From NCBI GenBank assembly GCA_038212405.1, contig JBBQUN010000001.1, positions 830-64,829 of the forward strand: DNA of 64,000 nt, in the 5' to 3' direction. Below the pieces are notes generated by a model. The model saw only the letters and a list, made by a program, of their open reading frames with translations, ran no database searches and was not told where the DNA came from. Positions 1 through 64,000 of this stretch are shown here, one piece after another. The first letter of the stretch is position 1; each line of letters begins with the position of its first letter. The translations under genes were made by a program, and so were the position numbers. Source of the DNA: Acidimicrobiales bacterium (GTDB taxonomy: Bacteria; Actinomycetota; Acidimicrobiia; Acidimicrobiales; SZUA-35).

Positions 1-7
1 CGAGGGC

Positions 8-199
8 ATGGACTATCAGCTCTGGTTCGTCGTGCCCGACGGGGTCGCCCCTGCCGGACTCTTCTCACCGGAAGACGGTGTGGTCGAGGCACTTCTCGAT
101 CTCGACGATGTCGAGGGTCTGGGTTGGGGCATCAGTATCGAACCCGATGCAGGCTCTGACCAGCCAACGAGCGAGGTGTTGTTCCTCGGTCTTGCGTGA
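8..199 (+). CDS. hypothetical acidic protein, possibly the 3' end of a CDS entering from upstream of the window
   Basis: ORF track 8..199. The frame stays open back to position 2. Third codon positions are G/C-biased. No motif recognised. Confidence 0.25.
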   Translation: MDYQLWFVVPDGVAPAGLFSPEDGVVEALLDLDDVEGLGWGISIEPDAGSDQPTSEVLFLGLA

Positions 200-323
200 C
201 GGTCAGCACGACGTCCGGCGCAAGGGTGCTGCCGGTTCCTTGGCCGAATCTCGACGTATGGTCCTTCAGCCACGCTGCCTTTCGACCGATACACCGACAC
301 ACGCCGACCCGGAGCCGAGTGCC

Positions 324-2141
324 ATGAAGAACCAACGTCGAGCCTGGCACCGCCGGGGAGCAATCGCGACGAGCCTCGCTGCCCTGGCCTCGGTGTCGTT
401 GCCGGTGACGGCGGTACCTTCAGCAGCCGCCCCTCAAACGTCGGCCAAGAGTGCGCTCTCGCTGGACAGCACCGTGTTGCCACCCATGACCTTTGATCCG
501 TCGCTCCCGTTCGAGATCGTTCCGGGCCGCGACACCGTCCAACCTCACGTCGACACCATCGACGGTGTCGAGCTCTCTCCCACCGAGGTCGACGCCGTCT
601 TCGCACGGGCTGAGCTCGCAGGCGAGCCCGGTCGGGCGTTGGCGACGAGCACGCAGGTCTATGACTGGCGCGGCACCACCAGCGACCCCGATGTTCGGAT
701 CGTGGCCGATGCGAACGTACCGATCGAAGTCGTGCAACTCCTCGGCGAAGTCTTCGAGGAGTGGCGTGAGGTCATCGATCTCGACATCGCTGCTCCCGAG
801 TGGCACCACATTCGCCTGGCGTGGCGAGACGACCTTCCGACCGGCGTGCTCGGTGGTGCCTCGACCGGCTGGGTCACGGTCAATCAGAACGGCTCCACGT
901 TCGTCGTGCCTCGGTTCCTGGCCAATGTGAATGGTGCCTCGACCGCCTCTGGTGCCTACGCCCTCGATCTCGTGCTGAACTCGCAGATCAACTGGGACTT
1001 TGCTATCGACCCCAACGACTCCCAGCCGAACAACGCCTACTACCTCAAGACCGTGATGCTGCACGAGGTCGGTCATGCCCTTGGGGTCGCCTCTGGTGTC
1101 GACCGCGAGCAGTCGATCAATTCCTCGGTGCTCAGCACCTGGGGCGCCACGTTCTTCGCCAACAAAAATCCCACCCAACCCTTTGCCAGCTTGCGATCGG
1201 GTGTCGTCAAGGCGAACGACCTGTGGTCGGTCAATGCCGACGGCACCTGGGAGAAGATCTTCGATCCGTTCTCGTGGAGTCAGGGTTCGAGCCTCAGCCA
1301 CCTCGACGAGAACACCTATACCTACCAGCGGGGCCAGATTCGAACACCCGGCGCGCTGATGACTCCCTTCCTCACCAATGGCGAGGTCAATCACGTCGAC
1401 GGGGTCATTGCCGGGCTGCTCAGCCAAGCCGGGTACGAAACCTTCCTCTTCCCCTCGGCGCCAGTGGTGTCGGCCGCGTCAAACAACGGCGTGCTGAGTG
1501 TCAACGTCGCACCGGGGCCTGATACGGCGATGAACGTTCCGGCCAAGCAGTGGATGGTGACGATCAAAGACCCGGTGGGAACGGTCGTCCGGCAGGCGAC
1601 CATTGCGGCCTCTGCCCGGAGTGTCGACTTCGGCGGGTTCGCAACGAGCGGCACCTACACCGCCTCGGTCGCGGCCGAGATCGATGGCCAGACCGCGCTG
1701 GCGGCGCCAGTCGGCGTCGCATTCACCGCAGTCCCTCGCACCACGATCGGCGAAGCCAGCACTCTCTTCGGCGTGATCTATGCCACCGACTACCGAGCTG
1801 ACGATGCCGACACCCTTCGGCTGTATCGAGCGTTCTTCGAACGAGATCCCGATCCCGTTGGCATCAAGTACTGGATCGGCCAGTCGCGCGGTGGGGCAAC
1901 CTATGACGACCTCGCCTACGCATTCGCCTTCAGCGACGAGTTCACCTTGCGCTATCGCAACCTGACCGACCGGCAGTTCCTCGAGTTGGTCTACCGGAAC
2001 GTGCTGGGCCGTGCCCCGGATCAGGGCGGCTTCGATTACTGGAACAACCAGATCGTCAGCGGCCTACCACGGCACCTCACGGTGCGCTGGATCGCCCAGA
2101 GCAGCGAGTTCAGCAACCGTCACCCGTACCTGCCGCAGTAG
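324..2141 (+). CDS. secreted zinc-metalloprotease-like protein with C-terminal DUF4214-type domain
   Basis: In-frame ATG at 324 begins a signal-peptide-like sequence (MKNQRRAWHRRGAIATSLAALASVSLPVTAVPSAAAP). HEVGHALG is an HExxH motif. C-terminal FLELVYRNVLGRAPDQGGFDYWNNQI resembles the DUF4214 repeat. Positions 78-323 of the tracked ORF look like non-coding read-in. Confidence 0.8.
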   Translation: MKNQRRAWHRRGAIATSLAALASVSLPVTAVPSAAAPQTSAKSALSLDSTVLPPMTFDPSLPFEIVPGRDTVQPHVDTIDGVELSPTEVDAVFARAELAGEPGRALATSTQVYDWRGTTSDPDVRIVADANVPIEVVQLLGEVFEEWREVIDLDIAAPEWHHIRLAWRDDLPTGVLGGASTGWVTVNQNGSTFVVPRFLANVNGASTASGAYALDLVLNSQINWDFAIDPNDSQPNNAYYLKTVMLHEVGHALGVASGVDREQSINSSVLSTWGATFFANKNPTQPFASLRSGVVKANDLWSVNADGTWEKIFDPFSWSQGSSLSHLDENTYTYQRGQIRTPGALMTPFLTNGEVNHVDGVIAGLLSQAGYETFLFPSAPVVSAASNNGVLSVNVAPGPDTAMNVPAKQWMVTIKDPVGTVVRQATIAASARSVDFGGFATSGTYTASVAAEIDGQTALAAPVGVAFTAVPRTTIGEASTLFGVIYATDYRADDADTLRLYRAFFERDPDPVGIKYWIGQSRGGATYDDLAYAFAFSDEFTLRYRNLTDRQFLELVYRNVLGRAPDQGGFDYWNNQIVSGLPRHLTVRWIAQSSEFSNRHPYLPQ

Positions 2142-2160
2142 CAACGAACGGCAGCGGTAG

Positions 2161-3675
2161 CTACAGCAGCTGCCCGTATTCCGATTCGAGCTGATCGAAG
2201 TCGAGGTTGCGAAGGAACCGGCTGAAGGCGATCTGTGCCGTCAGCGCATCGAGATTGCGGAACGGTTCGGGTACGAACGCTGGTGGTGCGAGCAGTCCCT
2301 CGTCGAACAGGTGGTTGACCAGGCCCATGGCCTGGAGGTCGACCTTGCCGCAGAACAGCATGGGGATTCGATCCGGTCGACCCTGGCGCAGTGCCAGCCG
2401 CACGTAGACGTAGGACAACACCAGCCCTTTGCCGTAGGCCAGATCTTTGGTGAATGGGGGACCGGTCGGTGTGCTGCCACGGAAGATGCGGGCAGCAATG
2501 CTCCAGCACTCGTCTTCGGTCAACCCCTCGGTGCGGAAGTGTTCGAAGAGCTCGACGAATGATGCCCCTTCCAGCACGAGTGACACCCCGCGCACACGGT
2601 TCGCGATGCGGCGCAAGCGACCAGGGTGGCTCCGGAGCGCGAACATCTCGGTGAGTGTCGCCAGTCCCTCCTGGGTGACCGTCGCCGGGGGAGCGGCCTT
2701 GCCAAGGAAGTTGCACCATGGTTGGGCGAGCCCGTTGCGGGTGGTGCCGACATGCACCCAACCCTCGTGAGCCTCGAGCGTTGCCAGGTCTTGCGGGCTG
2801 AACCTGGCGTCGGCGCGGAGCTTGATGTAGGTCGAGCCGGCGGCGGCGTCGGCAACCAGGCCGTCATCAAGGCGAACATCGACCGCCCCCGGGCCCATGG
2901 AAGCGTCGAGCCGGGCTTGCAGGTCATCGACGGCGGCCTGACCATCGAGATCATGAGCCGACCTGTCGATCAGCAGTGACGGTTCCAGCGCCGCGAGCGA
3001 GTCATCCAACGAGTCGGCCAGGTCTCGCACGGTGGGGCCGCCGGCGTGGAAGACCTCTTCGGGTGTGCCGTAGAGCAAGGTGGCGTAGCTACCGAAGGCA
3101 GGTTTTCCTCGGGCCTGGAGAAGATCGATCGTGAGCCGGTACTGCTCACAGGTTCGTCGTAGCAGTTGCGAGGCAGCGGTTGCGGACCCGAGTTGGGTTG
3201 CGATCTCGGTCTCGAGTTCGATGAAGCGGAGCCGCACGTCATCGGCATCGAACTTGAGAGGATTGCGCTCGTAGTAGTCGGTGTCGACGGCGGGCTGTTC
3301 CCTGAAGTTCGAAGCGAAGAAGCCATCACGGATGTTGTCGGTCCACTTCACCGCATCGAGTACTCGGATCTCGGCCTGGGCCTCGATGAGTCGATCCGAC
3401 AACTGGCGGATGGTGGCCCGATGGTCACCCTGTTCGGCGGTGACGGTCTCGACAGTGTCGGTCATCTCCATAGTGAACAGCCTCGACATGACGAGAACAC
3501 CCGTCACTTTGCGCCAGTGTCGGCGATTCTTGCCCTCATCGCCGCCGCTCCAGCTCGTGAGCTCGATCTCGGCAGTGGTTGGTGGAGCGGTTCCCGTGAT
3601 CTTCTCGGTGTGGGTCTTTTGCTCGCCATCTGACATCGGGAGCTGCATCGTTGCCCAGAACCTGTCCTCGTACAC
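2161..3675 (-). CDS. DUF1704 / QEGLA-motif protein (tyrosine/phenylalanine carboxypeptidase-like)
   Basis: VTQEGLATLTE QEGLA motif and LEAHEGWVHVG metal-site-like motif. Start is uncertain: 3675, or internal ATGs at 3489/3471/3465. Confidence 0.75.
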   Translation of the reverse strand: MYEDRFWATMQLPMSDGEQKTHTEKITGTAPPTTAEIELTSWSGGDEGKNRRHWRKVTGVLVMSRLFTMEMTDTVETVTAEQGDHRATIRQLSDRLIEAQAEIRVLDAVKWTDNIRDGFFASNFREQPAVDTDYYERNPLKFDADDVRLRFIELETEIATQLGSATAASQLLRRTCEQYRLTIDLLQARGKPAFGSYATLLYGTPEEVFHAGGPTVRDLADSLDDSLAALEPSLLIDRSAHDLDGQAAVDDLQARLDASMGPGAVDVRLDDGLVADAAAGSTYIKLRADARFSPQDLATLEAHEGWVHVGTTRNGLAQPWCNFLGKAAPPATVTQEGLATLTEMFALRSHPGRLRRIANRVRGVSLVLEGASFVELFEHFRTEGLTEDECWSIAARIFRGSTPTGPPFTKDLAYGKGLVLSYVYVRLALRQGRPDRIPMLFCGKVDLQAMGLVNHLFDEGLLAPPAFVPEPFRNLDALTAQIAFSRFLRNLDFDQLESEYGQLL

Positions 3676-4494
3676 TTGGCCCCCGTGATCACGTCCCCAC
3701 GCATCGGTCTGGTTCTCGGCGCAGGCGGAGTGCCGGGTGGGGCCTATATACGAGCGGTGCTCGCCGAGATCGAAACGGTCACCGGCTGGTCAACAGCCAG
3801 TGCAACCACGATCATCGGTACGTCGGTCGGCGCCCTCAACGGGGCCCGTCAGCCACTGCCGAACCTGGCAGCCCCGGCAACGTCGGAACAGCTCTCCGGG
3901 ATCGCACACCTGTCCGGCGCGCTCTCGCTGCCGAACGCCTCGGTGGCGACGCCGCTGGTGGCGAAGATCCGACACTACGGCGGGCAGGCTGCTGCTCGCC
4001 TTGCGCCGGCAGGTTCGCATCCGCAGGACTATGACGTGGCCGCTCCGCCCTATCACCCGGGGGTCGTCGCCGTCTCGGTCGTTCGACGCTCGGGGCGGCG
4101 GCGCGCCACTGTCTTGGCGAACGCTGGATTCCCGCAAGACGAGTTGTATGCCTCGGCGGCGGTACCTGGATACGCCTTGCCTGTCATCATCGACGGCGAG
4201 GAGCGCATCGACGGTGCGGTCTGGTCGTCGACCAACGCCGACCTCGTCGGGATCGAAGACCATGACGCACTGGTGGTGATCGCTCCAATGGCGGCGCGGA
4301 TGGGGGGCAACCTCTTGGCCCGAACGCATCGAGCACAGCTCATCGTGGAACTGAGACGGTGGGCCGAGTCAGGCAAGCCACTGGTCGTCGTCAACCCAAC
4401 TGGCGAAGAGCAACAGCTCCGACCCGTCCATGCCGCATTCGCCGCCACAGGGCGGCAACGAGTGCGCGATGGGTGGGATCGAGGACCGATGTGA
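3676..4494 (+). CDS. patatin-like phospholipase
   Basis: GLVLGAGGVPGG glycine-rich loop, GTSVGA (GxSxG) and IDGAV (DGA/G) catalytic Asp motif. Start is TTG 3676 or GTG 3685. Confidence 0.85.
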   Translation: MAPVITSPRIGLVLGAGGVPGGAYIRAVLAEIETVTGWSTASATTIIGTSVGALNGARQPLPNLAAPATSEQLSGIAHLSGALSLPNASVATPLVAKIRHYGGQAAARLAPAGSHPQDYDVAAPPYHPGVVAVSVVRRSGRRRATVLANAGFPQDELYASAAVPGYALPVIIDGEERIDGAVWSSTNADLVGIEDHDALVVIAPMAARMGGNLLARTHRAQLIVELRRWAESGKPLVVVNPTGEEQQLRPVHAAFAATGRQRVRDGWDRGPM

Positions 4495-4498
4495 GCGG

Positions 4499-5707
4499 GT
4501 GGCGCCGGTAGGGTTGGCCGCGATGGTTCGTCGCCCACCCCTGGTCTTCATTTTCTCGGTCACCGTCGCCGGGATCCTGGCGAACACGCTGCTCAGCCCC
4601 AATATCCCCGATGTGCTCGACGCGTTCGACCAGCCCGAATCCCGCGCCGGGATCCTCGTGGCGAGCGGTCCGTTGCCCGGCGTCCTGGTGGCGCCGATCA
4701 TCGGGATCGTCGCCGATCGACTCGGTCGTCGACGGGTGCTGCTTCCCTGCTTGGTGCTGTTCGGACTGGCAGGATTGGCGGCTGCCACCGCCCCCACGTT
4801 CGAGTTCCTTCTTCTGGCCAGAGTGATCCAGGGCGTTGGCGGAGCGGGGCTGATCAATCTGGCGGTGGTGATGATCAGTGACTTCTGGAGCGGGTCGGAG
4901 CGAACCGCACTGATCGGTCGCAACAGCGCCGTGCTCACCGTGTGTCTGGCGTTGATCCCATCATTCAGTGGGCTGCTCGCGTCAGTCGCGAGCTGGCGTT
5001 GGTCACTGGCCTGCGCGTCGCTCGCTCTGCCGGTTGCCGCCTTCGGCTATCGCCACATGCCCCGCGTCGACACCGTCGCCACCACGACCATCGGCGACCA
5101 ACTTCGCGGCACCCGACGCGCCGTCCGCCAGCCGGTGATCTTGGCGGTCATCGTGGCATCGGCGCTGCTGTTCATGGTGATCTTCGGCGTGTTCCTCACC
5201 ACGCTGCCGGTGCACCTCGAAAAGGAGTTCGATCTCGGCCCAGGGGCCCGTGGACTGATCCTGTCTGCGCCGGCGATCGGCTCGACCCTGGTCGCCTTCA
5301 ACCTCGGTCGGATTCGGGCACGATTCTCGGTTCGCAAGGTCTTGGTGGCATCGAGCGTGCTGATCTCGGTGGCGGCGTTTGCCATCGGCGTTGCGCCAAC
5401 CATCGTGCTGATCGTCGCTGCCTCGATCATCTACGGATTGGGCGATGGTCTCGCCATCCCATCGCTCCAAGACGTGACCGCCAGCTCGGCGCCCGAAGGC
5501 CAGCGGGCCTCGGTCATGGCCGGCTTTGTCTCGGCCACCCGTCTGGGGCAGACCGTCGGCCCCGTTGGCGCGTCGGCCATCTTTGCCGCAACGTCGACAT
5601 CAACGGCCATGATCATCGGCGCCGCCATCTTCGCCGCGGTGGCGATCGGCTTTGTCATCGGCCCGATCGACGAGCGAGCAATTGCTCGGGCTGCTGCGGC
5701 GACATGA
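4499..5707 (+). CDS. MFS transporter
   Basis: Multiple hydrophobic helices throughout. The VADRLGRRRV loop resembles MFS motif A. GTG 4499 lies just after the patatin stop; ATG 4523 is an alternative start. Confidence 0.85.
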   Translation: MAPVGLAAMVRRPPLVFIFSVTVAGILANTLLSPNIPDVLDAFDQPESRAGILVASGPLPGVLVAPIIGIVADRLGRRRVLLPCLVLFGLAGLAAATAPTFEFLLLARVIQGVGGAGLINLAVVMISDFWSGSERTALIGRNSAVLTVCLALIPSFSGLLASVASWRWSLACASLALPVAAFGYRHMPRVDTVATTTIGDQLRGTRRAVRQPVILAVIVASALLFMVIFGVFLTTLPVHLEKEFDLGPGARGLILSAPAIGSTLVAFNLGRIRARFSVRKVLVASSVLISVAAFAIGVAPTIVLIVAASIIYGLGDGLAIPSLQDVTASSAPEGQRASVMAGFVSATRLGQTVGPVGASAIFAATSTSTAMIIGAAIFAAVAIGFVIGPIDERAIARAAAAT

Positions 5708-6516
5708 CCGATTTCTCCTTGCTCCTGGCACCGGTCGAGTCGATCATTCGTCGCGTCTCCGCATCGATCATCGAGCCCCGCTTCCGGGCCTTGACCGCCG
5801 ATCAGGTGATCGAGAAGCGACCGGGCGACGTGGTCACCATCGCTGACCGAGAAGCAGAGTCGGCACTCGGCGCAGCATTCGAACTCCTGCTTCCCGGTGT
5901 GCCCGTGGTCGGTGAGGAAGCGGTGAGTGCTGACCCGAGCGTGCTCAGCCACCTCGACACTGCGAGCTTGGCCTGGATCGTCGACCCGATCGACGGGACG
6001 AAGAACTTCGTCAACGGCTCGGTCGATCACGCCGTGATGGTCGCCCTGGTCGAGAATCATCGACCGAAGGCGTCGTGGATCTGGTACCCCGACGCCAAGG
6101 TGATGCTCACCGCGACGGCTGGCGGGGGCGTTCACCGAAACGGCGAGCCAGTCGAGCGAATCGAGCGCGGCGAACGGGCAAGCGACCTGTCAGGTGTTGT
6201 GAAAGCGGGCTTCGCTCCTCAAGTGATTCGAGCTGCGATCAAGAAACGCCAAGCCGGTTTCGGCATGGTGAACCGCGGGCGGGGCTGCGCTGGTGTCGAG
6301 TACGCCGATGTGGTTGCGGGTCGTCGGGATTTCATCCTCTACGGGTTCGCCCACCCGTGGGACCACCTGCCCGGCTCGCTGATGATCACCGAACTCGGCG
6401 GCCACGTCGCGCACCTCGACGGTGCGCCGTACACCCCGACGTCGCGTCAAGTCGGCCTCCTCATCGCTGCGAGTGCCGAGGTGTGGACCGTGGCTCGCCG
6501 CCAACTCTTTGGCTGA
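5704..6516 (+). CDS. inositol monophosphatase family protein
   Basis: ATG 5704 overlaps the MFS stop (ATGA). Motifs VTIADREAE, VVGEE and WIVDPIDGTKNF match IMPase signatures. Only the 3' part of the tracked 4942..6516 ORF is credible. Confidence 0.85.
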   Translation: MTDFSLLLAPVESIIRRVSASIIEPRFRALTADQVIEKRPGDVVTIADREAESALGAAFELLLPGVPVVGEEAVSADPSVLSHLDTASLAWIVDPIDGTKNFVNGSVDHAVMVALVENHRPKASWIWYPDAKVMLTATAGGGVHRNGEPVERIERGERASDLSGVVKAGFAPQVIRAAIKKRQAGFGMVNRGRGCAGVEYADVVAGRRDFILYGFAHPWDHLPGSLMITELGGHVAHLDGAPYTPTSRQVGLLIAASAEVWTVARRQLFG

Positions 6517-6551
6517 GCTAGCACTCGGCGTCGCTCATGAATCGGCGACGT

Positions 6552-8090
6552 TCACGAATCGGCGACGATCACGACGATGGTGTGGAGTCCCGTGGCGCCG
6601 TTCGGCAATGGATCCACACGTTCGGCGTCTTGCACCTCGCCGTCGTTGTTCGTCGAGCGAACCGACACCGAATGGCGACCGGGCGTTGCCTCCCACACCA
6701 TCTGCCACTGGCGCCAGGTTGCCCCACCAACGTCTTCGCCGAGGTCGGCCGCCATCCACTCGCCGTCGTCGATCTTGACCTCGACCTTGGCGATCCCGAC
6801 CGGTTGTGCCCAGGCAACACCGCCAAGTGGCACCGCCCCGGCAGGTATGGTCGCCAGCGTCTTCGGCGTATCGATTCGGGTCGATTGTTTGATCGGCGCC
6901 ATCGATGCATAGCCACGTGGCACCCAATACGAATCGAAGGCGTCGAAGGTGGTGAGCTCGATTTCGCTCAGCCACTTGGTGGCCGACACATAGCCATAGA
7001 GGCCGGGCACGACGAGGCGAGCCGGAAACCCGTGCTCCAACGGGAGCGGCTCGCCGTTCATCGCAACGGCGACGATGGCGTCTCGGCCATCGAGTGCGGC
7101 CACGGGGAAGCCGCAGGTGTAGCCATCGACGGACCGGCCAACGATCTGATCGGCTGCCGGGTCGATCCCCGCTTCGCTCAGGAGATCATCGAGCCGTACG
7201 CCCAGCCAGCGAGCCGTACCGACCAAGCCACCGCCAACGAGGTTCGAGACACACGTCATGGTGATGTCGGTCTCGATCATCGGCTGGCGAAGCAACTCGT
7301 CGAAGCTCATCGAGAACGGACGCTCGACCATGCCCTTCACGCTGAGCGACCAGTCGTCGGTTCGCACCTGGGGCACCGTCAGCGCAGTATCGATCCGATA
7401 GAAGTCGCGGTTGGCGGTGTAGAAGCCCGTCTCGACGATCGGAGGAATCGCTGCCACCGGGGCAGGCAACCGCACCGCCGCCCGGGAGTCGCTGGCACTG
7501 AACCGAGCTTCCAGGCTTCGCCCGACCGCAGCGGCGCCAGCTCCCGTAGCAGCGAGGATGGCCGTCGCGCCGAGGAAACGCCGCCGACTGTTCGGTACCA
7601 GGTCGGCGATCGATTGGCTGGGCTTTGCGAGCTCTCGCTTCCTTGGCTCGAGCACGTGTGCTCGCTGGAGCGCAATCAACGCGACGCCAGTGGCAATCGA
7701 GCCGACGATCGTGGGAATGATCGACCACCACGAACCACCCGATCGCCCGGAAATCGCAGCGGCAGAACCAACAACGGCGAACAGCGAGATCCCGGCGCCG
7801 GCAAGGCGCGCGCTGTGTCGGAAGACGATCACGCCGATACCAGCGGCGTAGATCGCAAGCACGGCTCCGATACCGACGAGGAGTGCGATCTTGTCGTTCG
7901 TGCCGAACCACTCGATTGCCAGGTTCTTCATGAACACCGGAACCAGGTCGACCGCCTTGTTGCCGACATCGAGGATTGGCGAGCGCAGTCGTGCGGACAG
8001 CCCGGCAACGATCTCGGCCGTCCCCAGGCCAAACCCGGCTGCGGTGATGCCGCCAAGAGCGGCGAGCGGTCGGGACGGAGGTGTCGGCAT
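6552..8090 (-). CDS. molybdopterin-dependent oxidoreductase (sulfite-oxidase fold) with N-terminal membrane domain
   Basis: N-terminal hydrophobic helices followed by FYRIDTAL...TMTCVSN...HGFPARLVVPGLYGYVSATKWL, which is typical of the SUOX/YedY family. Start taken at ATG 8090 (MPTPPSRPLAAL). Confidence 0.85.
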   Translation of the reverse strand: MPTPPSRPLAALGGITAAGFGLGTAEIVAGLSARLRSPILDVGNKAVDLVPVFMKNLAIEWFGTNDKIALLVGIGAVLAIYAAGIGVIVFRHSARLAGAGISLFAVVGSAAAISGRSGGSWWSIIPTIVGSIATGVALIALQRAHVLEPRKRELAKPSQSIADLVPNSRRRFLGATAILAATGAGAAAVGRSLEARFSASDSRAAVRLPAPVAAIPPIVETGFYTANRDFYRIDTALTVPQVRTDDWSLSVKGMVERPFSMSFDELLRQPMIETDITMTCVSNLVGGGLVGTARWLGVRLDDLLSEAGIDPAADQIVGRSVDGYTCGFPVAALDGRDAIVAVAMNGEPLPLEHGFPARLVVPGLYGYVSATKWLSEIELTTFDAFDSYWVPRGYASMAPIKQSTRIDTPKTLATIPAGAVPLGGVAWAQPVGIAKVEVKIDDGEWMAADLGEDVGGATWRQWQMVWEATPGRHSVSVRSTNNDGEVQDAERVDPLPNGATGLHTIVVIVADS

Positions 8091-8196
8091 GCTCGTGGTT
8101 CGGAGCCGACCTGAGGGTGGATTGGCGAACCAATCCAAATCGGCCTTCCCTCCGAAGCATGGTCGACGAACCATCAGCAAACGAACGGCGAGATCG

Positions 8197-8484
8197 GTGT
8201 ACCAACGAACGACAGCTTCGGCGGAAACGCAGACATCGTTCGTCGATGCTCACCTTGCGGTTGGCGCCTTCGTCTGTGATGCACTCGACCCGAGCGAACG
8301 GATCGAGTTCGAGCGGCATCTCAGCAGTTGTGTGACGTGCCGCGATGAGGTCAAGGCCTTCAACGAACTGGTGCTGCACCTCGGGGTGCGTGGTGTGCAC
8401 CCGTCACCGCTGGTTCGATCCAGCGTGCTGGGATCGCTGCGCCATGTCCGGCAAGCGTCACCAACGGTGGCCCCCCGCCCCTGA
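8197..8484 (+). CDS. small ZAS-type (zf-HC2) anti-sigma factor-like protein
   Basis: AFVCDAL...FERHLSSCVTCRDEV matches the Cys plus HxxxCxxC pattern of RsrA-like anti-sigma factors. GTG 8197 is the first start that does not overlap the divergent gene. Start uncertain. Confidence 0.55.
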   Translation: MYQRTTASAETQTSFVDAHLAVGAFVCDALDPSERIEFERHLSSCVTCRDEVKAFNELVLHLGVRGVHPSPLVRSSVLGSLRHVRQASPTVAPRP

Positions 8485-8515
8485 CACGGCGAGGAGGATG
8501 GTGTCGACCTGTCGG

Positions 8516-9310
8516 TCAGGCCGGCGGGTCCCATGGGATACAGGCCGAGAGTTGGCGGCCCTGCGCGAGGAGTCGACCGTCGCTCGACCACGCCTCGGTC
8601 TCGGTATCGACGTAGCCGTCGATGGAGATGGTTGCTCGATTGGTCATGGCGACCCAGCCTTGGTAGGGCGTCTCGAGCGTGTCGAAGACGTGGACGGTCA
8701 AGTCGATGGTGGTTGCCATGAGGCTTGGGCCGTCGAGCATGAGGAGCGGCGGGGGCCAGGCGTCGCATAGTGCCACCAGCATGGCGAGGTCGATCGGGGA
8801 GTGATCGACCGGGCGAATCCAGCCCGATACCTCGGCGAGCGGACCTCGAATCGCAGGAAAGCCGCCGCGCACGTAACGGGTGTCATACCGCGAACGAATC
8901 ATCTTGGGATCGGGCCACTCCTCCGGCTCGATCGATTCGGGATCGGGGAAGGCGGGTGCCGAGCGCACGTTCCAGGTTGGTCCTTCCCGCTTGGCCGCCA
9001 GCACGCCGCGTCCGACGGCGAGCAGCTTGCCCTCGCGGCTGAGGTTGGCGTCGATCACCGTGGCCGATCGGCCTTCGCGCAGCACACCGGTCTGGAGCTC
9101 GGCCATTCCGGGGGTGCCGGGAGCGAGACAGTGCACGGTGAGTGAACGAAGATCGTTGCGATCGGTTGCGGTCATCAGGCCCTTGGCCAGCAGACCGGCA
9201 AGATAGCCGCCGTTCGCTCCCACCCCGACGGACCAGCGATCCGATACATCGACGCGATACCCGCCGGTTCGCGTCAGTTCGAGCGCGGTGTCAGTGTGGA
9301 ATTGGTTCAC
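8516..9310 (-). CDS. acyl-CoA thioesterase-like (double hotdog) family protein
   Basis: GANGGYLAGLLAKGL N-terminal motif and overall layout resemble TesB-like thioesterase family proteins. Confidence 0.7.
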   Translation of the reverse strand: MNQFHTDTALELTRTGGYRVDVSDRWSVGVGANGGYLAGLLAKGLMTATDRNDLRSLTVHCLAPGTPGMAELQTGVLREGRSATVIDANLSREGKLLAVGRGVLAAKREGPTWNVRSAPAFPDPESIEPEEWPDPKMIRSRYDTRYVRGGFPAIRGPLAEVSGWIRPVDHSPIDLAMLVALCDAWPPPLLMLDGPSLMATTIDLTVHVFDTLETPYQGWVAMTNRATISIDGYVDTETEAWSSDGRLLAQGRQLSACIPWDPPA

Positions 9311-9373
9311 GGGTGAGCTCCTCGGGTGACTCCGGAGCGTGCCCGGACCGCCTTGTTTGTCTGGAATACTGTG

Positions 9374-10216
9374 TTATAGAGCGCCGACGCCAAGTGCGGC
9401 AAAGGCGGCAGCACCAATGGCGATCCGGTAGTAGCCGAAGATCTCGAAACCCTTCTCCTCGAGCCAGTTCACCATCCACTTGACGGCGACCATGGCGGAC
9501 ACGAACGCAACGGCGAGCCCGATGAGCGGGTTGACCACCCCGAACTGGTCGATCAGCGCCGGCCCGTTCTGTAGGCCCTCGAAGGCGGTGGCGGCGCTCA
9601 GCGTGATGAGCCCGAGCAGGAAGCTGAACTCGACGGCGGCCTTGAGGGACAGTCCGATGAGCAGTCCGGCGATGATCACGGTGAAGCTGCGGCTGGTGCC
9701 TGGCCACATGGCGATGGCCTGGAGTCCGCCGATGATGAGCGCATCCTGCGCGGTGATCTGATCCAACGCCTTCCCCGGCTTGGTCATGAAGCCGGTGCGA
9801 CTCAAGTACAGAATCACGAGGCCGCCGACCACCCAGGACAATGCGATCGGCCAGACGCCGAAGAGGTACTGGCGGACCGGGTCTTGGATGACCAGACCGA
9901 TGATGGCGGTGGGGACGAACGCGGTGATCACGGCGATGAGGATGTGCCGCCCTTCTTCGCTGCGACCGACGAGGCCGTCGAGCATCTGGCGAATGCGGCC
10001 CCAGTACAGGAAGAGAACCGCCAGGATCGCGCCGGCCTGAATGCAGATGGCGTAGGTCTCGAGCGCAAGATCGGTGGCTTCATCGCCGCCAAGTCCGAGC
10101 ATCTTCTGCACCACCAGCAGGTGCCCGGTGGAGCTGACCGGGAGGTACTCGGTCAGGCCTTCGACGAGTCCGAGGATGATCGAATCGGTGACAGAGAGAT
10201 CGGCAGAGTTCGACAC
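9374..10216 (-). CDS. uppP: undecaprenyl-diphosphate phosphatase
   Basis: GLVEGLTEYLPVSSTGHL signature, 8-TM profile, and the later PGTSRS motif. Confidence 0.95.
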   Translation of the reverse strand: MSNSADLSVTDSIILGLVEGLTEYLPVSSTGHLLVVQKMLGLGGDEATDLALETYAICIQAGAILAVLFLYWGRIRQMLDGLVGRSEEGRHILIAVITAFVPTAIIGLVIQDPVRQYLFGVWPIALSWVVGGLVILYLSRTGFMTKPGKALDQITAQDALIIGGLQAIAMWPGTSRSFTVIIAGLLIGLSLKAAVEFSFLLGLITLSAATAFEGLQNGPALIDQFGVVNPLIGLAVAFVSAMVAVKWMVNWLEEKGFEIFGYYRIAIGAAAFAALGVGAL

Positions 10217-10557
10217 CCGGTCGACAGTACTCGGGCCATTCGCCGTTGGCGGTGAGCAAAACGTTACGGTTCGACCAGGTCATCTTTCTCGGGCTCGAGG
10301 AGCGCGATGAGCTGCTCGCCCTTGGTCTGGCCGAAGCGGACCGATGGCTCCTCACCGATCGCCAAACTGCCCAGTCCTCGGTGCGGCTTGGATGTGACTG
10401 TCGCCTCACCTGCTCGTCGGCTCACGAAACCATCGAATCGTACCGATACTCTGTCGTAGCGTTATTCGGTGATCGTCGGAGCGATTCTTCGTCACCTGTT
10501 GTTTTCGTGCTCGCTGACGTGCCCCCGAAGGTCACGCTCTACCGAAGGAATACCCGC

Positions 10558-12945
10558 ATGTTCGCTCGTCTTGGCCGATGGTGTTTCCAGAACCGTTGGA
10601 AGACCGTCATTGCCTGGGTGGTCCTCCTCGCCGCCATGACCGGCATCGGTCAATTCGTCGTCGGTCCGTCGTTCAACGGTGAATTCACCATCCCCGCTTC
10701 GGAGAGCTCCGAAGGCTTCACCGTGTTGGGCGAATACTTCCCGGGGCAAGGCAGCGGCGGCCAGGTCGGCAACATCGTGTTCAAAGCCGACCAGGGAGTC
10801 AACGACCAAGACGTCGTCGCCGAGATGTCGGCACTGTTCGACGAAGTAGGCGCGATCGAAGGCGTCTCACTCACCAGCCCGTACACCTCGTTTGGTGCCA
10901 GTCAGATCAACCAGGCCGGCAACGTCGCCTATGCCCAACTCAACCTCGATGCCGAAATCGATCAGACCGAGTCTGCGGTCATCGGTGAAGAGATCATCGC
11001 CATCTTGCCCTCGCTCGACGGGGTCGAGATCGAAGTCGGTGGTGCAGCCCTCGGAGCATTCGAACCGCCTGAGTCGGAACTGATCGGCCTGGCCTTCGCC
11101 ATCGTGGTGTTGATCGTTTCTTTCGGATCCGTGCTCGCCATGGGCTTGCCGATCAGCGTTGCTCTCTTCGGCGTTGGCACCGGGGCCGGCGTCATTGCGT
11201 TGATCTCGAACCTCACGACCATGCCGGACTTCGCCCCAACGCTGGGTGCCATGATCGGTCTCGGGGTCGGCATCGACTACGCCCTCTTCATCGTCACCCG
11301 CTACCGCGAGGGCACGCGCGAGGGACTGTCGCCGGAAGAGGCGACCGTTCGGGCCATGGATACCGCCGGGCGAGCCGTTGCCTTTGCCGGCGTCACCGTG
11401 GTGGTCTCGCTGCTCGGCATGTTGCTGATCGGCCTCGCCTTCATCTCCGGTCTCGGCATCGGCGCAGCAACGGTCGTCACCGTTACCTTGGCTGCGTCGC
11501 TCACCTTGCTGCCGGCATTGCTCGGCATCGCTCAGCATCGAGTCGAAGTGACCCGCTACCGCGGCCTCATCGCTGCCGGGTTCATTGCCGTCGCGCTGTT
11601 GGGCGTCGGCCTCGGCATCCGCCCGCTTCTGCTGGGCGCCCCACTTGCTCTCGCCACGCTCGTCCTCGGGTTTCTTCATCGATTGCCGTTCGTCGGTTCG
11701 GCCCTCCCGCGCATACCGCTGCTCAGCAGCGAGGTGCCAAGGCGAGAGCCAAAGCCGGTGCGAGAGACGTTCTCCTACCGCTGGGCGCACCTCGTCCAGG
11801 ACCATCCGGTCATTGGGTTGCTCGTTGGTGGCGGCGTGCTCGTTGTGCTCGCCATCCCTGTGCTCAGCCTTCGTCTCGGTTTCTCCGATGAGGGCAACTT
11901 CAATGAGGAGACCACGACTCGCAAGGCTTACGACTTGCTCGCCGAGGGGTTCGGCCCGGGCTTCAACGGTCCGTTCGTCGTCGTTGCCGAACTTGGTTCG
12001 CCGCAGGATCTCGAGGTCATCCAAGGGCTCCAGGCCGCCCTGGCCGCCGACCCCGGTGTTGCCTTCGTTGCTCCGCCATTCCCGAACGACCTCGACGACC
12101 CTTCTGCCTCCGATGCCGCCCTGATCCAGGTCATTCCGGCGACAGCGCCCCAGGACGCCGAGACGTCGGACTTGGTCGAGCATCTTCGCTACGACGTCAT
12201 TCCCACTGCTCTCGACGGCAGCACGGCGACGGTGTACCTCACCGGAGCGGTGCCGGCCTCGATCGACTTCACGTCGTACCTCGCTCAGCGCATCTTCGTG
12301 TTCTTCGGTGTGGTGCTTGCGGTGTCGTTCGTGTTGCTGATGATGGTGTTCCGCTCGCTGCTCGTTCCGCTCAAGGCCGTGGTGATGAACATGCTGTCGA
12401 TCGCCTCGGCGTTCGGTGTCGCTGTCATGATCTTCCAATGGGGCTGGGGGTCGGCCTTCTTCGGCGTCGAGCCGGCACCGATCGAACCGTTCGTGCCGAT
12501 GATGCTGTTCGCCATCGTCTTCGGACTCTCGATGGACTACGAGGTCTTCCTGCTCTCACGGGTGAAAGAGGAGTACGACCACTCCGGCGACCCGGTCGGC
12601 TCGGTGGCCGACGGCCTGGCGGCAACGGCCCGCGTCATCACCGCTGCGGCTGCGATCATGGTGGTGGTGTTCGGCAGCTTCTTGTTCGAAGACACCCGCA
12701 TCATCAAGCTGTTCGGCCTCGGTCTCGCCGTTGCGGTGCTGCTCGATGCTTCACTGGTTCGTATGTTGCTCGTTCCGGCGACGATGCGACTGCTGGGCGC
12801 CAAGAACTGGTGGTTGCCGGGGTGGCTCGACAAGATCTTGCCGTCGCTCAACGTCGAGGGCCCGGTCGATACTCATGAGCATCACCCCGATGACGACGAC
12901 GGCGTCCACGGCCAGTCTGAACAAGAACCGGTCCTCGTTTCCTGA
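10558..12945 (+). CDS. MMPL family transporter
   Basis: ATG 10558 (MFARLGRWCFQNRWKTVIAWVVLL). Two 6-TM bundles (GVGIDYALFIVTRYRE, GLSMDYEVFLLSRVKEE) are separated by periplasmic domains. Upstream ORF codons 10246-10557 are non-coding in character. Confidence 0.9.
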   Translation: MFARLGRWCFQNRWKTVIAWVVLLAAMTGIGQFVVGPSFNGEFTIPASESSEGFTVLGEYFPGQGSGGQVGNIVFKADQGVNDQDVVAEMSALFDEVGAIEGVSLTSPYTSFGASQINQAGNVAYAQLNLDAEIDQTESAVIGEEIIAILPSLDGVEIEVGGAALGAFEPPESELIGLAFAIVVLIVSFGSVLAMGLPISVALFGVGTGAGVIALISNLTTMPDFAPTLGAMIGLGVGIDYALFIVTRYREGTREGLSPEEATVRAMDTAGRAVAFAGVTVVVSLLGMLLIGLAFISGLGIGAATVVTVTLAASLTLLPALLGIAQHRVEVTRYRGLIAAGFIAVALLGVGLGIRPLLLGAPLALATLVLGFLHRLPFVGSALPRIPLLSSEVPRREPKPVRETFSYRWAHLVQDHPVIGLLVGGGVLVVLAIPVLSLRLGFSDEGNFNEETTTRKAYDLLAEGFGPGFNGPFVVVAELGSPQDLEVIQGLQAALAADPGVAFVAPPFPNDLDDPSASDAALIQVIPATAPQDAETSDLVEHLRYDVIPTALDGSTATVYLTGAVPASIDFTSYLAQRIFVFFGVVLAVSFVLLMMVFRSLLVPLKAVVMNMLSIASAFGVAVMIFQWGWGSAFFGVEPAPIEPFVPMMLFAIVFGLSMDYEVFLLSRVKEEYDHSGDPVGSVADGLAATARVITAAAAIMVVVFGSFLFEDTRIIKLFGLGLAVAVLLDASLVRMLLVPATMRLLGAKNWWLPGWLDKILPSLNVEGPVDTHEHHPDDDDGVHGQSEQEPVLVS

Positions 12946-12996
12946 CCGTCGAGGACAGCCCAACGCAGCCTTTGGCGAGTAGATCCTTGCCGAGCC

Positions 12997-13584
12997 TCAG
13001 GCGAGAAGGTCGTGGAGTGCGGGGTCGTTGTCGATGTGGCCGGCGGCGAACGGACACAGCGGTTCGATCCGACGGCCGTCAGCTCGAATGATCTCGAGCA
13101 AGCCGTCCATCAGCCGGGCGCCGTAGCCCTGGCCTCGGTGCTGGACGAGCGTCTCGACGTGGGGCATCACGATGGTGGTGCCCCGCTGGCGATAGTCGGC
13201 GAAGCCGACGAGTTCGCCGTCGTTGGTCATCTCGAACCGGTTGGCCTCGGGCTTGTCGGTCACGAGGAATCCACCGGCAGCCGCTGCCGGACGTGACGTC
13301 GTTGCTGCTGGCGAGGGTGTCGTCGTGGTGTCGGCCAGCTCAGCGAGTTTCGCGGCCAGGGCGGCGTTGGACGGCTCGACCAGGTGGGAATCGTCATCGA
13401 AGACCACGACCGGGATGCGCTTCACGCCGTTGTTGCGCTCGAGTACCACGGCCGTCTGGTCCGGGTGGGCCTCGAGATCGATCCAGTCGTAGGCGATGTC
13501 GTGTTCGGCGAAATAGGCCTTGGCCCGAATGCAGTCGCCGCACCAGTCTTTGCCGTACATCGTGATGGTCATGGCTGTCGACAA
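12997..13584 (-). CDS. mycoredoxin/glutaredoxin-like domain fused to a GNAT (YjdJ-type) acetyltransferase domain
   Basis: N-terminal ITMYGKDWCGDCIRAK...RIPVVVF has a Grx-like CxxC fold pattern. A T/P/A-rich linker follows. C-terminal VETLVQHRGQGYGARLMDGLL...CPFAAGH is GNAT-like. Confidence 0.75.
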   Translation of the reverse strand: MSTAMTITMYGKDWCGDCIRAKAYFAEHDIAYDWIDLEAHPDQTAVVLERNNGVKRIPVVVFDDDSHLVEPSNAALAAKLAELADTTTTPSPAATTSRPAAAAGGFLVTDKPEANRFEMTNDGELVGFADYRQRGTTIVMPHVETLVQHRGQGYGARLMDGLLEIIRADGRRIEPLCPFAAGHIDNDPALHDLLA

Positions 13585-13654
13585 CCCCGGGACCTGGTCG
13601 GGTAATCCCGATATGTCGACTCGGGGCTTCGCAAGGCAGGGATAGCCTCGGCGG

Positions 13655-15361
13655 ATGCGTTGGTCCCAGCTGTTCGTCCCTACTCTCCGCGATGCTCCCG
13701 GCGACGCCGTTGCCCCGAGTCATGCGTTGCTGGTTCGTGGCGGGTTCATCCGCCAACTCCACGCCGGACACTATTCGATGCTGCCGTTGGGTTGGCGGGT
13801 GCATCAGAAGGTGGCCAACATCGTTCGTCAAGAAATCGACGCCATCGGCGGCCAAGAGTTCCTGTTGCCCACCATGCACCCGGCCGGCATCTGGCAGCAG
13901 TCGGGTCGTTGGGACACCATGGGCGAGATCATGTTCCGCTTGAAGGATCGGCGTGACAACGACCTGGCCCTCGGGATCACCCACGAAGAGATCTTTGCCA
14001 CCGTCGCCACCGAGCTCAGCTCCTACAAGCAGCTGCCACAGTGCTGGTACCACATCCAGACCAAGTTCCGTGACGAGGCCCGACCCAAGTCCGGTCTGTT
14101 GCGGGTGCGCGAGTTCGCAATGAAGGACTCCTACAGCTTCGACATCGACGACGCCGGTCTCGACGCACAGTTCGAAGCGCACGACGGCGCCTACCGACGC
14201 ATCTTCGAGCGTCTCAACATTCCCGCCTTCGGCGTCCAAGCCAGCTCGGGTGCGATGGGCGGGAGCAGCTCGATCGAGTTCATGACCCCGTCCGACGCTG
14301 GTGAAGACGACGTAGCCCGCTGTGGTTCGTGTGGTTACGCCGCCAACATCGAGAAGGCAACCTCACGAGTCGATGTCATCGCCGATGACGCACCGCCCCC
14401 TGCGCCCGAGATGTTCGACACTCCCGGCGTCCGCACCATCGCGGCCCTCGAGACCTTCGACGGTGGTGCTGCCGCCAACCGCCAGCTGAAGACACTGGTC
14501 ATGGTGGCCGATGGAGCAATGATCCTCGTCGTTGTTCGTGGCGATCATCAGCTCAACGTGCAGAAGCTGCTCGACACCACCGGCGCCATCGAGATCCGCC
14601 CTGCCGATGCCGACGAAGTGTTCGCAGTGCTCGGCGCCCATCCCGGCAGCCTCGGTGCCGTTGGCATCGATCAGCTTTCGGTTCATGTGGATGAAGCGTT
14701 GCGTGGGCGTACCAACATGACCACCGGCGCCAACCAAGATGACAAGCACTACCGCGGCGTCGACGTCGAGCGCGACCTGCGCATCACGCAGTGGGTTGAT
14801 GTCCGCGAGGTGGCTGCAGGCGAGCCCTGCCCCACGTGCGGCGAAGCAATCGAGATCGTCCGCTGCATCGAGATCGGCCACATCTTCAAGCTCGGCACCG
14901 TCTACGCCGACAAGTTCGGTGTCACCGTTTCCGATGCCGACGGCAAGATCGCCCCGGTCGTGATGGGCAGCTATGGGATTGGCATCGGCCGCAACATGGC
15001 TGCTGTCATCGAGGCGAACTACGACGACAAGGGCATGATCTGGCCGGTTTCGGTCGCTCCCTTCGAGGCCCTCATCACGCTCATGCGGATCGACGACGAA
15101 ACGCTCGCTGCCGGCAACACGCTGTACGCCGAGCTGAAGGCGGCCGGGGTCGACGTGTTGATCGACGATCGCGATGCCAGGGCCGGAGTGAAGTTCGCCG
15201 ATGCCGAGCTCATCGGTATTCCGTACCGTCTCACGGTTGGCCCGAAGGGTCTGGCTGCCGGAGAGATCGAGTTCACCGAGCGGCGTACCGGCGAGACCGT
15301 CAACGTTGCGATGAGCGAGATCGTCGCAACGGTGGCGGATCGAGTCAACGCCGAGCGCTGA
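13655..15361 (+). CDS. proS: proline--tRNA ligase (bacterial type with editing insertion)
   Basis: N-terminal MRWSQLFVPTLRDAP...LLVRGGFIRQ, class II motifs (FRDEARPKSGLLRVREFAMKDSYSF, GSYGIGIGR) and a C-terminal anticodon-binding domain. Confidence 0.95.
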   Translation: MRWSQLFVPTLRDAPGDAVAPSHALLVRGGFIRQLHAGHYSMLPLGWRVHQKVANIVRQEIDAIGGQEFLLPTMHPAGIWQQSGRWDTMGEIMFRLKDRRDNDLALGITHEEIFATVATELSSYKQLPQCWYHIQTKFRDEARPKSGLLRVREFAMKDSYSFDIDDAGLDAQFEAHDGAYRRIFERLNIPAFGVQASSGAMGGSSSIEFMTPSDAGEDDVARCGSCGYAANIEKATSRVDVIADDAPPPAPEMFDTPGVRTIAALETFDGGAAANRQLKTLVMVADGAMILVVVRGDHQLNVQKLLDTTGAIEIRPADADEVFAVLGAHPGSLGAVGIDQLSVHVDEALRGRTNMTTGANQDDKHYRGVDVERDLRITQWVDVREVAAGEPCPTCGEAIEIVRCIEIGHIFKLGTVYADKFGVTVSDADGKIAPVVMGSYGIGIGRNMAAVIEANYDDKGMIWPVSVAPFEALITLMRIDDETLAAGNTLYAELKAAGVDVLIDDRDARAGVKFADAELIGIPYRLTVGPKGLAAGEIEFTERRTGETVNVAMSEIVATVADRVNAER

Positions 15362-15393
15362 ACCTCGTCCTGATCGGCGAGAGTGGCTAGTCG

Positions 15394-16554
15394 CTAGTAG
15401 CGCTGACCGGAGCGGGCTCGGGCCAGCTGCACAATGAGAACTTGTTCGACGCCAACGTCGGTCGGGCCGGGTCGATCATGCAACACAACGAGCCGAGCCA
15501 GCGCGGCATGCACGGCGTCGAATCGACCGCGTTCGGCCTTCGCCAGCTTGCGTCGGGCGGACAGCATCGTTGTGAAGTTGCCGAAAAGTGCGATTTCCTC
15601 TGGCGGCAAGGCGTAGCGCTGGGCGAGCCACGGGACGAGTTGGATGAGGCGTCGTTCCTCGTTGCGTCGAGTGCGGTACAACACGATTGCCGACGAGAAG
15701 AACAGAGCGACGAAGACGACGACCGCAGTCAGCAAGAGGAGCGCACCCGAATCACCCCACGAGGCGGTGGCTGCCAACGAACCATTCCACAGGGCATGCG
15801 ACGCAACAGCGGCGGCGTAGCCCCAGAGTGCATGGGGGAAAATCGGCTTGCCCTGGGAAACGGCTCGACCGATGGCCAAACCGGTCCAAGCGGTGAACAG
15901 CGGATGAGCGAATGGACCGAAGAGGGCACGGAGCACGAAGGTCTGGGCGAGCACGCCGCTGTCGGATGACTGCGCGAAGTAGGTGATGTCTTCGATGACG
16001 GCGAACCCCAGGGCGACCCAGCCGGCATAGACGATGCCGTCCATGACACCATCGATTTCGCGTCGCCGCAGTGCATAGATCACGCCGGCGCCCTTGATGG
16101 CTTCTTCGATGATCGGGGCCGAGACCACGGCCGCGGCGACCTCGCCGAATACTGCTGCGACGATGCTGTTGATGGTGCCCGAGATGATGACAGCCACGGT
16201 CGCGCCCCACAGGAACGCATGGATCAGTGCGGGCATGGGCTCTGGCTCGACCCGGTCGAGCCAGAGCATGACCGGGAGCACGATGATGATCGGCACGAAA
16301 CCAAGCAGAACGGAGATCGGGCTCAGAGCGACGAGGGCGATGAAAATGGGGATGGCAAACAGCGAGGCAACGATGACCGGAACGCTGATCCACTCAGGTA
16401 GCCGACGACGCTCGGCGCTGCCGCTGACATGCACGGTCCAGGCCCCGCCGTCCCACCAGCGCCAAGGCGCAACACCCCACGGATCAGGCAGCCAACCGGG
16501 TGGGGTCGGAGTGGACGCATCAACGGAGGTCAGCGGAGCAGAGATGTTGGTCAC
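15394..16554 (-). CDS. PrsW family intramembrane metalloprotease with N-terminal DUF2510-like W-rich segment
   Basis: PGWLPDPWGVAPWRWWDGGAWT N-terminus, multiple TM helices, and IIEEAIKG plus HALWN motifs. GTG start at 16554. Confidence 0.8.
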   Translation of the reverse strand: MTNISAPLTSVDASTPTPPGWLPDPWGVAPWRWWDGGAWTVHVSGSAERRRLPEWISVPVIVASLFAIPIFIALVALSPISVLLGFVPIIIVLPVMLWLDRVEPEPMPALIHAFLWGATVAVIISGTINSIVAAVFGEVAAAVVSAPIIEEAIKGAGVIYALRRREIDGVMDGIVYAGWVALGFAVIEDITYFAQSSDSGVLAQTFVLRALFGPFAHPLFTAWTGLAIGRAVSQGKPIFPHALWGYAAAVASHALWNGSLAATASWGDSGALLLLTAVVVFVALFFSSAIVLYRTRRNEERRLIQLVPWLAQRYALPPEEIALFGNFTTMLSARRKLAKAERGRFDAVHAALARLVVLHDRPGPTDVGVEQVLIVQLARARSGQRY

Positions 16555-16639
16555 CCAAGCGATGGTGGCGGTCAGGACCGGCTGATTCTATGGGGACCGC
16601 AGCCCGCCCGCTGAACAAGGGCACATGGAGCGAGCGAAC

Positions 16640-16703
16640 GGCTGGTTCAGACAACGGGCTGGTTCAGACAATGGCTGGTTCAGACAATGGCTGGTTCAGA
16701 CAA
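16640..16703. repeat. 4 tandem copies of GGCTGGTTCAGACAA (period 17,16,16)
   Basis: Read directly. Copies lie at 16640-54, 16657-71, 16673-87 and 16689-703. The last copy contains the azlD stop codon on the minus strand. The array lies ~85-150 nt upstream of the prsW start. Confidence 0.95.
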
Positions 16704-17016
16704 TGGCGAGGAGCACCCAGAACACCGTCATGCCCACACCGACGGTGAAAAGGAGATTCTTGGAGAACCAGGCAACGGGGCCGGCGGCAACGATCCCGGC
16801 AACTTCGGGAACCGAGATGCCAAGATTCGCCGCAGCGGGGTTGGCAATGAGGCTGATCACCAACGCCGACAAGACGGCGGGCGCAACGTTTCGCAGCGCC
16901 CGCGTGACGATCGCTGGAATCTCTCGATCGGCGAGGGCAAGGATCAACCCTGCTCGCATTGCGTAGGTGATGGCACCAACGACCATCACCAGGGTCAACG
17001 CCGTGACTGAGCTCAC
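16696..17016 (-). CDS. azlD: branched-chain amino acid transport protein AzlD
   Basis: ~106-aa hydrophobic protein (VTALTLVMVVGAITYAMRAG...). GTG 17016 overlaps the azlC stop (GTGA). Confidence 0.8.
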   Translation of the reverse strand: MSSVTALTLVMVVGAITYAMRAGLILALADREIPAIVTRALRNVAPAVLSALVISLIANPAAANLGISVPEVAGIVAAGPVAWFSKNLLFTVGVGMTVFWVLLAIV

Positions 17017-17777
17017 TGGTCGCCACCTTTTTCGGGGTTGACCCGCACATCGACGACCAGACCGGCGACCACTCCGGCCATCGCGCCGATGAGCAAACCG
17101 ATGCGGTTGGGTAGCCCGATCGTGGCAAAGCAAACGGCGGCTCCAACTGCGGCGGCAACGACAGCGGGACGCCGATTGAGACCCATCACGACCAAGCCGG
17201 TGAACATCACCGCTGGGGCATAGCCGAGTTGCCAGCTGGCGGGGATGAACGATCCGAAGAACAGACCAGCGACTGTCGACAGAAACCAGCCGGTGCCGAA
17301 GATGGCCGAGGTGACCAGGTAATAGCGTCGGAACAGCTCGGGGTGGTCCTTGGATCGGGGTTCGCTGAGAGCGAAGACCTGATCGATGAGCGTGAGTGGC
17401 CCAACGAGACGGAACCAGCGTGGCTGATGTTTGAAGGCCGGAGCCATTGCGGCGGAATACATCACGTGGCGAGCGTTGATCACGACCGCAGCCAAGCCGG
17501 CGGCCCAGGCCGAGGCGGTGCCGAGCAAGGTGACCATGGCCAGCTGTGCCGCGCCGGCGAAGATCGGGATCGAGGAGAAGATGCCGATGCCGTCGGGCAT
17601 TGGTGACTCGCGAACGGCAAGCCCGAAGACGAAAGCGAACGGGATCGCCGGAATGAACAGCGGCACCGCCAGCGAGATCGCCGTGCGAGTGGTGGCAGCG
17701 AGCGCAGCGCTCGTTGGCACCTCGCTTGTCGACGCCGAGGACGATGGTTCGGGGGAGGGTCCGGCCGGTGACGTCAC
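17013..17777 (-). CDS. azlC: AzlC family branched-chain amino acid permease component
   Basis: Polytopic membrane protein immediately upstream of, and coupled to, azlD. FVFGLAVRESPM and INARHVMYSAAM are AzlC-like. Confidence 0.85.
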   Translation of the reverse strand: MTSPAGPSPEPSSSASTSEVPTSAALAATTRTAISLAVPLFIPAIPFAFVFGLAVRESPMPDGIGIFSSIPIFAGAAQLAMVTLLGTASAWAAGLAAVVINARHVMYSAAMAPAFKHQPRWFRLVGPLTLIDQVFALSEPRSKDHPELFRRYYLVTSAIFGTGWFLSTVAGLFFGSFIPASWQLGYAPAVMFTGLVVMGLNRRPAVVAAAVGAAVCFATIGLPNRIGLLIGAMAGVVAGLVVDVRVNPEKGGDQ

Positions 17778-17802
17778 CAGGCGAAACTATCGGCTTCGCT
17801 GT

Positions 17803-19416
<1,614 letters not shown>

Positions 19417-19510
19417 CGTCTAGCAGACCTGACGCCTGGGGGCACAAGAAGTCGGGGCATAACGAACGGAGGTGATGGGTTGCTACTCGGCTGAAGGAGG
19501 ACTGGTGAGC

Positions 19511-20524
19511 ATGCAACGAGACCCGGGCCGATGGCGGCGACGAGCGCGTACCATTCCCGCCATGCTGGGCGTCACCGTGTTTGTGGTTGCGTCGGCGCCA
19601 ATCACGCTTCCGCTGGCCACCATTGTTGACATCGCTCGGGGGCAGCGTCGGCTGCCAACGGTGCGGGGCGGCCTGTTCGCCCTTCGCTACCTCGTGAACG
19701 ACAGCGCCGAGATCGTGCTGGCGCCGTTGTTGTGGTTGGCGTCGAACGGCAATGACGATCGAGGCATCGAGCGCTACCGGTCGGTGCAGGTGTGGTCGAT
19801 ACGAAGCCTTGCCGCAGCAGCGGATCGCTTCATCGGGGTCAGGATCGATCCTACGGCCACGGTGCCGGTCGCGGAGGGAGCCGGACCGCTGATCGTGCTG
19901 GTTCGCCATTGCAGCATGCTCGATTCGAGCGTCCCGTCGCTGGTCTTCGGTCTGGACTCGCCGTGGGTCGTTCGCAGCATCGTCACCACTGACGCACTGG
20001 CTGACCCCGGGTTCGACCTGATCTACCCGGCCTTGGGCACCGTCTTCATCGATCGCGACGAGGGAGCAACGTCTCGCCTCGTGATAGGCGAGTTCGCTCG
20101 ACACGGCGGGCCGAACGATGTGGCGACCATCTACCCCGAGGGGAACGTGTTCCGACCATCCTTGCTCGTTCGCAGCCTCGAGCGACTGGCCGAACGAGCG
20201 CCAGAACGAGCAGCACGACTGACGGGGTTGCGCCATGTGTTGCCGCCTCGGCCCGGTGGCACGCTCGCCCTGCTCCGAGCATTGCCAGCAGCTGACGTGG
20301 TCGTGATTGGGCACGTCGGGTTCGAACGGGCGGCGACCCTCGCCGAGATGGCCGCATCGGCCCCCCTCGATTCGACCGTGCAGCTGATGATCCGGCACGT
20401 GCCTCGATCCTCGATTCCCAGTGGCGAAGACGATCGCATCGCCTGGCTCGACGCCCTGTGGCTCGACCTCGACCAATGGATCGACGACCAGCTGAACACC
20501 AGCCACCGGCCTGCGGACACCTGA
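19511..20524 (+). CDS. PlsC-like lysophospholipid acyltransferase family protein
   Basis: HCSMLD (HxxxxD) and IYPEGNVF (xPEGx) acyltransferase motifs. ATG 19511 lies 10 nt after GAAGGAGG. Confidence 0.7.
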   Translation: MQRDPGRWRRRARTIPAMLGVTVFVVASAPITLPLATIVDIARGQRRLPTVRGGLFALRYLVNDSAEIVLAPLLWLASNGNDDRGIERYRSVQVWSIRSLAAAADRFIGVRIDPTATVPVAEGAGPLIVLVRHCSMLDSSVPSLVFGLDSPWVVRSIVTTDALADPGFDLIYPALGTVFIDRDEGATSRLVIGEFARHGGPNDVATIYPEGNVFRPSLLVRSLERLAERAPERAARLTGLRHVLPPRPGGTLALLRALPAADVVVIGHVGFERAATLAEMAASAPLDSTVQLMIRHVPRSSIPSGEDDRIAWLDALWLDLDQWIDDQLNTSHRPADT

Positions 20525-20531
20525 ACCCGTC

Positions 20532-20640
20532 GTTCTGTGTGCCAGAGTCACCACTGATTCTGTTCCGTGGGCAGAACTTGCCGCTGGCGGCAACGGTGGC
20601 ACACAGAACTGATGAAGCGAGCCCTTTGGCCCACAGAACG
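20532..20640. promoter_or_regulatory. cluster of GTTCTGTG / CACAGAAC inverted repeats (operator array or structured RNA)
   Basis: GTTCTGTGTGCC (20532-43) is the perfect reverse complement of GGCACACAGAAC (20598-609). There is an inner TTCTG-N8-CAGAA (20559-76), a GCCGCTGGCGGC palindrome, and a further GGCCCACAGAAC at 20629-40. Confidence 0.4.
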
Positions 20641-20673
20641 AGGGATGACGAGGCCAGCGCCTACTGTGTGAGG

Positions 20674-21948
20674 ATGCGTCACGGGCAACAAAGGCGGAAA
20701 TCGACGTCGATCCCGAGAGTCGTGTCGACATCGGGGCGTTCGAGAGTCCCAAGAACGCTGGCAGCACTGAGCGCCCTGGCGCTCGCGGCGAGCGCCTGTA
20801 GTCGGTTCACCGATGCGGCAACGATGGCGCCGGCTCCAACGCCCGCCGCACCGACGACGCCGCAGTCGGCGACGACTCCATCCAGCATGACCCCGGCCGC
20901 GCCCACCTCCTCGACGTCGACAACGACAGCGGCGACAGCGACAGCGCCGACAACGACAGCGCCGACAACGACAGCGCCGACAACGACCACCGAGCCCGCC
21001 GTGCTGGCATCAGGGCCGTCGTCCGGTTGCGAGCAGCCAGAGCCGGCGTCGTTGCCAACTCAGATCGTCTCTGCTGACGGTGTCCGACGCACGTTCCGGG
21101 TGGAATTGCCGAGGGACTATGACCAGAGCGTCCCTGCACCGCTGGTCTTCGACTTTCACGGGTTGGGGAGTGATGGCTTCCAAGAAGCGCTCGTCAGCGG
21201 GGTTGATATCGCTGCCGATCGAGCAGGGTTCATTTCGGTGATCCCCGACGGTGCGTTGAATCAGGTGCTCAATGCTCGGTTGTGGAACCTGTCGACGCGA
21301 AGCGAAGGTGCGCTGGCCGAACTCGCCGTCGACGATGTTGCCTTCACGGCAGAACTACTCGATTCGATCGAGTCGCAGTTCTGTGTCGACACCGGCCGGG
21401 TGTTTGCGATGGGCCTGTCGAACGGTGGCTTCTTCTCGACCGTGTTGGCTTGTGCGATGGCAGACCGCATTGCTGCGGTGGCCACCATCGCGGGCATCAC
21501 TCATCCCGACGGCTGCGAACCGGTCAGGCCGGTGCCGGTGTTGCATTTCCATGGAACCGCCGACAACGTCGTGCCGTTCGATGGTGGCGAGTCCGTTCTC
21601 ACCCAGGGTTCGCGAGGCCCGCTCGGCGGACTGACCGAGGAGCAGATGGCCGATTTCGCCAACGAGCTCTTCCAACCGATCGAAGACGAGGTCGGGCAGT
21701 GGGCCGCCACCAACCGCTGCCGTTCGACTCCCGAGGTGATCGAGCTGTCCAACGAGGTCGAGCGCCGGGTGTTCGCTGATTGCCGTGGGGCCGATGTGGA
21801 GTTCTACGTGATCGAGGGTGGCGGCCATACCTGGCCAGGATCGCTGGCCACGGCGTTCATTTCGTCGCTCGGGTTCACCACCTTCGACGTGAGCGCAACG
21901 GCGTTGGCCTTCGAGTGGTTCGTCGGCCATCCCATGCCGGCCAACTGA
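20674..21948 (+). CDS. lipoprotein esterase, PHB-depolymerase/feruloyl-esterase family
   Basis: LAALSALALAASAC is lipobox-like. A T/P/A linker follows. Motifs GLSNGGFF (GxSxG) and HFHGTADNVVPF. Start uncertain. Confidence 0.75.
   Translation: MRHGQQRRKSTSIPRVVSTSGRSRVPRTLAALSALALAASACSRFTDAATMAPAPTPAAPTTPQSATTPSSMTPAAPTSSTSTTTAATATAPTTTAPTTTAPTTTTEPAVLASGPSSGCEQPEPASLPTQIVSADGVRRTFRVELPRDYDQSVPAPLVFDFHGLGSDGFQEALVSGVDIAADRAGFISVIPDGALNQVLNARLWNLSTRSEGALAELAVDDVAFTAELLDSIESQFCVDTGRVFAMGLSNGGFFSTVLACAMADRIAAVATIAGITHPDGCEPVRPVPVLHFHGTADNVVPFDGGESVLTQGSRGPLGGLTEEQMADFANELFQPIEDEVGQWAATNRCRSTPEVIELSNEVERRVFADCRGADVEFYVIEGGGHTWPGSLATAFISSLGFTTFDVSATALAFEWFVGHPMPAN
20946..20987. repeat. in-frame 15-bp tandem repeat (PTTTA x3) in esterase linker
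   Basis: GCCGACAACGACAGC is repeated at 20946, 20961 and 20976 (partial), with degenerate copies upstream from ~20916. Confidence 0.9.
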
Positions 21949-22127
21949 CGGTCTGCCGACTGACGACTCGATGTTGATCGAGGCCGTGGCAGAGAGACGA
22001 TGGTTCTTCGCCCCGGCTCGTGCCCTGTTGTCGCGTTGTGACAACACGCTCTGGCGATGAACCGGGGATGTATCCCGACGGTGAACAGCTCGACGATCGA
22101 TCTGATCGTCCCTTCGACGATCGTGAT

Positions 22128-23921
22128 TCAGGGCTGGATCTCGAGCGGAACCCAGCCCCGGACGGCGTTGATCATGAAGATCGAGTCGGCGGTTCGCAGA
22201 TCATCGACGTACAGGATGCCTTCGGTGATCTTGTCGTGAGCGAGTAGTTCGGCCCGGAACGTGCCAGGGAGTAGTCCGCTGGCGAGCGGCGGAGTCACCA
22301 GCCGGCCGTTGTGCTCGATCACGAGGTTGCCGATCGTGGTTTCGGTGAGTTCGCCCCGTTCGTTCCAGAGGATCACTTCGTCGACCCCGGGATTCGCTGA
22401 GCGGTGGTGTTCGTAGACCTGACGAAGCGTGCTCTTGTGGCGCAACGCGGCGTCGTTGGATCGCACCGGCATCGAGGCGAGCGCTGCGGTCCAGGGACGA
22501 CACACCGGCTTGGGAAGAGGAGCCAGAGTGAGATCGAGCTCACCATTCGGACCGGCGAGGAGTCGTGCTCGCTGTGGCTCGTCGCCTTCGATCTGGTCGA
22601 GCAATCGAGCGACCTCGCTGCGGTCGATAGCGGCGTGGTCGACGTGGCGGCCGAGTCGTGCCGCTGATCGGGTGAGGCGGTCGAGGTGTCGATCGAGGTT
22701 GGCGATGCCGAGGCCTGGGTGCCACGACATGGTTTCGATCAAACAGATCGGTTCGCACGCCCGGTCGAGTACTCGGGTCTTGACCTTGGTCTCGACCCAT
22801 TCGTCGGCAGGATCGGAGTCCCACACGATGCCGCCGCCGGCCCCGTAGGTGGCGGTGGCGGTATCGAGGTCGACCCACACCGTACGGATCGCCACATTGA
22901 AGGTGGCAGCACCCGATGGCGAGATGGTTCCCGCCGCTCCGCAGTACACGCCGCGGGGCGTGGTCTCGAGTTCGGTGATCAGCTCGGTGGTTCGTACTTT
23001 CGGCGCGCCGGTGATGGAAGCGGGCGGGAACGTGGCTGCGAAGACCTCGGGGAGTCGAGCCGAGGTCGTGGCCGTGACGGTCGAGGTGAGGTGCATCACC
23101 GTGGGATAACGCTCGACGGTGTGCAGTGCAGGCACTCGCACCGAACCGATCTCGGCGATCCGTCCGAAATCGTTGCGCATCATGTCGAGAATCATCGTGT
23201 TCTCGGCCCGATCCTTGCTGCTCGCCGCCAGTTCGTTGCCGAGTTCTTCGTCTTCGATCGAGGTTTGACCCCGGGGCCGGGTGCCCTTCATCGGAAGCGA
23301 GGTGAGCTCGAATCGAGCGCCCTCGAGTGGGGCCTTGTGGAGGAACAGTTCAGGAGATGCCGAGCAGAGGGCGAACCGGCCGAGGTCGAGGAATACGCCA
23401 TAAGGCGCTCGCTGCGCGTCCATCAACGAGCGGAACAGTCCGAGTGGCGATCCGGTGAAGGCAGCCGTGCGACGATAGGTCAGGTTGACCTGGTAGGTGT
23501 CGCCGGCAGCGATGTGCTCCTTCACCAAGCCGACACCCGATTGATATTCGGCCGGGGTGAGCGAATCGGTCCATGGGCCACACGAGAAGAAGTCGCTGTC
23601 GAGCGGATCGTCAATGGCCTGGTCATAGACCCCGAAGACCGCCAAAGGGACTCGTTCGTTGCGGTGGGATTGGATCGCTCGGTCGAAGGCCGGTCCGGCG
23701 TCGTAGCTGAGGTAGCCAACCACCCATGAGCCGCGTTCGGCGTGTTTCTCGGCTTCAGCGATCACCGCGGTCACGTCGTGCAGTTTCCAGGCAACCAGGG
23801 TGACGAGTGGGTCTTCGAACGACAGCCAGCGATCGGCACCGGGATCGCGAGCGATGGCTCGCTTGGCGACGAGGGGCTCCTCACTCGTGTTCGTTCTCGG
23901 CTTTCGAGCTACTTCTACCAT
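22128..23921 (-). CDS. pabB: aminodeoxychorismate synthase component I fused to aminodeoxychorismate lyase-like (class IV aminotransferase fold) domain
   Basis: Chorismate-binding motifs SPELFL, LPMKGTRPRG, GAPKVRTTELI and GVYCGAAG. The C-terminal ~200 aa (ETTIGNLVIEHNGRLVTPPLASGLLPGTFR) are PabC/IlvE-like. Confidence 0.85.
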   Translation of the reverse strand: MVEVARKPRTNTSEEPLVAKRAIARDPGADRWLSFEDPLVTLVAWKLHDVTAVIAEAEKHAERGSWVVGYLSYDAGPAFDRAIQSHRNERVPLAVFGVYDQAIDDPLDSDFFSCGPWTDSLTPAEYQSGVGLVKEHIAAGDTYQVNLTYRRTAAFTGSPLGLFRSLMDAQRAPYGVFLDLGRFALCSASPELFLHKAPLEGARFELTSLPMKGTRPRGQTSIEDEELGNELAASSKDRAENTMILDMMRNDFGRIAEIGSVRVPALHTVERYPTVMHLTSTVTATTSARLPEVFAATFPPASITGAPKVRTTELITELETTPRGVYCGAAGTISPSGAATFNVAIRTVWVDLDTATATYGAGGGIVWDSDPADEWVETKVKTRVLDRACEPICLIETMSWHPGLGIANLDRHLDRLTRSAARLGRHVDHAAIDRSEVARLLDQIEGDEPQRARLLAGPNGELDLTLAPLPKPVCRPWTAALASMPVRSNDAALRHKSTLRQVYEHHRSANPGVDEVILWNERGELTETTIGNLVIEHNGRLVTPPLASGLLPGTFRAELLAHDKITEGILYVDDLRTADSIFMINAVRGWVPLEIQP

Positions 23922-24074
23922 TCGAACCGTGCTTACCGTTCATTGATTTGGTGATGGTGGATCACCGGTTCTGCCAACGTTGCGTGGCTCGTGAAACGTT
24001 CCGCCGAGCGCCGTGAACAGGTTCAGGAGCCGCGGCGCCGGGACACTCATTGGCCTGGCGTTACCCTCTGTCGA

Positions 24075-24905
24075 GTGGACACGCCCTATGACCCCAGCAA
24101 CGATATCGACGCCATCACCTCGATCGTTCAACAGGCGAGCGACCTCGCCCTTGCCTGGTTCCGCCAGCCGCTCGAGGTGGCCAACAAGCTGGCCGGCGCC
24201 ACGATCAGGCCCGATGCTGCGGTGAGCGATGCCGCGCCATTCGACCCGGTCACCGAGGCTGATCGAGCGGTCGAAGATGCGCTGCGTTCCGCGCTCGCTG
24301 CCCGGTTCCCCGACCATGAAATCCTCGGTGAGGAGCGAGGGCTCACCGGCCACGGTCAGCACCGTTGGATCATCGATCCGATCGATGGCACTCGGGCCTT
24401 CATCACCGGCCAACCGCTCTGGGGCACACTGCTTGGTCTGCGCTACGAGGACCGCATGCTTGCCGGTTGGCTGCACAACCCGGTGCTTCGAGAAACCTAC
24501 GTCGGTAGCGTCAACGGATCGTTCCGGATCACGAGCGCAGGTATCGAGCCCATCATGACCAGCGCCGTGACCGACCTCGACCAGGCGGTGGTGCTGTGCA
24601 CCCACCCCGATCTCTTCGCCCCGGGGCCCGAGTCCGACGCGTTTGCTCGCCTCGGCCGGGCAACGAAGATGGTGCGCTACAGCGGTGATTGCATGAACTA
24701 CGCGCTGTTGGCATCGGGTTTCGGCGATCTGGTCGTCGAGAACCAGCTCCAGTCCTACGACATCGCAGCGCTGATCCCGATCATCGAGCATGCGGGTGGG
24801 GTCATCACCTCGCTCGACGGCGGCTCTGCCATCGACGGCGGCTACGTGGTCGCCGCGGCCAACCCGCAGCTGCACGCAGCCGCCATTGCTGTATTGAACG
24901 GCTGA
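24075..24905 (+). CDS. inositol monophosphatase family protein (possibly histidinol-phosphatase HisN type)
   Basis: DPVTEADRAVE, ILGEE and WIIDPIDGTRAFITG motifs. GTG 24075 is preferred over the tracked 23991 start. Confidence 0.8.
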   Translation: MDTPYDPSNDIDAITSIVQQASDLALAWFRQPLEVANKLAGATIRPDAAVSDAAPFDPVTEADRAVEDALRSALAARFPDHEILGEERGLTGHGQHRWIIDPIDGTRAFITGQPLWGTLLGLRYEDRMLAGWLHNPVLRETYVGSVNGSFRITSAGIEPIMTSAVTDLDQAVVLCTHPDLFAPGPESDAFARLGRATKMVRYSGDCMNYALLASGFGDLVVENQLQSYDIAALIPIIEHAGGVITSLDGGSAIDGGYVVAAANPQLHAAAIAVLNG

Positions 24906-24909
24906 ATCG

Positions 24910-26988
24910 TTGCCGTGCCGCCAAGCGGTTCCTGGTGCGCTTGGTGCGACGTTGGCTGTTCTGGTTTCGGTCGTGCTGCTTTCGGTCGTGTCGCTGTTGG
25001 TCGTGTCGTCGGCGATCGCCTCCGCTCAGGTCGACGACACCGCTCCTGTCGACGACACCGCTCCTGCTGACGACCGCGTGTCGGTCGATCAGGCACTGGC
25101 GGTGCCGATCGCTGTCTGCGAAACCGACGGTCCGTTCGCGTTCGGTGTTGGCGTCGACTGCACCATCGAACTCGATGCGCGGCTCGACGCTGAGCGGTTG
25201 TTCGCCGCCGGGTTGATCGATCAGAACGGCGAGTACTGGCCCTGCGACATCGAAGCCACCGGGCTGGTATGTGGCGACATTGGCCAGGAACGCCATGACC
25301 TGGCGACCCGACGCCTCGATCTCGAACTCAATCACGAGGTCGAGGGATACCTCCAGTTCGACGACGTTGCCTTGGTCGAGACGGCGACCGATCAACAGCC
25401 CCGGCTCGTCACGTTCATCGACCCCGCCGAGCCCGTGGTCTTCGAAGGGCGTCCGCTCCCGATCGAGCTGTTCGCAACCACCGAGATCGAGCGAGTGTTC
25501 GTCGTGGTCCGCGAGCGCACCGGGGGCGGGCTCGTCGACACCATGGAAGTCACTGCTCCTGGGCTCGATCGATCAGTATCGACCCGCCTCGTCATCGATG
25601 TCGAACCAGGGCGCTATCGGCTGTGGCCGTGTATCGGTGCCGACGAGACCACGTGCGAACTGCTGCCCGCCGGCTTTCCGATCCAAGTCATCGATCCGGA
25701 GATTCGCGAGCTGTTGCCGGGGCACAACCGGCCGAGCGCCGAGCGAATCAACGTCGTTTTCGCTGGCAGCCAGCTCGGCGATGCCGACGACCTGGCGTCG
25801 ATCGCAACGGCGATGTTGACGATCGATGGACCAGAGACCGGGCCGTACCGGTTCTCGGTCGGCCCCATGGCCATCGAGCCACTGGCGTCGAATGCCCACC
25901 GGTTCAACTTTTGGTATCTCGTCGACCAGCTCGCTGACGAGCGATCGCTTCTCGGCGATGGCACCGATCGGCGTGTCCTCGCCGGGTTCGAGCTGGAGAA
26001 CATGGCCGTCACCGTCTTGTATGGGCCCGGGTATGGACCGTCTGATGCCAGGCTCACCTCGTTGTGGAACGAGATCACGGTGCCGCCGGCGAACCAGATC
26101 CGCTTCGGTGGGGCCCGAGTCTCGGTCGATCCCGACGATCCGCTGGCGAGCGCCGAGACCCTCGCCCATGAGTGGGGACACAGCGTGTTCGAGCTGCGAG
26201 ACGAGTACGTCGGTTTCGATGATCGTGGGGTACTCACCCAGTATCCAAACTGTGCGCCTTCGCCGACGCTGGCCAATGACTGGTGGGGGCCGCTCGACGG
26301 GTCGATCGATCCGTTCGTCTACGAGCTCCTCCGCGCCCGGCGAGCCAGCGGGTTTCCCGGCGAACCAATCGAGGGACAAAACCTCGCTTCGACCGTACGG
26401 GTAGGTGTGTTCCCCGGCGGCTGCTACGGGGCCGCTGATGCAACCACCGCCTATCGTCCAACCTCCGACTCGCTGATGAACAGTGAAATCCCGGTGTGGG
26501 GATCGGTGAATCGTCGTCGTGTCGAGGAGGTCCTCGGCCGGTTCTCCGGTCGTGGTCCACTCGACGATCTCGATGCCGTCGACCTGGATTGTGAGCGAGT
26601 CGCCGGCGTCGTTCGTTGTTCCGGGATCCTCGATCGCTACCTCGACCCGCCCGGCCAGTCGGTCTCACTCGCCGGTGATGCTTGTGCCGTCTCCTCGCCC
26701 GCTGATCGGTCGAGTCCGACCGAACGGGGTCTGTCCAGGATCAGCTGTCAGACACGATCGTCTGTCGGCCCGCTCGTTCTCGCCCTCGGCCAGGAGCAGC
26801 GCACGGTGGCCGTCGTCGATGTCGTGCCTGAACCGGTCGCCGAGCCTGCCGGAGATGGGGCGGATGGGGTAGCGTCGGTGGGTGAGCCGGCAGACGGATC
26901 GTGGAAGGTGCCGGCGGCAATGGCCGCACTGCTCGGAGCCTTCGCCCTGGTCAGGCTAGGTCGGGCTGCTCGGCGTCGTCAGAAGTGA
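24910..26988 (+). CDS. secreted, C-terminally anchored M64-like zinc metallopeptidase
   Basis: N-terminal signal/TM (LAVLVSVVLLSVVSLLVVSSAIASA). HEWGHSVFELRDEY matches the HExxHxxxxLxDEY pattern of the M64 (IgA-peptidase) family. C-terminal hydrophobic helix plus RAARRRQK tail. Confidence 0.7.
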   Translation: MPCRQAVPGALGATLAVLVSVVLLSVVSLLVVSSAIASAQVDDTAPVDDTAPADDRVSVDQALAVPIAVCETDGPFAFGVGVDCTIELDARLDAERLFAAGLIDQNGEYWPCDIEATGLVCGDIGQERHDLATRRLDLELNHEVEGYLQFDDVALVETATDQQPRLVTFIDPAEPVVFEGRPLPIELFATTEIERVFVVVRERTGGGLVDTMEVTAPGLDRSVSTRLVIDVEPGRYRLWPCIGADETTCELLPAGFPIQVIDPEIRELLPGHNRPSAERINVVFAGSQLGDADDLASIATAMLTIDGPETGPYRFSVGPMAIEPLASNAHRFNFWYLVDQLADERSLLGDGTDRRVLAGFELENMAVTVLYGPGYGPSDARLTSLWNEITVPPANQIRFGGARVSVDPDDPLASAETLAHEWGHSVFELRDEYVGFDDRGVLTQYPNCAPSPTLANDWWGPLDGSIDPFVYELLRARRASGFPGEPIEGQNLASTVRVGVFPGGCYGAADATTAYRPTSDSLMNSEIPVWGSVNRRRVEEVLGRFSGRGPLDDLDAVDLDCERVAGVVRCSGILDRYLDPPGQSVSLAGDACAVSSPADRSSPTERGLSRISCQTRSSVGPLVLALGQEQRTVAVVDVVPEPVAEPAGDGADGVASVGEPADGSWKVPAAMAALLGAFALVRLGRAARRRQK
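25030..25074. repeat. in-frame 18-bp x2.5 tandem repeat (VDDTAP)
   Basis: GTCGACGACACCGCTCCT at 25030 and 25048, and partial GCTGACGAC at 25066. Confidence 0.9.
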
Positions 26989-27055
26989 GACACTGCACCG
27001 GTCCGATCATCGGAAGCGTTCGGGGGACGAGCGTGATGAACAAGGGGGATCGAGC

Positions 27056-27493
27056 ATGCAGGTCGCAGACATCTTGGCGCGTAAGGGATCGTTGGTGGAG
27101 ACGGTTCCGCCTGGGACAACCGTGCGCGACATCGTCGCCAAACTCAAGGAGCTCGGTATCGGTTCACTGATCGTTTCTGTCAGCGGCACGACGATCGACG
27201 GCATTGTGTCCGAGCGAGACATCGTGGGTCGCCTCGATTCCGACGGTGGCGATCTTCTCGACCTAATGGTTGATCAGATCATGACCCGAGACGTGGTGAC
27301 CTGTGGCCTTGCTGACCGCGCCGACGGACTGTTGACGATGATGACCAGCCGTCGTATCCGACACCTCCCGGTCATCGACAACGGCGTTCTCGCCGGGATC
27401 GTCAGCATCGGCGATGTGGTGAAGTGCCGCCTCGACGAGTTGGTCGAAGAAGCCAAGGCGCTCGAGGGGTACATCCAGAACACCGGCTACTGA
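27056..27493 (+). CDS. CBS domain pair protein
   Basis: Two CBS repeats (GIGSLIVS...GIVSERDIV and RHLPVIDNGVLAGIVSIGDVV) in a 145-aa protein. Confidence 0.85.
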   Translation: MQVADILARKGSLVETVPPGTTVRDIVAKLKELGIGSLIVSVSGTTIDGIVSERDIVGRLDSDGGDLLDLMVDQIMTRDVVTCGLADRADGLLTMMTSRRIRHLPVIDNGVLAGIVSIGDVVKCRLDELVEEAKALEGYIQNTGY

Positions 27494-27537
27494 GCGCTGG
27501 TGGTGCAGCGAGGGGCAGGCGCCCCGGAACAGCGCAG

Positions 27538-28428
27538 TTACGCCTGGCGGTTGGCGATGCCGTTGATGGCATCGGCGATCTGCGGCACGAGCGTCGGTGG
27601 GAGGTCGTGGCCCATCTGCGCCAGCACGAGCAGATCGGCATCGCGCACGGCTTCCGCTGTGGCGACAGCACCAGACCAGTCGATCAATTCGTCGGCTCGG
27701 CCATGGATGACCAGGAACGGCAGATCGACTGACGCCAATCGTTCGGTGCGGTTGCCCGAAGCGAAGATTGCTGCCATTTGGAAGGCGGCGCCCAGCGGGT
27801 AGAAGCTGCGGTCGTAGCTGGCGGCGGTGCGAATGGCGGCCATTTCCCGGTCCCACAGCGGGCCGGCGATGGCTTTGCTGCCCTCGATGCCTTGGGCGAT
27901 CATGGCGTCACGGCCTTCGGCCGGTGGTGCCAAGAGCGCACCCATCGCTTCCGGTGTTGCTTGTCCAACCGACTGGTCACCAGTGGTGGACATGATCGAG
28001 GTGACCGAACGCAGCCGATCGGGATGCTCGATCGCCATGGTCTGCACGATCATTCCGCCCATGGAAGCACCAACGACATGCGCCGAGTCGATGCCGAGAT
28101 GATCGAGCAAGCCAAGCGCGTCGTCGGACATGGTGGACAAGGTGTAGGGGGCTGCGCCGTCGACATCTTCGCCGGCCTGGACCCGGGCCATGACCGCCAT
28201 GGGGTCGGGCGGATCGCCGGCGGTCTTCTCGGAGAGTCCGCAGTCACGGTTGTCGTGGCGAATCACGTAGAACCCGCGATCACACAGCGCCTGCACGAGT
28301 GCATCGGGCCAAACAATCAGTTGCGCCGTGAACCCCATCACCAGGAGCAATGGCTCGTCGTCGGGATTCCCGCTGACTTCGTAGTAGAGGTCGATTCCAT
28401 TGGCTCTTGCGATTGGCACGAGGGGCAT
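27538..28428 (-). CDS. alpha/beta hydrolase
   Basis: ATG 28428 (MPLVPIARANGIDLYYEVSG), LLLVMGF, GASMGG nucleophile elbow and a late HGRADELI. The tracked 5' extension to 28671 overlaps the TetR gene and is rejected. Confidence 0.85.
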   Translation of the reverse strand: MPLVPIARANGIDLYYEVSGNPDDEPLLLVMGFTAQLIVWPDALVQALCDRGFYVIRHDNRDCGLSEKTAGDPPDPMAVMARVQAGEDVDGAAPYTLSTMSDDALGLLDHLGIDSAHVVGASMGGMIVQTMAIEHPDRLRSVTSIMSTTGDQSVGQATPEAMGALLAPPAEGRDAMIAQGIEGSKAIAGPLWDREMAAIRTAASYDRSFYPLGAAFQMAAIFASGNRTERLASVDLPFLVIHGRADELIDWSGAVATAEAVRDADLLVLAQMGHDLPPTLVPQIADAINGIANRQA

Positions 28429-28462
28429 CCTCGCATGCCATCTGGGGGAACACCAACAGGTG

Positions 28463-29089
28463 TCAGGGGTTGCCGAGACCGCGAAGGCCTCCCCAGGCCA
28501 GCGTGGCCATGTCGGCGGCCAGGGTGGCGGTGTCCACGCTGGCGTTGCTGGCATCGCTGTCGTTGCTGGCATCGCTGTCGTTGACCAGCCAGTGTCGCAC
28601 CATGCCCTCGGCCAGGCCGACCATGCCGTGAGCAAAAGCGATCCGGCGAGCACTCGACATGCCGGGGACATCGATCAGGGCGGCAATCGATCGAGCAATC
28701 GACCCCTCGACTCGCTGGGTGATCATGACCCACTCGTCGTCCTCGCGGCTGGTGCCGGTGAAGAGCAATCGAAAGCCGTCGCCGTCGGATTCCACGAAGT
28801 CGAGGTAGGCGGCCAGGCCGTGCTCGACTTGCTCGCGAGGTGATCCGGCCGTGGCCGCAGCTTGGATCACGTCGTGTTCGAGCCGGTGGCCGACATCGTC
28901 GAGGACGGCGTGGAACAGATCTCGCTTCGACGCGAAATGTTGATAGAGCACCGGTTTGGTGACACCGGCCTCGGTGGCGACGTCGTTCATCGACGTCTCG
29001 TGGAAACCGCTGCGAGCAAACACTCGGCGAGCGGTATCGAGAAGCTGCTGGCGACGCTCGAGGGCAGGGAGGCGACCCGTGCTCACCAC
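28463..29089 (-). CDS. TetR/AcrR family transcriptional regulator
   Basis: RRQQLLDTARRVFARSGFHETSMNDVATEAGVTKPVLYQHFASKRDLF is a TetR HTH. Confidence 0.9.
   Translation of the reverse strand: MVSTGRLPALERRQQLLDTARRVFARSGFHETSMNDVATEAGVTKPVLYQHFASKRDLFHAVLDDVGHRLEHDVIQAAATAGSPREQVEHGLAAYLDFVESDGDGFRLLFTGTSREDDEWVMITQRVEGSIARSIAALIDVPGMSSARRIAFAHGMVGLAEGMVRHWLVNDSDASNDSDASNASVDTATLAADMATLAWGGLRGLGNP
28544..28585. repeat. in-frame 18-bp tandem repeat (NDSDAS x2) near TetR C-terminus
   Basis: GTTGCTGGCATCGCTGTC at 28544 and 28562, followed by a partial third copy. Confidence 0.9.
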
Positions 29090-29343
29090 GAATCGTTGCG
29101 GTCGGCCCGATCTGCCGCCTTCACGCCGTACTTGAACACCAGCGCAGGGGCGAGGAGCATCGACCCCAGGATCATGGCAACGATGATCACGATGACAGCC
29201 GGTTGTTTGAACCCGGTCATGTAGGAGGCAAAGAACACCACGCTGGCAAAGACGTAGAGGCCGCTTCCGAGTCGGATCCCCTTCGACACGAGGTCGGCGA
29301 CCTTTGCTCGTTGCGCCCGAACCGGGTCCATCGGCTGATTCAT
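29083..29343 (-). CDS. small two-helix membrane protein, function unknown
   Basis: 86-aa ORF with two hydrophobic helices. It overlaps the TetR start by 7 nt and the upstream glycosyltransferase stop by 4 nt. Confidence 0.5.
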   Translation of the reverse strand: MNQPMDPVRAQRAKVADLVSKGIRLGSGLYVFASVVFFASYMTGFKQPAVIVIIVAMILGSMLLAPALVFKYGVKAADRADRNDSW

Positions 29344-30434
29344 GGCCGCCAGCCTGCCTTGTCCAGCACGTATTGCAACCGCTGTGTCGCTTCTTCGATA
29401 CCCAATCGGTTCATCGCCACCGACTGATTGTGGTCCAAACGGGCAGGGTCAGGCGAGACCAGCTCACCCTTGGCGAACCCAACCACAGGCGAAGTCGACC
29501 AGTCGGCGCGAGCGTCGGGCGACGCCCTGTCGACGACTGGCCAATCGAAGACCGGCCAGTCGAAACCGAGGTCTCGTTGCTCGGCGGCGACCGGGTAGTT
29601 TCCGACCACGACGGGGGTGCGGTGGATTGCTGCCTCGACCGGGGGGTTGCCGAACCCCTCCCAGAGCGAAGGAAACGCAACCAGGTCAGCGGCGGCATAG
29701 AGCGCCGGGAGCGAGCGTGCGGGCCGGTGGATGACCCTCGTGGTGGCTCGCCCGAGCAGCTCGGCAAGCACCGGTGCATAGTCTTCTTCAGCCGGGCCGG
29801 TGAGCCAGTAGGTGGCATCGAGCGACTCGGCCAGGGCGAGTGCCGCCGGCAGGTTCTTGCGTTCGATGGCTCGAACGGGGTGCACGATCAGGCGTTCGCC
29901 CTCAGCAACGGCGAGCCGTGCTCGCTCGTTCGCTCGCAGCCTGTCAGCGTTGGCAATCGGCGTGGTGTCGAACGCGTTGTAGATGGTGGTCGCCTCGATA
30001 TTGCGCTGCCGCATCTCCAATTCGGTGAGCCGATTGATGGTGACATGTCGCCAGGCCGGATCGGTGGAGGGCAGCTCGGTGATCGACGCGAATCGCTCGC
30101 GCTGCCAGGGTGGATCGTGGTGGTGGAGGAGCGCTGGGCGCCCGGCGAGCACCGAGGCGGCGACCCTGCTCGCCGTCACGTGCATGGGAATCGTGAGCAG
30201 ATTCTCGACAACCACCAGATCACAATCGTCGAGCGCTGCCTCCAACTCCGAAGGGGTTGGCGCTTCGCTGGCGCCAATTGCCAAGCCGGGAACGCGGCGA
30301 TCGACGGGTCCGCTGCCGGCAACCGTCACCGTCTCCCAGCCAAGCGAGGTGAACATCGCCCGCCATTGATCAGCGACGATCGAAACGCCGTCGGAGCCAC
30401 CCAGTCGGAACGAGAGAAATGCGCAGCGACCCAT
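29340..30434 (-). CDS. GT-B fold glycosyltransferase (family 4-like)
   Basis: ATG 30434 (MGRCAFLSFRLGGSDGVS). C-terminal AFPSLWEGFGNPPVEA is an EX7E-type motif. The tracked 5' extension to 30875 overlaps the divergent gene and is rejected. Confidence 0.8.
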   Translation of the reverse strand: MGRCAFLSFRLGGSDGVSIVADQWRAMFTSLGWETVTVAGSGPVDRRVPGLAIGASEAPTPSELEAALDDCDLVVVENLLTIPMHVTASRVAASVLAGRPALLHHHDPPWQRERFASITELPSTDPAWRHVTINRLTELEMRQRNIEATTIYNAFDTTPIANADRLRANERARLAVAEGERLIVHPVRAIERKNLPAALALAESLDATYWLTGPAEEDYAPVLAELLGRATTRVIHRPARSLPALYAAADLVAFPSLWEGFGNPPVEAAIHRTPVVVGNYPVAAEQRDLGFDWPVFDWPVVDRASPDARADWSTSPVVGFAKGELVSPDPARLDHNQSVAMNRLGIEEATQRLQYVLDKAGWRP

Positions 30435-30491
30435 CGACGGTGACCGTACCCAACCAGCGATTGCACGCCTCCGCCCAATAGCGTCGAATCC

Positions 30492-31616
30492 GTGGGAGTC
30501 GATCGGGCAGTCGTGCAGGCAATGATGGAATCGGCGTGGCGAGACGAAGGCTTCTGCGTACCGAACTCGAACGTCTATCCGTTCCAATGGCTTTGGGATT
30601 CGTGCTTCCATTCGCTGGTGTGGGCCGAGCTCGGCGACCCTCGGGCCCTGACCGAGCTCCGATCGGCGCTCGCCAACCAAGACCCGGTGACCGGGTTCGT
30701 TCCCCACCTGACGTACTGGGCCATTCCTGACCACCACGCATCGTTCTGGGGGCGGTCGCTCACCTCGTCGATCACCCAACCCCCGATGTATGGGCACGCA
30801 CTCGCCCAACTGGTCGAGCGGGGCTATGCGGTCGACGACGATCTCCTTGACCGAGCCCAACGGGGGCTGCACCACCTACTCGGTCGGCGGCGCGACGGCG
30901 AGGTGTTGATCCCGGTCCTGCATCCGTGGGAAACAGGGTGTGACGATTCGGCGCGTTGGGATGCCTGGGTTGGCAACGTTGGCGACGCGAGCCGCTGGGA
31001 GCGTGCCAGGTGGAAAGCGATCAAGGGCGAGCTCGTCGCCGATCTGGTGGTCGATGACGCTGGATTCGCTGTCGACTCAGCGTCGTTTCGTGTGCCGTCG
31101 TGCGGATTCAATGCACTCGTTGCCTGGAACATTGCCGAACTCGATCGCATCGGCGCGGCCGATGCATCGTTGCTGATGGGGGAGCAGGAGCTGCGATCTG
31201 GGCTCGAGGCTCGCTGGGACCCCACCCTGGCAACCTGGACCGATCCGACCTCGAGCGGTACTACGAGAACGGCCGACGCCCTCCTCTGCCTGCTCGTCGA
31301 CCCCCGCCCCGAGGCATTTGCAGCGTTGCTCGATCCGATGGCCTTTGCCGGACCGTACGGCATTCGTGGCGTGCACGCTGGTGAAACGACCTACGATCCG
31401 GGCACCTACTGGCGAGGGCCGTCGTGGCCGCAGCTCGACTATCTGCTGTTGCTCGCAATGCGGGCTGCGGGCGTTGACGATACGGCGCTGGCTGAGTGCT
31501 GTGTTGCCGGAGCCGTTGCGTCGGGTTGGGCCGAATACTGGAACGCTGAATCCGGAGTCGGTGGGGGTGCTATTCCCCAAACCTGGACTGCGCTCGCGTT
31601 GCTCTTCGACCGTTAG
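30492..31616 (+). CDS. GH63-like glycoside hydrolase (mannosylglycerate/glucosylglycerate hydrolase-like)
   Basis: FQWLWDSCFH, HPWETGCDDSARWD and YWRGPSWPQLDYLL are motifs of the (alpha/alpha)6 GH63/MGH family. Confidence 0.8.
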   Translation: MGVDRAVVQAMMESAWRDEGFCVPNSNVYPFQWLWDSCFHSLVWAELGDPRALTELRSALANQDPVTGFVPHLTYWAIPDHHASFWGRSLTSSITQPPMYGHALAQLVERGYAVDDDLLDRAQRGLHHLLGRRRDGEVLIPVLHPWETGCDDSARWDAWVGNVGDASRWERARWKAIKGELVADLVVDDAGFAVDSASFRVPSCGFNALVAWNIAELDRIGAADASLLMGEQELRSGLEARWDPTLATWTDPTSSGTTRTADALLCLLVDPRPEAFAALLDPMAFAGPYGIRGVHAGETTYDPGTYWRGPSWPQLDYLLLLAMRAAGVDDTALAECCVAGAVASGWAEYWNAESGVGGGAIPQTWTALALLFDR

Positions 31617-32413
31617 GCCTTGGCGTCGGAGCCACCAACGAGATCGTCGAGGTCGATCGGGTCATCGTCGAAATCGGGGATCGAGGCAAACAGTGCATCG
31701 CTCACTTCGGTGCTGGCTGTTGGGGTCAGGCCCTCCGGTGCGACTCCGGTAGGGACGACGACCACGACGGCTTCACGAAGATCGATGTCGTCGAATTCCT
31801 CGGGTTCGATCACCGCGTCAGGACCGAGACCGGGGAGTCCAGCCCCTGGGTTCGCCGTCGATCGATCGTCGCCGAAGAGGTCATCGGCCGTGATGCCCGT
31901 GGTCCGACCATCGAGCACGACGTTCATGGCGATCACGAGCAGACCGGCCAACATGATCAGGTCGCCGAACGAGATCGGCGTGTTGAGCACCGGCGTTGGT
32001 ACGACATCGCCCAGGAACGACAGCGAGGACTCATCGGACTCGATTCGCCAGAGACCGGTCGCCGCCGGATTGACCGTGACGTCGTTGCCGAAGGCGGTGA
32101 GTGCATCGAAGCTGACGGGGATGTAGCCGTTCACGACCAGCACGGCCATGTTGAGGGTGACCCCGATCCCGGCGATCGCAGCGCCGGCGATGTGGACGTT
32201 GCGCATTGCTCCGACGATCAGGCACAGCAGCCCAGCAGTGACGATGATGGCCCTGCCCGGGAGATCGAACGACTCGCCGACGGTTTGGAGCACGACGCCG
32301 GCGACCAGGAACGGCCACGCTGCCACTCGGTTCTTGAGCACTGCTTCGAGACTGCCGCCGCGCAGAAAACCGATGAGCAGTCCGATACCAATTGCGAGGG
32401 GTGTCAGCACCAT
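31613..32413 (-). CDS. DUF5317-like polytopic membrane protein with acidic C-terminal tail
   Basis: MVLTPLAIGIGLLIGFLRGGSLEAV... followed by 5-6 hydrophobic helices. The family call is from memory of the N-terminal pattern only. Confidence 0.55.
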   Translation of the reverse strand: MVLTPLAIGIGLLIGFLRGGSLEAVLKNRVAAWPFLVAGVVLQTVGESFDLPGRAIIVTAGLLCLIVGAMRNVHIAGAAIAGIGVTLNMAVLVVNGYIPVSFDALTAFGNDVTVNPAATGLWRIESDESSLSFLGDVVPTPVLNTPISFGDLIMLAGLLVIAMNVVLDGRTTGITADDLFGDDRSTANPGAGLPGLGPDAVIEPEEFDDIDLREAVVVVVPTGVAPEGLTPTASTEVSDALFASIPDFDDDPIDLDDLVGGSDAKA

Positions 32414-32557
32414 GCCAGTTTCTCCAGTCCAGACCGGAGCATAGTCATCAGCGTCGACGATGACCCTCTTGCCTCACCCAGCAAAATTCTCCACCGAACA
32501 GGCCGCGCCGGCGGTGTTGACGCCGGTCGAAGGCCACTGCCGAGACGGACAGAGGCC

Positions 32558-33190
32558 TCAGGTTGCAGGCTCACTCACCAGGCACACCACCCGCCGGTCG
32601 TCGAGGCCCCAGAGGCCCTCGGTTGGTACGAATTCGGCCGCGACACGCAGCGAGGTCGCGTAGTCCTCGGCGAACTGCTCGGTGAAGCGCTGGAGGCAGA
32701 TTCGAGTAGCTGCTCGTCTGATCGTTCGGTCGCCTGGATACTCGGCCGACGCGTCGCCGGGGCAGGGCTGAGCGGTGAGATCATCATCGAAGTCGGGGTG
32801 CGGTCCGAGACAAAAGGCCGCGTACACGGTGCCGTCGTTGTTCTCGCCACAGTCGACAACGGCAACGATGGTGGGTCGCGGTGTCGTGGTCGGCGCGGCA
32901 ACGGTCGGTGGCACCGTTGGTTCGGTCGCCTGCGTGACCTGGCCCTCGATGGTGGTCGTGGTTGCCTCGGGCAGAATCTCCGATGGCGGTGGAAGATCGG
33001 CGTAGCACTGACCTTCGGCCAGCTCGAGATTGCCGATCAGGGCCAAGATCGGGGCGGGGATCGTGGTGGTCGAAGCGGTCGTCGTCGAGCTGCCGGCATC
33101 GACCGAGCCTTCACCGTTGGAGGAATCCGACGAGCACGCGACCGCGATGAGGGTTGCGGCGACAACAGCGAGGGCACGGTGAATGATCAC
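32558..33190 (-). CDS. septum-formation-family lipoprotein
   Basis: GTG 33190 gives MIIHRALAVVAATLIAVACSS, which is lipobox-like. Cys-paired pattern GQCY...VDCGE...AFCLG...CLQRF...VVCLV. The start avoids overlap with the sortase stop at 33193. Confidence 0.6.
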   Translation of the reverse strand: MIIHRALAVVAATLIAVACSSDSSNGEGSVDAGSSTTTASTTTIPAPILALIGNLELAEGQCYADLPPPSEILPEATTTTIEGQVTQATEPTVPPTVAAPTTTPRPTIVAVVDCGENNDGTVYAAFCLGPHPDFDDDLTAQPCPGDASAEYPGDRTIRRAATRICLQRFTEQFAEDYATSLRVAAEFVPTEGLWGLDDRRVVCLVSEPAT

Positions 33191-33192
33191 GA

Positions 33193-34236
33193 TCAAAGCG
33201 CAGGCAGCAGCTTGTCGAGATGGCTGAAGCATCCCCACAGTACGTAGAGGAAGACGGGGGTGATCAGCACGTAGGCGGGGAGTCGTTGCCAGGCCCGTCC
33301 GAAGAGATAGCCGGCCAGTGCGACGAGGGCAGCAGCGGCGCCCCACAACACCGTTGGCAAGGTCTCCTCGGTGTTCCAGCCGAGCGACTCGGTGAGGACG
33401 TTCTCCTCGGCAAGGTCGAGGGTCGACTCGTCGGTCGCCTCGCTAGCTACGTCCTCATCGGGGATGGCCTCGATCGGTACCGCGGTGGTGGAGGGGAGCT
33501 CGGGGGCCGGGGCCGAAACCAGCTTCGCCGAGACGATGATGCGCTGTGCTGCTGAATACTTTGGATGGCAGGCGGTGAGGGTCAGGCGATTGTCGCCCTG
33601 GTCATCGACCACCTCGACCGCTGAGTCATCGACGATGAAGTACCCGACCTCGTTTCCGTCGGCATCGGCTTGGGGCAGGACCTCGTAGTAGTACGTGCCA
33701 TACAGGGTCTCGACCACGATCTGATCGCCGGGCTGGACCAGATCGAGGTCGCCGAACGGGGCGCCGTAGGTGGTGCGGTGGCCGGCGATCGCGGTATTGC
33801 CGGCCTGGCCCGGGAACGGCGTGCTCGGGTACATCCCCGGTCCTTCACGTAGGTCGCCGCGACGCGTACCGAACACGATGTGCTTGTCGACCCCGATCGA
33901 GGGGATGGCGATGTTGCCCATGACCTCGCCTTGTTCGGGAATGAGCTCATCGCCCAATTCGGCGATGATCTCGGGAGCCAGCGAGGGGGGCGGGGCGATG
34001 GTGGTGGTGTCACCAGGCACCGTTGCGGGCGGTGTGGTGGTCGTCGAATCGTTGCCGGTGATGTCTGCGATGGCGGCCTGCCGCTCGGAGAACTCGTCGC
34101 CGAGTGCGTTCTGGTTGCGAGCTTCCTGGAGGTTGGTGCCCCACAGCTGGAACGCAGCAAATGACAGCACGATGAGGCCGAGGGCGATGAGCGTGCGGCC
34201 GATTCCGCCGACGATGGATGCAGTGCGCTGGTTCAT
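33193..34236 (-). CDS. class E-like sortase with extra C-terminal membrane segment
   Basis: N-terminal TM anchor, IAGHRTTYG (catalytic His), LTLTACHP (TLxTC Cys) and a C-terminal pair of hydrophobic helices. Confidence 0.85.
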   Translation of the reverse strand: MNQRTASIVGGIGRTLIALGLIVLSFAAFQLWGTNLQEARNQNALGDEFSERQAAIADITGNDSTTTTPPATVPGDTTTIAPPPSLAPEIIAELGDELIPEQGEVMGNIAIPSIGVDKHIVFGTRRGDLREGPGMYPSTPFPGQAGNTAIAGHRTTYGAPFGDLDLVQPGDQIVVETLYGTYYYEVLPQADADGNEVGYFIVDDSAVEVVDDQGDNRLTLTACHPKYSAAQRIIVSAKLVSAPAPELPSTTAVPIEAIPDEDVASEATDESTLDLAEENVLTESLGWNTEETLPTVLWGAAAALVALAGYLFGRAWQRLPAYVLITPVFLYVLWGCFSHLDKLLPAL

Positions 34237-34344
34237 GAGTTCAGGGGAAGGGGCACCGGGGTCGACGATGGGTGCCGGGACAGGCTAGAGCGCGCGGCGT
34301 AGGGAACGGGGTCATGGCCTCGATCGGCCCTATCGTGAGCGACC

Positions 34345-35019
34345 GTGCTCGAGTCGTCTCCTTCACCGGTTGTGCAGCTGACCGGCGCCGTGTCACTGCT
34401 CGGTCGTTTCCCTGCATTGGCCGGTGCCGATCTGGCGATCGATGCCGGCGAGATCGCCCTCCTCGAGGGCCCGAACGGCGCTGGCAAGTCCACGCTGCTG
34501 CGACTGTGTGCCGGTCTAGCCCCACTGAACCAGGGCAGTGGCGCGGTCTTGGGGCACGACTTGTCTCGCCGGGTTGCTCGCCGAGCGCTGCGGCGCGAGG
34601 TCGGACTCTTGTCGCATGCCACCGCACTCTATGACGAGCTGACCGTCGAACAGAACGTCGTGTTCTGGTCGAAGGCGAACGGCACGATCGTCGCCGATGT
34701 CGAGCCGGCGATGCAAGCCCTGGGACTCGCCGGTCGGCTCCGGACGGTACCCGTTTCTGGACTCTCCGCCGGTCAGCGACGACGAACGTCCATGGCCATC
34801 CTGGTCTGTCGGCGGCCGCGTCTGTGGCTACTCGACGAACCACACGCCGGACTCGACGCTGCGGGTCGAGACCTGATCGACGATCTGATTCGCCGCGCCG
34901 TGACGGCTGGAGCCACGGTCATGCTCGCCTCGCATGAGGCCGATCGGGCAAATGACCTTGCAACCATGCACGTCTCGGTGGTTGGCGGGCACACCAGCGT
35001 CGAGGGCCGATCATGCTGA
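34345..35019 (+). CDS. ccmA: heme ABC exporter ATP-binding protein CcmA
   Basis: GPNGAGKST Walker A, LSAGQRRR signature and LWLLDEP Walker B. First gene of the ccm operon. Confidence 0.9.
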   Translation: MLESSPSPVVQLTGAVSLLGRFPALAGADLAIDAGEIALLEGPNGAGKSTLLRLCAGLAPLNQGSGAVLGHDLSRRVARRALRREVGLLSHATALYDELTVEQNVVFWSKANGTIVADVEPAMQALGLAGRLRTVPVSGLSAGQRRRTSMAILVCRRPRLWLLDEPHAGLDAAGRDLIDDLIRRAVTAGATVMLASHEADRANDLATMHVSVVGGHTSVEGRSC

Positions 35020-35714
35020 GCGACGCCCTGTTGGTCGCCCGCAAGGACCTGCTCATCGAGATGCGCTCGAAGGTGCTCACCACGCAGCTTCTGCCTTTCG
35101 GGATGATCGTGCTGATCCTGTTCGGTTTCGGTCTGTCGCCCGACCGAACCGTTCCGACCGGCGTCGCAAACGAGAGCCGACCGCTGCTCGCACAGGTCGC
35201 TCCTGGACTGTTCTGGCTGGCTGTGTTCTTCTCGGCCCTCCTCGCCTTCAGCCGGGCGTTTGCCATCGAGGCAAGCGACGGCAACCTCGACGCCCTTCGG
35301 CTCACCGGTCTCGACCCGGCGGGGATCTTTCTCGGCAAGGCGGCAGCGATCGCCCTCGAACTCTTCGTGCTCGAGATCGTGCTCGGTGCCGGCTCGTTCT
35401 TGCTCTATGCGCCCGAACTCAACGACCCGATTCTGCTCGCCGTGACGGTTGTCTCGACCACGCTCGCCGTTGCCCTTGCAGGTACGCTCTACGCAGCGCT
35501 GGCCTCGGGTATGCGGGTGCGTGACACCCTCGTTCCGCTGCTCGCCTTGCCTGCGCTGTCGCCGGTCCTGCTCGGCGCATCCGTTGCAACCGAAGCCGCG
35601 CTGTTCGGCCCCAGTTCTGACGGGTGGATGTGGGCCGGCCTGCTCGGTGCTTTCGCCCTCCTTTACACGGGTGCGGGAATCCTGGCTTTCGGACGAGTGC
35701 TGGAGGAATCGTGA
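35013..35714 (+). CDS. ccmB: heme exporter permease CcmB
   Basis: 6-TM protein overlapping ccmA by 7 nt. FAIEASDGNLDALRLTG is CcmB-like. Confidence 0.9.
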   Translation: MLSDALLVARKDLLIEMRSKVLTTQLLPFGMIVLILFGFGLSPDRTVPTGVANESRPLLAQVAPGLFWLAVFFSALLAFSRAFAIEASDGNLDALRLTGLDPAGIFLGKAAAIALELFVLEIVLGAGSFLLYAPELNDPILLAVTVVSTTLAVALAGTLYAALASGMRVRDTLVPLLALPALSPVLLGASVATEAALFGPSSDGWMWAGLLGAFALLYTGAGILAFGRVLEES

Positions 35715-36490
35715 CAACAACCGAGATCCCGGCGAGTACGTCTTCGAAGCTCACTCGGCGTCTGGGTTTTGCCGCCTTGGTGAGCATCGTCGTCTTCCTC
35801 GCCATGGCCCTGGTGATCTCACCGCCCGACGTGTCGCAGCGAGATGCGGTTCGGTTGTTCTATCTCCACGTGCCAACGGCCACGATTGCGTTCTATTTTG
35901 CTCCGGCAATCATCGCGGTTGGCAGCGTCATGTACCTCTGGAAGAAGTCGACCTTCTGGGATCTCGCCGCTGGTACTGCCGCCGAGCTCGCCGTCATCTT
36001 CTCTGCCTTCACCCTGGTGACCGGCATGCTGTGGGGCAAACCGACCTGGGGCCTCTACTGGACCTGGGAGCCCCGACTGACCGCAACCGCAGTGTCGTTC
36101 GTGCTGTTCGTTGGCTACTTGGCTGTGCGCAAGCTCGATCTCGATCCTGTCATTCGCTCGCAGCGCGCCGCGGTGCTCGGCCTCATTGCCGCCGCCAACA
36201 CGCTGCTGGTTCGCTACTCGGTGCAAATCTGGAAAGGCATCCACCAGGGAACCACGATCTCGCCGATGAACATGCAGATCAGCGGTCTCATGTGGGGAAC
36301 GGCCTTGATCGGTTTCGTGTCGTTCACGCTCGTGTTTGCCTGGTTGATGATTCATCGCTTCCGTGTCGCCTGGCTCGAACACCAGCTGGCCGAGGTCGGA
36401 CTCGACCTCGCAATCAGCGAACGCCGTGCCGAGCGAGATGTCGCCGGCGCAGCGAGTACTGACGTCCGACTGACAGGAGAAGGTGCCTGA
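35711..36490 (+). CDS. ccmC: heme exporter protein CcmC
   Basis: GTG 35711 overlaps the ccmB stop. WWD-type motif WGKPTWGLYWTWEPRLT and conserved His in LFYLHVP. Confidence 0.9.
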   Translation: MTTTEIPASTSSKLTRRLGFAALVSIVVFLAMALVISPPDVSQRDAVRLFYLHVPTATIAFYFAPAIIAVGSVMYLWKKSTFWDLAAGTAAELAVIFSAFTLVTGMLWGKPTWGLYWTWEPRLTATAVSFVLFVGYLAVRKLDLDPVIRSQRAAVLGLIAAANTLLVRYSVQIWKGIHQGTTISPMNMQISGLMWGTALIGFVSFTLVFAWLMIHRFRVAWLEHQLAEVGLDLAISERRAERDVAGAASTDVRLTGEGA

Positions 36491-36624
36491 TGCATTGGGA
36501 GTTCGTGATTCCTGGATATCTCATCGTCTTCGTGACGCTGGCGATGTACACCGTCTACGTGGTCCGCAAGGGTCGGGCGCTCTCAGAGCAGCTGCCACCA
36601 GAGAAGCGGCGATTCCTTGACTGA
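36490..36624 (+). CDS. ccmD: heme exporter protein CcmD (44 aa)
   Basis: Found by eye; it is below the ORF-track cutoff. ATG 36490 overlaps the ccmC stop (TGATG). Sequence MHWEFVIPGYLIVFVTLAMYTVYVVRKGRALSEQL... is a single TM helix plus a basic tail, in the canonical position. Confidence 0.65.
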   Translation: MHWEFVIPGYLIVFVTLAMYTVYVVRKGRALSEQLPPEKRRFLD

Positions 36625-37096
36625 CGACCTCGATCTGACACCGCGCCCCGGCGCTGGCGCGTCCAACGAGCGTCGTAGCTTCCGCAACATCGCCATCCTG
36701 GGCACGCTCGGCGTCGTCCTCGGATTCATCATGTTCCAGGCGGTGACCGGCGCCTCGGTGTATTACTACAACGTCGACGAGGCGGTTGACCAACAGGCCG
36801 AGCTGGCCGATCGCACGTTCCGGCTCCAGGGAACGGTCGTCACCGAGCCAACGATCGATGCCAGTGGCGCCATGCTCTTCAACGTTGCCTTCAACGACCA
36901 AGAGGTCGCGGTGCGCCATGTTGGTGAGGAACCAACCGATTTGTTCGAGCTGTCGATCCCGGTCGTTGCCGAAGGGCACTTCGAGAACGGTGTCTTCGTG
37001 TCTCGCCAGCTTCTCATCAAGCATTCTGAGTCCTATGTCGCCGACAACCCGGATCGCATCGATACCGAGATCGAATCGCAGCTCGATGCGGGCTGA
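36617..37096 (+). CDS. ccmE: cytochrome c maturation heme chaperone CcmE
   Basis: N-terminal TM anchor and OB-fold region (FRLQGTVV). LLIKHSESY matches the HxxxY heme-binding motif. Confidence 0.9.
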   Translation: MTDDLDLTPRPGAGASNERRSFRNIAILGTLGVVLGFIMFQAVTGASVYYYNVDEAVDQQAELADRTFRLQGTVVTEPTIDASGAMLFNVAFNDQEVAVRHVGEEPTDLFELSIPVVAEGHFENGVFVSRQLLIKHSESYVADNPDRIDTEIESQLDAG

Positions 37097-37114
37097 CCCG
37101 CACGGAGCAACGAC

Positions 37115-39097
37115 ATGAACTCGATCCTCGGCTTCGCCTTCACCATGCTCGGCCTCACCACGTCGGTGGCCGGCATGCTGGCCGGGTCCTATGCGCTGGT
37201 GACCAAACAACACCGGCTGCTCGCCCAGGTTCGTCAATGGACCTGGATGCTGCCCGTCGCCGGCCTCGGAATGTTCGTTGTCATGGAAGTGGCGCTGTTC
37301 CAGCGCGACTTCACCGTCAGCTACGTCCAACGAGTCGGCAGCACGGTCACGCCTCCCTTGTACAATTTCGCCGCTCTCTGGTCGGCGCTGGAGGGCTCAC
37401 TCATTCTGTGGGCGCTGATCCTCACGCTCTACATCGGTGCGGTGCTCTACAAGTTTCGAGCACGAGGCAACGACCCACTCCTGGGTTGGGCCATCGTGGT
37501 ACTGCTCGGCATCAGCACGTTCTTCTTTGCGCTGCTGGCCGGACCGGCGAATCCGTTCACTCCGGTCACCGTTCCTCTGGGGTTCCAAGGGCCGGGCCCC
37601 AACCCTCTGCTACAGAACCACATTCTCGTTGCCTTCCATCCGCCGATGCTCTACCTGGGTTACGTCGGTTTCTCCGTTCCGTTCGCTTTCGCCGCTGCTG
37701 CCCTCATCACCGGTCGAGTGGGCGAGGGGTGGCTGGTCGAGACTCGTCGCTGGACCGTTGCTGCTTGGGGCTTTCTCACCGCCGGCATCATCCTCGGTGC
37801 TTGGTGGAGCTACGAGGTGCTGGGCTGGGGTGGCTATTGGGCATGGGATCCGGTCGAGAACGCCTCGCTGCTTCCCTGGCTCACCGGCACGGCCTACCTG
37901 CATTCGGTCATGGTCCAAGAACGCCGCGGCATGCTGCGGGTCTGGAACCTGTCGTTGCTGTGTGCCACGTTCTGCCTGACCATCCTGGGTACGTTCCTCA
38001 CCCGATCGGGTGTCGTCGAATCGGTGCATGCCTTCGCCGATGGTGAAGTCGGCCCGTGGCTCCTGGTCTTCTTCACGATCGTTGCCCTCGGATCGATCGG
38101 ACTGATCGGCTGGCGGGGCGACCGGTTGCGTTCGCCCGGCGCCATCGATTCGCCGCTGTCGCGCGAGGCATCGTTCCTTGCCAACAACGTGGCGTTCGGA
38201 GCGCTCACGTTCGTGGTCCTGCTCGGTACCGTCTTCCCGCTCCTCGCCGAGGCCTACGACGACAGCCGCCTCACGATCGGGCGCCCCTACTTCGACTCCC
38301 TCGGTCGGCCGATCGCCTTCGTGCTGCTCTTCCTCATGGCGTCGGCCCCGGTGCTGCCATGGCGCAAAGCCTCCGGCGAATTGCTCGCCGAGCGGCTCTT
38401 CTGGCCGACGGTCGCCGGCGTTGGGTCGATGGTCCTTGCCATCGCGCTCGGCGGGCGAGGCCTCTACCCGATGATCACGTTCGGCCTCGGTGGATTCGCC
38501 GGCGGGGCGGCGCTGCGCCAAGTGGTGTTGGCCACCCGACGCCAGGGTTGGCGGGGCTTCGTCGGTCGGACCAATGGCGGCATGATCGTGCACCTGGGTG
38601 TGGTGCTCATCGCCGTCGGTATCGCCTCCAGCGAGGCCTACAAGACCGACCGAACCGCCACGCTCGCCGTTGGGGAGTCCATGATGGTTGCCGACCACGA
38701 GTTCACCTATCTCGGACTCGGTGCCGACACCAACGAGCGCCGCAATCGGGTGTGGGCCGACATCGAAATCGACGGCGGCGACATCTATCAGCCCGCTCGT
38801 ACCCAGTTCCGTTTGATGGGCACACCGGTGGCGACCCCTTCGGTGAGAGCCGGGTTCACCCAAGATCTGTTCCTCGTGCTCGATCAGGTGCCAACCGACA
38901 ACGACGGCCCGATCCGACTCAGAGTGATCGTTCGCCCCATGATCTCGTGGCTGTGGGCCGGCGGCGGACTGATGTCGCTCGGCACGCTGTTCGCCATCTT
39001 CCCCGGTAAGCGTCGACGGGGTACCGAGGCGGTTTCGGCTCGCATCGGCAGCTCGTCACCGACGATTCCCGATGCCCGGGTCGAGGTGAACGCATGA
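37115..39097 (+). CDS. ccmF: cytochrome c heme lyase subunit CcmF
   Basis: 660-aa polytopic protein with WGGYWAWDPVEN WWD motif. Confidence 0.95.
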   Translation: MNSILGFAFTMLGLTTSVAGMLAGSYALVTKQHRLLAQVRQWTWMLPVAGLGMFVVMEVALFQRDFTVSYVQRVGSTVTPPLYNFAALWSALEGSLILWALILTLYIGAVLYKFRARGNDPLLGWAIVVLLGISTFFFALLAGPANPFTPVTVPLGFQGPGPNPLLQNHILVAFHPPMLYLGYVGFSVPFAFAAAALITGRVGEGWLVETRRWTVAAWGFLTAGIILGAWWSYEVLGWGGYWAWDPVENASLLPWLTGTAYLHSVMVQERRGMLRVWNLSLLCATFCLTILGTFLTRSGVVESVHAFADGEVGPWLLVFFTIVALGSIGLIGWRGDRLRSPGAIDSPLSREASFLANNVAFGALTFVVLLGTVFPLLAEAYDDSRLTIGRPYFDSLGRPIAFVLLFLMASAPVLPWRKASGELLAERLFWPTVAGVGSMVLAIALGGRGLYPMITFGLGGFAGGAALRQVVLATRRQGWRGFVGRTNGGMIVHLGVVLIAVGIASSEAYKTDRTATLAVGESMMVADHEFTYLGLGADTNERRNRVWADIEIDGGDIYQPARTQFRLMGTPVATPSVRAGFTQDLFLVLDQVPTDNDGPIRLRVIVRPMISWLWAGGGLMSLGTLFAIFPGKRRRGTEAVSARIGSSSPTIPDARVEVNA

Positions 39098-39717
39098 GTG
39101 ACGACAGCACCACCGCCGGCAGCATTGCCTCCGAACGTTCCGGTGTCGACGGTTCTGGTGCTGAGAGTTCTGGGGTCGACCATGATCGGTCGTCGGGCGG
39201 GTCTTCGGGCAACTCGGCGCGCATCATCTCGAGCGTCGTCGGCTTGGTCGTTGTTGGCTTGATCGCCCTCCTTGCGCTTGGCGGTCCCGGTACCGACGTG
39301 GCCACGAGCCGGCTGGTCGACAAGCGGGTGCCAGCCCTCCAGGGCGAAACCCTCGACGGCGGCACCTACGACATCGACGCCGCCCGCGGCCGTTGGGTGC
39401 TGGTGAACTTCTTCGCCACCTGGTGCCCGGGTTGTATCGACGAGCACCCCGATCTCGTCGAACTCGAGCAATATGGCAAAGACACCGGTGCCATCGAAGT
39501 CGTGTCGATCGTGTTCGACGATGACCCCGACAAGGTCGCCGACCTCTTCGCCGAATTGGGTGGTACGTGGCCGGTGCTGAACGACAGCGGTCAGCTTGCG
39601 GTCACCTTCCAGATCGCCCAGGTGCCAGAGAGCTTCTTGGTCGATCCGAGCGGCGTGGTGGTCGCCCATGCAACGGGGGGCATCACCGCCGACGAGATCA
39701 TCGCGGCGATCGGATGA
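39094..39717 (+). CDS. ccmG: thiol:disulfide oxidoreductase CcmG/DsbE (TlpA-like)
   Basis: TM anchor and VLVNFFATWCPGC thioredoxin motif. ATGA overlap with ccmF. Confidence 0.85.
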   Translation: MSDDSTTAGSIASERSGVDGSGAESSGVDHDRSSGGSSGNSARIISSVVGLVVVGLIALLALGGPGTDVATSRLVDKRVPALQGETLDGGTYDIDAARGRWVLVNFFATWCPGCIDEHPDLVELEQYGKDTGAIEVVSIVFDDDPDKVADLFAELGGTWPVLNDSGQLAVTFQIAQVPESFLVDPSGVVVAHATGGITADEIIAAIG

Positions 39718-40250
39718 GCGCCGCTCGACGAGTGTTGTGGCTGGCCCTGTTGGTGATCGGTGTTGCCGCGCTCAGCATCTCGGCGCTCGATGCCGCTCCC
39801 GAAACCCCTGGCGAGCGAATCCAACGCCTCGCCGACTCCTACGCCTGCCCGACCTGCAAGGGGCAAACCGTCGCCGACTCGAATGCGTCGGCGGCCACCG
39901 TGGTGCGCGACTTCATCCGCGTGAGCGTCGACGAAGGTCGCACTGACGACGAGATCCGAGACCTCCTCGTGCAGTCCTACGGTGGGCGTGTTCTGCTGAC
40001 CCCCCGGTCCGATGGCGTCTCCGCCCTGATCTGGGTTCTGCCTGCCGTGGTTGCCATTGGGGGAACCGCCGTTGTGGTTGCCTCGCTGCGCCGCTCGCCA
40101 CCGGAGCAGCGCGTCGCCACCGACGCTGACCGCGAACTCGTTGCTGCTGCGCAGGGCTTGGGTGCACAGGGTGTGGGTGCACAGCGCTCAGGCAAGCAGG
40201 GCCCAGTCGCTGATGAGAACGACGTTCACGGCGAAGGTGACGGTCGTTAG
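39714..40250 (+). CDS. ccmH: cytochrome c-type biogenesis protein CcmH
   Basis: ATG 39714 overlaps the ccmG stop. Signal-like N-terminus, YACPTCKGQTVADSNASAA (CxxC CcmH signature) and a C-terminal TM. Confidence 0.85.
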   Translation: MSAARRVLWLALLVIGVAALSISALDAAPETPGERIQRLADSYACPTCKGQTVADSNASAATVVRDFIRVSVDEGRTDDEIRDLLVQSYGGRVLLTPRSDGVSALIWVLPAVVAIGGTAVVVASLRRSPPEQRVATDADRELVAAAQGLGAQGVGAQRSGKQGPVADENDVHGEGDGR

Positions 40251-40252
40251 AC

Positions 40253-41014
40253 GTGGCCCGGATGCACGACCTCAGCCCGGATCGGCTTGCTGCACTCGAG
40301 GAGGAACGCGACTTTCTGTTGCGCTCGCTCGATGATCTCGAATCCGAACACCGTGCCGGCGACCTCGACGATGCTGACTACGCCTCGCTACGTGACGACT
40401 ACACGGTGCGCGCTGCCGGGGTGATCCGCTCGATCGATGACCACCAGAGCGAACTCACCGCACGACAGGCCGAGAACGCCTCGCCAACGAGGCGTTGGGC
40501 GTGGATCATCGGTACCGCCGCCGGGGCAGTGTTGGCCGGGATCCTGCTCGCCCAGACGGCAGGGGAGCGCGGGGTTGGCGACTCGCTCACTGGCGCACTG
40601 CCCGAATCGATTCGCGATCAGGTGCTCGCGTGCCAGCAGCTCGGCACCCAGGGAGCAGAGGGGTTGCAGGAATCGCTGACGTGTTTCGACGCTGTGCTCG
40701 ACCAAGATCAGAACAACGTCGAGGCCCTCACCTATCGAGCGTGGTACCTCAGCCTCGTTGCGGCATCGGCGACCGATCAGGGCTTCGATGACTCAGCCAA
40801 CGAGCTGTTCACCGCGGCGGCTGCGCAACTCGATCGCGCCATCGAGGTCGACCCGACCTTCCCTGATGCTCACGCCTTTCGCGCCGTGGTTGCCGATCGC
40901 ATGGGTGACGCTGATCGGGCCTGCGTGGAGCTGGCGGCGCTCGGCGATCTCAACGCCCCACCGATGATGGACCAGCTGACTGCTGCACTCGACGAGCGGC
41001 TCGACTGCGGCTGA
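40253..41014 (+). CDS. CcmI-like accessory protein (coiled N-terminus, one TM, TPR-like C-terminal domain)
   Basis: Starts 3 nt after the ccmH stop. WAWIIGTAAGAVLAGILLA is a TM helix. C-terminal helical repeats (ALTYRAWYL..., DAHAFRAVV...). The call rests on position and architecture only. Confidence 0.45.
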   Translation: MARMHDLSPDRLAALEEERDFLLRSLDDLESEHRAGDLDDADYASLRDDYTVRAAGVIRSIDDHQSELTARQAENASPTRRWAWIIGTAAGAVLAGILLAQTAGERGVGDSLTGALPESIRDQVLACQQLGTQGAEGLQESLTCFDAVLDQDQNNVEALTYRAWYLSLVAASATDQGFDDSANELFTAAAAQLDRAIEVDPTFPDAHAFRAVVADRMGDADRACVELAALGDLNAPPMMDQLTAALDERLDCG

Positions 41015-41106
41015 CGAGCGCCCAGGGGCCCATCAGCACTCGAGTTGCCACCCCCATTCCGAGGTGCGTCGGGCTGCGAACCGGCCTCGATCCTTCTGCC
41101 AGTGCG

Positions 41107-41574
41107 CTAACCGATCGATTCGGCGTGCTTGTTGACCTTGCGAGCCGAGGCCCAGCGCTTGCCATCGTGGGTGAGCACCCAGATGGAACCTTTTTCACAT
41201 CCATGCCCGTGCAGTTCGGTGCCGTTCGCCCCGAGCCAATCGATGAGCTCGGGAATGATGTCGCCATGAGAGCAAGCAACCAGACCCTCGCTGGCGTGCG
41301 TTGCGAGGATCTCGAGTGCAGCGTTGATGGGCGCGCCTTCCCATAGCTCGTCAGTCTCGATGACCTCGTGCCCTTTCGAAGCGGCCAGGGGCTCGACGGT
41401 CTGCACACACCGGGTTGCGGTACTGGAGATGATCTTGCCGACCTCGACGGCCGAGAACAGCTCGGCGATGGCAGCGGCCCGAGCCAAGCCCTTCTCACTC
41501 AGCTGGCGGTACTTGTCATGATGTCCGCTCTGGCGAGATCCGGCGTGGGCGTGGCGAATGAGATAGACGTCCAT
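41107..41574 (-). CDS. SixA-type histidine phosphatase family protein
   Basis: VYLIRHAHAG (RHG motif), SEKG, and a later CSHGD His. 155 aa. Confidence 0.8.
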   Translation of the reverse strand: MDVYLIRHAHAGSRQSGHHDKYRQLSEKGLARAAAIAELFSAVEVGKIISSTATRCVQTVEPLAASKGHEVIETDELWEGAPINAALEILATHASEGLVACSHGDIIPELIDWLGANGTELHGHGCEKGSIWVLTHDGKRWASARKVNKHAESIG

Positions 41575-41587
41575 GGCACCGAGCAGG

Positions 41588-43360
41588 CTAGCGTTTGGCC
41601 GGACCGTCGGGGTCCAGGTCGAGGACGGTCACTCGTCCGGTCGAGCCGTCGACCTCGATGAGTGCTCCGTCGGGGATGCGTAGCGTGGCTCCGGTGACCG
41701 AAACGGCGCAGGGGATGCCGAGTTCTCGGCTGACGATGACGGCGTGGCTCATGACGGCACCAACATCGACCACGACAGCCTCGGCGGGAATGAACAACGG
41801 CGTCCATGAGGGATCGGTGATGGGGGCAATCAGCACGTCGCCGGGCTCGAGCCCGTTTGGGTCGCCGGGATCGGTGACCACCCGGGCACGACCCCGGGCG
41901 ATCCCGGGGCAGCCGGGCAGCCCAACGATCGATTCGCCAACGCTGATGGTGCCCCGGAGGTCGGCCTTGCGTTCCCAGGTCTCGAGGGGCGGGAGCTCGC
42001 CGCTCCACGCAAATGGTGGAACCCGGGCAGCGAGCTCGGCGTGCATGCGGCGCCGTTCGGCGATCACATCGGCTGATCCTGCCGGATCGCCGACATAGGC
42101 GTCGAGCTCGTCGATGGTCAGGAACCACAGATCGCCCGCTGTTCCGCCGGATCGTTCGATCAAGCGACGGTCGAGTTCCTTGGCTCGCAACCGGGAGCCG
42201 TGGATCGCGAGCACCACGGTGGTCTTCGATCGTTCGCGGCCTCGGCTCCAGACCCGAGCGGCGCCAAGTACTCGGTCGAAGATCGGGCGGAGCGGTCGAG
42301 CGATTTTGGCACGGGCCTCGATCTCGAGTTGCGCCGACTCGCCGGCAAGACGACCGAGCTGCGTGTGGGGATCATGACTTTCCTCGGCGGCCCGCATCCG
42401 GTCGACCAGAACGAGGGCCAGGGCGGGCCGGGTTTCCCAGGTATCGAACGCCGTGTCCCACTCGTTTGGTCCACGCGACCCGAAGTCGGCGATGAAGGTT
42501 CGGAAAGCATCGGCGAAGTCAGCAGCGCTCGGGTCGTTCTGGATCGAGGGCCACAGCTCAGCATCGATTCCTGCGTCGAAGCGGGCCGTCAATTCGGGAT
42601 TTGCGTTGACGATGCGGCTGAGGTCCCAGAGTGCAAGCGAGGGTGCTGCGGAGTCGACGTCACCGAGACCGGCCAACAAGCGAACGGCGAGGTTCGGGTC
42701 ATCCAGCTGCTTCTCGCAGATCTGGGTCAGCAGGCTGACCGCCGTCGACGCTCCCGCAGTGACTTCGAGGTGATGTTGGAAGAGCGACTCGAACAGCGTC
42801 ATGAGTTCGTCGGTGGCGGCATTGGCCAATTCGGCGTCAGTTGCCTCGGCTGGATCATCGAGCGAGCCCAGGTAGTTGGCCACCTTGGCTTGATCCTGCG
42901 CCAACAGCGCAATCTCGCGGGTACGGATCACTTTCAAGACGTAGCGGAGGCCCCTGAGGCCGGCGCGAATGTTCTTCTCGCCCTCGATCGGAACGTGGGG
43001 TGGCACGGTTTGCCCAACGCCGAAAATGGTGACGTCGGCATCGCTTGCCTTGCCACCGGGAACCCGTGCGGCCAGAAGTCGCTGCATCGACACATTCAGA
43101 TAGGCGTAGCCACCGAAGACGCCGTTGGCGATGCCGGTGCTCAGAGGCTTACCCTCGAACTCGCTCTCGGCGATGAGGCCGGTCGCCAGAACAGCGTTGC
43201 GCATGGCCTTCTCGCCGATCTCGGATGCAATCGAGAAGCTCAGCGGGGTGAACACCTCGGGGTAGACCTCGCCGGCATTTCCCCTGGTGTACACCGGGAA
43301 CTTCTCGCTGACATCGCTGCCAACCCAGTCGCCGTCACCGATTCTCTTCCACAAACCCAT
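41588..43360 (-). CDS. PEP-utilising (swivelling phospho-His) domain protein, rifampicin-phosphotransferase-like but without recognisable ATP-grasp
   Basis: The C-terminus is a PEP-utiliser mobile domain: GIARGRARVV...GDVLIAPITDPSWTPLF...GAVMSHAVIVSRELGIPCAV. I see no PPDK_N/ATP-grasp motifs in the N-terminal ~450 aa. Confidence 0.8.
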   Translation of the reverse strand: MGLWKRIGDGDWVGSDVSEKFPVYTRGNAGEVYPEVFTPLSFSIASEIGEKAMRNAVLATGLIAESEFEGKPLSTGIANGVFGGYAYLNVSMQRLLAARVPGGKASDADVTIFGVGQTVPPHVPIEGEKNIRAGLRGLRYVLKVIRTREIALLAQDQAKVANYLGSLDDPAEATDAELANAATDELMTLFESLFQHHLEVTAGASTAVSLLTQICEKQLDDPNLAVRLLAGLGDVDSAAPSLALWDLSRIVNANPELTARFDAGIDAELWPSIQNDPSAADFADAFRTFIADFGSRGPNEWDTAFDTWETRPALALVLVDRMRAAEESHDPHTQLGRLAGESAQLEIEARAKIARPLRPIFDRVLGAARVWSRGRERSKTTVVLAIHGSRLRAKELDRRLIERSGGTAGDLWFLTIDELDAYVGDPAGSADVIAERRRMHAELAARVPPFAWSGELPPLETWERKADLRGTISVGESIVGLPGCPGIARGRARVVTDPGDPNGLEPGDVLIAPITDPSWTPLFIPAEAVVVDVGAVMSHAVIVSRELGIPCAVSVTGATLRIPDGALIEVDGSTGRVTVLDLDPDGPAKR

Positions 43361-43432
43361 CGGCGGGGTCTAGCACGACGCCTCCGGGTTTGCGTCATGG
43401 GCCAGTCACGCTTGCGTGATGGCGAGCATCAT

Positions 43433-44638
43433 TCAGTAGTCGTCGAGGCCTGGTAGCTGATCGTTGAACCAGATCTTGCGGCGAAACCGAGGGTTCTTCG
43501 ACGACATGTCGATCTGATAGAGCGACTCGAATGGCGGCCGCGGAAGGTCGAGGATTGCACACAGATTGTGAGCCAGCCATTGCTCGATCTTGAGGACGAC
43601 CATCTTCTTGCGCAAGCGACCCTGCACGTCGCGGTTCAGCACCGTTGGCAGCGTGTTCAGGGTGAGGATCTCGTCGATCGCCGGGTGGGCCATCTTCTCG
43701 CGCCCCTCGCCGCTGGCGTAGAAGTGCGTAACGCCGAACACGATGCGATTGGGGGAAGCCTTCTTGAGGAACTCGCACGATTCGACCACGGTCGAACCGG
43801 TGCGAACCATGTCATCGAACAAGACCACATCGCAGCCCCGGATCTCATCGACGGTGGTATCGGAACCAGGGTCGAGCGTGATCTCGACACTGCGTTCGCC
43901 CGAGCGTTCCTTCGACAGGGTGATGAGCTTTGCCTCGGGCAGACCCAGAGTGTCGAGCATGCCCCGCACGAAATCTCGAGCGCCTTTGTCGGGTGCGCAC
44001 AGCACCAGCCCCTCGCCGTTGGTGCCGTACTGCACCACGTTCGACTTGACGAGGTAGTCGGCGTAGATCTCGTAGGGAATGAGGTTGTGGAAGCGGCCCT
44101 CGAACACCTCAACGAACTCGGCCTGGACCGACACCGAGTGGTTGTGGACGGTCATCACTCGGTCGACGCCCGCAAGATGCAGCATCTGAGCGTAGAGCCG
44201 CGACGAGAACGGCTGGCCATCGAACTTCTTGCGATCGGCTTCGTCACGCTCGAAGGACGTGCGGCCCTGATCGGCCCGGGGACCACGATCTTGTGCGCTG
44301 TAATAGAGGTCGGGCTCGACGAGCACCACGTTTGCTGCGCCGTTGTCTTTGGCGGCACGGGCAAGCAGGAGGTTTCGCATGGCGAGGTTGTTCCTCGTCA
44401 TCGTGAGGCTCGACGTGCTGACGATGACCACCGTCTTGCCGTTCAAGTGCTCGCCGACGGCAGACAGATCGTTCTCGTCGCTGATGAACCGAGGGCAGAA
44501 CTCCGAATTCGAGAACGTCTTCATGCTGATGAGGTCGGCGATGTCTTCCATCTGCCCAACGGCGTAGGCCACGTCGATGGCGAACGGGTCGTCGGAGAAA
44601 TTGCCGACAACGATCACGTCGCTCGTTCCGACCTTCAT
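43433..44638 (-). CDS. atypical ribose-phosphate pyrophosphokinase-like protein (insertion in flexible loop, ~60-aa C-terminal extension)
   Basis: YYSAQDR (YxRQDR-like), MTVHNHS (DLHA-like) and VLFDDMVRTGSTV (ribose-5-P/PRPP loop). ATG 44638 is preferred over 44728. Hand counts show it is AT-richer than its neighbours. Confidence 0.75.
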   Translation of the reverse strand: MKVGTSDVIVVGNFSDDPFAIDVAYAVGQMEDIADLISMKTFSNSEFCPRFISDENDLSAVGEHLNGKTVVIVSTSSLTMTRNNLAMRNLLLARAAKDNGAANVVLVEPDLYYSAQDRGPRADQGRTSFERDEADRKKFDGQPFSSRLYAQMLHLAGVDRVMTVHNHSVSVQAEFVEVFEGRFHNLIPYEIYADYLVKSNVVQYGTNGEGLVLCAPDKGARDFVRGMLDTLGLPEAKLITLSKERSGERSVEITLDPGSDTTVDEIRGCDVVLFDDMVRTGSTVVESCEFLKKASPNRIVFGVTHFYASGEGREKMAHPAIDEILTLNTLPTVLNRDVQGRLRKKMVVLKIEQWLAHNLCAILDLPRPPFESLYQIDMSSKNPRFRRKIWFNDQLPGLDDY

Positions 44639-44735
44639 GCCCTGCGTCTCGGCTTCACGTGTCCCCGCTTCATCGCTGCTGCGTGCTCGCCCCTGAACGT
44701 TGTAGCCGATACCGCTTGGAATCGGCACGCCTTGG

Positions 44736-45506
44736 TCAAATCGCGGTCCAACCGCCGTCGACGAAGAGCACCTGACCAGTGACGTAGGCGGACGCGTCCG
44801 AGGCGAAAAAGAGCATTGCGCCCTGCAATTCGTCGATCGTGCCGGGGCGTCCCATGGGCGTGTTGTCGGTGATGTAGCGCATGCCGCCGTCGGTCGCGAA
44901 CATCTCGCCGTTCATCTCGGTCTCGAACCAGCCGGGGCCAATGGCGTTGCAGCGGACGCCCCTGCGGGCCCACTGTGAGGCCAGCTCGCGGGTCAGATTG
45001 TGGAGCCCGCCCTTGGCTGCCGCGTAGCCCGGCACCTTGAGGCGCCCGCCCCCGCCGTTGCCGAGCACCGAGCCGATGTTGATGATCGAGCCGGGGCGCT
45101 GCTCGCTCATCATCCAGCGAGCCGCGGTTCGAGCCAGCTCGTAGGGGGCGACGAGATCGATCTCGATCTCGTGCCGAAAGTCGTCGATGTCGTCGTCGAT
45201 TGCGGCGATGACTCGCGAGATGCCGGCGTTGTTGATGACGATGTCGACCGATCCGTAGGTATCGACCGCAGCATCGACGAGTTCCCGCGCTGCCTCCGGT
45301 GCGGTCACGTCGCACGTGATGGCGGTGGTGTTCGCCACTTCGGCGGTGAGTTGCGCCAAACGGTCGCCGCGGCGGGCGGCGACGATCACGCTGGCGCCGG
45401 CGGCCGAGAGGGTGCGGGCGAATCCCTCGCCGAGGCCCGAGCTCGCACCAGTCAGGACCGCCACTTTGCCGTCGAGTCGGAACATGTCGGCGATGGGATC
45501 ACTCAT
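44736..45506 (-). CDS. SDR family oxidoreductase
   Basis: LTGASSGLGEG (TGxxxGxG), NNAG and YAAAKGG (YxxxK). Confidence 0.9.
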   Translation of the reverse strand: MSDPIADMFRLDGKVAVLTGASSGLGEGFARTLSAAGASVIVAARRGDRLAQLTAEVANTTAITCDVTAPEAARELVDAAVDTYGSVDIVINNAGISRVIAAIDDDIDDFRHEIEIDLVAPYELARTAARWMMSEQRPGSIINIGSVLGNGGGGRLKVPGYAAAKGGLHNLTRELASQWARRGVRCNAIGPGWFETEMNGEMFATDGGMRYITDNTPMGRPGTIDELQGAMLFFASDASAYVTGQVLFVDGGWTAI

Positions 45507-45531
45507 GCGGACATCGTGTCACCATGAGGCG

Positions 45532-45924
45532 ATGAACCGCGAACTGAGTCCCGCCGGCATGGCACCGCCTGCCGCCAACTACGCCCACGCTGTGTTGTCA
45601 GAGGTCGGCAGCGGCGGTGGTCGGATGCTGCATACCTCGGGCATCGTGCCCACTCGACCTGATGGTGCGGTTCCCGAAACGTTGGCCGGTCAGGCCGAGG
45701 CGGTGTGGGCCAGTCTGTCGTTGCTGTTGGCCGAGGCCGACATGGTGCCGAGCGACATCGTTTCGGTAACGACGTACGTCGTGGTCGGGGAAGACCTCGC
45801 AACGGTGATGGCTGCTCGTGATGCCGTACTCGGCAACCACCGTGCTGCATCGACACTCCTCACCGTGCCCGCTTTGGCGCAACCGGCCTGGCGGATGGAG
45901 ATTGCGATCGTCGCCATCGCTTGA
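45532..45924 (+). CDS. RidA/YjgF family protein
   Basis: ATG 45532. Pattern PPAANYAHAV...LHTSGIVP...VTTYVV...MEIAIVA is typical of RidA-like proteins. Confidence 0.8.
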   Translation: MNRELSPAGMAPPAANYAHAVLSEVGSGGGRMLHTSGIVPTRPDGAVPETLAGQAEAVWASLSLLLAEADMVPSDIVSVTTYVVVGEDLATVMAARDAVLGNHRAASTLLTVPALAQPAWRMEIAIVAIA

Positions 45925-46016
45925 TCGTTGTCGAGGGTGATGCGATGGCACGGTTGGTGAAATTTCGTTCGGCTTCGCATCCAAAGTCGCCCCGGTCATC
46001 GGAGAAAGGGAGAGCA

Positions 46017-46039
46017 AAGGCCCTTGCGACAAGGGCCTT
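46017..46039 (+). terminator. perfect 10-bp hairpin AAGGCCCTTG-cga-CAAGGGCCTT
   Basis: Read directly. Lies ~90 nt after the ridA-like stop and has no U-tract. Its 3' arm overlaps the first unit of the C-rich array. Confidence 0.35.
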
Positions 46040-46105
46040 CCCCACAGGCCGTCCCTGCACAGCGTTCCCAGACAGCCCTCCCCAACACAGCCTTCCCCAA
46101 ACAAG
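46036..46105 (+). repeat. five degenerate tandem units (12-15 nt) of consensus CCTTCCCCA-ACAG
   Basis: CCTTCCCCACAG / GCCGTCCCTGCACAG / CGTTCCCAGACAG / CCCTCCCCAACACAG / CCTTCCCCAAACAAG. The array runs directly into the GGAG Shine-Dalgarno (46105-08) of the 46118 CDS. Confidence 0.8.
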
Positions 46106-46117
46106 GAGAGATCCAAA

Positions 46118-46951
46118 ATGACCCTGCTTTCACGCGCCCTTGCGGCAACAGCGCTGGTGGCTGCCACCACGTTCGGCGTCAGCTCAGCGGCTGGTGCTCA
46201 AGACACCAGCGAGGTGTATGTGGTTCACGGTATTCCTGGCGTCGACGTCGATGTCTACGTGAACGATGCGCTGACCCTCGAGGGTTTCGCACCGAAAGAC
46301 ATTGCCGGCCCACTCGACCTTCCGGCTGGCAACTACGACATCAAGATCTTCGCTGCTGCCGATGGCCCAGCAGCAACCGCAGCCGAGCGCACTGATGACG
46401 CCGTCATCGATGTCGCTCCGGACGTCCCCGGCGGTGCCAACCTCAGCGTGATCGCTCATCTCGATGGCGAGGGTGCCCCCACACTTTCTGCCTTCGCCAA
46501 TGACGTCACCGAGACAGCTGCCGGCGAGGGTCGTGTAACGATTCGCCACACGGCGTTCGCCCCGGCCGTCGACATCGTGGCCGGTGGAGCGGCGGTTCCG
46601 CCGTTCACCAACTTGACCAACGGCAACGAGGCCAAGGCTGACCTGCCCGCTGGCGACTATCCGACGGGAATCGCAGCGACCGGCACCACCGAGGTACTGG
46701 TCGAGGCTCCGGTCACCGTCGCTGAGGGAACCAACCTCGTCGTGTACGCCATTGGTGACTTCGCTGGTGGAACCTTGGAGCTACTGACCCAGAGCTTCGA
46801 CGGACTGCACTCAGCCCCAGCCGCCGTGAACGCTGGCAACAGCGGCCTTCTCGCCGACCAGACCTCGACCTCGACCCTCCTCGTTGTCGGCCTTGGCGCA
46901 ATGGCGCTGCTGTCGGTGTCAGCAGTCGCTGTCAACCGCCGCCAGGTCTGA
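46118..46951 (+). CDS. DUF4397 domain protein with signal peptide and C-terminal hydrophobic/charged sorting-like tail
   Basis: Signal LLSRALAATALVAATTFGVSSAAGA. VYVVHGIPGVDVDVYVND is the DUF4397 pattern. C-terminal ...NAGNSGLLADQTSTSTLLVVGLGAMALLSVSAVAVNRRQV. Confidence 0.75.
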   Translation: MTLLSRALAATALVAATTFGVSSAAGAQDTSEVYVVHGIPGVDVDVYVNDALTLEGFAPKDIAGPLDLPAGNYDIKIFAAADGPAATAAERTDDAVIDVAPDVPGGANLSVIAHLDGEGAPTLSAFANDVTETAAGEGRVTIRHTAFAPAVDIVAGGAAVPPFTNLTNGNEAKADLPAGDYPTGIAATGTTEVLVEAPVTVAEGTNLVVYAIGDFAGGTLELLTQSFDGLHSAPAAVNAGNSGLLADQTSTSTLLVVGLGAMALLSVSAVAVNRRQV

Positions 46952-46968
46952 TCCCGAGAGCTGAACAC

Positions 46969-47706
46969 GTGAGCGCTTTCTCGAGCGCTGCCCTCGTTGG
47001 AGCTCGCAGCCGAATGTCGATCGTCGCTTGCGTTGCGATCGTCATGGTGGTTGCGAGCTCCTGCGCGTCGGTCGGCTCGTCAACCGAAGCTGCCAGCTCC
47101 TCAACCGGGGCGAACCTCGACCAACAGCGTTCGGTCGGGGCCCCGTTCGAGTTCGGTTCCGCAGCCGCAATGGTCGATGATGAGGTCCCAGAGGCGGATG
47201 TCGGGGTCGATCCAACGGTGCCGATCCGAACAGGTGACACGCTCGGCGATCTTGCCGAGTCAGTCAGTGTGGCATCACCGACCTCGGTTCTCATCGCTGG
47301 TCTCGACATCGATGCTCCGGTTTCGCCGGTCGGCATCGATGCCGACGGTGCGTTCGATCTGCCCCCGGGCAACGAAGCTGGTTGGTACCGGTTCGGTCCG
47401 GTGCCGGGCAGCGAGGGCTCGGCAGTGCTGGCGGCCCACGTCGATTGGAACGGTGTGCCCGGTGCCTTCTTCAACTTGCGCGAAGCGACGTCTGGTGACC
47501 GGCTCACCGTGGTGTACGAGGACGGGTCACGCCTCGACTTCGAGATCATCCGGGTCGACCAGTATGAAAAGACCGAATTGCCGCTCGCTGACCTCTTCAC
47601 TCGTGAGGGGCCACCGCAGCTGGCCCTCATCACCTGCGGCGGCGACTTCGACCGGGCTACTCGTAGCTATGAAGACAACGTGGTCGTGATCGCCATTCCG
47701 GTCTGA
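46969..47706 (+). CDS. class F-like sortase
   Basis: N-terminal anchor, AVLAAHVDW (His), LALITCGG (Cys) and RSYEDNVVV (Arg). 17 nt downstream of the DUF4397 gene. Confidence 0.8.
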   Translation: MSAFSSAALVGARSRMSIVACVAIVMVVASSCASVGSSTEAASSSTGANLDQQRSVGAPFEFGSAAAMVDDEVPEADVGVDPTVPIRTGDTLGDLAESVSVASPTSVLIAGLDIDAPVSPVGIDADGAFDLPPGNEAGWYRFGPVPGSEGSAVLAAHVDWNGVPGAFFNLREATSGDRLTVVYEDGSRLDFEIIRVDQYEKTELPLADLFTREGPPQLALITCGGDFDRATRSYEDNVVVIAIPV

Positions 47707-47768
47707 GCAAACAGCGGCAGGACGGTTGGTGATCCGTTGCGCACCCTCAGCTCGGCGATGTCGTTGGT

Positions 47769-48152
47769 TCACACCAAATCGTTGCTGTTGGCTGCCACCC
47801 AGTCCCGCACATTGGGTCGGATCTCGACCGGCACCTCGATGCGGAACCGTTCGCCGCTGTTGGTTTTCACCGAGAGGTAACGGTGCCCGAGATCGGCTTT
47901 GAACGAGCCGGTTGGCGACGTGATCCGCCTGCCGATTCGGCGGTGAAGGAGATGGTCGGGATGAAGCTCGCAGCGTCGATACGCGACCGCGGCCGAAGCG
48001 GCGAACAGCGCCAGCGTTGCGGCGAGTGGCCAGCCAACGACGGTATCTCGCCACACGATCGTGATCATGGCCCCGCAGACCGCATAGATGAGGGCTTGCA
48101 GGTGACTCCCACCGATGATGAGCGGCTCGGCGGTGCTGCTTGGCTTGATCAT
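47769..48152 (-). CDS. small membrane protein, possibly bacterial PH-like (two TM helices plus beta-rich C-terminal domain)
   Basis: ATG 48152 overlaps the LysR stop (ATGA). 127 aa. The rest of the tracked 352-aa ORF is a shadow of the LysR gene. Confidence 0.4.
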   Translation of the reverse strand: MIKPSSTAEPLIIGGSHLQALIYAVCGAMITIVWRDTVVGWPLAATLALFAASAAVAYRRCELHPDHLLHRRIGRRITSPTGSFKADLGHRYLSVKTNSGERFRIEVPVEIRPNVRDWVAANSNDLV

Positions 48153-49051
48153 CGGCCCGACAACACTGCACGCAGACGGCGAGCAGCCTCGGTTGCGGGC
48201 TGGGTGCCTTTCCACACGACCCGGACCGGCTGTTCGAGCGTAATGCCACGCAGCATCAGTCGGGTGAGGCGGCCGGCGGAAAGGTCGGTTGCAACCTGGT
48301 CGAGGGGCAAGATGGCGACACCGGAACCGTTCACGGCCGCCAGTCTGGCGGCGGCGTTGCTCGGTACCTCGATTCGCCGCTCGATTGGGTCGAATCCGTG
48401 AGGCGCGAGCAGTGCCTCGATCACATCCCGCGTGCCGGATCCCTCGGTCCGCATGATCAACGCAGTGGCGAGAAGCTCTGATGCGCGAACCGAGGTGTTG
48501 TGGCGGCCTGCGAACGGGTGTCGCGGGCCGACCACCAGAGCGAGCTCGATCGTGGCAACGACCTCGGACCGGAGACCGATTGGAGCGAGGGGTCCGTCGC
48601 AGAGACCCATCGCGGCTCGGCCGTCGCGCACCGCACCGGCAACCCCGAGCGTGTCGAGCTCGCTCAGTTCGACGGTGACGCCATCGAGCGGCGAGCCTCC
48701 CACCCGCTGGGGTAGCACGTGTTCGATGGCCGTTCGGGTCGCAGCGAGTCGGAGGGTGTCGCCTGCTTCGCGTCGATCGTGTGCCAGGTCGACGAGCCGT
48801 CGGGCCGAGGTGAGGAGGTCGCCGCATGCACTGAGCAGCGCTTCTCCCGCCTCGGTCGGAACGGACCCGGTTGGTCCCCGCTCGAGCAGGCTGGTGCCGA
48901 GCTGGCGTTCGAGCTTTTGTAGGCGGGCGGTCGCCGACGGTTGCGTGATTCCCGTGCGCGCTGCGGCCTTCGACACACTACCGAGCTCGACGGCGCCCAG
49001 GAACAGTTGCAGGGCACCCAGATCCAAATCGTCGATCACCTGCGATGTCAT
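48149..49051 (-). CDS. LysR family transcriptional regulator
   Basis: LGALQLFLGAVELGSVSKAAARTGITQPSATARLQKLERQLG is a LysR HTH, followed by a substrate-binding domain. Confidence 0.9.
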   Translation of the reverse strand: MTSQVIDDLDLGALQLFLGAVELGSVSKAAARTGITQPSATARLQKLERQLGTSLLERGPTGSVPTEAGEALLSACGDLLTSARRLVDLAHDRREAGDTLRLAATRTAIEHVLPQRVGGSPLDGVTVELSELDTLGVAGAVRDGRAAMGLCDGPLAPIGLRSEVVATIELALVVGPRHPFAGRHNTSVRASELLATALIMRTEGSGTRDVIEALLAPHGFDPIERRIEVPSNAAARLAAVNGSGVAILPLDQVATDLSAGRLTRLMLRGITLEQPVRVVWKGTQPATEAARRLRAVLSGR

Positions 49052-49159
49052 TGCCAGATCATGTCACAGCTATCAGGTTTACCAATGACGCAGAAGGAAG
49101 TTCGCTGGTGCCGCTCGGCGGCGAATGCTGCTTGGATGGGGGTCGGGACGAGAAACAAA

Positions 49160-49213
49160 GTGATCAGGAAGACAGCATGACCAGGAAGACAGCATGACTG
49201 GAAGAACAGCGTG
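49160..49213 (+). promoter_or_regulatory. three 17-bp tandem repeats forming three chained 6-codon mini-ORFs ending on the start codon of the downstream gene
   Basis: GTGATCAGGAAGACAGCATGA (49160-80), ATGACCAGGAAGACAGCATGA (49177-97) and ATGACTGGAAGAACAGCGTGA (49194-214). Each stop overlaps the next start (ATGA/ATGA/GTGA). Confidence 0.7.
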
Positions 49214-50296
49214 ATCCGCTACGGCGTCATCGGGACCGGCATGATGGGTGTCGAACACATCGAGAACATCCTCGCCATCGAAGGGGCGTCGGTCACCGCC
49301 ATTGCCGACCCGGTCGAGTCCTCACGGGCCCAAGGGTTGGCTGCGGCTGCCCCGTCGGGACAGCCAGTGAGCGTGTTCGAGGACCATCGCGACCTTCTCG
49401 CCGGCGGAGAGGTCGATGCGGTCGTCGTCGTCAGCCCGAACAACACCCACATCGAGGTGATGTCCGACGTCCTCGAGGCCGGCGTTCACGTGATGTGCGA
49501 GAAGCCGCTGTGTACCACGGTCGAAGACGTGAAGATCCTGATCGCGAAGGCCGAGGCCACTGGCGGGACCGAGGGTGACCGCAAGGTCTGGGTCGGGCTC
49601 GAGTACCGCTACATGCCGGCGGTCGCCGAACTGATCACCGACATCCGCGCCGGGGTCGTTGGTAGGCCGAAGATGGTGGCGATTCGCGAACACCGGTTCC
49701 CCTTCCTCGTGAAGGTCGACAACTGGAACCGCTTCTCGATCAACACCGGCGGCACCTTGGTCGAGAAGTGCTGTCACTTCTTCGACCTGATGAACCTTCT
49801 GCTCGATGAGAAACCCACGCGGGTGATGGCCTCGGGCAACCAAGACGTCAACCACCTCGATGAGGTCTACGACGGGCGTCGCCCCGACATCCTCGACAAC
49901 GCCTTCGTCATCGTCGACTATCCCAGTGGCGCTCGGGCATTGCTCGATCTCTGCATGTTCGCCGAGGCGACGCACAACCAGGAAGAAGTCTCGGTGATCG
50001 GCGACAAGGGCAAGATCGAAGCCCTGCTGCCTCAGGGTCTGATCCGAACCGGGATTCGAGGCGAGCACCGAATCGGCGGCGTCGACGAACGACACGCCGA
50101 CGAGTCCCACATTGCCTACCAAGGACTCCACCACGGTTCGAGCTACGTGGAACACCAACGGTTCTTCGATGCCATCAATGGAACGAACCCGATCGAAGTG
50201 ACCCTCGACGACGGGCTGTGGTCAGTGGCCATGGGGGTCGCAGCCCACCGAAGTATCGAAACCGGGCGACCAATCACGATGAATGAGGTCATGTGA
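49211..50296 (+). CDS. Gfo/Idh/MocA family oxidoreductase
   Basis: IRYGVIGTGMMG Rossmann start, CEKPL motif, and a C-terminal alpha/beta domain. Confidence 0.9.
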   Translation: MIRYGVIGTGMMGVEHIENILAIEGASVTAIADPVESSRAQGLAAAAPSGQPVSVFEDHRDLLAGGEVDAVVVVSPNNTHIEVMSDVLEAGVHVMCEKPLCTTVEDVKILIAKAEATGGTEGDRKVWVGLEYRYMPAVAELITDIRAGVVGRPKMVAIREHRFPFLVKVDNWNRFSINTGGTLVEKCCHFFDLMNLLLDEKPTRVMASGNQDVNHLDEVYDGRRPDILDNAFVIVDYPSGARALLDLCMFAEATHNQEEVSVIGDKGKIEALLPQGLIRTGIRGEHRIGGVDERHADESHIAYQGLHHGSSYVEHQRFFDAINGTNPIEVTLDDGLWSVAMGVAAHRSIETGRPITMNEVM

Positions 50297-51399
50297 TGTC
50301 ACAAGTCAACACCGCTCGCGGTCCGGTCGAAATGGCGTGGTTCAGCGCCCTGTGCGACGACGACTACGAATTCCTCGGGGTGCCGGATCCCGAACTCGCC
50401 AGCTCGTTCGAACACTGTCGCAACATCACGCTGACAGCTGACCGCTATGGCTTCGACAACATCTTGTTGCCGTCGGGCTACGCACTCGGCATCGACAACA
50501 CCGCATTCGCAGCGGCCATGGGGCCGATGACCAAGCTTCGCATGCTGCTCGCCATTCGCTGTGGCGAGATGGTCGTGCCCCAGCTCGCTCGCCAGATCGC
50601 CTCGATCGACCAGATCCTCGACGGCAGGCTGGCCATCAACATCATCTCGAGCGACGTGCCGGGTGAAGTGCTCGACTCCGAACCCCGCTACCAGCGTTCG
50701 ACCGAGATCATGTACGTCCTCCGTGAGCTCCTCGACGGGCGCGGCGTCGACTTCCACGGCGAGCACATCGATCTCACCATCGAGCCGCCCCGCGTTCGCA
50801 CGGTGTCGGGAACGAGTCCGTTGTTCTACTTCGGGGGACTGTCGCCCGCCGCCCGCGAGTGCGCCGCTGCCGGTGCCGATGTTTTCTTGATGTGGCCCGA
50901 TGTCACCGAGAAGGTGCTCGAAGTCAAAGCCGACATGGATGCACGCGCCGCAGCCAAAGGCCGCTCGCTGCGCTACGGCTGGCGCTCGCACGTCATCGTT
51001 CGCGAAACCGAAGGCGAAGCCCGGGCAGCAGCTCGACGCCTGCTCTCGAAGCTCGACGACGAGACCGGCGAGGCCATCCGCAAGAAGTCGCTCGACTCGG
51101 CCTCGGCTGGGGTTGCCGCTCAATCAGCGCTGCGGGACGGCGCCGACGACGAAGGCTACGCCGAACGGCATCTGTGGACCGGTGTCGGGCGAGCACGATC
51201 GGGTGCTGGTGCGGCGATCGTTGGTGACCCCGATCAGGTGTTGGCCAAGATCAACGAATTGACCGACGCCGGCATCGAGGCGTTCATCTTGTCTGGCTAC
51301 CCGCACGCAGCCGAGTGTGATCTGTTCGCTCGTCACGTGCTGCCCCACATCGACCACTCTCGGCTGGACTTCGAGCCGCATCCGGTCGCCATCGGGTGA
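50293..51399 (+). CDS. LLM-class (luciferase-like) flavin-dependent oxidoreductase
   Basis: FDNILLPSGY..., GRLAINIISS and LFYFGG are TIM-barrel LLM patterns. GTGATG overlap with the upstream stop. Confidence 0.85.
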   Translation: MMSQVNTARGPVEMAWFSALCDDDYEFLGVPDPELASSFEHCRNITLTADRYGFDNILLPSGYALGIDNTAFAAAMGPMTKLRMLLAIRCGEMVVPQLARQIASIDQILDGRLAINIISSDVPGEVLDSEPRYQRSTEIMYVLRELLDGRGVDFHGEHIDLTIEPPRVRTVSGTSPLFYFGGLSPAARECAAAGADVFLMWPDVTEKVLEVKADMDARAAAKGRSLRYGWRSHVIVRETEGEARAAARRLLSKLDDETGEAIRKKSLDSASAGVAAQSALRDGADDEGYAERHLWTGVGRARSGAGAAIVGDPDQVLAKINELTDAGIEAFILSGYPHAAECDLFARHVLPHIDHSRLDFEPHPVAIG

Positions 51400-51454
51400 C
51401 ACGCGCAGGGGCGACAGGCACAACGGCGACCACCATCGAGAGTACGGTGACCGC

Positions 51455-52456
51455 GTGAAGACCGCTCGTGCCGTTGCCCCCGGCATTGCCCTTGTTGCTG
51501 CCGTCGCGCTCATCGCAACACTGCTGGCAGATCGGGTCGAGGCGATCTCACCATTGGTTGCCGGCGTCGTGCTCGGTGCGGTCATCGTCAATCTCGTTTC
51601 GCTGCCGGCTCCACTCCAGCCGGGCATCACGTTTGCCGCAAAGAACCTGTTGCGAGTAGGCGTGGTGTTGCTGGGCTTCCGATTGTCGCTGAGCGACCTC
51701 GGCGACCTCGGACTTCGTGGGCTGGTCGTTGTGGCCTTGGTCGTCGCTTGCACGTTCTTCGGCACCCAGTGGCTTGGGGCAATGATGGGGTTGTCCAAAG
51801 ACCTGTCGCTGCTCGTAGCCACCGGCTACTCGATCTGTGGTGCGTCGGCGGTCGCGGCCATGGATGGGGTCATCGAAGCCGACGAGGAAGAGACGGCGTA
51901 TGCCGTTGCCCTCGTCACCCTCTGCGGCTCGCTTTCGATCGGAGTATTGCCGTTGCTCGGCCACCTGATGGGCATCGAAGGCGCAACCTTCGGTACCTGG
52001 GTCGGCGCTGCAGTGCACGATGTCGCCCAGGTGGTGGCAACCGCTTCGACCGACGGTCAAGAGGCGCTCGAAGCAGCAACGGTCGTCAAGCTCTCCCGAG
52101 TCGTGCTGCTCGCCCCGCTCGTCGCTCTCGTCGCGTTACGTCGTCGCAAGAGCGCGGCCAACGACGGTGTGGTGCTCGAGGCGGGAACGAAGCGTCCACC
52201 CCTGGTTCCGCTCTTCGTCGCCGGCTTCCTGGCGGCGATCCTGATTCGCAGTTCCGATGTGCTGTCGGGCGATGTTCTCGGCAACATCAAGGACCTCGAA
52301 AAGATCCTCCTGACCCTGGCGCTGGTCGGGCTCGGCATGGGTGTGCGGTTCGATCGCCTTCGCAAGTTGGGTGGTCGCCCGCTCGTTCTCGGGCTCGTGT
52401 CGTGGGTCCTCGTTGCCGGCGTCGCCCTTGCGGGTGTGGGCATCATCAACGCCTGA
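51455..52456 (+). CDS. YeiH/UPF0324 family membrane protein (putative sulfate exporter family)
   Basis: GTG 51455. ~10 TM helices. GYSICGASAVAA motif is typical of YeiH. Confidence 0.8.
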   Translation: MKTARAVAPGIALVAAVALIATLLADRVEAISPLVAGVVLGAVIVNLVSLPAPLQPGITFAAKNLLRVGVVLLGFRLSLSDLGDLGLRGLVVVALVVACTFFGTQWLGAMMGLSKDLSLLVATGYSICGASAVAAMDGVIEADEEETAYAVALVTLCGSLSIGVLPLLGHLMGIEGATFGTWVGAAVHDVAQVVATASTDGQEALEAATVVKLSRVVLLAPLVALVALRRRKSAANDGVVLEAGTKRPPLVPLFVAGFLAAILIRSSDVLSGDVLGNIKDLEKILLTLALVGLGMGVRFDRLRKLGGRPLVLGLVSWVLVAGVALAGVGIINA

Positions 52457-52474
52457 CCGCGGCAAGATGGGCTC

Positions 52475-53635
52475 GTGACCTCCCGCCTCCTCAGCCAACA
52501 GATCGATTCGCAAACGATGTCGAGTCACGACCTCGATGAGCTCGACCTGATGATCACCGCAGGCCAGTTGCTCTGGCTCGATGTCGTCAGTACCGATGCC
52601 GATGAGCTCGATGAACTAGGTGAACTCTTCGGCTTCGATCCTGGCGCCATCGAAGACATCCTCGATGTGGAGCAACTCCCGAAGTTCGAGGCGTACGACG
52701 ACCACGTGTTCGTCGTGATCCACGGCCTCACGAGCGATGGTGAGCGAGTCGATACTCGTGAGGTCGATTGCTTCATCGGTGAGAACTTGTTCGTCACCGT
52801 CCACGCCGAACCCGTGGTCGGGATCGACTGGCTGTGGGACGCAGTGCAACGCCACGAGCACCTTGCAGGTGAGAGCTCCGACGAACTCTTCGGTCAATTG
52901 GCCGAAGTCGTCGGGCGTCGTTACATCGAGATTGCCAACGAGATCGAGTCACGCATCGATCGATTGGCCGAGGCCGCCCTCCGCGCCGATCCATCGGTTC
53001 TCCAAGAAGTGCAGACGCTGCGACGTGAGGAAGCAACCGTTCGCAAGATGCTGCGGCCCCAGCTGTTGGTGATTCGCGATCTGCGCAAGCGCAACACGAC
53101 CGAGATCGGCAAGGAGGCAGCCCGCTTGCTTGGCGATGCGTATGACGTGCACCGCCAAGTCGTGGAGTCACTGTCATCCACACGCGGTCTGCTGAGCGAC
53201 ACACTCGATACCTACCGCGGGGCGTCTGCCGATCAGCAGGCTCGGGCAACGACACTGCTTGCGGTCTATTCGGCGCTCCTGCTGCCGTTGACGCTCATCA
53301 CCGGCTGGTACGGGATGAACGTGCGCGGTTTGCCGGCAGCCGAACGTCAGCATTCGTGGTGGATCGTGACCCTGGTCATGGTCGCCATTGCTCTCGTCAG
53401 TGTGATCGTCTTCGTCCAGATCGGGCTGATTCGATTGCCCGGCAATCGACGAGGCCGTGTCACCGCTGGGCTTGCGGCTGCGGCGAAGTCGCCGGTGAAA
53501 CCGTTCACGATGTTGCGAAAGCCTGTGGCGTCTGGCAGCAAGACCCTGGTCGCCGGTGCCCGCCGAGCGGCATCTCGGGGCAGTCAGACGAGTCGATCCG
53601 GACGCTCGACGACCCATCGTCCGCCTACTGGCTGA
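52475..53635 (+). CDS. corA: CorA family magnesium/cobalt transporter with long basic C-terminal tail
   Basis: TGWYGMNV (GMN motif) between two C-terminal TM helices, and a cytoplasmic acidic N-domain. Confidence 0.9.
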   Translation: MTSRLLSQQIDSQTMSSHDLDELDLMITAGQLLWLDVVSTDADELDELGELFGFDPGAIEDILDVEQLPKFEAYDDHVFVVIHGLTSDGERVDTREVDCFIGENLFVTVHAEPVVGIDWLWDAVQRHEHLAGESSDELFGQLAEVVGRRYIEIANEIESRIDRLAEAALRADPSVLQEVQTLRREEATVRKMLRPQLLVIRDLRKRNTTEIGKEAARLLGDAYDVHRQVVESLSSTRGLLSDTLDTYRGASADQQARATTLLAVYSALLLPLTLITGWYGMNVRGLPAAERQHSWWIVTLVMVAIALVSVIVFVQIGLIRLPGNRRGRVTAGLAAAAKSPVKPFTMLRKPVASGSKTLVAGARRAASRGSQTSRSGRSTTHRPPTG

Positions 53636-53660
53636 TGCGGCGACCGCGACCTCCGTCGCG

Positions 53661-55313
53661 TCAGCGAAGCGTGACCGACCCGGCCGGTGCCAGGGTCACC
53701 CAGGTCTCGCCTGGCGTCAGGAGGATCTCGGCTCCGGAGGTATCGGAGAGGATGATACGGTCGCCGGCTGCTGCTCGACTCCAGGTGCCGGTCACCACGA
53801 CCCCACTGGTGAAGACATCGACCCGACCCTGACCAACGGTGATGGCTTCGGGTGATTCGGAATCGGCGATGCTCACGGCGTACTCGGTGGTCATCACCAC
53901 GACGTTCTCCGGCGCGATCTGTGCGCCTCCTGGTTCGGTGTGGAGCGCCCCGTCGTGACGTCGGATCCAGCCTCCTCGGTTGCCATCCCAGCGATAGGTG
54001 ACGGTGGTCCTACCGAACGCGACGTCGACTCCTGACGACGCGCGAGCGGCGTTGGCGGGCGCAAGGTTCGATGCTCGATAGCGGAACAACGGTGCCGGGG
54101 TCGACGTCGGGTTCGAGGCGATGGCGTAGAGCCTGCTGGTCGTCGCGAACAGGTTGTGCGGAGCTCGGCGAGCGGATTCCCGGTAGTAGGCGTTGCCGCC
54201 AACGAGGGCGTTGACGTTCTGCACCGGCGCCGACTCGAGCAATCTCAGAATCGTGGCGTTGGCACCGGATGCGGCGAGCATCGGCGTGTTGAACTGAGCC
54301 AGCACGTCGAAGTCGGTCGTGCGAATCGAACGGACGGGGCCAACAACCGCAGGCACATCGGACTGGAAGATCGCGATCAGTCGCGTGAGATCACCTTCGA
54401 CCTTCTCCTCGAACACGATGTCGGCTTGGTTCAGGCCCACCTGCGGTCGGGCAAGTGGCACGTTGTCGATCTTGACGGCAAGGGCGGTTCGGTTGGCGGC
54501 GTCTCGTGTCGCTTCACCGGTGAGCGGGTTGCGCTCGACCAGGATCGAGGCGAGCCGGTTTTCGTATTCACCGGATGCGAGGAAACCGGCGATCACGTCG
54601 GAGTAACGCGTGCCACTGTTGATCAGCCCGGCCCAATAGGCGAGCCCGGCCGGCTCGGGTGTGCGGTCGAGCATGCCGATGTAGAGCATGGTGGCTCGCA
54701 CGTCGCCGTAGGTGGCGGTTCGATTTTCGGCCGATTCGGAGAAGTTCGTCATGACCTGACCGCGGTCGAGGCCACGAGCCATCTGTTGCAGCCAGTACCC
54801 GCGGCCACCCTCGTCGGATGCCCGGCTGAGAACGTTTCGGTACACCAGGTCGATGAATTCTGCGTCGTTCAACGCTCCATAGGTGTTGCTGAACTCGGTC
54901 GATCCGGCAAAATTCTGCGAGATCGAGGCGATGTCTTGGCCGGCGCGAATGCGCCCGGTCCAGAATTCGAGGCCGCCGATGTCAGGCGAGCGGAGGAAGT
55001 AGGCGACGTAGAGCCGGACGAGGGGAGCGATCACGGCCTCGAACTCGGGTTGCTCGGCCATCGACTGGATGAGCGTTGCCGGGTGCACGCCGCTGTCGAG
55101 CTGGTGATTCCAAAAGGCCAGGCCGCCCGCGTCGGGGGAGCGGCCGAGGAAGTCGAGGTATTGCTGGGTGATCAGGTCGCGCCCAGCTGGTGGTGCCGGC
55201 GCTTGCGCCGCCCCCACCGGTGTTGCGCCGATCGACACGGCACCCGCCAACAGGCTCACCGAGAGAGAAACCAAGAGCACGACAGACCGTGTGGCAGTTC
55301 GTTGGGCGCCCAT
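53661..55313 (-). CDS. secreted protein with several DUF4214-type repeats (I count about four) plus C-terminal DUF3048 domain
   Basis: Signal VVLLVSLSVSLLAGAVSIGATPVGA. Repeated QYLDFLGRSPDAGGLAFW / LVYRNVLSRASDEGGRGYW units. AVKIDNVPLARPQVGLNQADIVFEEKVEGDLTRLIAIF is the DUF3048 pattern. Confidence 0.8.
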   Translation of the reverse strand: MGAQRTATRSVVLLVSLSVSLLAGAVSIGATPVGAAQAPAPPAGRDLITQQYLDFLGRSPDAGGLAFWNHQLDSGVHPATLIQSMAEQPEFEAVIAPLVRLYVAYFLRSPDIGGLEFWTGRIRAGQDIASISQNFAGSTEFSNTYGALNDAEFIDLVYRNVLSRASDEGGRGYWLQQMARGLDRGQVMTNFSESAENRTATYGDVRATMLYIGMLDRTPEPAGLAYWAGLINSGTRYSDVIAGFLASGEYENRLASILVERNPLTGEATRDAANRTALAVKIDNVPLARPQVGLNQADIVFEEKVEGDLTRLIAIFQSDVPAVVGPVRSIRTTDFDVLAQFNTPMLAASGANATILRLLESAPVQNVNALVGGNAYYRESARRAPHNLFATTSRLYAIASNPTSTPAPLFRYRASNLAPANAARASSGVDVAFGRTTVTYRWDGNRGGWIRRHDGALHTEPGGAQIAPENVVVMTTEYAVSIADSESPEAITVGQGRVDVFTSGVVVTGTWSRAAAGDRIILSDTSGAEILLTPGETWVTLAPAGSVTLR

Positions 55314-55406
55314 GGCTGTTGACCATAGCGAAACCTGGGCTCAGCGGCGGAGGGAGCGAGACGTCGACGGTCGCCCAGGCTCGCACCGAGGCGCTCGGGT
55401 CGAGCG

Positions 55407-55456
55407 GGTTGATGAACACGAACGTGCGAAAACAGTCGTTTCTGTTCATCGACCTC
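55407..55456 (+). repeat. conserved hairpin element, copy A
   Basis: GGTT GATGAACACGAACG TGCGAAAACAGT CGTTTCTGTTCATC GACCTC. 14-bp stem and 12-nt loop. Confidence 0.9.
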
Positions 55457-55577
55457 CGTTGAACGAGGAGGAGCAGCCGGCGGCCCGTCCTCGCAAAAGC
55501 TGTGTCCCGAAGCAGCTGCTTGCGTTCACCAGTGGTGACGGGAGGGCGGTGTCAGTGGCGGTCGCTACGGTCTCGGC

Positions 55578-56642
55578 ATGCGATATGACGAGGCGTGGAA
55601 CGCTGTCGTCGGGCTCGCGGCTTCTCGACACGGCGCATTCCACGCAGTTGAAGCCGCCGAATGTGGGGTCAACCAGGTGCGGCTCCGCCGTGGCGTGGAA
55701 ACTGGTGAGCTGGTGCGTCCGCACCAGCGCGTCTTCGTGCTGGCATCGGCGCCGCGCAGTCAACTCCAAGCGCTCCATGTTGCGACACTGTCGACGAGGT
55801 TGTCCGGAAAGGCCAGCTCAGCGTCTGGCGGGTCAGCGTCTGGCGGGTCAGCGTCTGGCGGGTCGTCATTGGGCAGCTCGGCATCTGGCGTCCTCGCAGC
55901 GGGCGGGTCGGTAACGACCGGCGTGGTGTCGGGCGGTGTCATCAGTCATGCCAGTGCTGCGGCGGTGCACGGCTTGGTCGACGCCCATCCACAACAGATC
56001 TCGTTGTGGGTTCCTTCGAATGCCAGGCGGCGCGGCTCGGGCTACGCGCTGCATCGAAACGGACCGATCGAACCGGCGCGTGACCTGACCACCGTTGATG
56101 GTCTGCCCGTGGTGAACCGGGCGGCGAGCCTGTGCCAATTGGGGAGCACCAACCCGGCACTCGTCGATCGGGCGCTCGATACGTTTTCGCGGACATCGTC
56201 GATGGCCTGGCTCCATCAGACAGCAGACCGGTGGCGGTTGTACGACCCACGAACGGTGGCGGCTCTCGACCGGGTTCTTGCCGACCCGCGTCGCTATCAG
56301 GGAGTCACCGACTCCTGGTTCGAACGGGTTGTTGCCGGTCTCCTGCTTCGCCGGAATCTTCCACCAATCGAAACTCAATACGAGGTCGTGATCAACGGCC
56401 GGGTCTATCGGATCGATATCGCGATACCCGAGGTCCTGGTCGGCGTCGAGGCCCACTCTCGAGAGTTCCATTGGGGCCCTGACTCCGAAGCGGCCGACAA
56501 CAACCGTGACCTCGAGTTCACCTCCATTGGATGGCAGCTCCTCTACATGACGTGGTGGCAGTCGAAGCATCCCGACCAATTCGTCGACCACATCGTGGCA
56601 ACGGTCCAGACCCGGCTGCGGCAAGGAATCACCGCCAGCTGA
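55578..56642 (+). CDS. AbiEi_4-like N-terminal HTH domain fused to DUF559 (Vsr/PD-(D/E)XK-like endonuclease fold) protein
   Basis: The N-terminus (LAASRHGAFHAVEAAECGVNQVRLRRGVETGELVRPHQRVFVL) resembles the AbiEi antitoxin-like domain. The C-terminus (YRIDIAIPEVLVGVEAHSREFHWG...DNNRDLEFTSIGWQLLYMTW) resembles DUF559. Confidence 0.7.
   Translation: MRYDEAWNAVVGLAASRHGAFHAVEAAECGVNQVRLRRGVETGELVRPHQRVFVLASAPRSQLQALHVATLSTRLSGKASSASGGSASGGSASGGSSLGSSASGVLAAGGSVTTGVVSGGVISHASAAAVHGLVDAHPQQISLWVPSNARRRGSGYALHRNGPIEPARDLTTVDGLPVVNRAASLCQLGSTNPALVDRALDTFSRTSSMAWLHQTADRWRLYDPRTVAALDRVLADPRRYQGVTDSWFERVVAGLLLRRNLPPIETQYEVVINGRVYRIDIAIPEVLVGVEAHSREFHWGPDSEAADNNRDLEFTSIGWQLLYMTWWQSKHPDQFVDHIVATVQTRLRQGITAS
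55817..55861. repeat. in-frame 15-bp x3 tandem repeat (SASGG) inside the DUF559 gene
   Basis: CTCAGCGTCTGGCGG / GTCAGCGTCTGGCGG / GTCAGCGTCTGGCGG. Confidence 0.9.
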
Positions 56643-56690
56643 GGAATGGACGCCTCGGAACGCCCGCCTCGGGGCGGTGGCCGAGGCTGA

Positions 56691-56740
56691 GGTCGATGAA
56701 CGCAAACGTGCGAAAACAGTCGTTTCCGTTCATTGATCTC
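56691..56740 (+). repeat. conserved hairpin element, copy B
   Basis: GGTC GATGAACGCAAACG TGCGAAAACAGT CGTTTCCGTTCATT GATCTC. Same orientation as copy A. 22-nt core identical. Confidence 0.9.
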
Positions 56741-56780
56741 GCTCGATCGGACGACGCGGACGTGGTCGCCAGGGAGAGGA

Positions 56781-57914
56781 CTATCGACGCAGCGAGCGGA
56801 GGTCGCCGATGATGCGAGGAAGGGCGTCGAGGGCGGCATCGATGTCGGCATCGGTACTGGCCCAGCCAACCGACAATCGCAGCGAGCGGTGCGCATCGAC
56901 GCCCATGGCTTCGAGCACCGGCGATGGCTCGAGGCCCTCGGAAGCGCAAGCCGACCCCGAGTGGGCGGCAATGCCGGCGCGATCGAGTCCGAGGATGATC
57001 GCCTGGGGCTCGATGTCGGCGATCCCAACGCACACGAGATGGGGAAGCCGCTGCTCGGGGTGTCCGTAGGGTTCGATCTCGTCGATGGCGGCGAGGCCTG
57101 CTCGGAGCCGATCGGTCAACCGGGCGGACTCGACCGCTTCGGCATCGAGCGTCTCGCTGAGTTCGGCTGCCGCTGCACCGAGGGCGACCGCCGCCGGCAT
57201 GTTTTCGAGCCCGGCTCGGCGCGCCCGTTCCTGTTCGCCGCCGACCAGCAACGGTGGTACTCGCACGCCACGTCGCACCATCAGCGCCCCGGTCCCTGGC
57301 GGTCCGCCGAGTTTGTGTCCTGACAGAACAACGAACTCGACGTCGAGGGAGCGAACGTCGATGGTGAGGCGGCCTGCTGCTTGCGCGGCATCGATCAGGG
57401 TGCGCACGCCGCGGGCTTTGGCTCGTGCGATCACCTCGGCCACCGGTTGGACCGTGCCGACCTCATGATTGGCGAGTTGGCAGCAGACGAGCGACACGGT
57501 GCGCCCGGCCCGTTGCTCGTCGTCGATGGCGTCGGCCACGGCGTCAGGGTCGACGAGCCCCGTGCGATCGACTGGCACCAAGCGCAAGCGCCCGGTTCGT
57601 TCGGCCGCCGTGCGAACGGCGGAATGTTCGACCGCAGTAGCGACGATGGTGCCGGGGGTGGCATCGAAACTGCCCCAGATGGTGCTCACGAGCGCCTCGG
57701 TCGCCGACGCCGTGAAGATCACCTCGCTCGCTCGCGCACCCACGAGCGAGGCCACTGACTCCCGTGCGAGTTCGAGTGCCTGCCGGGCCGTCATTCCCTC
57801 TTCATGGATCCGACCGGGATCAGCGGCGGGAAGGTCGAGGGCCTGGGTGAACGCGGCACGGGCGATCGGCCGGAGGGGCGCCGTCGAGGCGTAGTCGAGG
57901 TAGTGCCGAGTCAT
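56781..57914 (-). CDS. class V aminotransferase-fold cysteine desulfurase (NifS/IscS-like)
   Basis: ATG 57914 (MTRHYLDYASTAPL). SGHKLGGPPGTGAL carries the PLP Lys and HSGSACAS the active-site Cys loop. Confidence 0.85.
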   Translation of the reverse strand: MTRHYLDYASTAPLRPIARAAFTQALDLPAADPGRIHEEGMTARQALELARESVASLVGARASEVIFTASATEALVSTIWGSFDATPGTIVATAVEHSAVRTAAERTGRLRLVPVDRTGLVDPDAVADAIDDEQRAGRTVSLVCCQLANHEVGTVQPVAEVIARAKARGVRTLIDAAQAAGRLTIDVRSLDVEFVVLSGHKLGGPPGTGALMVRRGVRVPPLLVGGEQERARRAGLENMPAAVALGAAAAELSETLDAEAVESARLTDRLRAGLAAIDEIEPYGHPEQRLPHLVCVGIADIEPQAIILGLDRAGIAAHSGSACASEGLEPSPVLEAMGVDAHRSLRLSVGWASTDADIDAALDALPRIIGDLRSLRR

Positions 57915-57919
57915 GGCGT

Positions 57920-58705
57920 TCAGCGCTGGCTCGGGCTTCGCGGCTCGGTCACGTGGGTCGCGCTTCGCGGCTCGGTCACATCGGTGATGCACGCGTCATC
58001 GCCCCGAGCAACCGAACCCATCAGGGCGACCTCGGTCTCGCCATAGAGCGAGCCCAGCAGTCCCTTCACCATGCCGCGATCGACGGCGCAGATCACGGGA
58101 TGCTCGATGGCTACGTCGCCAAACGGGCAGTGACCGGAAACGATGCGGAGTTCCTCGCCGTGTCGTTCGGCGTGGGCAGAGAACCCGTGAGCCGAGAGCG
58201 CATCGGCAACCGCGTGGAGAGCGGAGCGAAACGATCGCTGCCCGGCCTGGGCATCTGGCCCCTTGAGCGTGTTTGCCATCTGCTTGCCGAATTCCAGACC
58301 GACCTCTTCGGCCAGGGACGCAGCCTCGCCCTCGGGTAGGCGAGAGAGGGCTTTGCCGAGAAGGGTGACGAGGATGTCGTCGTGGCCGACGTCGAACTCG
58401 AGGTGGAGTTCGGGCTCGGTGGCCCGGTAGACCTTGGCTGGTCGACCGGCCCGAGCCGTTGCGCGCTGGGTGACTTCGAGGTAAGCGCCGTTGACGAGCT
58501 TGTCGAGGTGGTGGCGAGCGACGTTGGAGTGAAGGCCGGTGTGCTCGGCAACCTCGGCCGCGGTGAGTCCCGCGGGATGCTCGTGGAGAAGGAGGTAGAT
58601 GCCGCGCCGGGTGGGATCGCCGAACGCCGAGGTGATGGCGTTCACCAAATTGGCGAACTCGGTCGGCTTCAACGAGCGGGTTGGGTTGAGGGCGCGGCCT
58701 GACAC
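57920..58705 (-). CDS. ArsR-type HTH regulator with C-terminal Cys pair (SufR-like)
   Basis: DPTRRGIYLLLHEHPAGLTAAEVAEHTGLHSNVARHHLDKL is a winged HTH. C-terminal SGHCPFGDVAIEHPVICAVDRG. Sits between the desulfurase and, divergently, the Mrp gene. Confidence 0.6.
   Translation of the reverse strand: MSGRALNPTRSLKPTEFANLVNAITSAFGDPTRRGIYLLLHEHPAGLTAAEVAEHTGLHSNVARHHLDKLVNGAYLEVTQRATARAGRPAKVYRATEPELHLEFDVGHDDILVTLLGKALSRLPEGEAASLAEEVGLEFGKQMANTLKGPDAQAGQRSFRSALHAVADALSAHGFSAHAERHGEELRIVSGHCPFGDVAIEHPVICAVDRGMVKGLLGSLYGETEVALMGSVARGDDACITDVTEPRSATHVTEPRSPSQR
57935..57985. repeat. in-frame 27-bp x~2 tandem repeat at regulator C-terminus (VTEPRS)
   Basis: GCTTCGCGGCTCGGTCAC at 57935 and 57962. 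Confidence 0.85.
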
Positions 58706-58862
58706 CTCGCTAGCCTACAAAATGAATTCTTCCTATGTGGGTAGGAGAAATCCTGGCCACACAATCGAGACGAAAATCGTCGAGACGAAATCGTCGTTGC
58801 CGCTTGGCACCGACCATCGAGGCCTTCCACTTGCCGGAGGGCCGCCACCCCGAGGAGCACCT

Positions 58863-60002
58863 GTGAGCCTGAGTCAAGAGATGGTGATCGACGCACTGCG
58901 TCCGGTCCAAGATCCGGAACTGCATCGATCGATCGTCGATCTCGGCATGGTCCGCCGGGTCGATATCGCCCTCCCGCTCGTCACCGTCGCCATCGACCTC
59001 ACGATCGCTGGCTGCCCGCTTCGGGCCGAGATCGACCGCCGAGTCACCGAGGCAGTCACCGCACTCGATGGTGCCGAGTCGGTCAACATCGAGTTTGGCG
59101 TGATGACCGATGAGCAGCGCAAGGCCGTGCGGGTGGCGCTCAACGGCGACCCCGGCGCAACGGCTGGGTCCCAGCAGGCTCATGGTCATGCCGAGGGACG
59201 GGTGATTCCTTTCGCCAGTCCCGACAATCGCACTCGAGTGCTGCTGATCGCCTCGGGCAAGGGCGGCGTCGGTAAGAGCTCGGTCACCACCAACCTTGGC
59301 GTCGCGCTCGCAGCCATCGGCAAGAAGGTTGCCATTGTCGATGCCGACGTCTGGGGGTTCTCGATCCCGCGCATGTTGGGGGTGGATCGCGACCCCACCA
59401 TCATCGACGAGATGATCGTGCCGCCGGTTGCTCACGGGGTCAGCTGCATTTCGATGGGCTTCTTCGTCGAGGAGAACCAGCCGGTCATCTGGCGAGGTCC
59501 GATGCTGCACAAGGCGCTCGAGCAGTTCCTCACCGACGTGTTCTGGGACGAGCCCGACTACCTCCTCGTCGATCTGCCGCCCGGCACGGGCGACATCTCG
59601 CTGTCGATCTCACAATTCCTGCCCCGAGCCGAGCTGATCGTGGTCACCACCCCACAGCCGGCAGCGCAGAAGGTCGCCCAGCGTGCCGCCTACATGGCGC
59701 ACAAGGTCAACATCACCGTTGCTGGGGTGATCGAGAACATGAGCTGGTTCACCGGCGACGATGGCAAGCGCTACGAGATCTTCGGATCGGGCGGTGGCCA
59801 GGAGCTTGCCGAACAGCTCGACGTGCCGTTGCTCGGCAACATTCCCCTGGTTCCGGAGTTGCGAGAAGGCGGCGACGATGGTCACCCGATTGCCGCAAAG
59901 CCCGAGACCGAAGCCGGCGCCATGTTCCTCGCTCTGGCCGAGCGGCTCGATACCGAGCTGGCACCGAAGCGTCGGTACCGTAGCGAGCTGCGGGTCATCT
60001 GA
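58863..60002 (+). CDS. Mrp/ApbC/NBP35 family iron-sulfur cluster carrier ATPase with N-terminal DUF59 domain
   Basis: GTG 58863 lies 5 nt after GAGGAG. VIDALRPVQDPELHRSIVDLGMV is DUF59-like. SGKGGVGKSSVTTNL is a deviant Walker A. WDEPDYLLVDLPPGTGD. Confidence 0.9.
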   Translation: MSLSQEMVIDALRPVQDPELHRSIVDLGMVRRVDIALPLVTVAIDLTIAGCPLRAEIDRRVTEAVTALDGAESVNIEFGVMTDEQRKAVRVALNGDPGATAGSQQAHGHAEGRVIPFASPDNRTRVLLIASGKGGVGKSSVTTNLGVALAAIGKKVAIVDADVWGFSIPRMLGVDRDPTIIDEMIVPPVAHGVSCISMGFFVEENQPVIWRGPMLHKALEQFLTDVFWDEPDYLLVDLPPGTGDISLSISQFLPRAELIVVTTPQPAAQKVAQRAAYMAHKVNITVAGVIENMSWFTGDDGKRYEIFGSGGGQELAEQLDVPLLGNIPLVPELREGGDDGHPIAAKPETEAGAMFLALAERLDTELAPKRRYRSELRVI

Positions 60003-60085
60003 CCGGATAGGTTCGCTCACGAAAAGCAGTGGCAGGTTCAGTACGTCAGTACGTCTGCATCAGTGAAGTCTTTGGAGGCTTGGTC

Positions 60086-60319
60086 ATGGACATCCGCATC
60101 GGTATCGCCCAGAGTGCGTCGATCATCGAACTCGAGATGAGTGTCGACACCGATCGTGTCGCATTGAAGGCCGAGATCGACTCGTCGCTGGCGAAAGAAG
60201 ACGGCGTGCTCTGGCTCACCGACAAGCGCGGCAAAGACGTCGCCGTGCCGGTTGGCCGAGTGGCGTTCGTCGAGATCAGTAAGGACGACGCTGAGCGCCG
60301 TATCGGCTTCGGGGCCTGA
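60086..60319 (+). CDS. DUF3107 family protein
   Basis: ATG 60086 lies 7 nt after GGAGG. MDIRIGIAQSASIIELEM...WLTDKRGKDVAVPVGRVAFVEI matches my memory of the actinobacterial DUF3107 pattern. Confidence 0.75.
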   Translation: MDIRIGIAQSASIIELEMSVDTDRVALKAEIDSSLAKEDGVLWLTDKRGKDVAVPVGRVAFVEISKDDAERRIGFGA

Positions 60320-61250
60320 CATCGTTCGACCGCTTCTGATCGTCGCCGGAAAGGGCGGGGTCGGCCGGTCGACGGTCAGTGCCGCGCTCGCTCGGCGGTT
60401 CGACGAGGCGACCTCAGCGAAGGTGCTGGCTGTCGATGCCATCGCCGATGGTGGGCTCGCTGCGGCGCTTGGTATGGAAGCGAGCCGCTCCGGCGGGGGG
60501 AGCGGGGCGACGCGACCGCTTGCTGATTCGGGAATCGAGGTGCTCGAACTCGACACCGAAGCGTCGCTCGACGAGTACCTGAAGATCTATACCAAGCTGC
60601 CGATTCCGCCGAGCAGGCTGGGACCGATCGCCAAGATCTTCGACTACGTGGCGACCGCAGCCCCGGGTGTTCGCGAGATCCTCACGATCGGCAAGATCGC
60701 GTTCGAAGTCCGAGAGGCCACGTGGGACGTGGTCGTCGTGGATGCTCCGGCCACCGGCCATGTCGTTGAGCTGTTGGATGCTCCGGCGAATCTCTCACGC
60801 TTGATCAGCGTTGGTCCCCTCGCGGAGCAGACCCGTTGGATCGAGGCGATTCTTGCCGATCCGCAACAGACCGGTGTGCTGCTCGTCACCACCACCGAGG
60901 AGTTGCCCGTCACCGAATTGCTCGAGTTGCACGAGCGCCTGGTCACCACGACGGCGGTCAACGTCATTGGCATCATTGCCAACCGAGTCCCGCCGCTTCT
61001 GGGCGCCAAAGCGATTGCCGAGGCCGAAGCGCTCACTGGGCCCCTCGCCCTTGCCGGACAAGTCGTTGCCGAGCGATCCAACGAAGCCCGGGAAGGTTTG
61101 GCCCGATTGGCAACGCTCGGCTTGCCGATCGTTCGTGTGCCAGAGAGCGAGCAGCCAGTCGCAGCGATGTCGAAGGCCTTCGCCAAGGCATTCGGTGGTT
61201 CACCGGCAGCGTCGGCTTCCAAGCCTGCGAGCACGAGGAGCGCGCCATGA
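60252..61250 (+). CDS. ArsA/Get3-like P-loop ATPase (first of pair)
   Basis: LLIVAGKGGVGRSTVSAALA deviant Walker A and VVVDAPATGH. The only canonical in-frame start is TTG 60252, which overlaps the DUF3107 gene by 68 nt. Start uncertain. Confidence 0.8.
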   Translation: MAEWRSSRSVRTTLSAVSASGPDIVRPLLIVAGKGGVGRSTVSAALARRFDEATSAKVLAVDAIADGGLAAALGMEASRSGGGSGATRPLADSGIEVLELDTEASLDEYLKIYTKLPIPPSRLGPIAKIFDYVATAAPGVREILTIGKIAFEVREATWDVVVVDAPATGHVVELLDAPANLSRLISVGPLAEQTRWIEAILADPQQTGVLLVTTTEELPVTELLELHERLVTTTAVNVIGIIANRVPPLLGAKAIAEAEALTGPLALAGQVVAERSNEAREGLARLATLGLPIVRVPESEQPVAAMSKAFAKAFGGSPAASASKPASTRSAP

Positions 61251-62743
61251 CTTCCACACCAGCGGTTCCCGCACCGGCGATCCATCCGCCGGCAAGCGGC
61301 ATCTTCTGTAACCGCACACTGAACCTTCGCTCGGTGAAGGTCATCGGCTACGACATGGACTACACACTGGTCCACTACCGAGTCGAGGAATGGGAACGCA
61401 GCGCATTCGAGCATGCCCGCTCTCGCCTCTCGGCGCTGGGTTGGCCGGTCGATCACCTCGAGTTCGAACCCGAGCGCTTCACGCTCGGTCTGGTCTTCGA
61501 CCTGGCGACTGGCAATCTGGTCAAGGCCACCCGCTTCGGCTACGTGGTGCGAAGCCTTCATGGCACGAAGCTGCTGGGTTTCGACGAGCAGCGAGAGGCC
61601 TATGCCGAAACGGTGGTCGAGCTGTCATCGGAGCGATTCGAGTTCATGAACACGCTCTTCGAGCTGAGCCGTGCTGCGCTCTGGACCCAGCTCGTCGACC
61701 AACACGATGCCGGACAGCTGCCCGGCGTCATGAGCTATCACGATCTGTACTGGAAGATCGACGATGCCCTCGGTCGGGCCCATGCCGAAGGGATGCTCAA
61801 GGCCGAGATCCTCGCCGATCCCGAGCGGTTCATCGATCCGAATCCCGACATCGTGCCAACGCTCGTCGACCAGCGCCTCGCCGGCAAGAAGATCGTGCTC
61901 ATCACGAACTCCGACTGGGCATACACCCGGGCAACGATGGCGAGAGCGGTCGACCCGTACTGCGCCGCTGGTACCACCTGGCGAGATCTCTTCGATCTCG
62001 TGATCGTTTCGGCCGCCAAACCCAGGTTCTTTGCCGATCGAGACCCGATCTACCGGGTCGTCGACGAGGAGCGATCGCTACTCCAACCGCATTTCGGCCC
62101 GTTGGTCAAAGGCGAGGTCTATTTCGGTGGCCACGCTCGACTGGTCGAGGAATGGTCGGGGCTCTCGGCCGCCCAGATGCTCTACGTCGGCGATCACCTC
62201 TTTGGTGACGTGCACGTCACCAAAGACATTCTTCGGTGGCGTACTGCGCTGATCTCGCGGGAACTCGAAGCCGAGGTCGATGATGCGATCACCTTCGCTC
62301 CAAAGGAGCGACAACTGATCGAGCTGATGAGCCAAAAGGTCTCAGTCGAACATCGCCAGGCTGCGCTTCGCATGGAACGGCGGCGGGCGATGGCCAACGC
62401 TGAGTCGATCGTCGACATCGAGCGCTCGCTTGCCGTTGCGGGATCCGACGCCTCCAGAATCGACCGCGAGGTTGCGCCGCTGGCGCAGGCCGCCAGCCAG
62501 CTCGGCAACCCCAACTGGGGGCCGCTCATGCGCGCCGGGAACGACAAGAGCCTGTTCGCTCGCCAGGTCGAGCGCTACGCCGACGTGTATCTGTCACGGG
62601 TGTCGAACTTCCTCCACGCGACGCCGTTCGCCTATCTCCGTGCCGCTCGCGGCTCGCTTCCACACGATGCCAGCCCCCTCTTCCACGATGCACACGGTGT
62701 CGAAGACCCCGGCGGTGTCGACGATCTCGGACTCGACGGGTGA
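61247..62743 (+). CDS. HAD-IG family (cytosolic cN-II type) 5'-nucleotidase
   Basis: IFCNRTLNLRSVKVIGYDMDYTLVHY (DxDxT HAD motif I in the PF05761-type context), ILITNSDWAYT and YVGDHLFGDV. ATGA overlap upstream and GTGA overlap downstream. Confidence 0.85.
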   Translation: MTSTPAVPAPAIHPPASGIFCNRTLNLRSVKVIGYDMDYTLVHYRVEEWERSAFEHARSRLSALGWPVDHLEFEPERFTLGLVFDLATGNLVKATRFGYVVRSLHGTKLLGFDEQREAYAETVVELSSERFEFMNTLFELSRAALWTQLVDQHDAGQLPGVMSYHDLYWKIDDALGRAHAEGMLKAEILADPERFIDPNPDIVPTLVDQRLAGKKIVLITNSDWAYTRATMARAVDPYCAAGTTWRDLFDLVIVSAAKPRFFADRDPIYRVVDEERSLLQPHFGPLVKGEVYFGGHARLVEEWSGLSAAQMLYVGDHLFGDVHVTKDILRWRTALISRELEAEVDDAITFAPKERQLIELMSQKVSVEHRQAALRMERRRAMANAESIVDIERSLAVAGSDASRIDREVAPLAQAASQLGNPNWGPLMRAGNDKSLFARQVERYADVYLSRVSNFLHATPFAYLRAARGSLPHDASPLFHDAHGVEDPGGVDDLGLDG

Positions 62744-63837
62744 GCGTCGACCAATCATCGACGCTCGACTCCCTCTTGGCCACCGCCAGGGTGTTGATCG
62801 TCGTCGGCCCCGGAGGCGTTGGCAAGACCACACTCGCTGCGGCAATGGCGGCCCGAGCGGCGATCGAACACGGTCGGCGATCGCTCGTTGTCACGGTCGA
62901 CCCGGCCCGTCGACTCGCCGACGCACTCGGCGTCAGCGCGGTTGCCGAGGAACCAATGCGAGTAGCCACCGACACCGCTGATGCAAGCGGAAACGGCGGT
63001 ACCGCGACCAGTATCGGTACAGCCAACCCCAGTGGTGCGATGTGGGCGGTCATGGTCGACATGGAGCAGAGCTGGGACCGCTTGGTCCGACGCCACGCAC
63101 CCGATGCCGCCACACGCGACGGTCTGCTCGAAAACGAGTTGTACCAAACCCTCACCACTCGCTTTGTTCAGAGTCACGACTACATCGCTCTCGATCGACT
63201 GGTTGATCTCTCCGACCAAGACGACTACGACCTGGTCGTGATCGACACGCCGCCCTCGGTCCATGCACTCGATGTGCTCGACGCGCCAGATCGGATGCTC
63301 GACTTCTTCGGTAGTCGGCTCCTCACATGGCTGACCGCTCCGTACCGGACTCGCATGGTGCGGTTGGCAGCCAAACCGTTTCTCGCTGTTGCCGAACGCT
63401 TGCTCGGTGGGCCGTTCCTGGCTCAGATCGCCGAGTTCTTCTGGCTGTTCTCCAGCCTCCAGCCCGGTTTCGCCCGTCGGGCACGAGCGGTGAAGCAACG
63501 GCTCAGCGACCCCGACACCTGCTATGTCGTCGTGCAGACACCCGAGGCCGTGCCCCGCGCCCGCAGCGCCGAACTCGCAGCCGAGCTCCGTCGCCGTGGA
63601 CACCCGCCTGCCATCACGTTGGTGAATCGAGCGCTCGACCCATCGATCGTCGAACTCGATGATGCTGCGATCGATGCACTAGCGAGTCGTGCGCTGCGCG
63701 AAGCCATCAAGGAACTTCGGGCGAGTGCTGAGGCCGATGCGATGGCGCCAACCACACTCGGGCCAACGCATCAGGTGTTGTGGACAGCCGGCACACTGGT
63801 GAGCGCTGCCGACCTCTCAGCCCTGCTCGACTCCTGA
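62740..63837 (+). CDS. ArsA/Get3-like P-loop ATPase (second of pair)
   Basis: VLIVVGPGGVGKTTLAAAMA, LVVTVDPARRLADALG and LVVIDTPPSVHALD. Confidence 0.85.
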   Translation: MSVDQSSTLDSLLATARVLIVVGPGGVGKTTLAAAMAARAAIEHGRRSLVVTVDPARRLADALGVSAVAEEPMRVATDTADASGNGGTATSIGTANPSGAMWAVMVDMEQSWDRLVRRHAPDAATRDGLLENELYQTLTTRFVQSHDYIALDRLVDLSDQDDYDLVVIDTPPSVHALDVLDAPDRMLDFFGSRLLTWLTAPYRTRMVRLAAKPFLAVAERLLGGPFLAQIAEFFWLFSSLQPGFARRARAVKQRLSDPDTCYVVVQTPEAVPRARSAELAAELRRRGHPPAITLVNRALDPSIVELDDAAIDALASRALREAIKELRASAEADAMAPTTLGPTHQVLWTAGTLVSAADLSALLDS

Positions 63838-63874
63838 GAAGCGCCGGCGCTGCTGTGGCGGTAGGGCGCGCGCC

Positions 63875-64000
63875 TCACTCGGCCGGCCCCGCCAGTTGAT
63901 CGTCGGCATCGAGGATCGAGACCTCGATCAGCATCGAGACGAACGAATCGCGAAACGCACCGAAGCTCTTGTTGGTTGGGTCGGGGCTGCCGGCCATGAG
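63875..64000 (-). CDS. 3' end of an unidentified CDS running out of the window
   Basis: Open frame from the window edge to TGA (complement of 63875-77): ...MAGSPDPTNKSFGAFRDSFVSMLIEVSILDADDQLAGPAE. G/C-rich third positions. No motif recognised. Confidence 0.3.
   Translation of the reverse strand, partial: LMAGSPDPTNKSFGAFRDSFVSMLIEVSILDADDQLAGPAE

What the first reader, a model, noticed from the sequence alone, without database searches (positions are those of the whole stretch)
55407..56740. Conserved 50-nt hairpin with compensatory stem substitutions, present twice in direct orientation and bracketing an AbiEi-like/DUF559 gene
Copy A (55407-56) and copy B (56691-740) are 1.28 kb apart and flank the 55578-56642 CDS. 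Each folds into a 14-bp stem with a 12-nt loop. Copy A is GATGAACACGAACG-TGCGAAAACAGT-CGTTTCTGTTCATC and copy B is GATGAACGCAAACG-TGCGAAAACAGT-CGTTTCCGTTCATT. A 22-nt core (AACGTGCGAAAACAGTCGTTTC) is identical between the copies. All four differences keep the stem paired: one A-T to G-C double (compensatory) change, and two changes between Watson-Crick and G-T wobble pairs. The single C/C mismatch is shared. Selection therefore acts on the structure and on the loop sequence, not just on shared ancestry. Copy A lies between divergent genes, so it is not simply a terminator. Copy B lies between convergent genes. The enclosed gene combines an AbiEi-antitoxin-like HTH with a Vsr-like endonuclease fold, a family with many paralogues and unknown function. 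The arrangement looks like a cassette delimited by recognition hairpins. These could be targets for the encoded nuclease or HTH, a REP/MITE-like element, or an sRNA.
Basis: seen in the sequence. Interest (0 to 1): 0.6.

Follow-up and report, generated by a model that had tools for sequence, protein, structure and literature searches.

The report
Palindrome-flanked AbiEi-like nuclease gene cassette
A gene for a DNA-binding nuclease in an Acidimicrobiia chromosome is bracketed by two copies of a ~50-bp palindrome, and the same module sits at other chromosomal sites in relatives, so the palindromes are probably the protein's own docking sites and the ends of a small, possibly mobile, selfish cassette.

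Summary
Two 40-nt imperfect palindromes (55411-55450 and 56695-56734; repeat 55407-55465 / 56691-56749) share an identical 22-nt core. They are the only copies and the two strongest stems in the 64-kb window. They flank gene 55578-56642.

The pattern generalises. In five further Acidimicrobiia lineages, homologues of the gene (40-64% identity) at four chromosomal sites in all are each bracketed by a pair of homologous 42-48-bp palindromes. One of these loci was an untrained test of a covariance model. 13 of 19 stem pairs show double substitutions.

Copies within a locus are more alike (78-93%) than orthologous copies between genomes (63-76%). A related genome has the window's site empty, without this palindrome, and carries its cassette elsewhere. 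At another site two genomes carry the cassette in opposite orientations.

The protein is a complete AbiEi fold fused to a Vsr-like nuclease with its catalytic residues intact. Characterised AbiEi binds two 23-bp inverted repeats 3 bp apart, which is the same geometry.

Best reading (confidence 0.5): the palindromes are duplex recognition sites of the encoded protein and mark the ends of a mobile or formerly mobile module. RNA, terminator, generic REP and integron attC readings are disfavoured. The mechanism is inferred, not shown. Genome-wide copy number could not be measured.

The parts
55407..55456 (+). Upstream palindrome (copy A). The core hairpin is 55411-55450: arms of about 18 bp, a 12-nt centre TGCGAAAACAGT, and a C/C mismatch.
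   Evidence: Covariance model R1 scores it 53.1 bits. It lies 121 nt upstream of the ATG, outside the predicted transcript.
55550..55577 (+). Conserved promoter-like block: TGTCAG at 55550-55555, a -10-like TACGGT at 55566-55571, then 6 nt to the ATG. A leaderless mRNA is predicted.
   Evidence: The block TGTCAC-N10-11-TAnnnT-N6-7-ATG is conserved in all eight homologue loci aligned. The leaderless start is an inference. The sigma-70 consensus scan found nothing here.
55578..56642 (+). Gene for a 354-aa protein: an AbiEi-like winged HTH plus AbiEi C-terminal domain (residues 1 to about 240) fused to a Vsr-like / DUF559 / MTES_1575 nuclease domain (about 245-354).
   Evidence: Pfam matches. AlphaFold model with pLDDT 82. 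Foldseek hits: AbiEi 6y8q at E = 4e-6, then PvuRts1I, I-Bth0305I and ngo0050 for the C-terminus. E249, D280, E291 and R310 are invariant in 16 homologues; H293 is invariant in the 7 closest.
55818..55877 (+). 15-nt tandem repeat that encodes a SASGG-type low-complexity insert found only in this copy of the gene.
   Evidence: family D9. The insert is absent from all homologues. pLDDT is below 50 for residues 79-116.
56691..56740 (+). Downstream palindrome (copy B). The core hairpin is 56695-56734. It is in direct orientation to copy A and starts 48 nt after the stop codon.
   Evidence: Model R1 scores it 52.9 bits.

Best explanation
The two 'hairpins' are the paired ends of a conserved three-part module: palindrome, nuclease gene, palindrome. 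Each palindrome is most likely a duplex DNA recognition site for the protein encoded between them. In this reading one AbiEi-like winged-HTH monomer binds each ~20-bp arm, at a conserved half-site CRnAAnCG. The mirrored half-sites lie about 20 bp apart, roughly two helical turns. This would place two Vsr-like nuclease domains over or beside the variable centre.

The module behaves as a unit that has changed chromosomal position and orientation during Acidimicrobiia evolution. It therefore looks like a selfish, mobile or formerly mobile cassette whose ends are defined by the protein's own binding sites.

Shown: the module, its recurrence at several sites, the covariation, concerted evolution of the two copies, one empty site, the protein fold and the match in geometry. 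Inferred: that the protein binds these sites, that it cuts there, and how the unit moves.
For: 1. Recurrence. Homologues of 40-64% identity are each flanked by a pair of homologous palindromes in L019/L012 (same site as the window), L010/L011 and L013 (second site), L015/L016 (third site) and L021 (fourth site).
2. Independent test. Model R1 was built without L021. Its two best hits in that 21-kb locus flank the gene (28.5 and 26 bits, E about 1e-5).
3. Specific association. Model R1 found no other copy in the 64-kb window, none in the empty-site loci L018 and L020, and one solo copy in L015.
4. Symmetry under selection. 85% of cells pair, against 65% in shuffles (0 of 500 reach the observed value) and 33-50% in slid controls. 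13 of 19 pairs carry double changes. Window and L019 are orthologous copies yet differ by compensated changes: ATGAACA/TGTTCAT versus ATGGACG/CGTCCAT.
5. Concerted evolution. Identity within a locus is 78-93%; between orthologous copies it is 63-76%.
6. Geometry. There are no indels in the centre across five lineages, the half-site spacing is fixed and the centre sequence is variable. The total length is 42-48 bp. Characterised AbiEi binds two 23-bp inverted repeats separated by 3 bp, one monomer per repeat; Rv2827c binds 23-bp repeat pairs with a 13-bp gap (PMC7319586).
7. Protein. The whole AbiEi fold plus a Vsr-like nuclease. R35-L36-R37 in predicted helix 33-41, which I take to be the recognition helix, and the catalytic residues are invariant. 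I-Bth0305I, which carries the same nuclease fold, is a multidomain homodimer with a ~60-bp footprint on a pseudopalindrome (PMC3239194).
8. Mobility. Site 1 is empty in GCA_041394265.1 (L018), which carries its cassette at site 2 (L010). The cassette is inverted between L010 and L013 at the same intergenic site. L013 has a perfect 24-nt direct repeat of host sequence outside both palindromes.
9. DNA-level rather than RNA-level role. The upstream copy lies 46-153 nt upstream of the start codon, upstream of the conserved promoter block. In the window, L019 and L015 it sits between divergent genes.
Against: - No binding or cleavage data exist; the link between protein and site is inferred from co-occurrence and geometry.
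- The upstream palindrome does not overlap the promoter, unlike characterised AbiEi operators, and a downstream operator has no precedent in that family.
- One subfamily member, L014 (41-46% identity), lacks the pair and has only an unrelated palindrome over its stop codon.
- A solo diverged copy in L015 (3069-3120) sits away from any such gene, next to an IS110 fragment.
- Only one of six lineages shows a repeat that looks like a target-site duplication.
- The cassette has host-like G+C content. Window and L019 look vertically inherited, so mobility, if real, is rare.
- Genome-wide copy number is unknown.
Confidence: 0.5

Rival explanations
1. The palindromes are ends or recombination sites used by an enzyme encoded elsewhere, and the AbiEi-like nuclease is only cargo. 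Candidates are an IS200/IS605-type single-strand transposase acting on subterminal hairpins, an integron-type integrase acting on attC-like folded sites, or Xer recombinases acting on dif-like sites.
For: - The two imperfect hairpins are in direct orientation, as at IS200/IS605 ends or between integron cassettes.
- There is a mid-stem mismatch in most copies.
- L015 looks like a short array: palindrome, gene, two palindromes, selenoprotein gene, palindrome, IS110 fragment.
- The cassette occupies several sites and both orientations.
Against: - The same gene family sits between the palindromes in six lineages, down to 40% identity. That is not expected for arbitrary cargo.
- No integrase, HUH transposase or other recombinase was found among about 35 proteins of the window scanned against Pfam, or in the gene lists of the related loci.
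- The arms do not match the attC R''/R' consensus (RYYYAAC / GTTRRRY; consensus from my own knowledge, read).
- There is no strand bias between G.T and A.C mismatches.
- L021 has perfect palindromes with no polarity.
Confidence: 0.15
2. The palindromes are ordinary REP-like or terminator-like intergenic repeats of these genomes. The gene either inserts preferentially at such repeats and duplicates the target, or the repeats accumulate beside it by chance.
For: - Acidimicrobiia genomes do carry dispersed intergenic palindromes. A second, unrelated family occurs three times in 43 kb of GCA_041394265.1, including in the empty site 1.
- The two flanking copies are direct repeats, as a target duplication would be.
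- L013 has a 24-nt duplication of host sequence.
- Distant homologues are flanked by direct repeats of local sequence (L017, 404 nt).
- One solo copy exists.
Against: - Palindromes at four different sites are homologous to each other. They share the half-site motif, the spacing and the size, and they track the gene rather than the host genome's own repeat family.
- No copy occurs in the rest of the window or in 36 kb of loci that lack the gene.
- The empty site holds a different family.
- Orthologous occupancy in window and L019 combined with higher similarity within a locus is not what one old target duplication predicts.
- The GTAG/CGTC head of REPs is not consistently present.
Confidence: 0.12
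3. The hairpins act at the RNA level. They would be terminators or insulators on both sides of a toxic nuclease gene, 3'-end stabilisers, or a small RNA.
For: - The + strand RNA folds are strong (z = -4.0 and -5.5) and better than the - strand folds.
- All non-Watson-Crick changes within the window pair are G.U on the + strand.
- The downstream copy lies 6-48 nt after the stop codon, or overlaps it, in all lineages.
- In L010 and L021 the upstream copy follows the 3' end of a co-directional gene.
Against: - No T tract follows the stems, stem G+C is lower than that of the surrounding DNA, and the terminator scan did not pick them up.
- There is no Rfam match.
- Across the family G.T equals A.C, 9 against 8.
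- In the window, L019 and L015 the upstream copy lies between divergent genes and upstream of the gene's own promoter. It is probably untranscribed, yet it is conserved with compensated changes.
- The centre has a fixed length with variable sequence and variable stem extent, which fits a duplex spacing constraint better than a loop.
Confidence: 0.1

Closest known systems
AbiEi antitoxin and its operator (S. agalactiae AbiE; M. tuberculosis Rv2827c)
   Same: The N-terminal two-thirds of the protein has the whole AbiEi fold (6y8q, E = 4e-6; Pfam AbiEi_4 and AbiEi_1). Characterised AbiEi proteins bind pairs of 23-bp inverted repeats, one monomer per repeat, with a 3-bp or 13-bp gap, giving 49-59 bp in total (PMC7319586). 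The palindromes here have arms of about 17-22 bp and a centre of 2-12 bp, giving 42-48 bp.
   Different: - No AbiEii (DUF1814) toxin gene is adjacent; instead a Vsr-like nuclease domain is fused in cis.
- The sites flank the gene on both sides rather than overlapping its promoter.
- Binding has not been tested.
RAYT genes flanked by REPs
   Same: A single gene for a DNA-cleaving enzyme is bracketed by two copies of a short palindrome. The palindromes keep their pairing through complementary mutations and co-diverge with the gene (PMC2817692).
   Different: - RAYTs are HUH/Y1 transposase relatives; this protein is a wHTH plus a PD-(D/E)xK/Vsr-like nuclease.
- The REPs that flank RAYTs are inverted and belong to families of more than 100 copies per genome with a GT(A/G)G head.
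- Here the copies are mostly direct, 42-48 bp long, lack that head, and only one solo copy was seen in about 246 kb.
EDxHD homing endonuclease I-Bth0305I
   Same: It has the same Vsr-like catalytic fold (3r3p, TM 0.69) in a multidomain homodimer. That enzyme footprints about 60 bp on a pseudopalindromic target (PMC3239194). It is a selfish nuclease gene.
   Different: - I-Bth0305I is intron-encoded in a phage recA gene, and its target is split by the insertion.
- Here the gene is free-standing in a chromosome with an intact palindrome on each side.
- The N-terminal DNA-binding module is AbiEi-like.
Integron gene cassettes and attC sites
   Same: An ORF is followed closely by an imperfect palindrome. 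Neighbouring palindromes are in direct orientation. The stems have an internal unpaired position. L015 shows a short array-like arrangement.
   Different: - The attC core consensus is absent.
- No integron integrase was found among the window proteins scanned or in the gene lists of the related loci.
- The gene has its own promoter.
- The same gene family is always the 'cassette'.
IS200/IS605 elements and their hairpin-flanked derivatives
   Same: Similar imperfect hairpins sit near both ends in direct orientation, with no terminal inverted repeats in the usual sense.
   Different: - There is no TnpA/TnpB.
- There is no strand asymmetry.
- Perfect palindromes occur in L021.
- The conserved partner is an unrelated nuclease.

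Membership tests
AbiEi-type DNA-binding proteins | N-terminal winged HTH plus AbiEi C-terminal domain fold | tested here: met
   Pfam AbiEi_1 reaches its cut-off; AbiEi_4 falls just below. Foldseek matches the whole AbiEi chain 6y8q, E = 4e-6, TM 0.64 normalised to the target.
AbiEi-type DNA-binding proteins | Cognate site made of paired ~23-bp inverted repeats with a short gap | tested here: inconclusive
   The geometry matches: 42-48-bp palindromes with fixed half-site spacing (against PMC7319586). Binding itself was not tested, and the sites do not overlap the promoter.
Type IV AbiE toxin-antitoxin system | Adjacent AbiEii (DUF1814 nucleotidyltransferase) toxin gene | tested here: not met
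   The window neighbours are DUF3048/DUF4214 and Aminotran_5 genes. No such family appears in the gene lists of L010, L013, L014, L019 or L021.
Vsr-like / DUF559 / MTES_1575 PD-(D/E)xK nucleases | Vsr-like nuclease fold with conserved acidic and histidine catalytic residues | tested here: met
   Pfam MTES_1575 matches weakly, below its cut-off. Foldseek hits PvuRts1I, I-Bth0305I and ngo0050. E249, D280 and E291 are invariant in 16 sequences; H293 is invariant in the 7 closest. Activity was not tested.
REP / RAYT systems | Flanked gene encodes an HUH/Y1 (IS200/IS605-like) transposase | tested here: not met
   The protein is AbiEi-like plus Vsr-like.
REP / RAYT systems | Palindrome family present at high copy number across the genome | tested here: inconclusive
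   The window has no further copy in 64 kb, and one solo copy was seen in about 246 kb sampled. No complete genome could be scanned.
Integron attC sites | R''/R' core sites (RYYYAAC ... GTTRRRY) and an integron integrase nearby | tested here: not met
   The arms read GATGAACA ... TGTTCATC. No integrase was found among the window proteins scanned or in the gene lists of the related loci. The consensus is taken from my own knowledge.
IS200/IS605 family | TnpA (Y1) and/or TnpB gene; strand-specific hairpins | tested here: not met
   No such gene lies in or near the cassette. There is no G.T versus A.C strand bias.
Intrinsic terminators | G+C-rich stem followed by a T/U tract | tested here: not met
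   The terminator scan did not report either palindrome. No T run follows them.
Known RNA families (Rfam 15) | Match at the gathering threshold | tested here: not met
   No match in the whole window.

The most novel reading that the evidence does not exclude
The module is a new kind of DNA element that moves without a transposase or recombinase. The AbiEi-like/Vsr-like nuclease binds as a dimer to each flanking palindrome and cuts near its centre. This releases the gene with half-palindromes at its ends. Re-joining into a cut solo palindrome, in either orientation, regenerates a full palindrome on each side and leaves one at the donor site. This would explain the paired palindromes, their concerted evolution, the two orientations at one site, and the many AbiEi/DUF559 paralogues in actinobacterial genomes.
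Probability: 0.15. Interest if true: 0.85.

Novelty: new variant of a known kind. Interest (0 to 1): 0.6.

Why it matters
AbiEi-like/DUF559 fusion proteins are a large uncharacterised family. A search of the 50%-identity representative library gave 3,956 clusters at E <= 1e-3 and 621 at E <= 1e-10. They are routinely annotated as antitoxin-domain or 'very short patch repair' proteins, and no function is known.

This work identifies, for one subfamily, a conserved pair of candidate recognition sites right next to the gene. That gives a concrete substrate for binding and cleavage assays. It also gives a testable hypothesis that these genes are selfish, site-specific nuclease cassettes rather than repair or toxin-antitoxin components.

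If the protein mobilises its own gene through these palindromes, it would be a new route of gene mobility and a potential source of long-site programmable nucleases. If it only binds them, it extends the AbiEi operator logic to a nuclease fusion with sites on both sides of the gene.

Tried and rejected
- Exact 18-mer scan (ACGTGCGAAAACAGTCGT) of the genome and metagenome collections. It gave 1 and 8 hits, none with the arms, so all are chance matches.
- Exact look-up of the window protein: not on record. The public gene call is a 146-aa fragment (P0177).
- tblastn against plasmids: no match.
- Viral contigs: no relatives of the protein and no palindrome matches.
- Rfam: nothing. NCBIfam: nothing for the protein.
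- Strand-specific folding argued from G.T wobbles: rejected at family level, 9 G.T against 8 A.C.
- General target-site duplication: only L013 has an outer direct repeat, of 24 nt; the other five lineages have none of 9 nt or longer.
- Extended direct repeats beyond the palindrome: small and inconsistent.
- Compositional island: none; cassette G+C is 0.60-0.67, like its flanks.
- Mapping the insertion boundaries against the empty site: the intergenic DNA is too diverged to align apart from the neighbouring gene's -10 box.
- Literature searches on DUF559, AbiEi plus very short patch, and Acidimicrobiia plus palindromes: no prior description found in the held library.
- L014's 22-nt flanking repeats are probably GntR-type operators of the neighbouring regulator, not part of the system.
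Full report
**Observation**

Copy A is at 55411-55450 and copy B at 56695-56734. Each has a 14-position stem (13 pairs and a shared C/C mismatch) and a 12-nt centre, and they share an identical 22-nt core. The core occurs only twice in the window even with three mismatches allowed, with none expected by chance. The repeat extends to 59 nt at 83% identity.

With the flanks included, the stems reach 18 and 20 pairs. These are the two longest stems in a census of the whole 64-kb window, which has no other REP-like family. The four differences between the copies keep pairing intact, exactly as stated. RNA folds are strong on the + strand (z = -4.0 and -5.5) and weaker on the - strand. DNA-parameter folds are moderate. 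Rfam has no match.

**The gene**

ORF 55578-56642 matches AbiEi_4, AbiEi_1 and MTES_1575 REase in Pfam. An AlphaFold model built on 16 homologues has pLDDT 82. The exception is residues 79-116, a SASGG-type low-complexity insert encoded by a 15-nt tandem repeat. That insert is unique to this copy.

By Foldseek, the first ~240 residues match the entire AbiEi antitoxin of S. agalactiae (6y8q, E = 4e-6). The C-terminus matches Vsr-like nucleases: PvuRts1I, the catalytic domain of homing endonuclease I-Bth0305I, and the DUF559 protein ngo0050. E249, D280, E291 and R310 are invariant in 16 homologues. H293 and R35-L36-R37 in predicted helix 33-41 are invariant in the closest seven. No AbiEii toxin gene is adjacent.

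All homologue loci share the block TGTCAC-N10-11-TAnnnT-N6-7-ATG. I infer that the mRNA is leaderless and that the upstream palindrome lies outside the transcript.

**Relatives**

The window is from an Acidimicrobiia-type organism with 64% G+C. Its contig is in NCBI, because the neighbouring DUF3048 protein has a 100% match on a 65.7-kb contig.

Homologues of the nuclease were traced to contigs. In five further lineages the gene is bracketed by a pair of palindromes:

| Locus | Protein identity (BLASTP) | Site |
|---|---|---|
| L019 and its near-duplicate L012 | 64% | same site and orientation as the window |
| L010/L011 | 56% | between DUF8575 and luciferase-like genes |
| L013 | 54% | same intergenic site as L010, opposite orientation |
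| L015/L016 | 40% | third site; three flanking copies |
| L021 | 43% | fourth site |

L021 was fetched last, as an independent test. A covariance model built from the other eleven palindromes placed its two best hits in 21 kb on either side of the gene (28.5 and 26 bits). There they are 48-of-49 identical perfect palindromes.

One subfamily member, L014, lacks the pair. More distant homologues do not have it either: L017 carries a 404-nt direct repeat of local sequence instead.

**The palindrome family**

Eleven copies align without any indel in the centre, and all pairs are symmetric about one axis.
- 85% of cells pair, against 65% in column shuffles (0 of 500 reach the observed value) and 33-50% when the partner is slid.
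- 13 of 19 pairs show double substitutions.
- Conserved positions form a mirrored half-site, CRnAAnCG, with about 20 bp between the two copies.
- The centre is constant in length but variable in sequence. GAAAAC is shared only between the window and L019.
- Total length is 42-48 bp.
- Most copies carry one mid-stem mismatch, but its position wanders between columns 17 and 21, and L021 has none.
- Across the family G.T cells (9) do not outnumber A.C cells (8). So the wobble pattern seen in the window is not evidence for folding of one particular strand.

The two copies in a locus are more alike (78-93%) than orthologous copies in different genomes: 67-74% for window against L019, and 63-76% for L010 against L013. 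The pair therefore evolves in concert.

**Association and mobility**

Across about 246 kb searched with the model, 14 distinct sites score E < 1e-3. Thirteen lie within about 155 nt of the ends of a subfamily gene. One is solo: L015 3069-3120, diverged, about 70 nt from an IS110-family transposase fragment. The rest of the window has none. The two loci that lack the gene have none.

The window, L018 and L019 are roughly equidistant at 79-80% nucleotide identity. L019 has the cassette at the window's site. L018 and L020 have 138 nt there instead. That stretch contains a single palindrome of an unrelated family that is dispersed in that genome (L010 5824-5884 and 12962-13012; L018 9887-9943). 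The same genome, GCA_041394265.1, carries its cassette at the second site (L010).

At the second site, L010 and L013 have the cassette in opposite orientations relative to conserved flanks. L013 additionally has a perfect 24-nt direct repeat of the neighbouring gene's 3' end outside both palindromes. No such repeat exists in the other lineages.

Between the 99%-identical L010 and L011, a 1-kb replacement ends at the outer edge of the upstream palindrome. This could be a MAG assembly artefact.

The cassette has host-like composition. No integrase or transposase was found among about 35 proteins of the window scanned against Pfam.

**Interpretation**

The module of palindrome, gene and palindrome is real and conserved, and it has occupied at least four sites. 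The most economical reading is that the palindromes are duplex recognition sites of the encoded protein.
- Characterised AbiEi proteins bind pairs of 23-bp inverted repeats with 3- or 13-bp gaps, one monomer per repeat (PMC7319586). This is the size and symmetry seen here.
- The Vsr-like homing endonuclease I-Bth0305I is a multidomain homodimer that footprints about 60 bp on a pseudopalindrome (PMC3239194).
- Fixed half-site spacing, a variable centre of constant length, no strand bias, and an upstream copy outside the transcript all favour a DNA-level, symmetric-dimer site over an RNA or single-strand hairpin.

That the protein cuts there, and that this moves the cassette, is inference. The evidence for movement is indirect: site changes, one empty site, two orientations and one 24-nt duplication. 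Movement must be rare, because window and L019 look vertically related.

**Rivals**

- Ends for a recombinase or transposase encoded elsewhere (confidence 0.15). This is weakened by the constant gene partner, the absence of such enzymes nearby and the lack of attC consensus.
- Generic REP-like repeats or target duplication (0.12). This is weakened by homology of the palindromes across sites, their absence elsewhere and the different family in the empty site. It cannot be excluded without whole-genome scans.
- RNA-level terminator, insulator or sRNA (0.10). This is weakened by the lack of a T tract, the position between divergent genes and the lack of strand bias.

**Comparison with known systems**

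The closest functional analogue for binding is AbiEi with its operator, but there is no toxin partner and the sites flank the gene. The closest architectural analogue is a RAYT gene flanked by REPs, which also keep pairing by complementary mutations and co-diverge with the gene (PMC2817692). There, however, the enzyme is different, the orientation is inverted and the copy number is high. I did not find this arrangement described in the held literature.

I rate it a new variant of a known kind, with moderately high interest. It gives a large uncharacterised protein family (3,956 clusters at E <= 1e-3) a concrete candidate substrate and a testable selfish-element hypothesis.

**Limits**

Genome-wide copy number and the frequency of solo copies therefore remain unknown. 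Six lineages are too few to test co-variation between protein and DNA. No experiment was possible.

Noticed in passing
window 55818-55877: A 15-nt tandem repeat (TCAGCGTCTGGCGGG, 3-4 units) encodes a SASGG-type low-complexity insert. It is absent from all homologues and disordered in the model. The public gene call for this contig is only a 146-aa C-terminal fragment (P0177), so the full ORF is probably unannotated.
   Followed up: partly
window 55550-55577 and the equivalent positions in L010, L012, L013, L014, L015, L019, L021: The block TGTCAC-N10-11-TAnnnT-N6-7-ATG is conserved upstream of every subfamily gene, which suggests a leaderless transcript. The TGTCAC element sits too close to the -10 box to be a normal -35 and is unexplained.
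   Followed up: partly
L010 5824-5884 and 12962-13012; L018 9887-9943; L020 about 2790-2850: A second, unrelated 51-57-bp palindrome family (GCAACTTTGGnGAGTTG-N17-CAACTCnCCAAAGTTGC) is dispersed in GCA_041394265.1 and GCA_041394205.1, always just 3' of a gene. One copy occupies the empty version of the window's insertion site.
   Followed up: partly
L013 9664-9687 and 10972-10995; L013 9762-9825: A perfect 24-nt direct repeat, a copy of the 3' end of the DUF8575 gene including its stop codon, lies outside both palindromes like a long target-site duplication. A 4 x 16-nt tandem repeat sits between the upstream palindrome and the promoter.
   Followed up: partly
L010 8807-9894 versus L011 8961-9895: Two 99%-identical MAG contigs differ by a ~1-kb replacement: the C-terminal part of the DUF8575 gene against an unrelated MscS-like gene. 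The right junction is at the outer edge of the upstream palindrome. This is either recombination at the palindrome or an assembly chimera.
   Followed up: partly
L015 1913-3028 and 3069-3657: A ResA-like WAxxUGC selenoprotein gene was called as two ORFs split at its in-frame TGA. Beyond it lie a solo diverged palindrome (3069-3120) and, about 70 nt further, an IS110-family RNA-guided transposase fragment. With the three palindromes around the nuclease gene, this looks like a short array.
   Followed up: partly
L017 9339-9737 and 11343-11744: A distant homologue (P0015, about 27-32% identity) is flanked by a 404-nt direct repeat at 89% identity. The repeat includes the 5' end of the neighbouring AAA_14 ATPase gene.
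   Followed up: no
L014 10940-10989; 9906-9927 and 11050-11071: Subfamily member P0006 lacks the palindrome pair. An unrelated 46-bp palindrome overlaps its stop codon. Two AT-rich 22-nt repeats (TGATATATCAsTTACrTATCAG) flank the gene and are probably operators of the adjacent GntR regulator.
   Followed up: no
window 53661-55313 (-) and 78-2141 (+): Two proteins with DUF4214 repeats lie in one window, one of them also with DUF3048 domains. The DUF3048 gene is preceded by TATGGT 7 nt before its ATG, so it too looks leaderless. The GACCATAG box is the only intergenic sequence conserved with L018 and L019.
   Followed up: no
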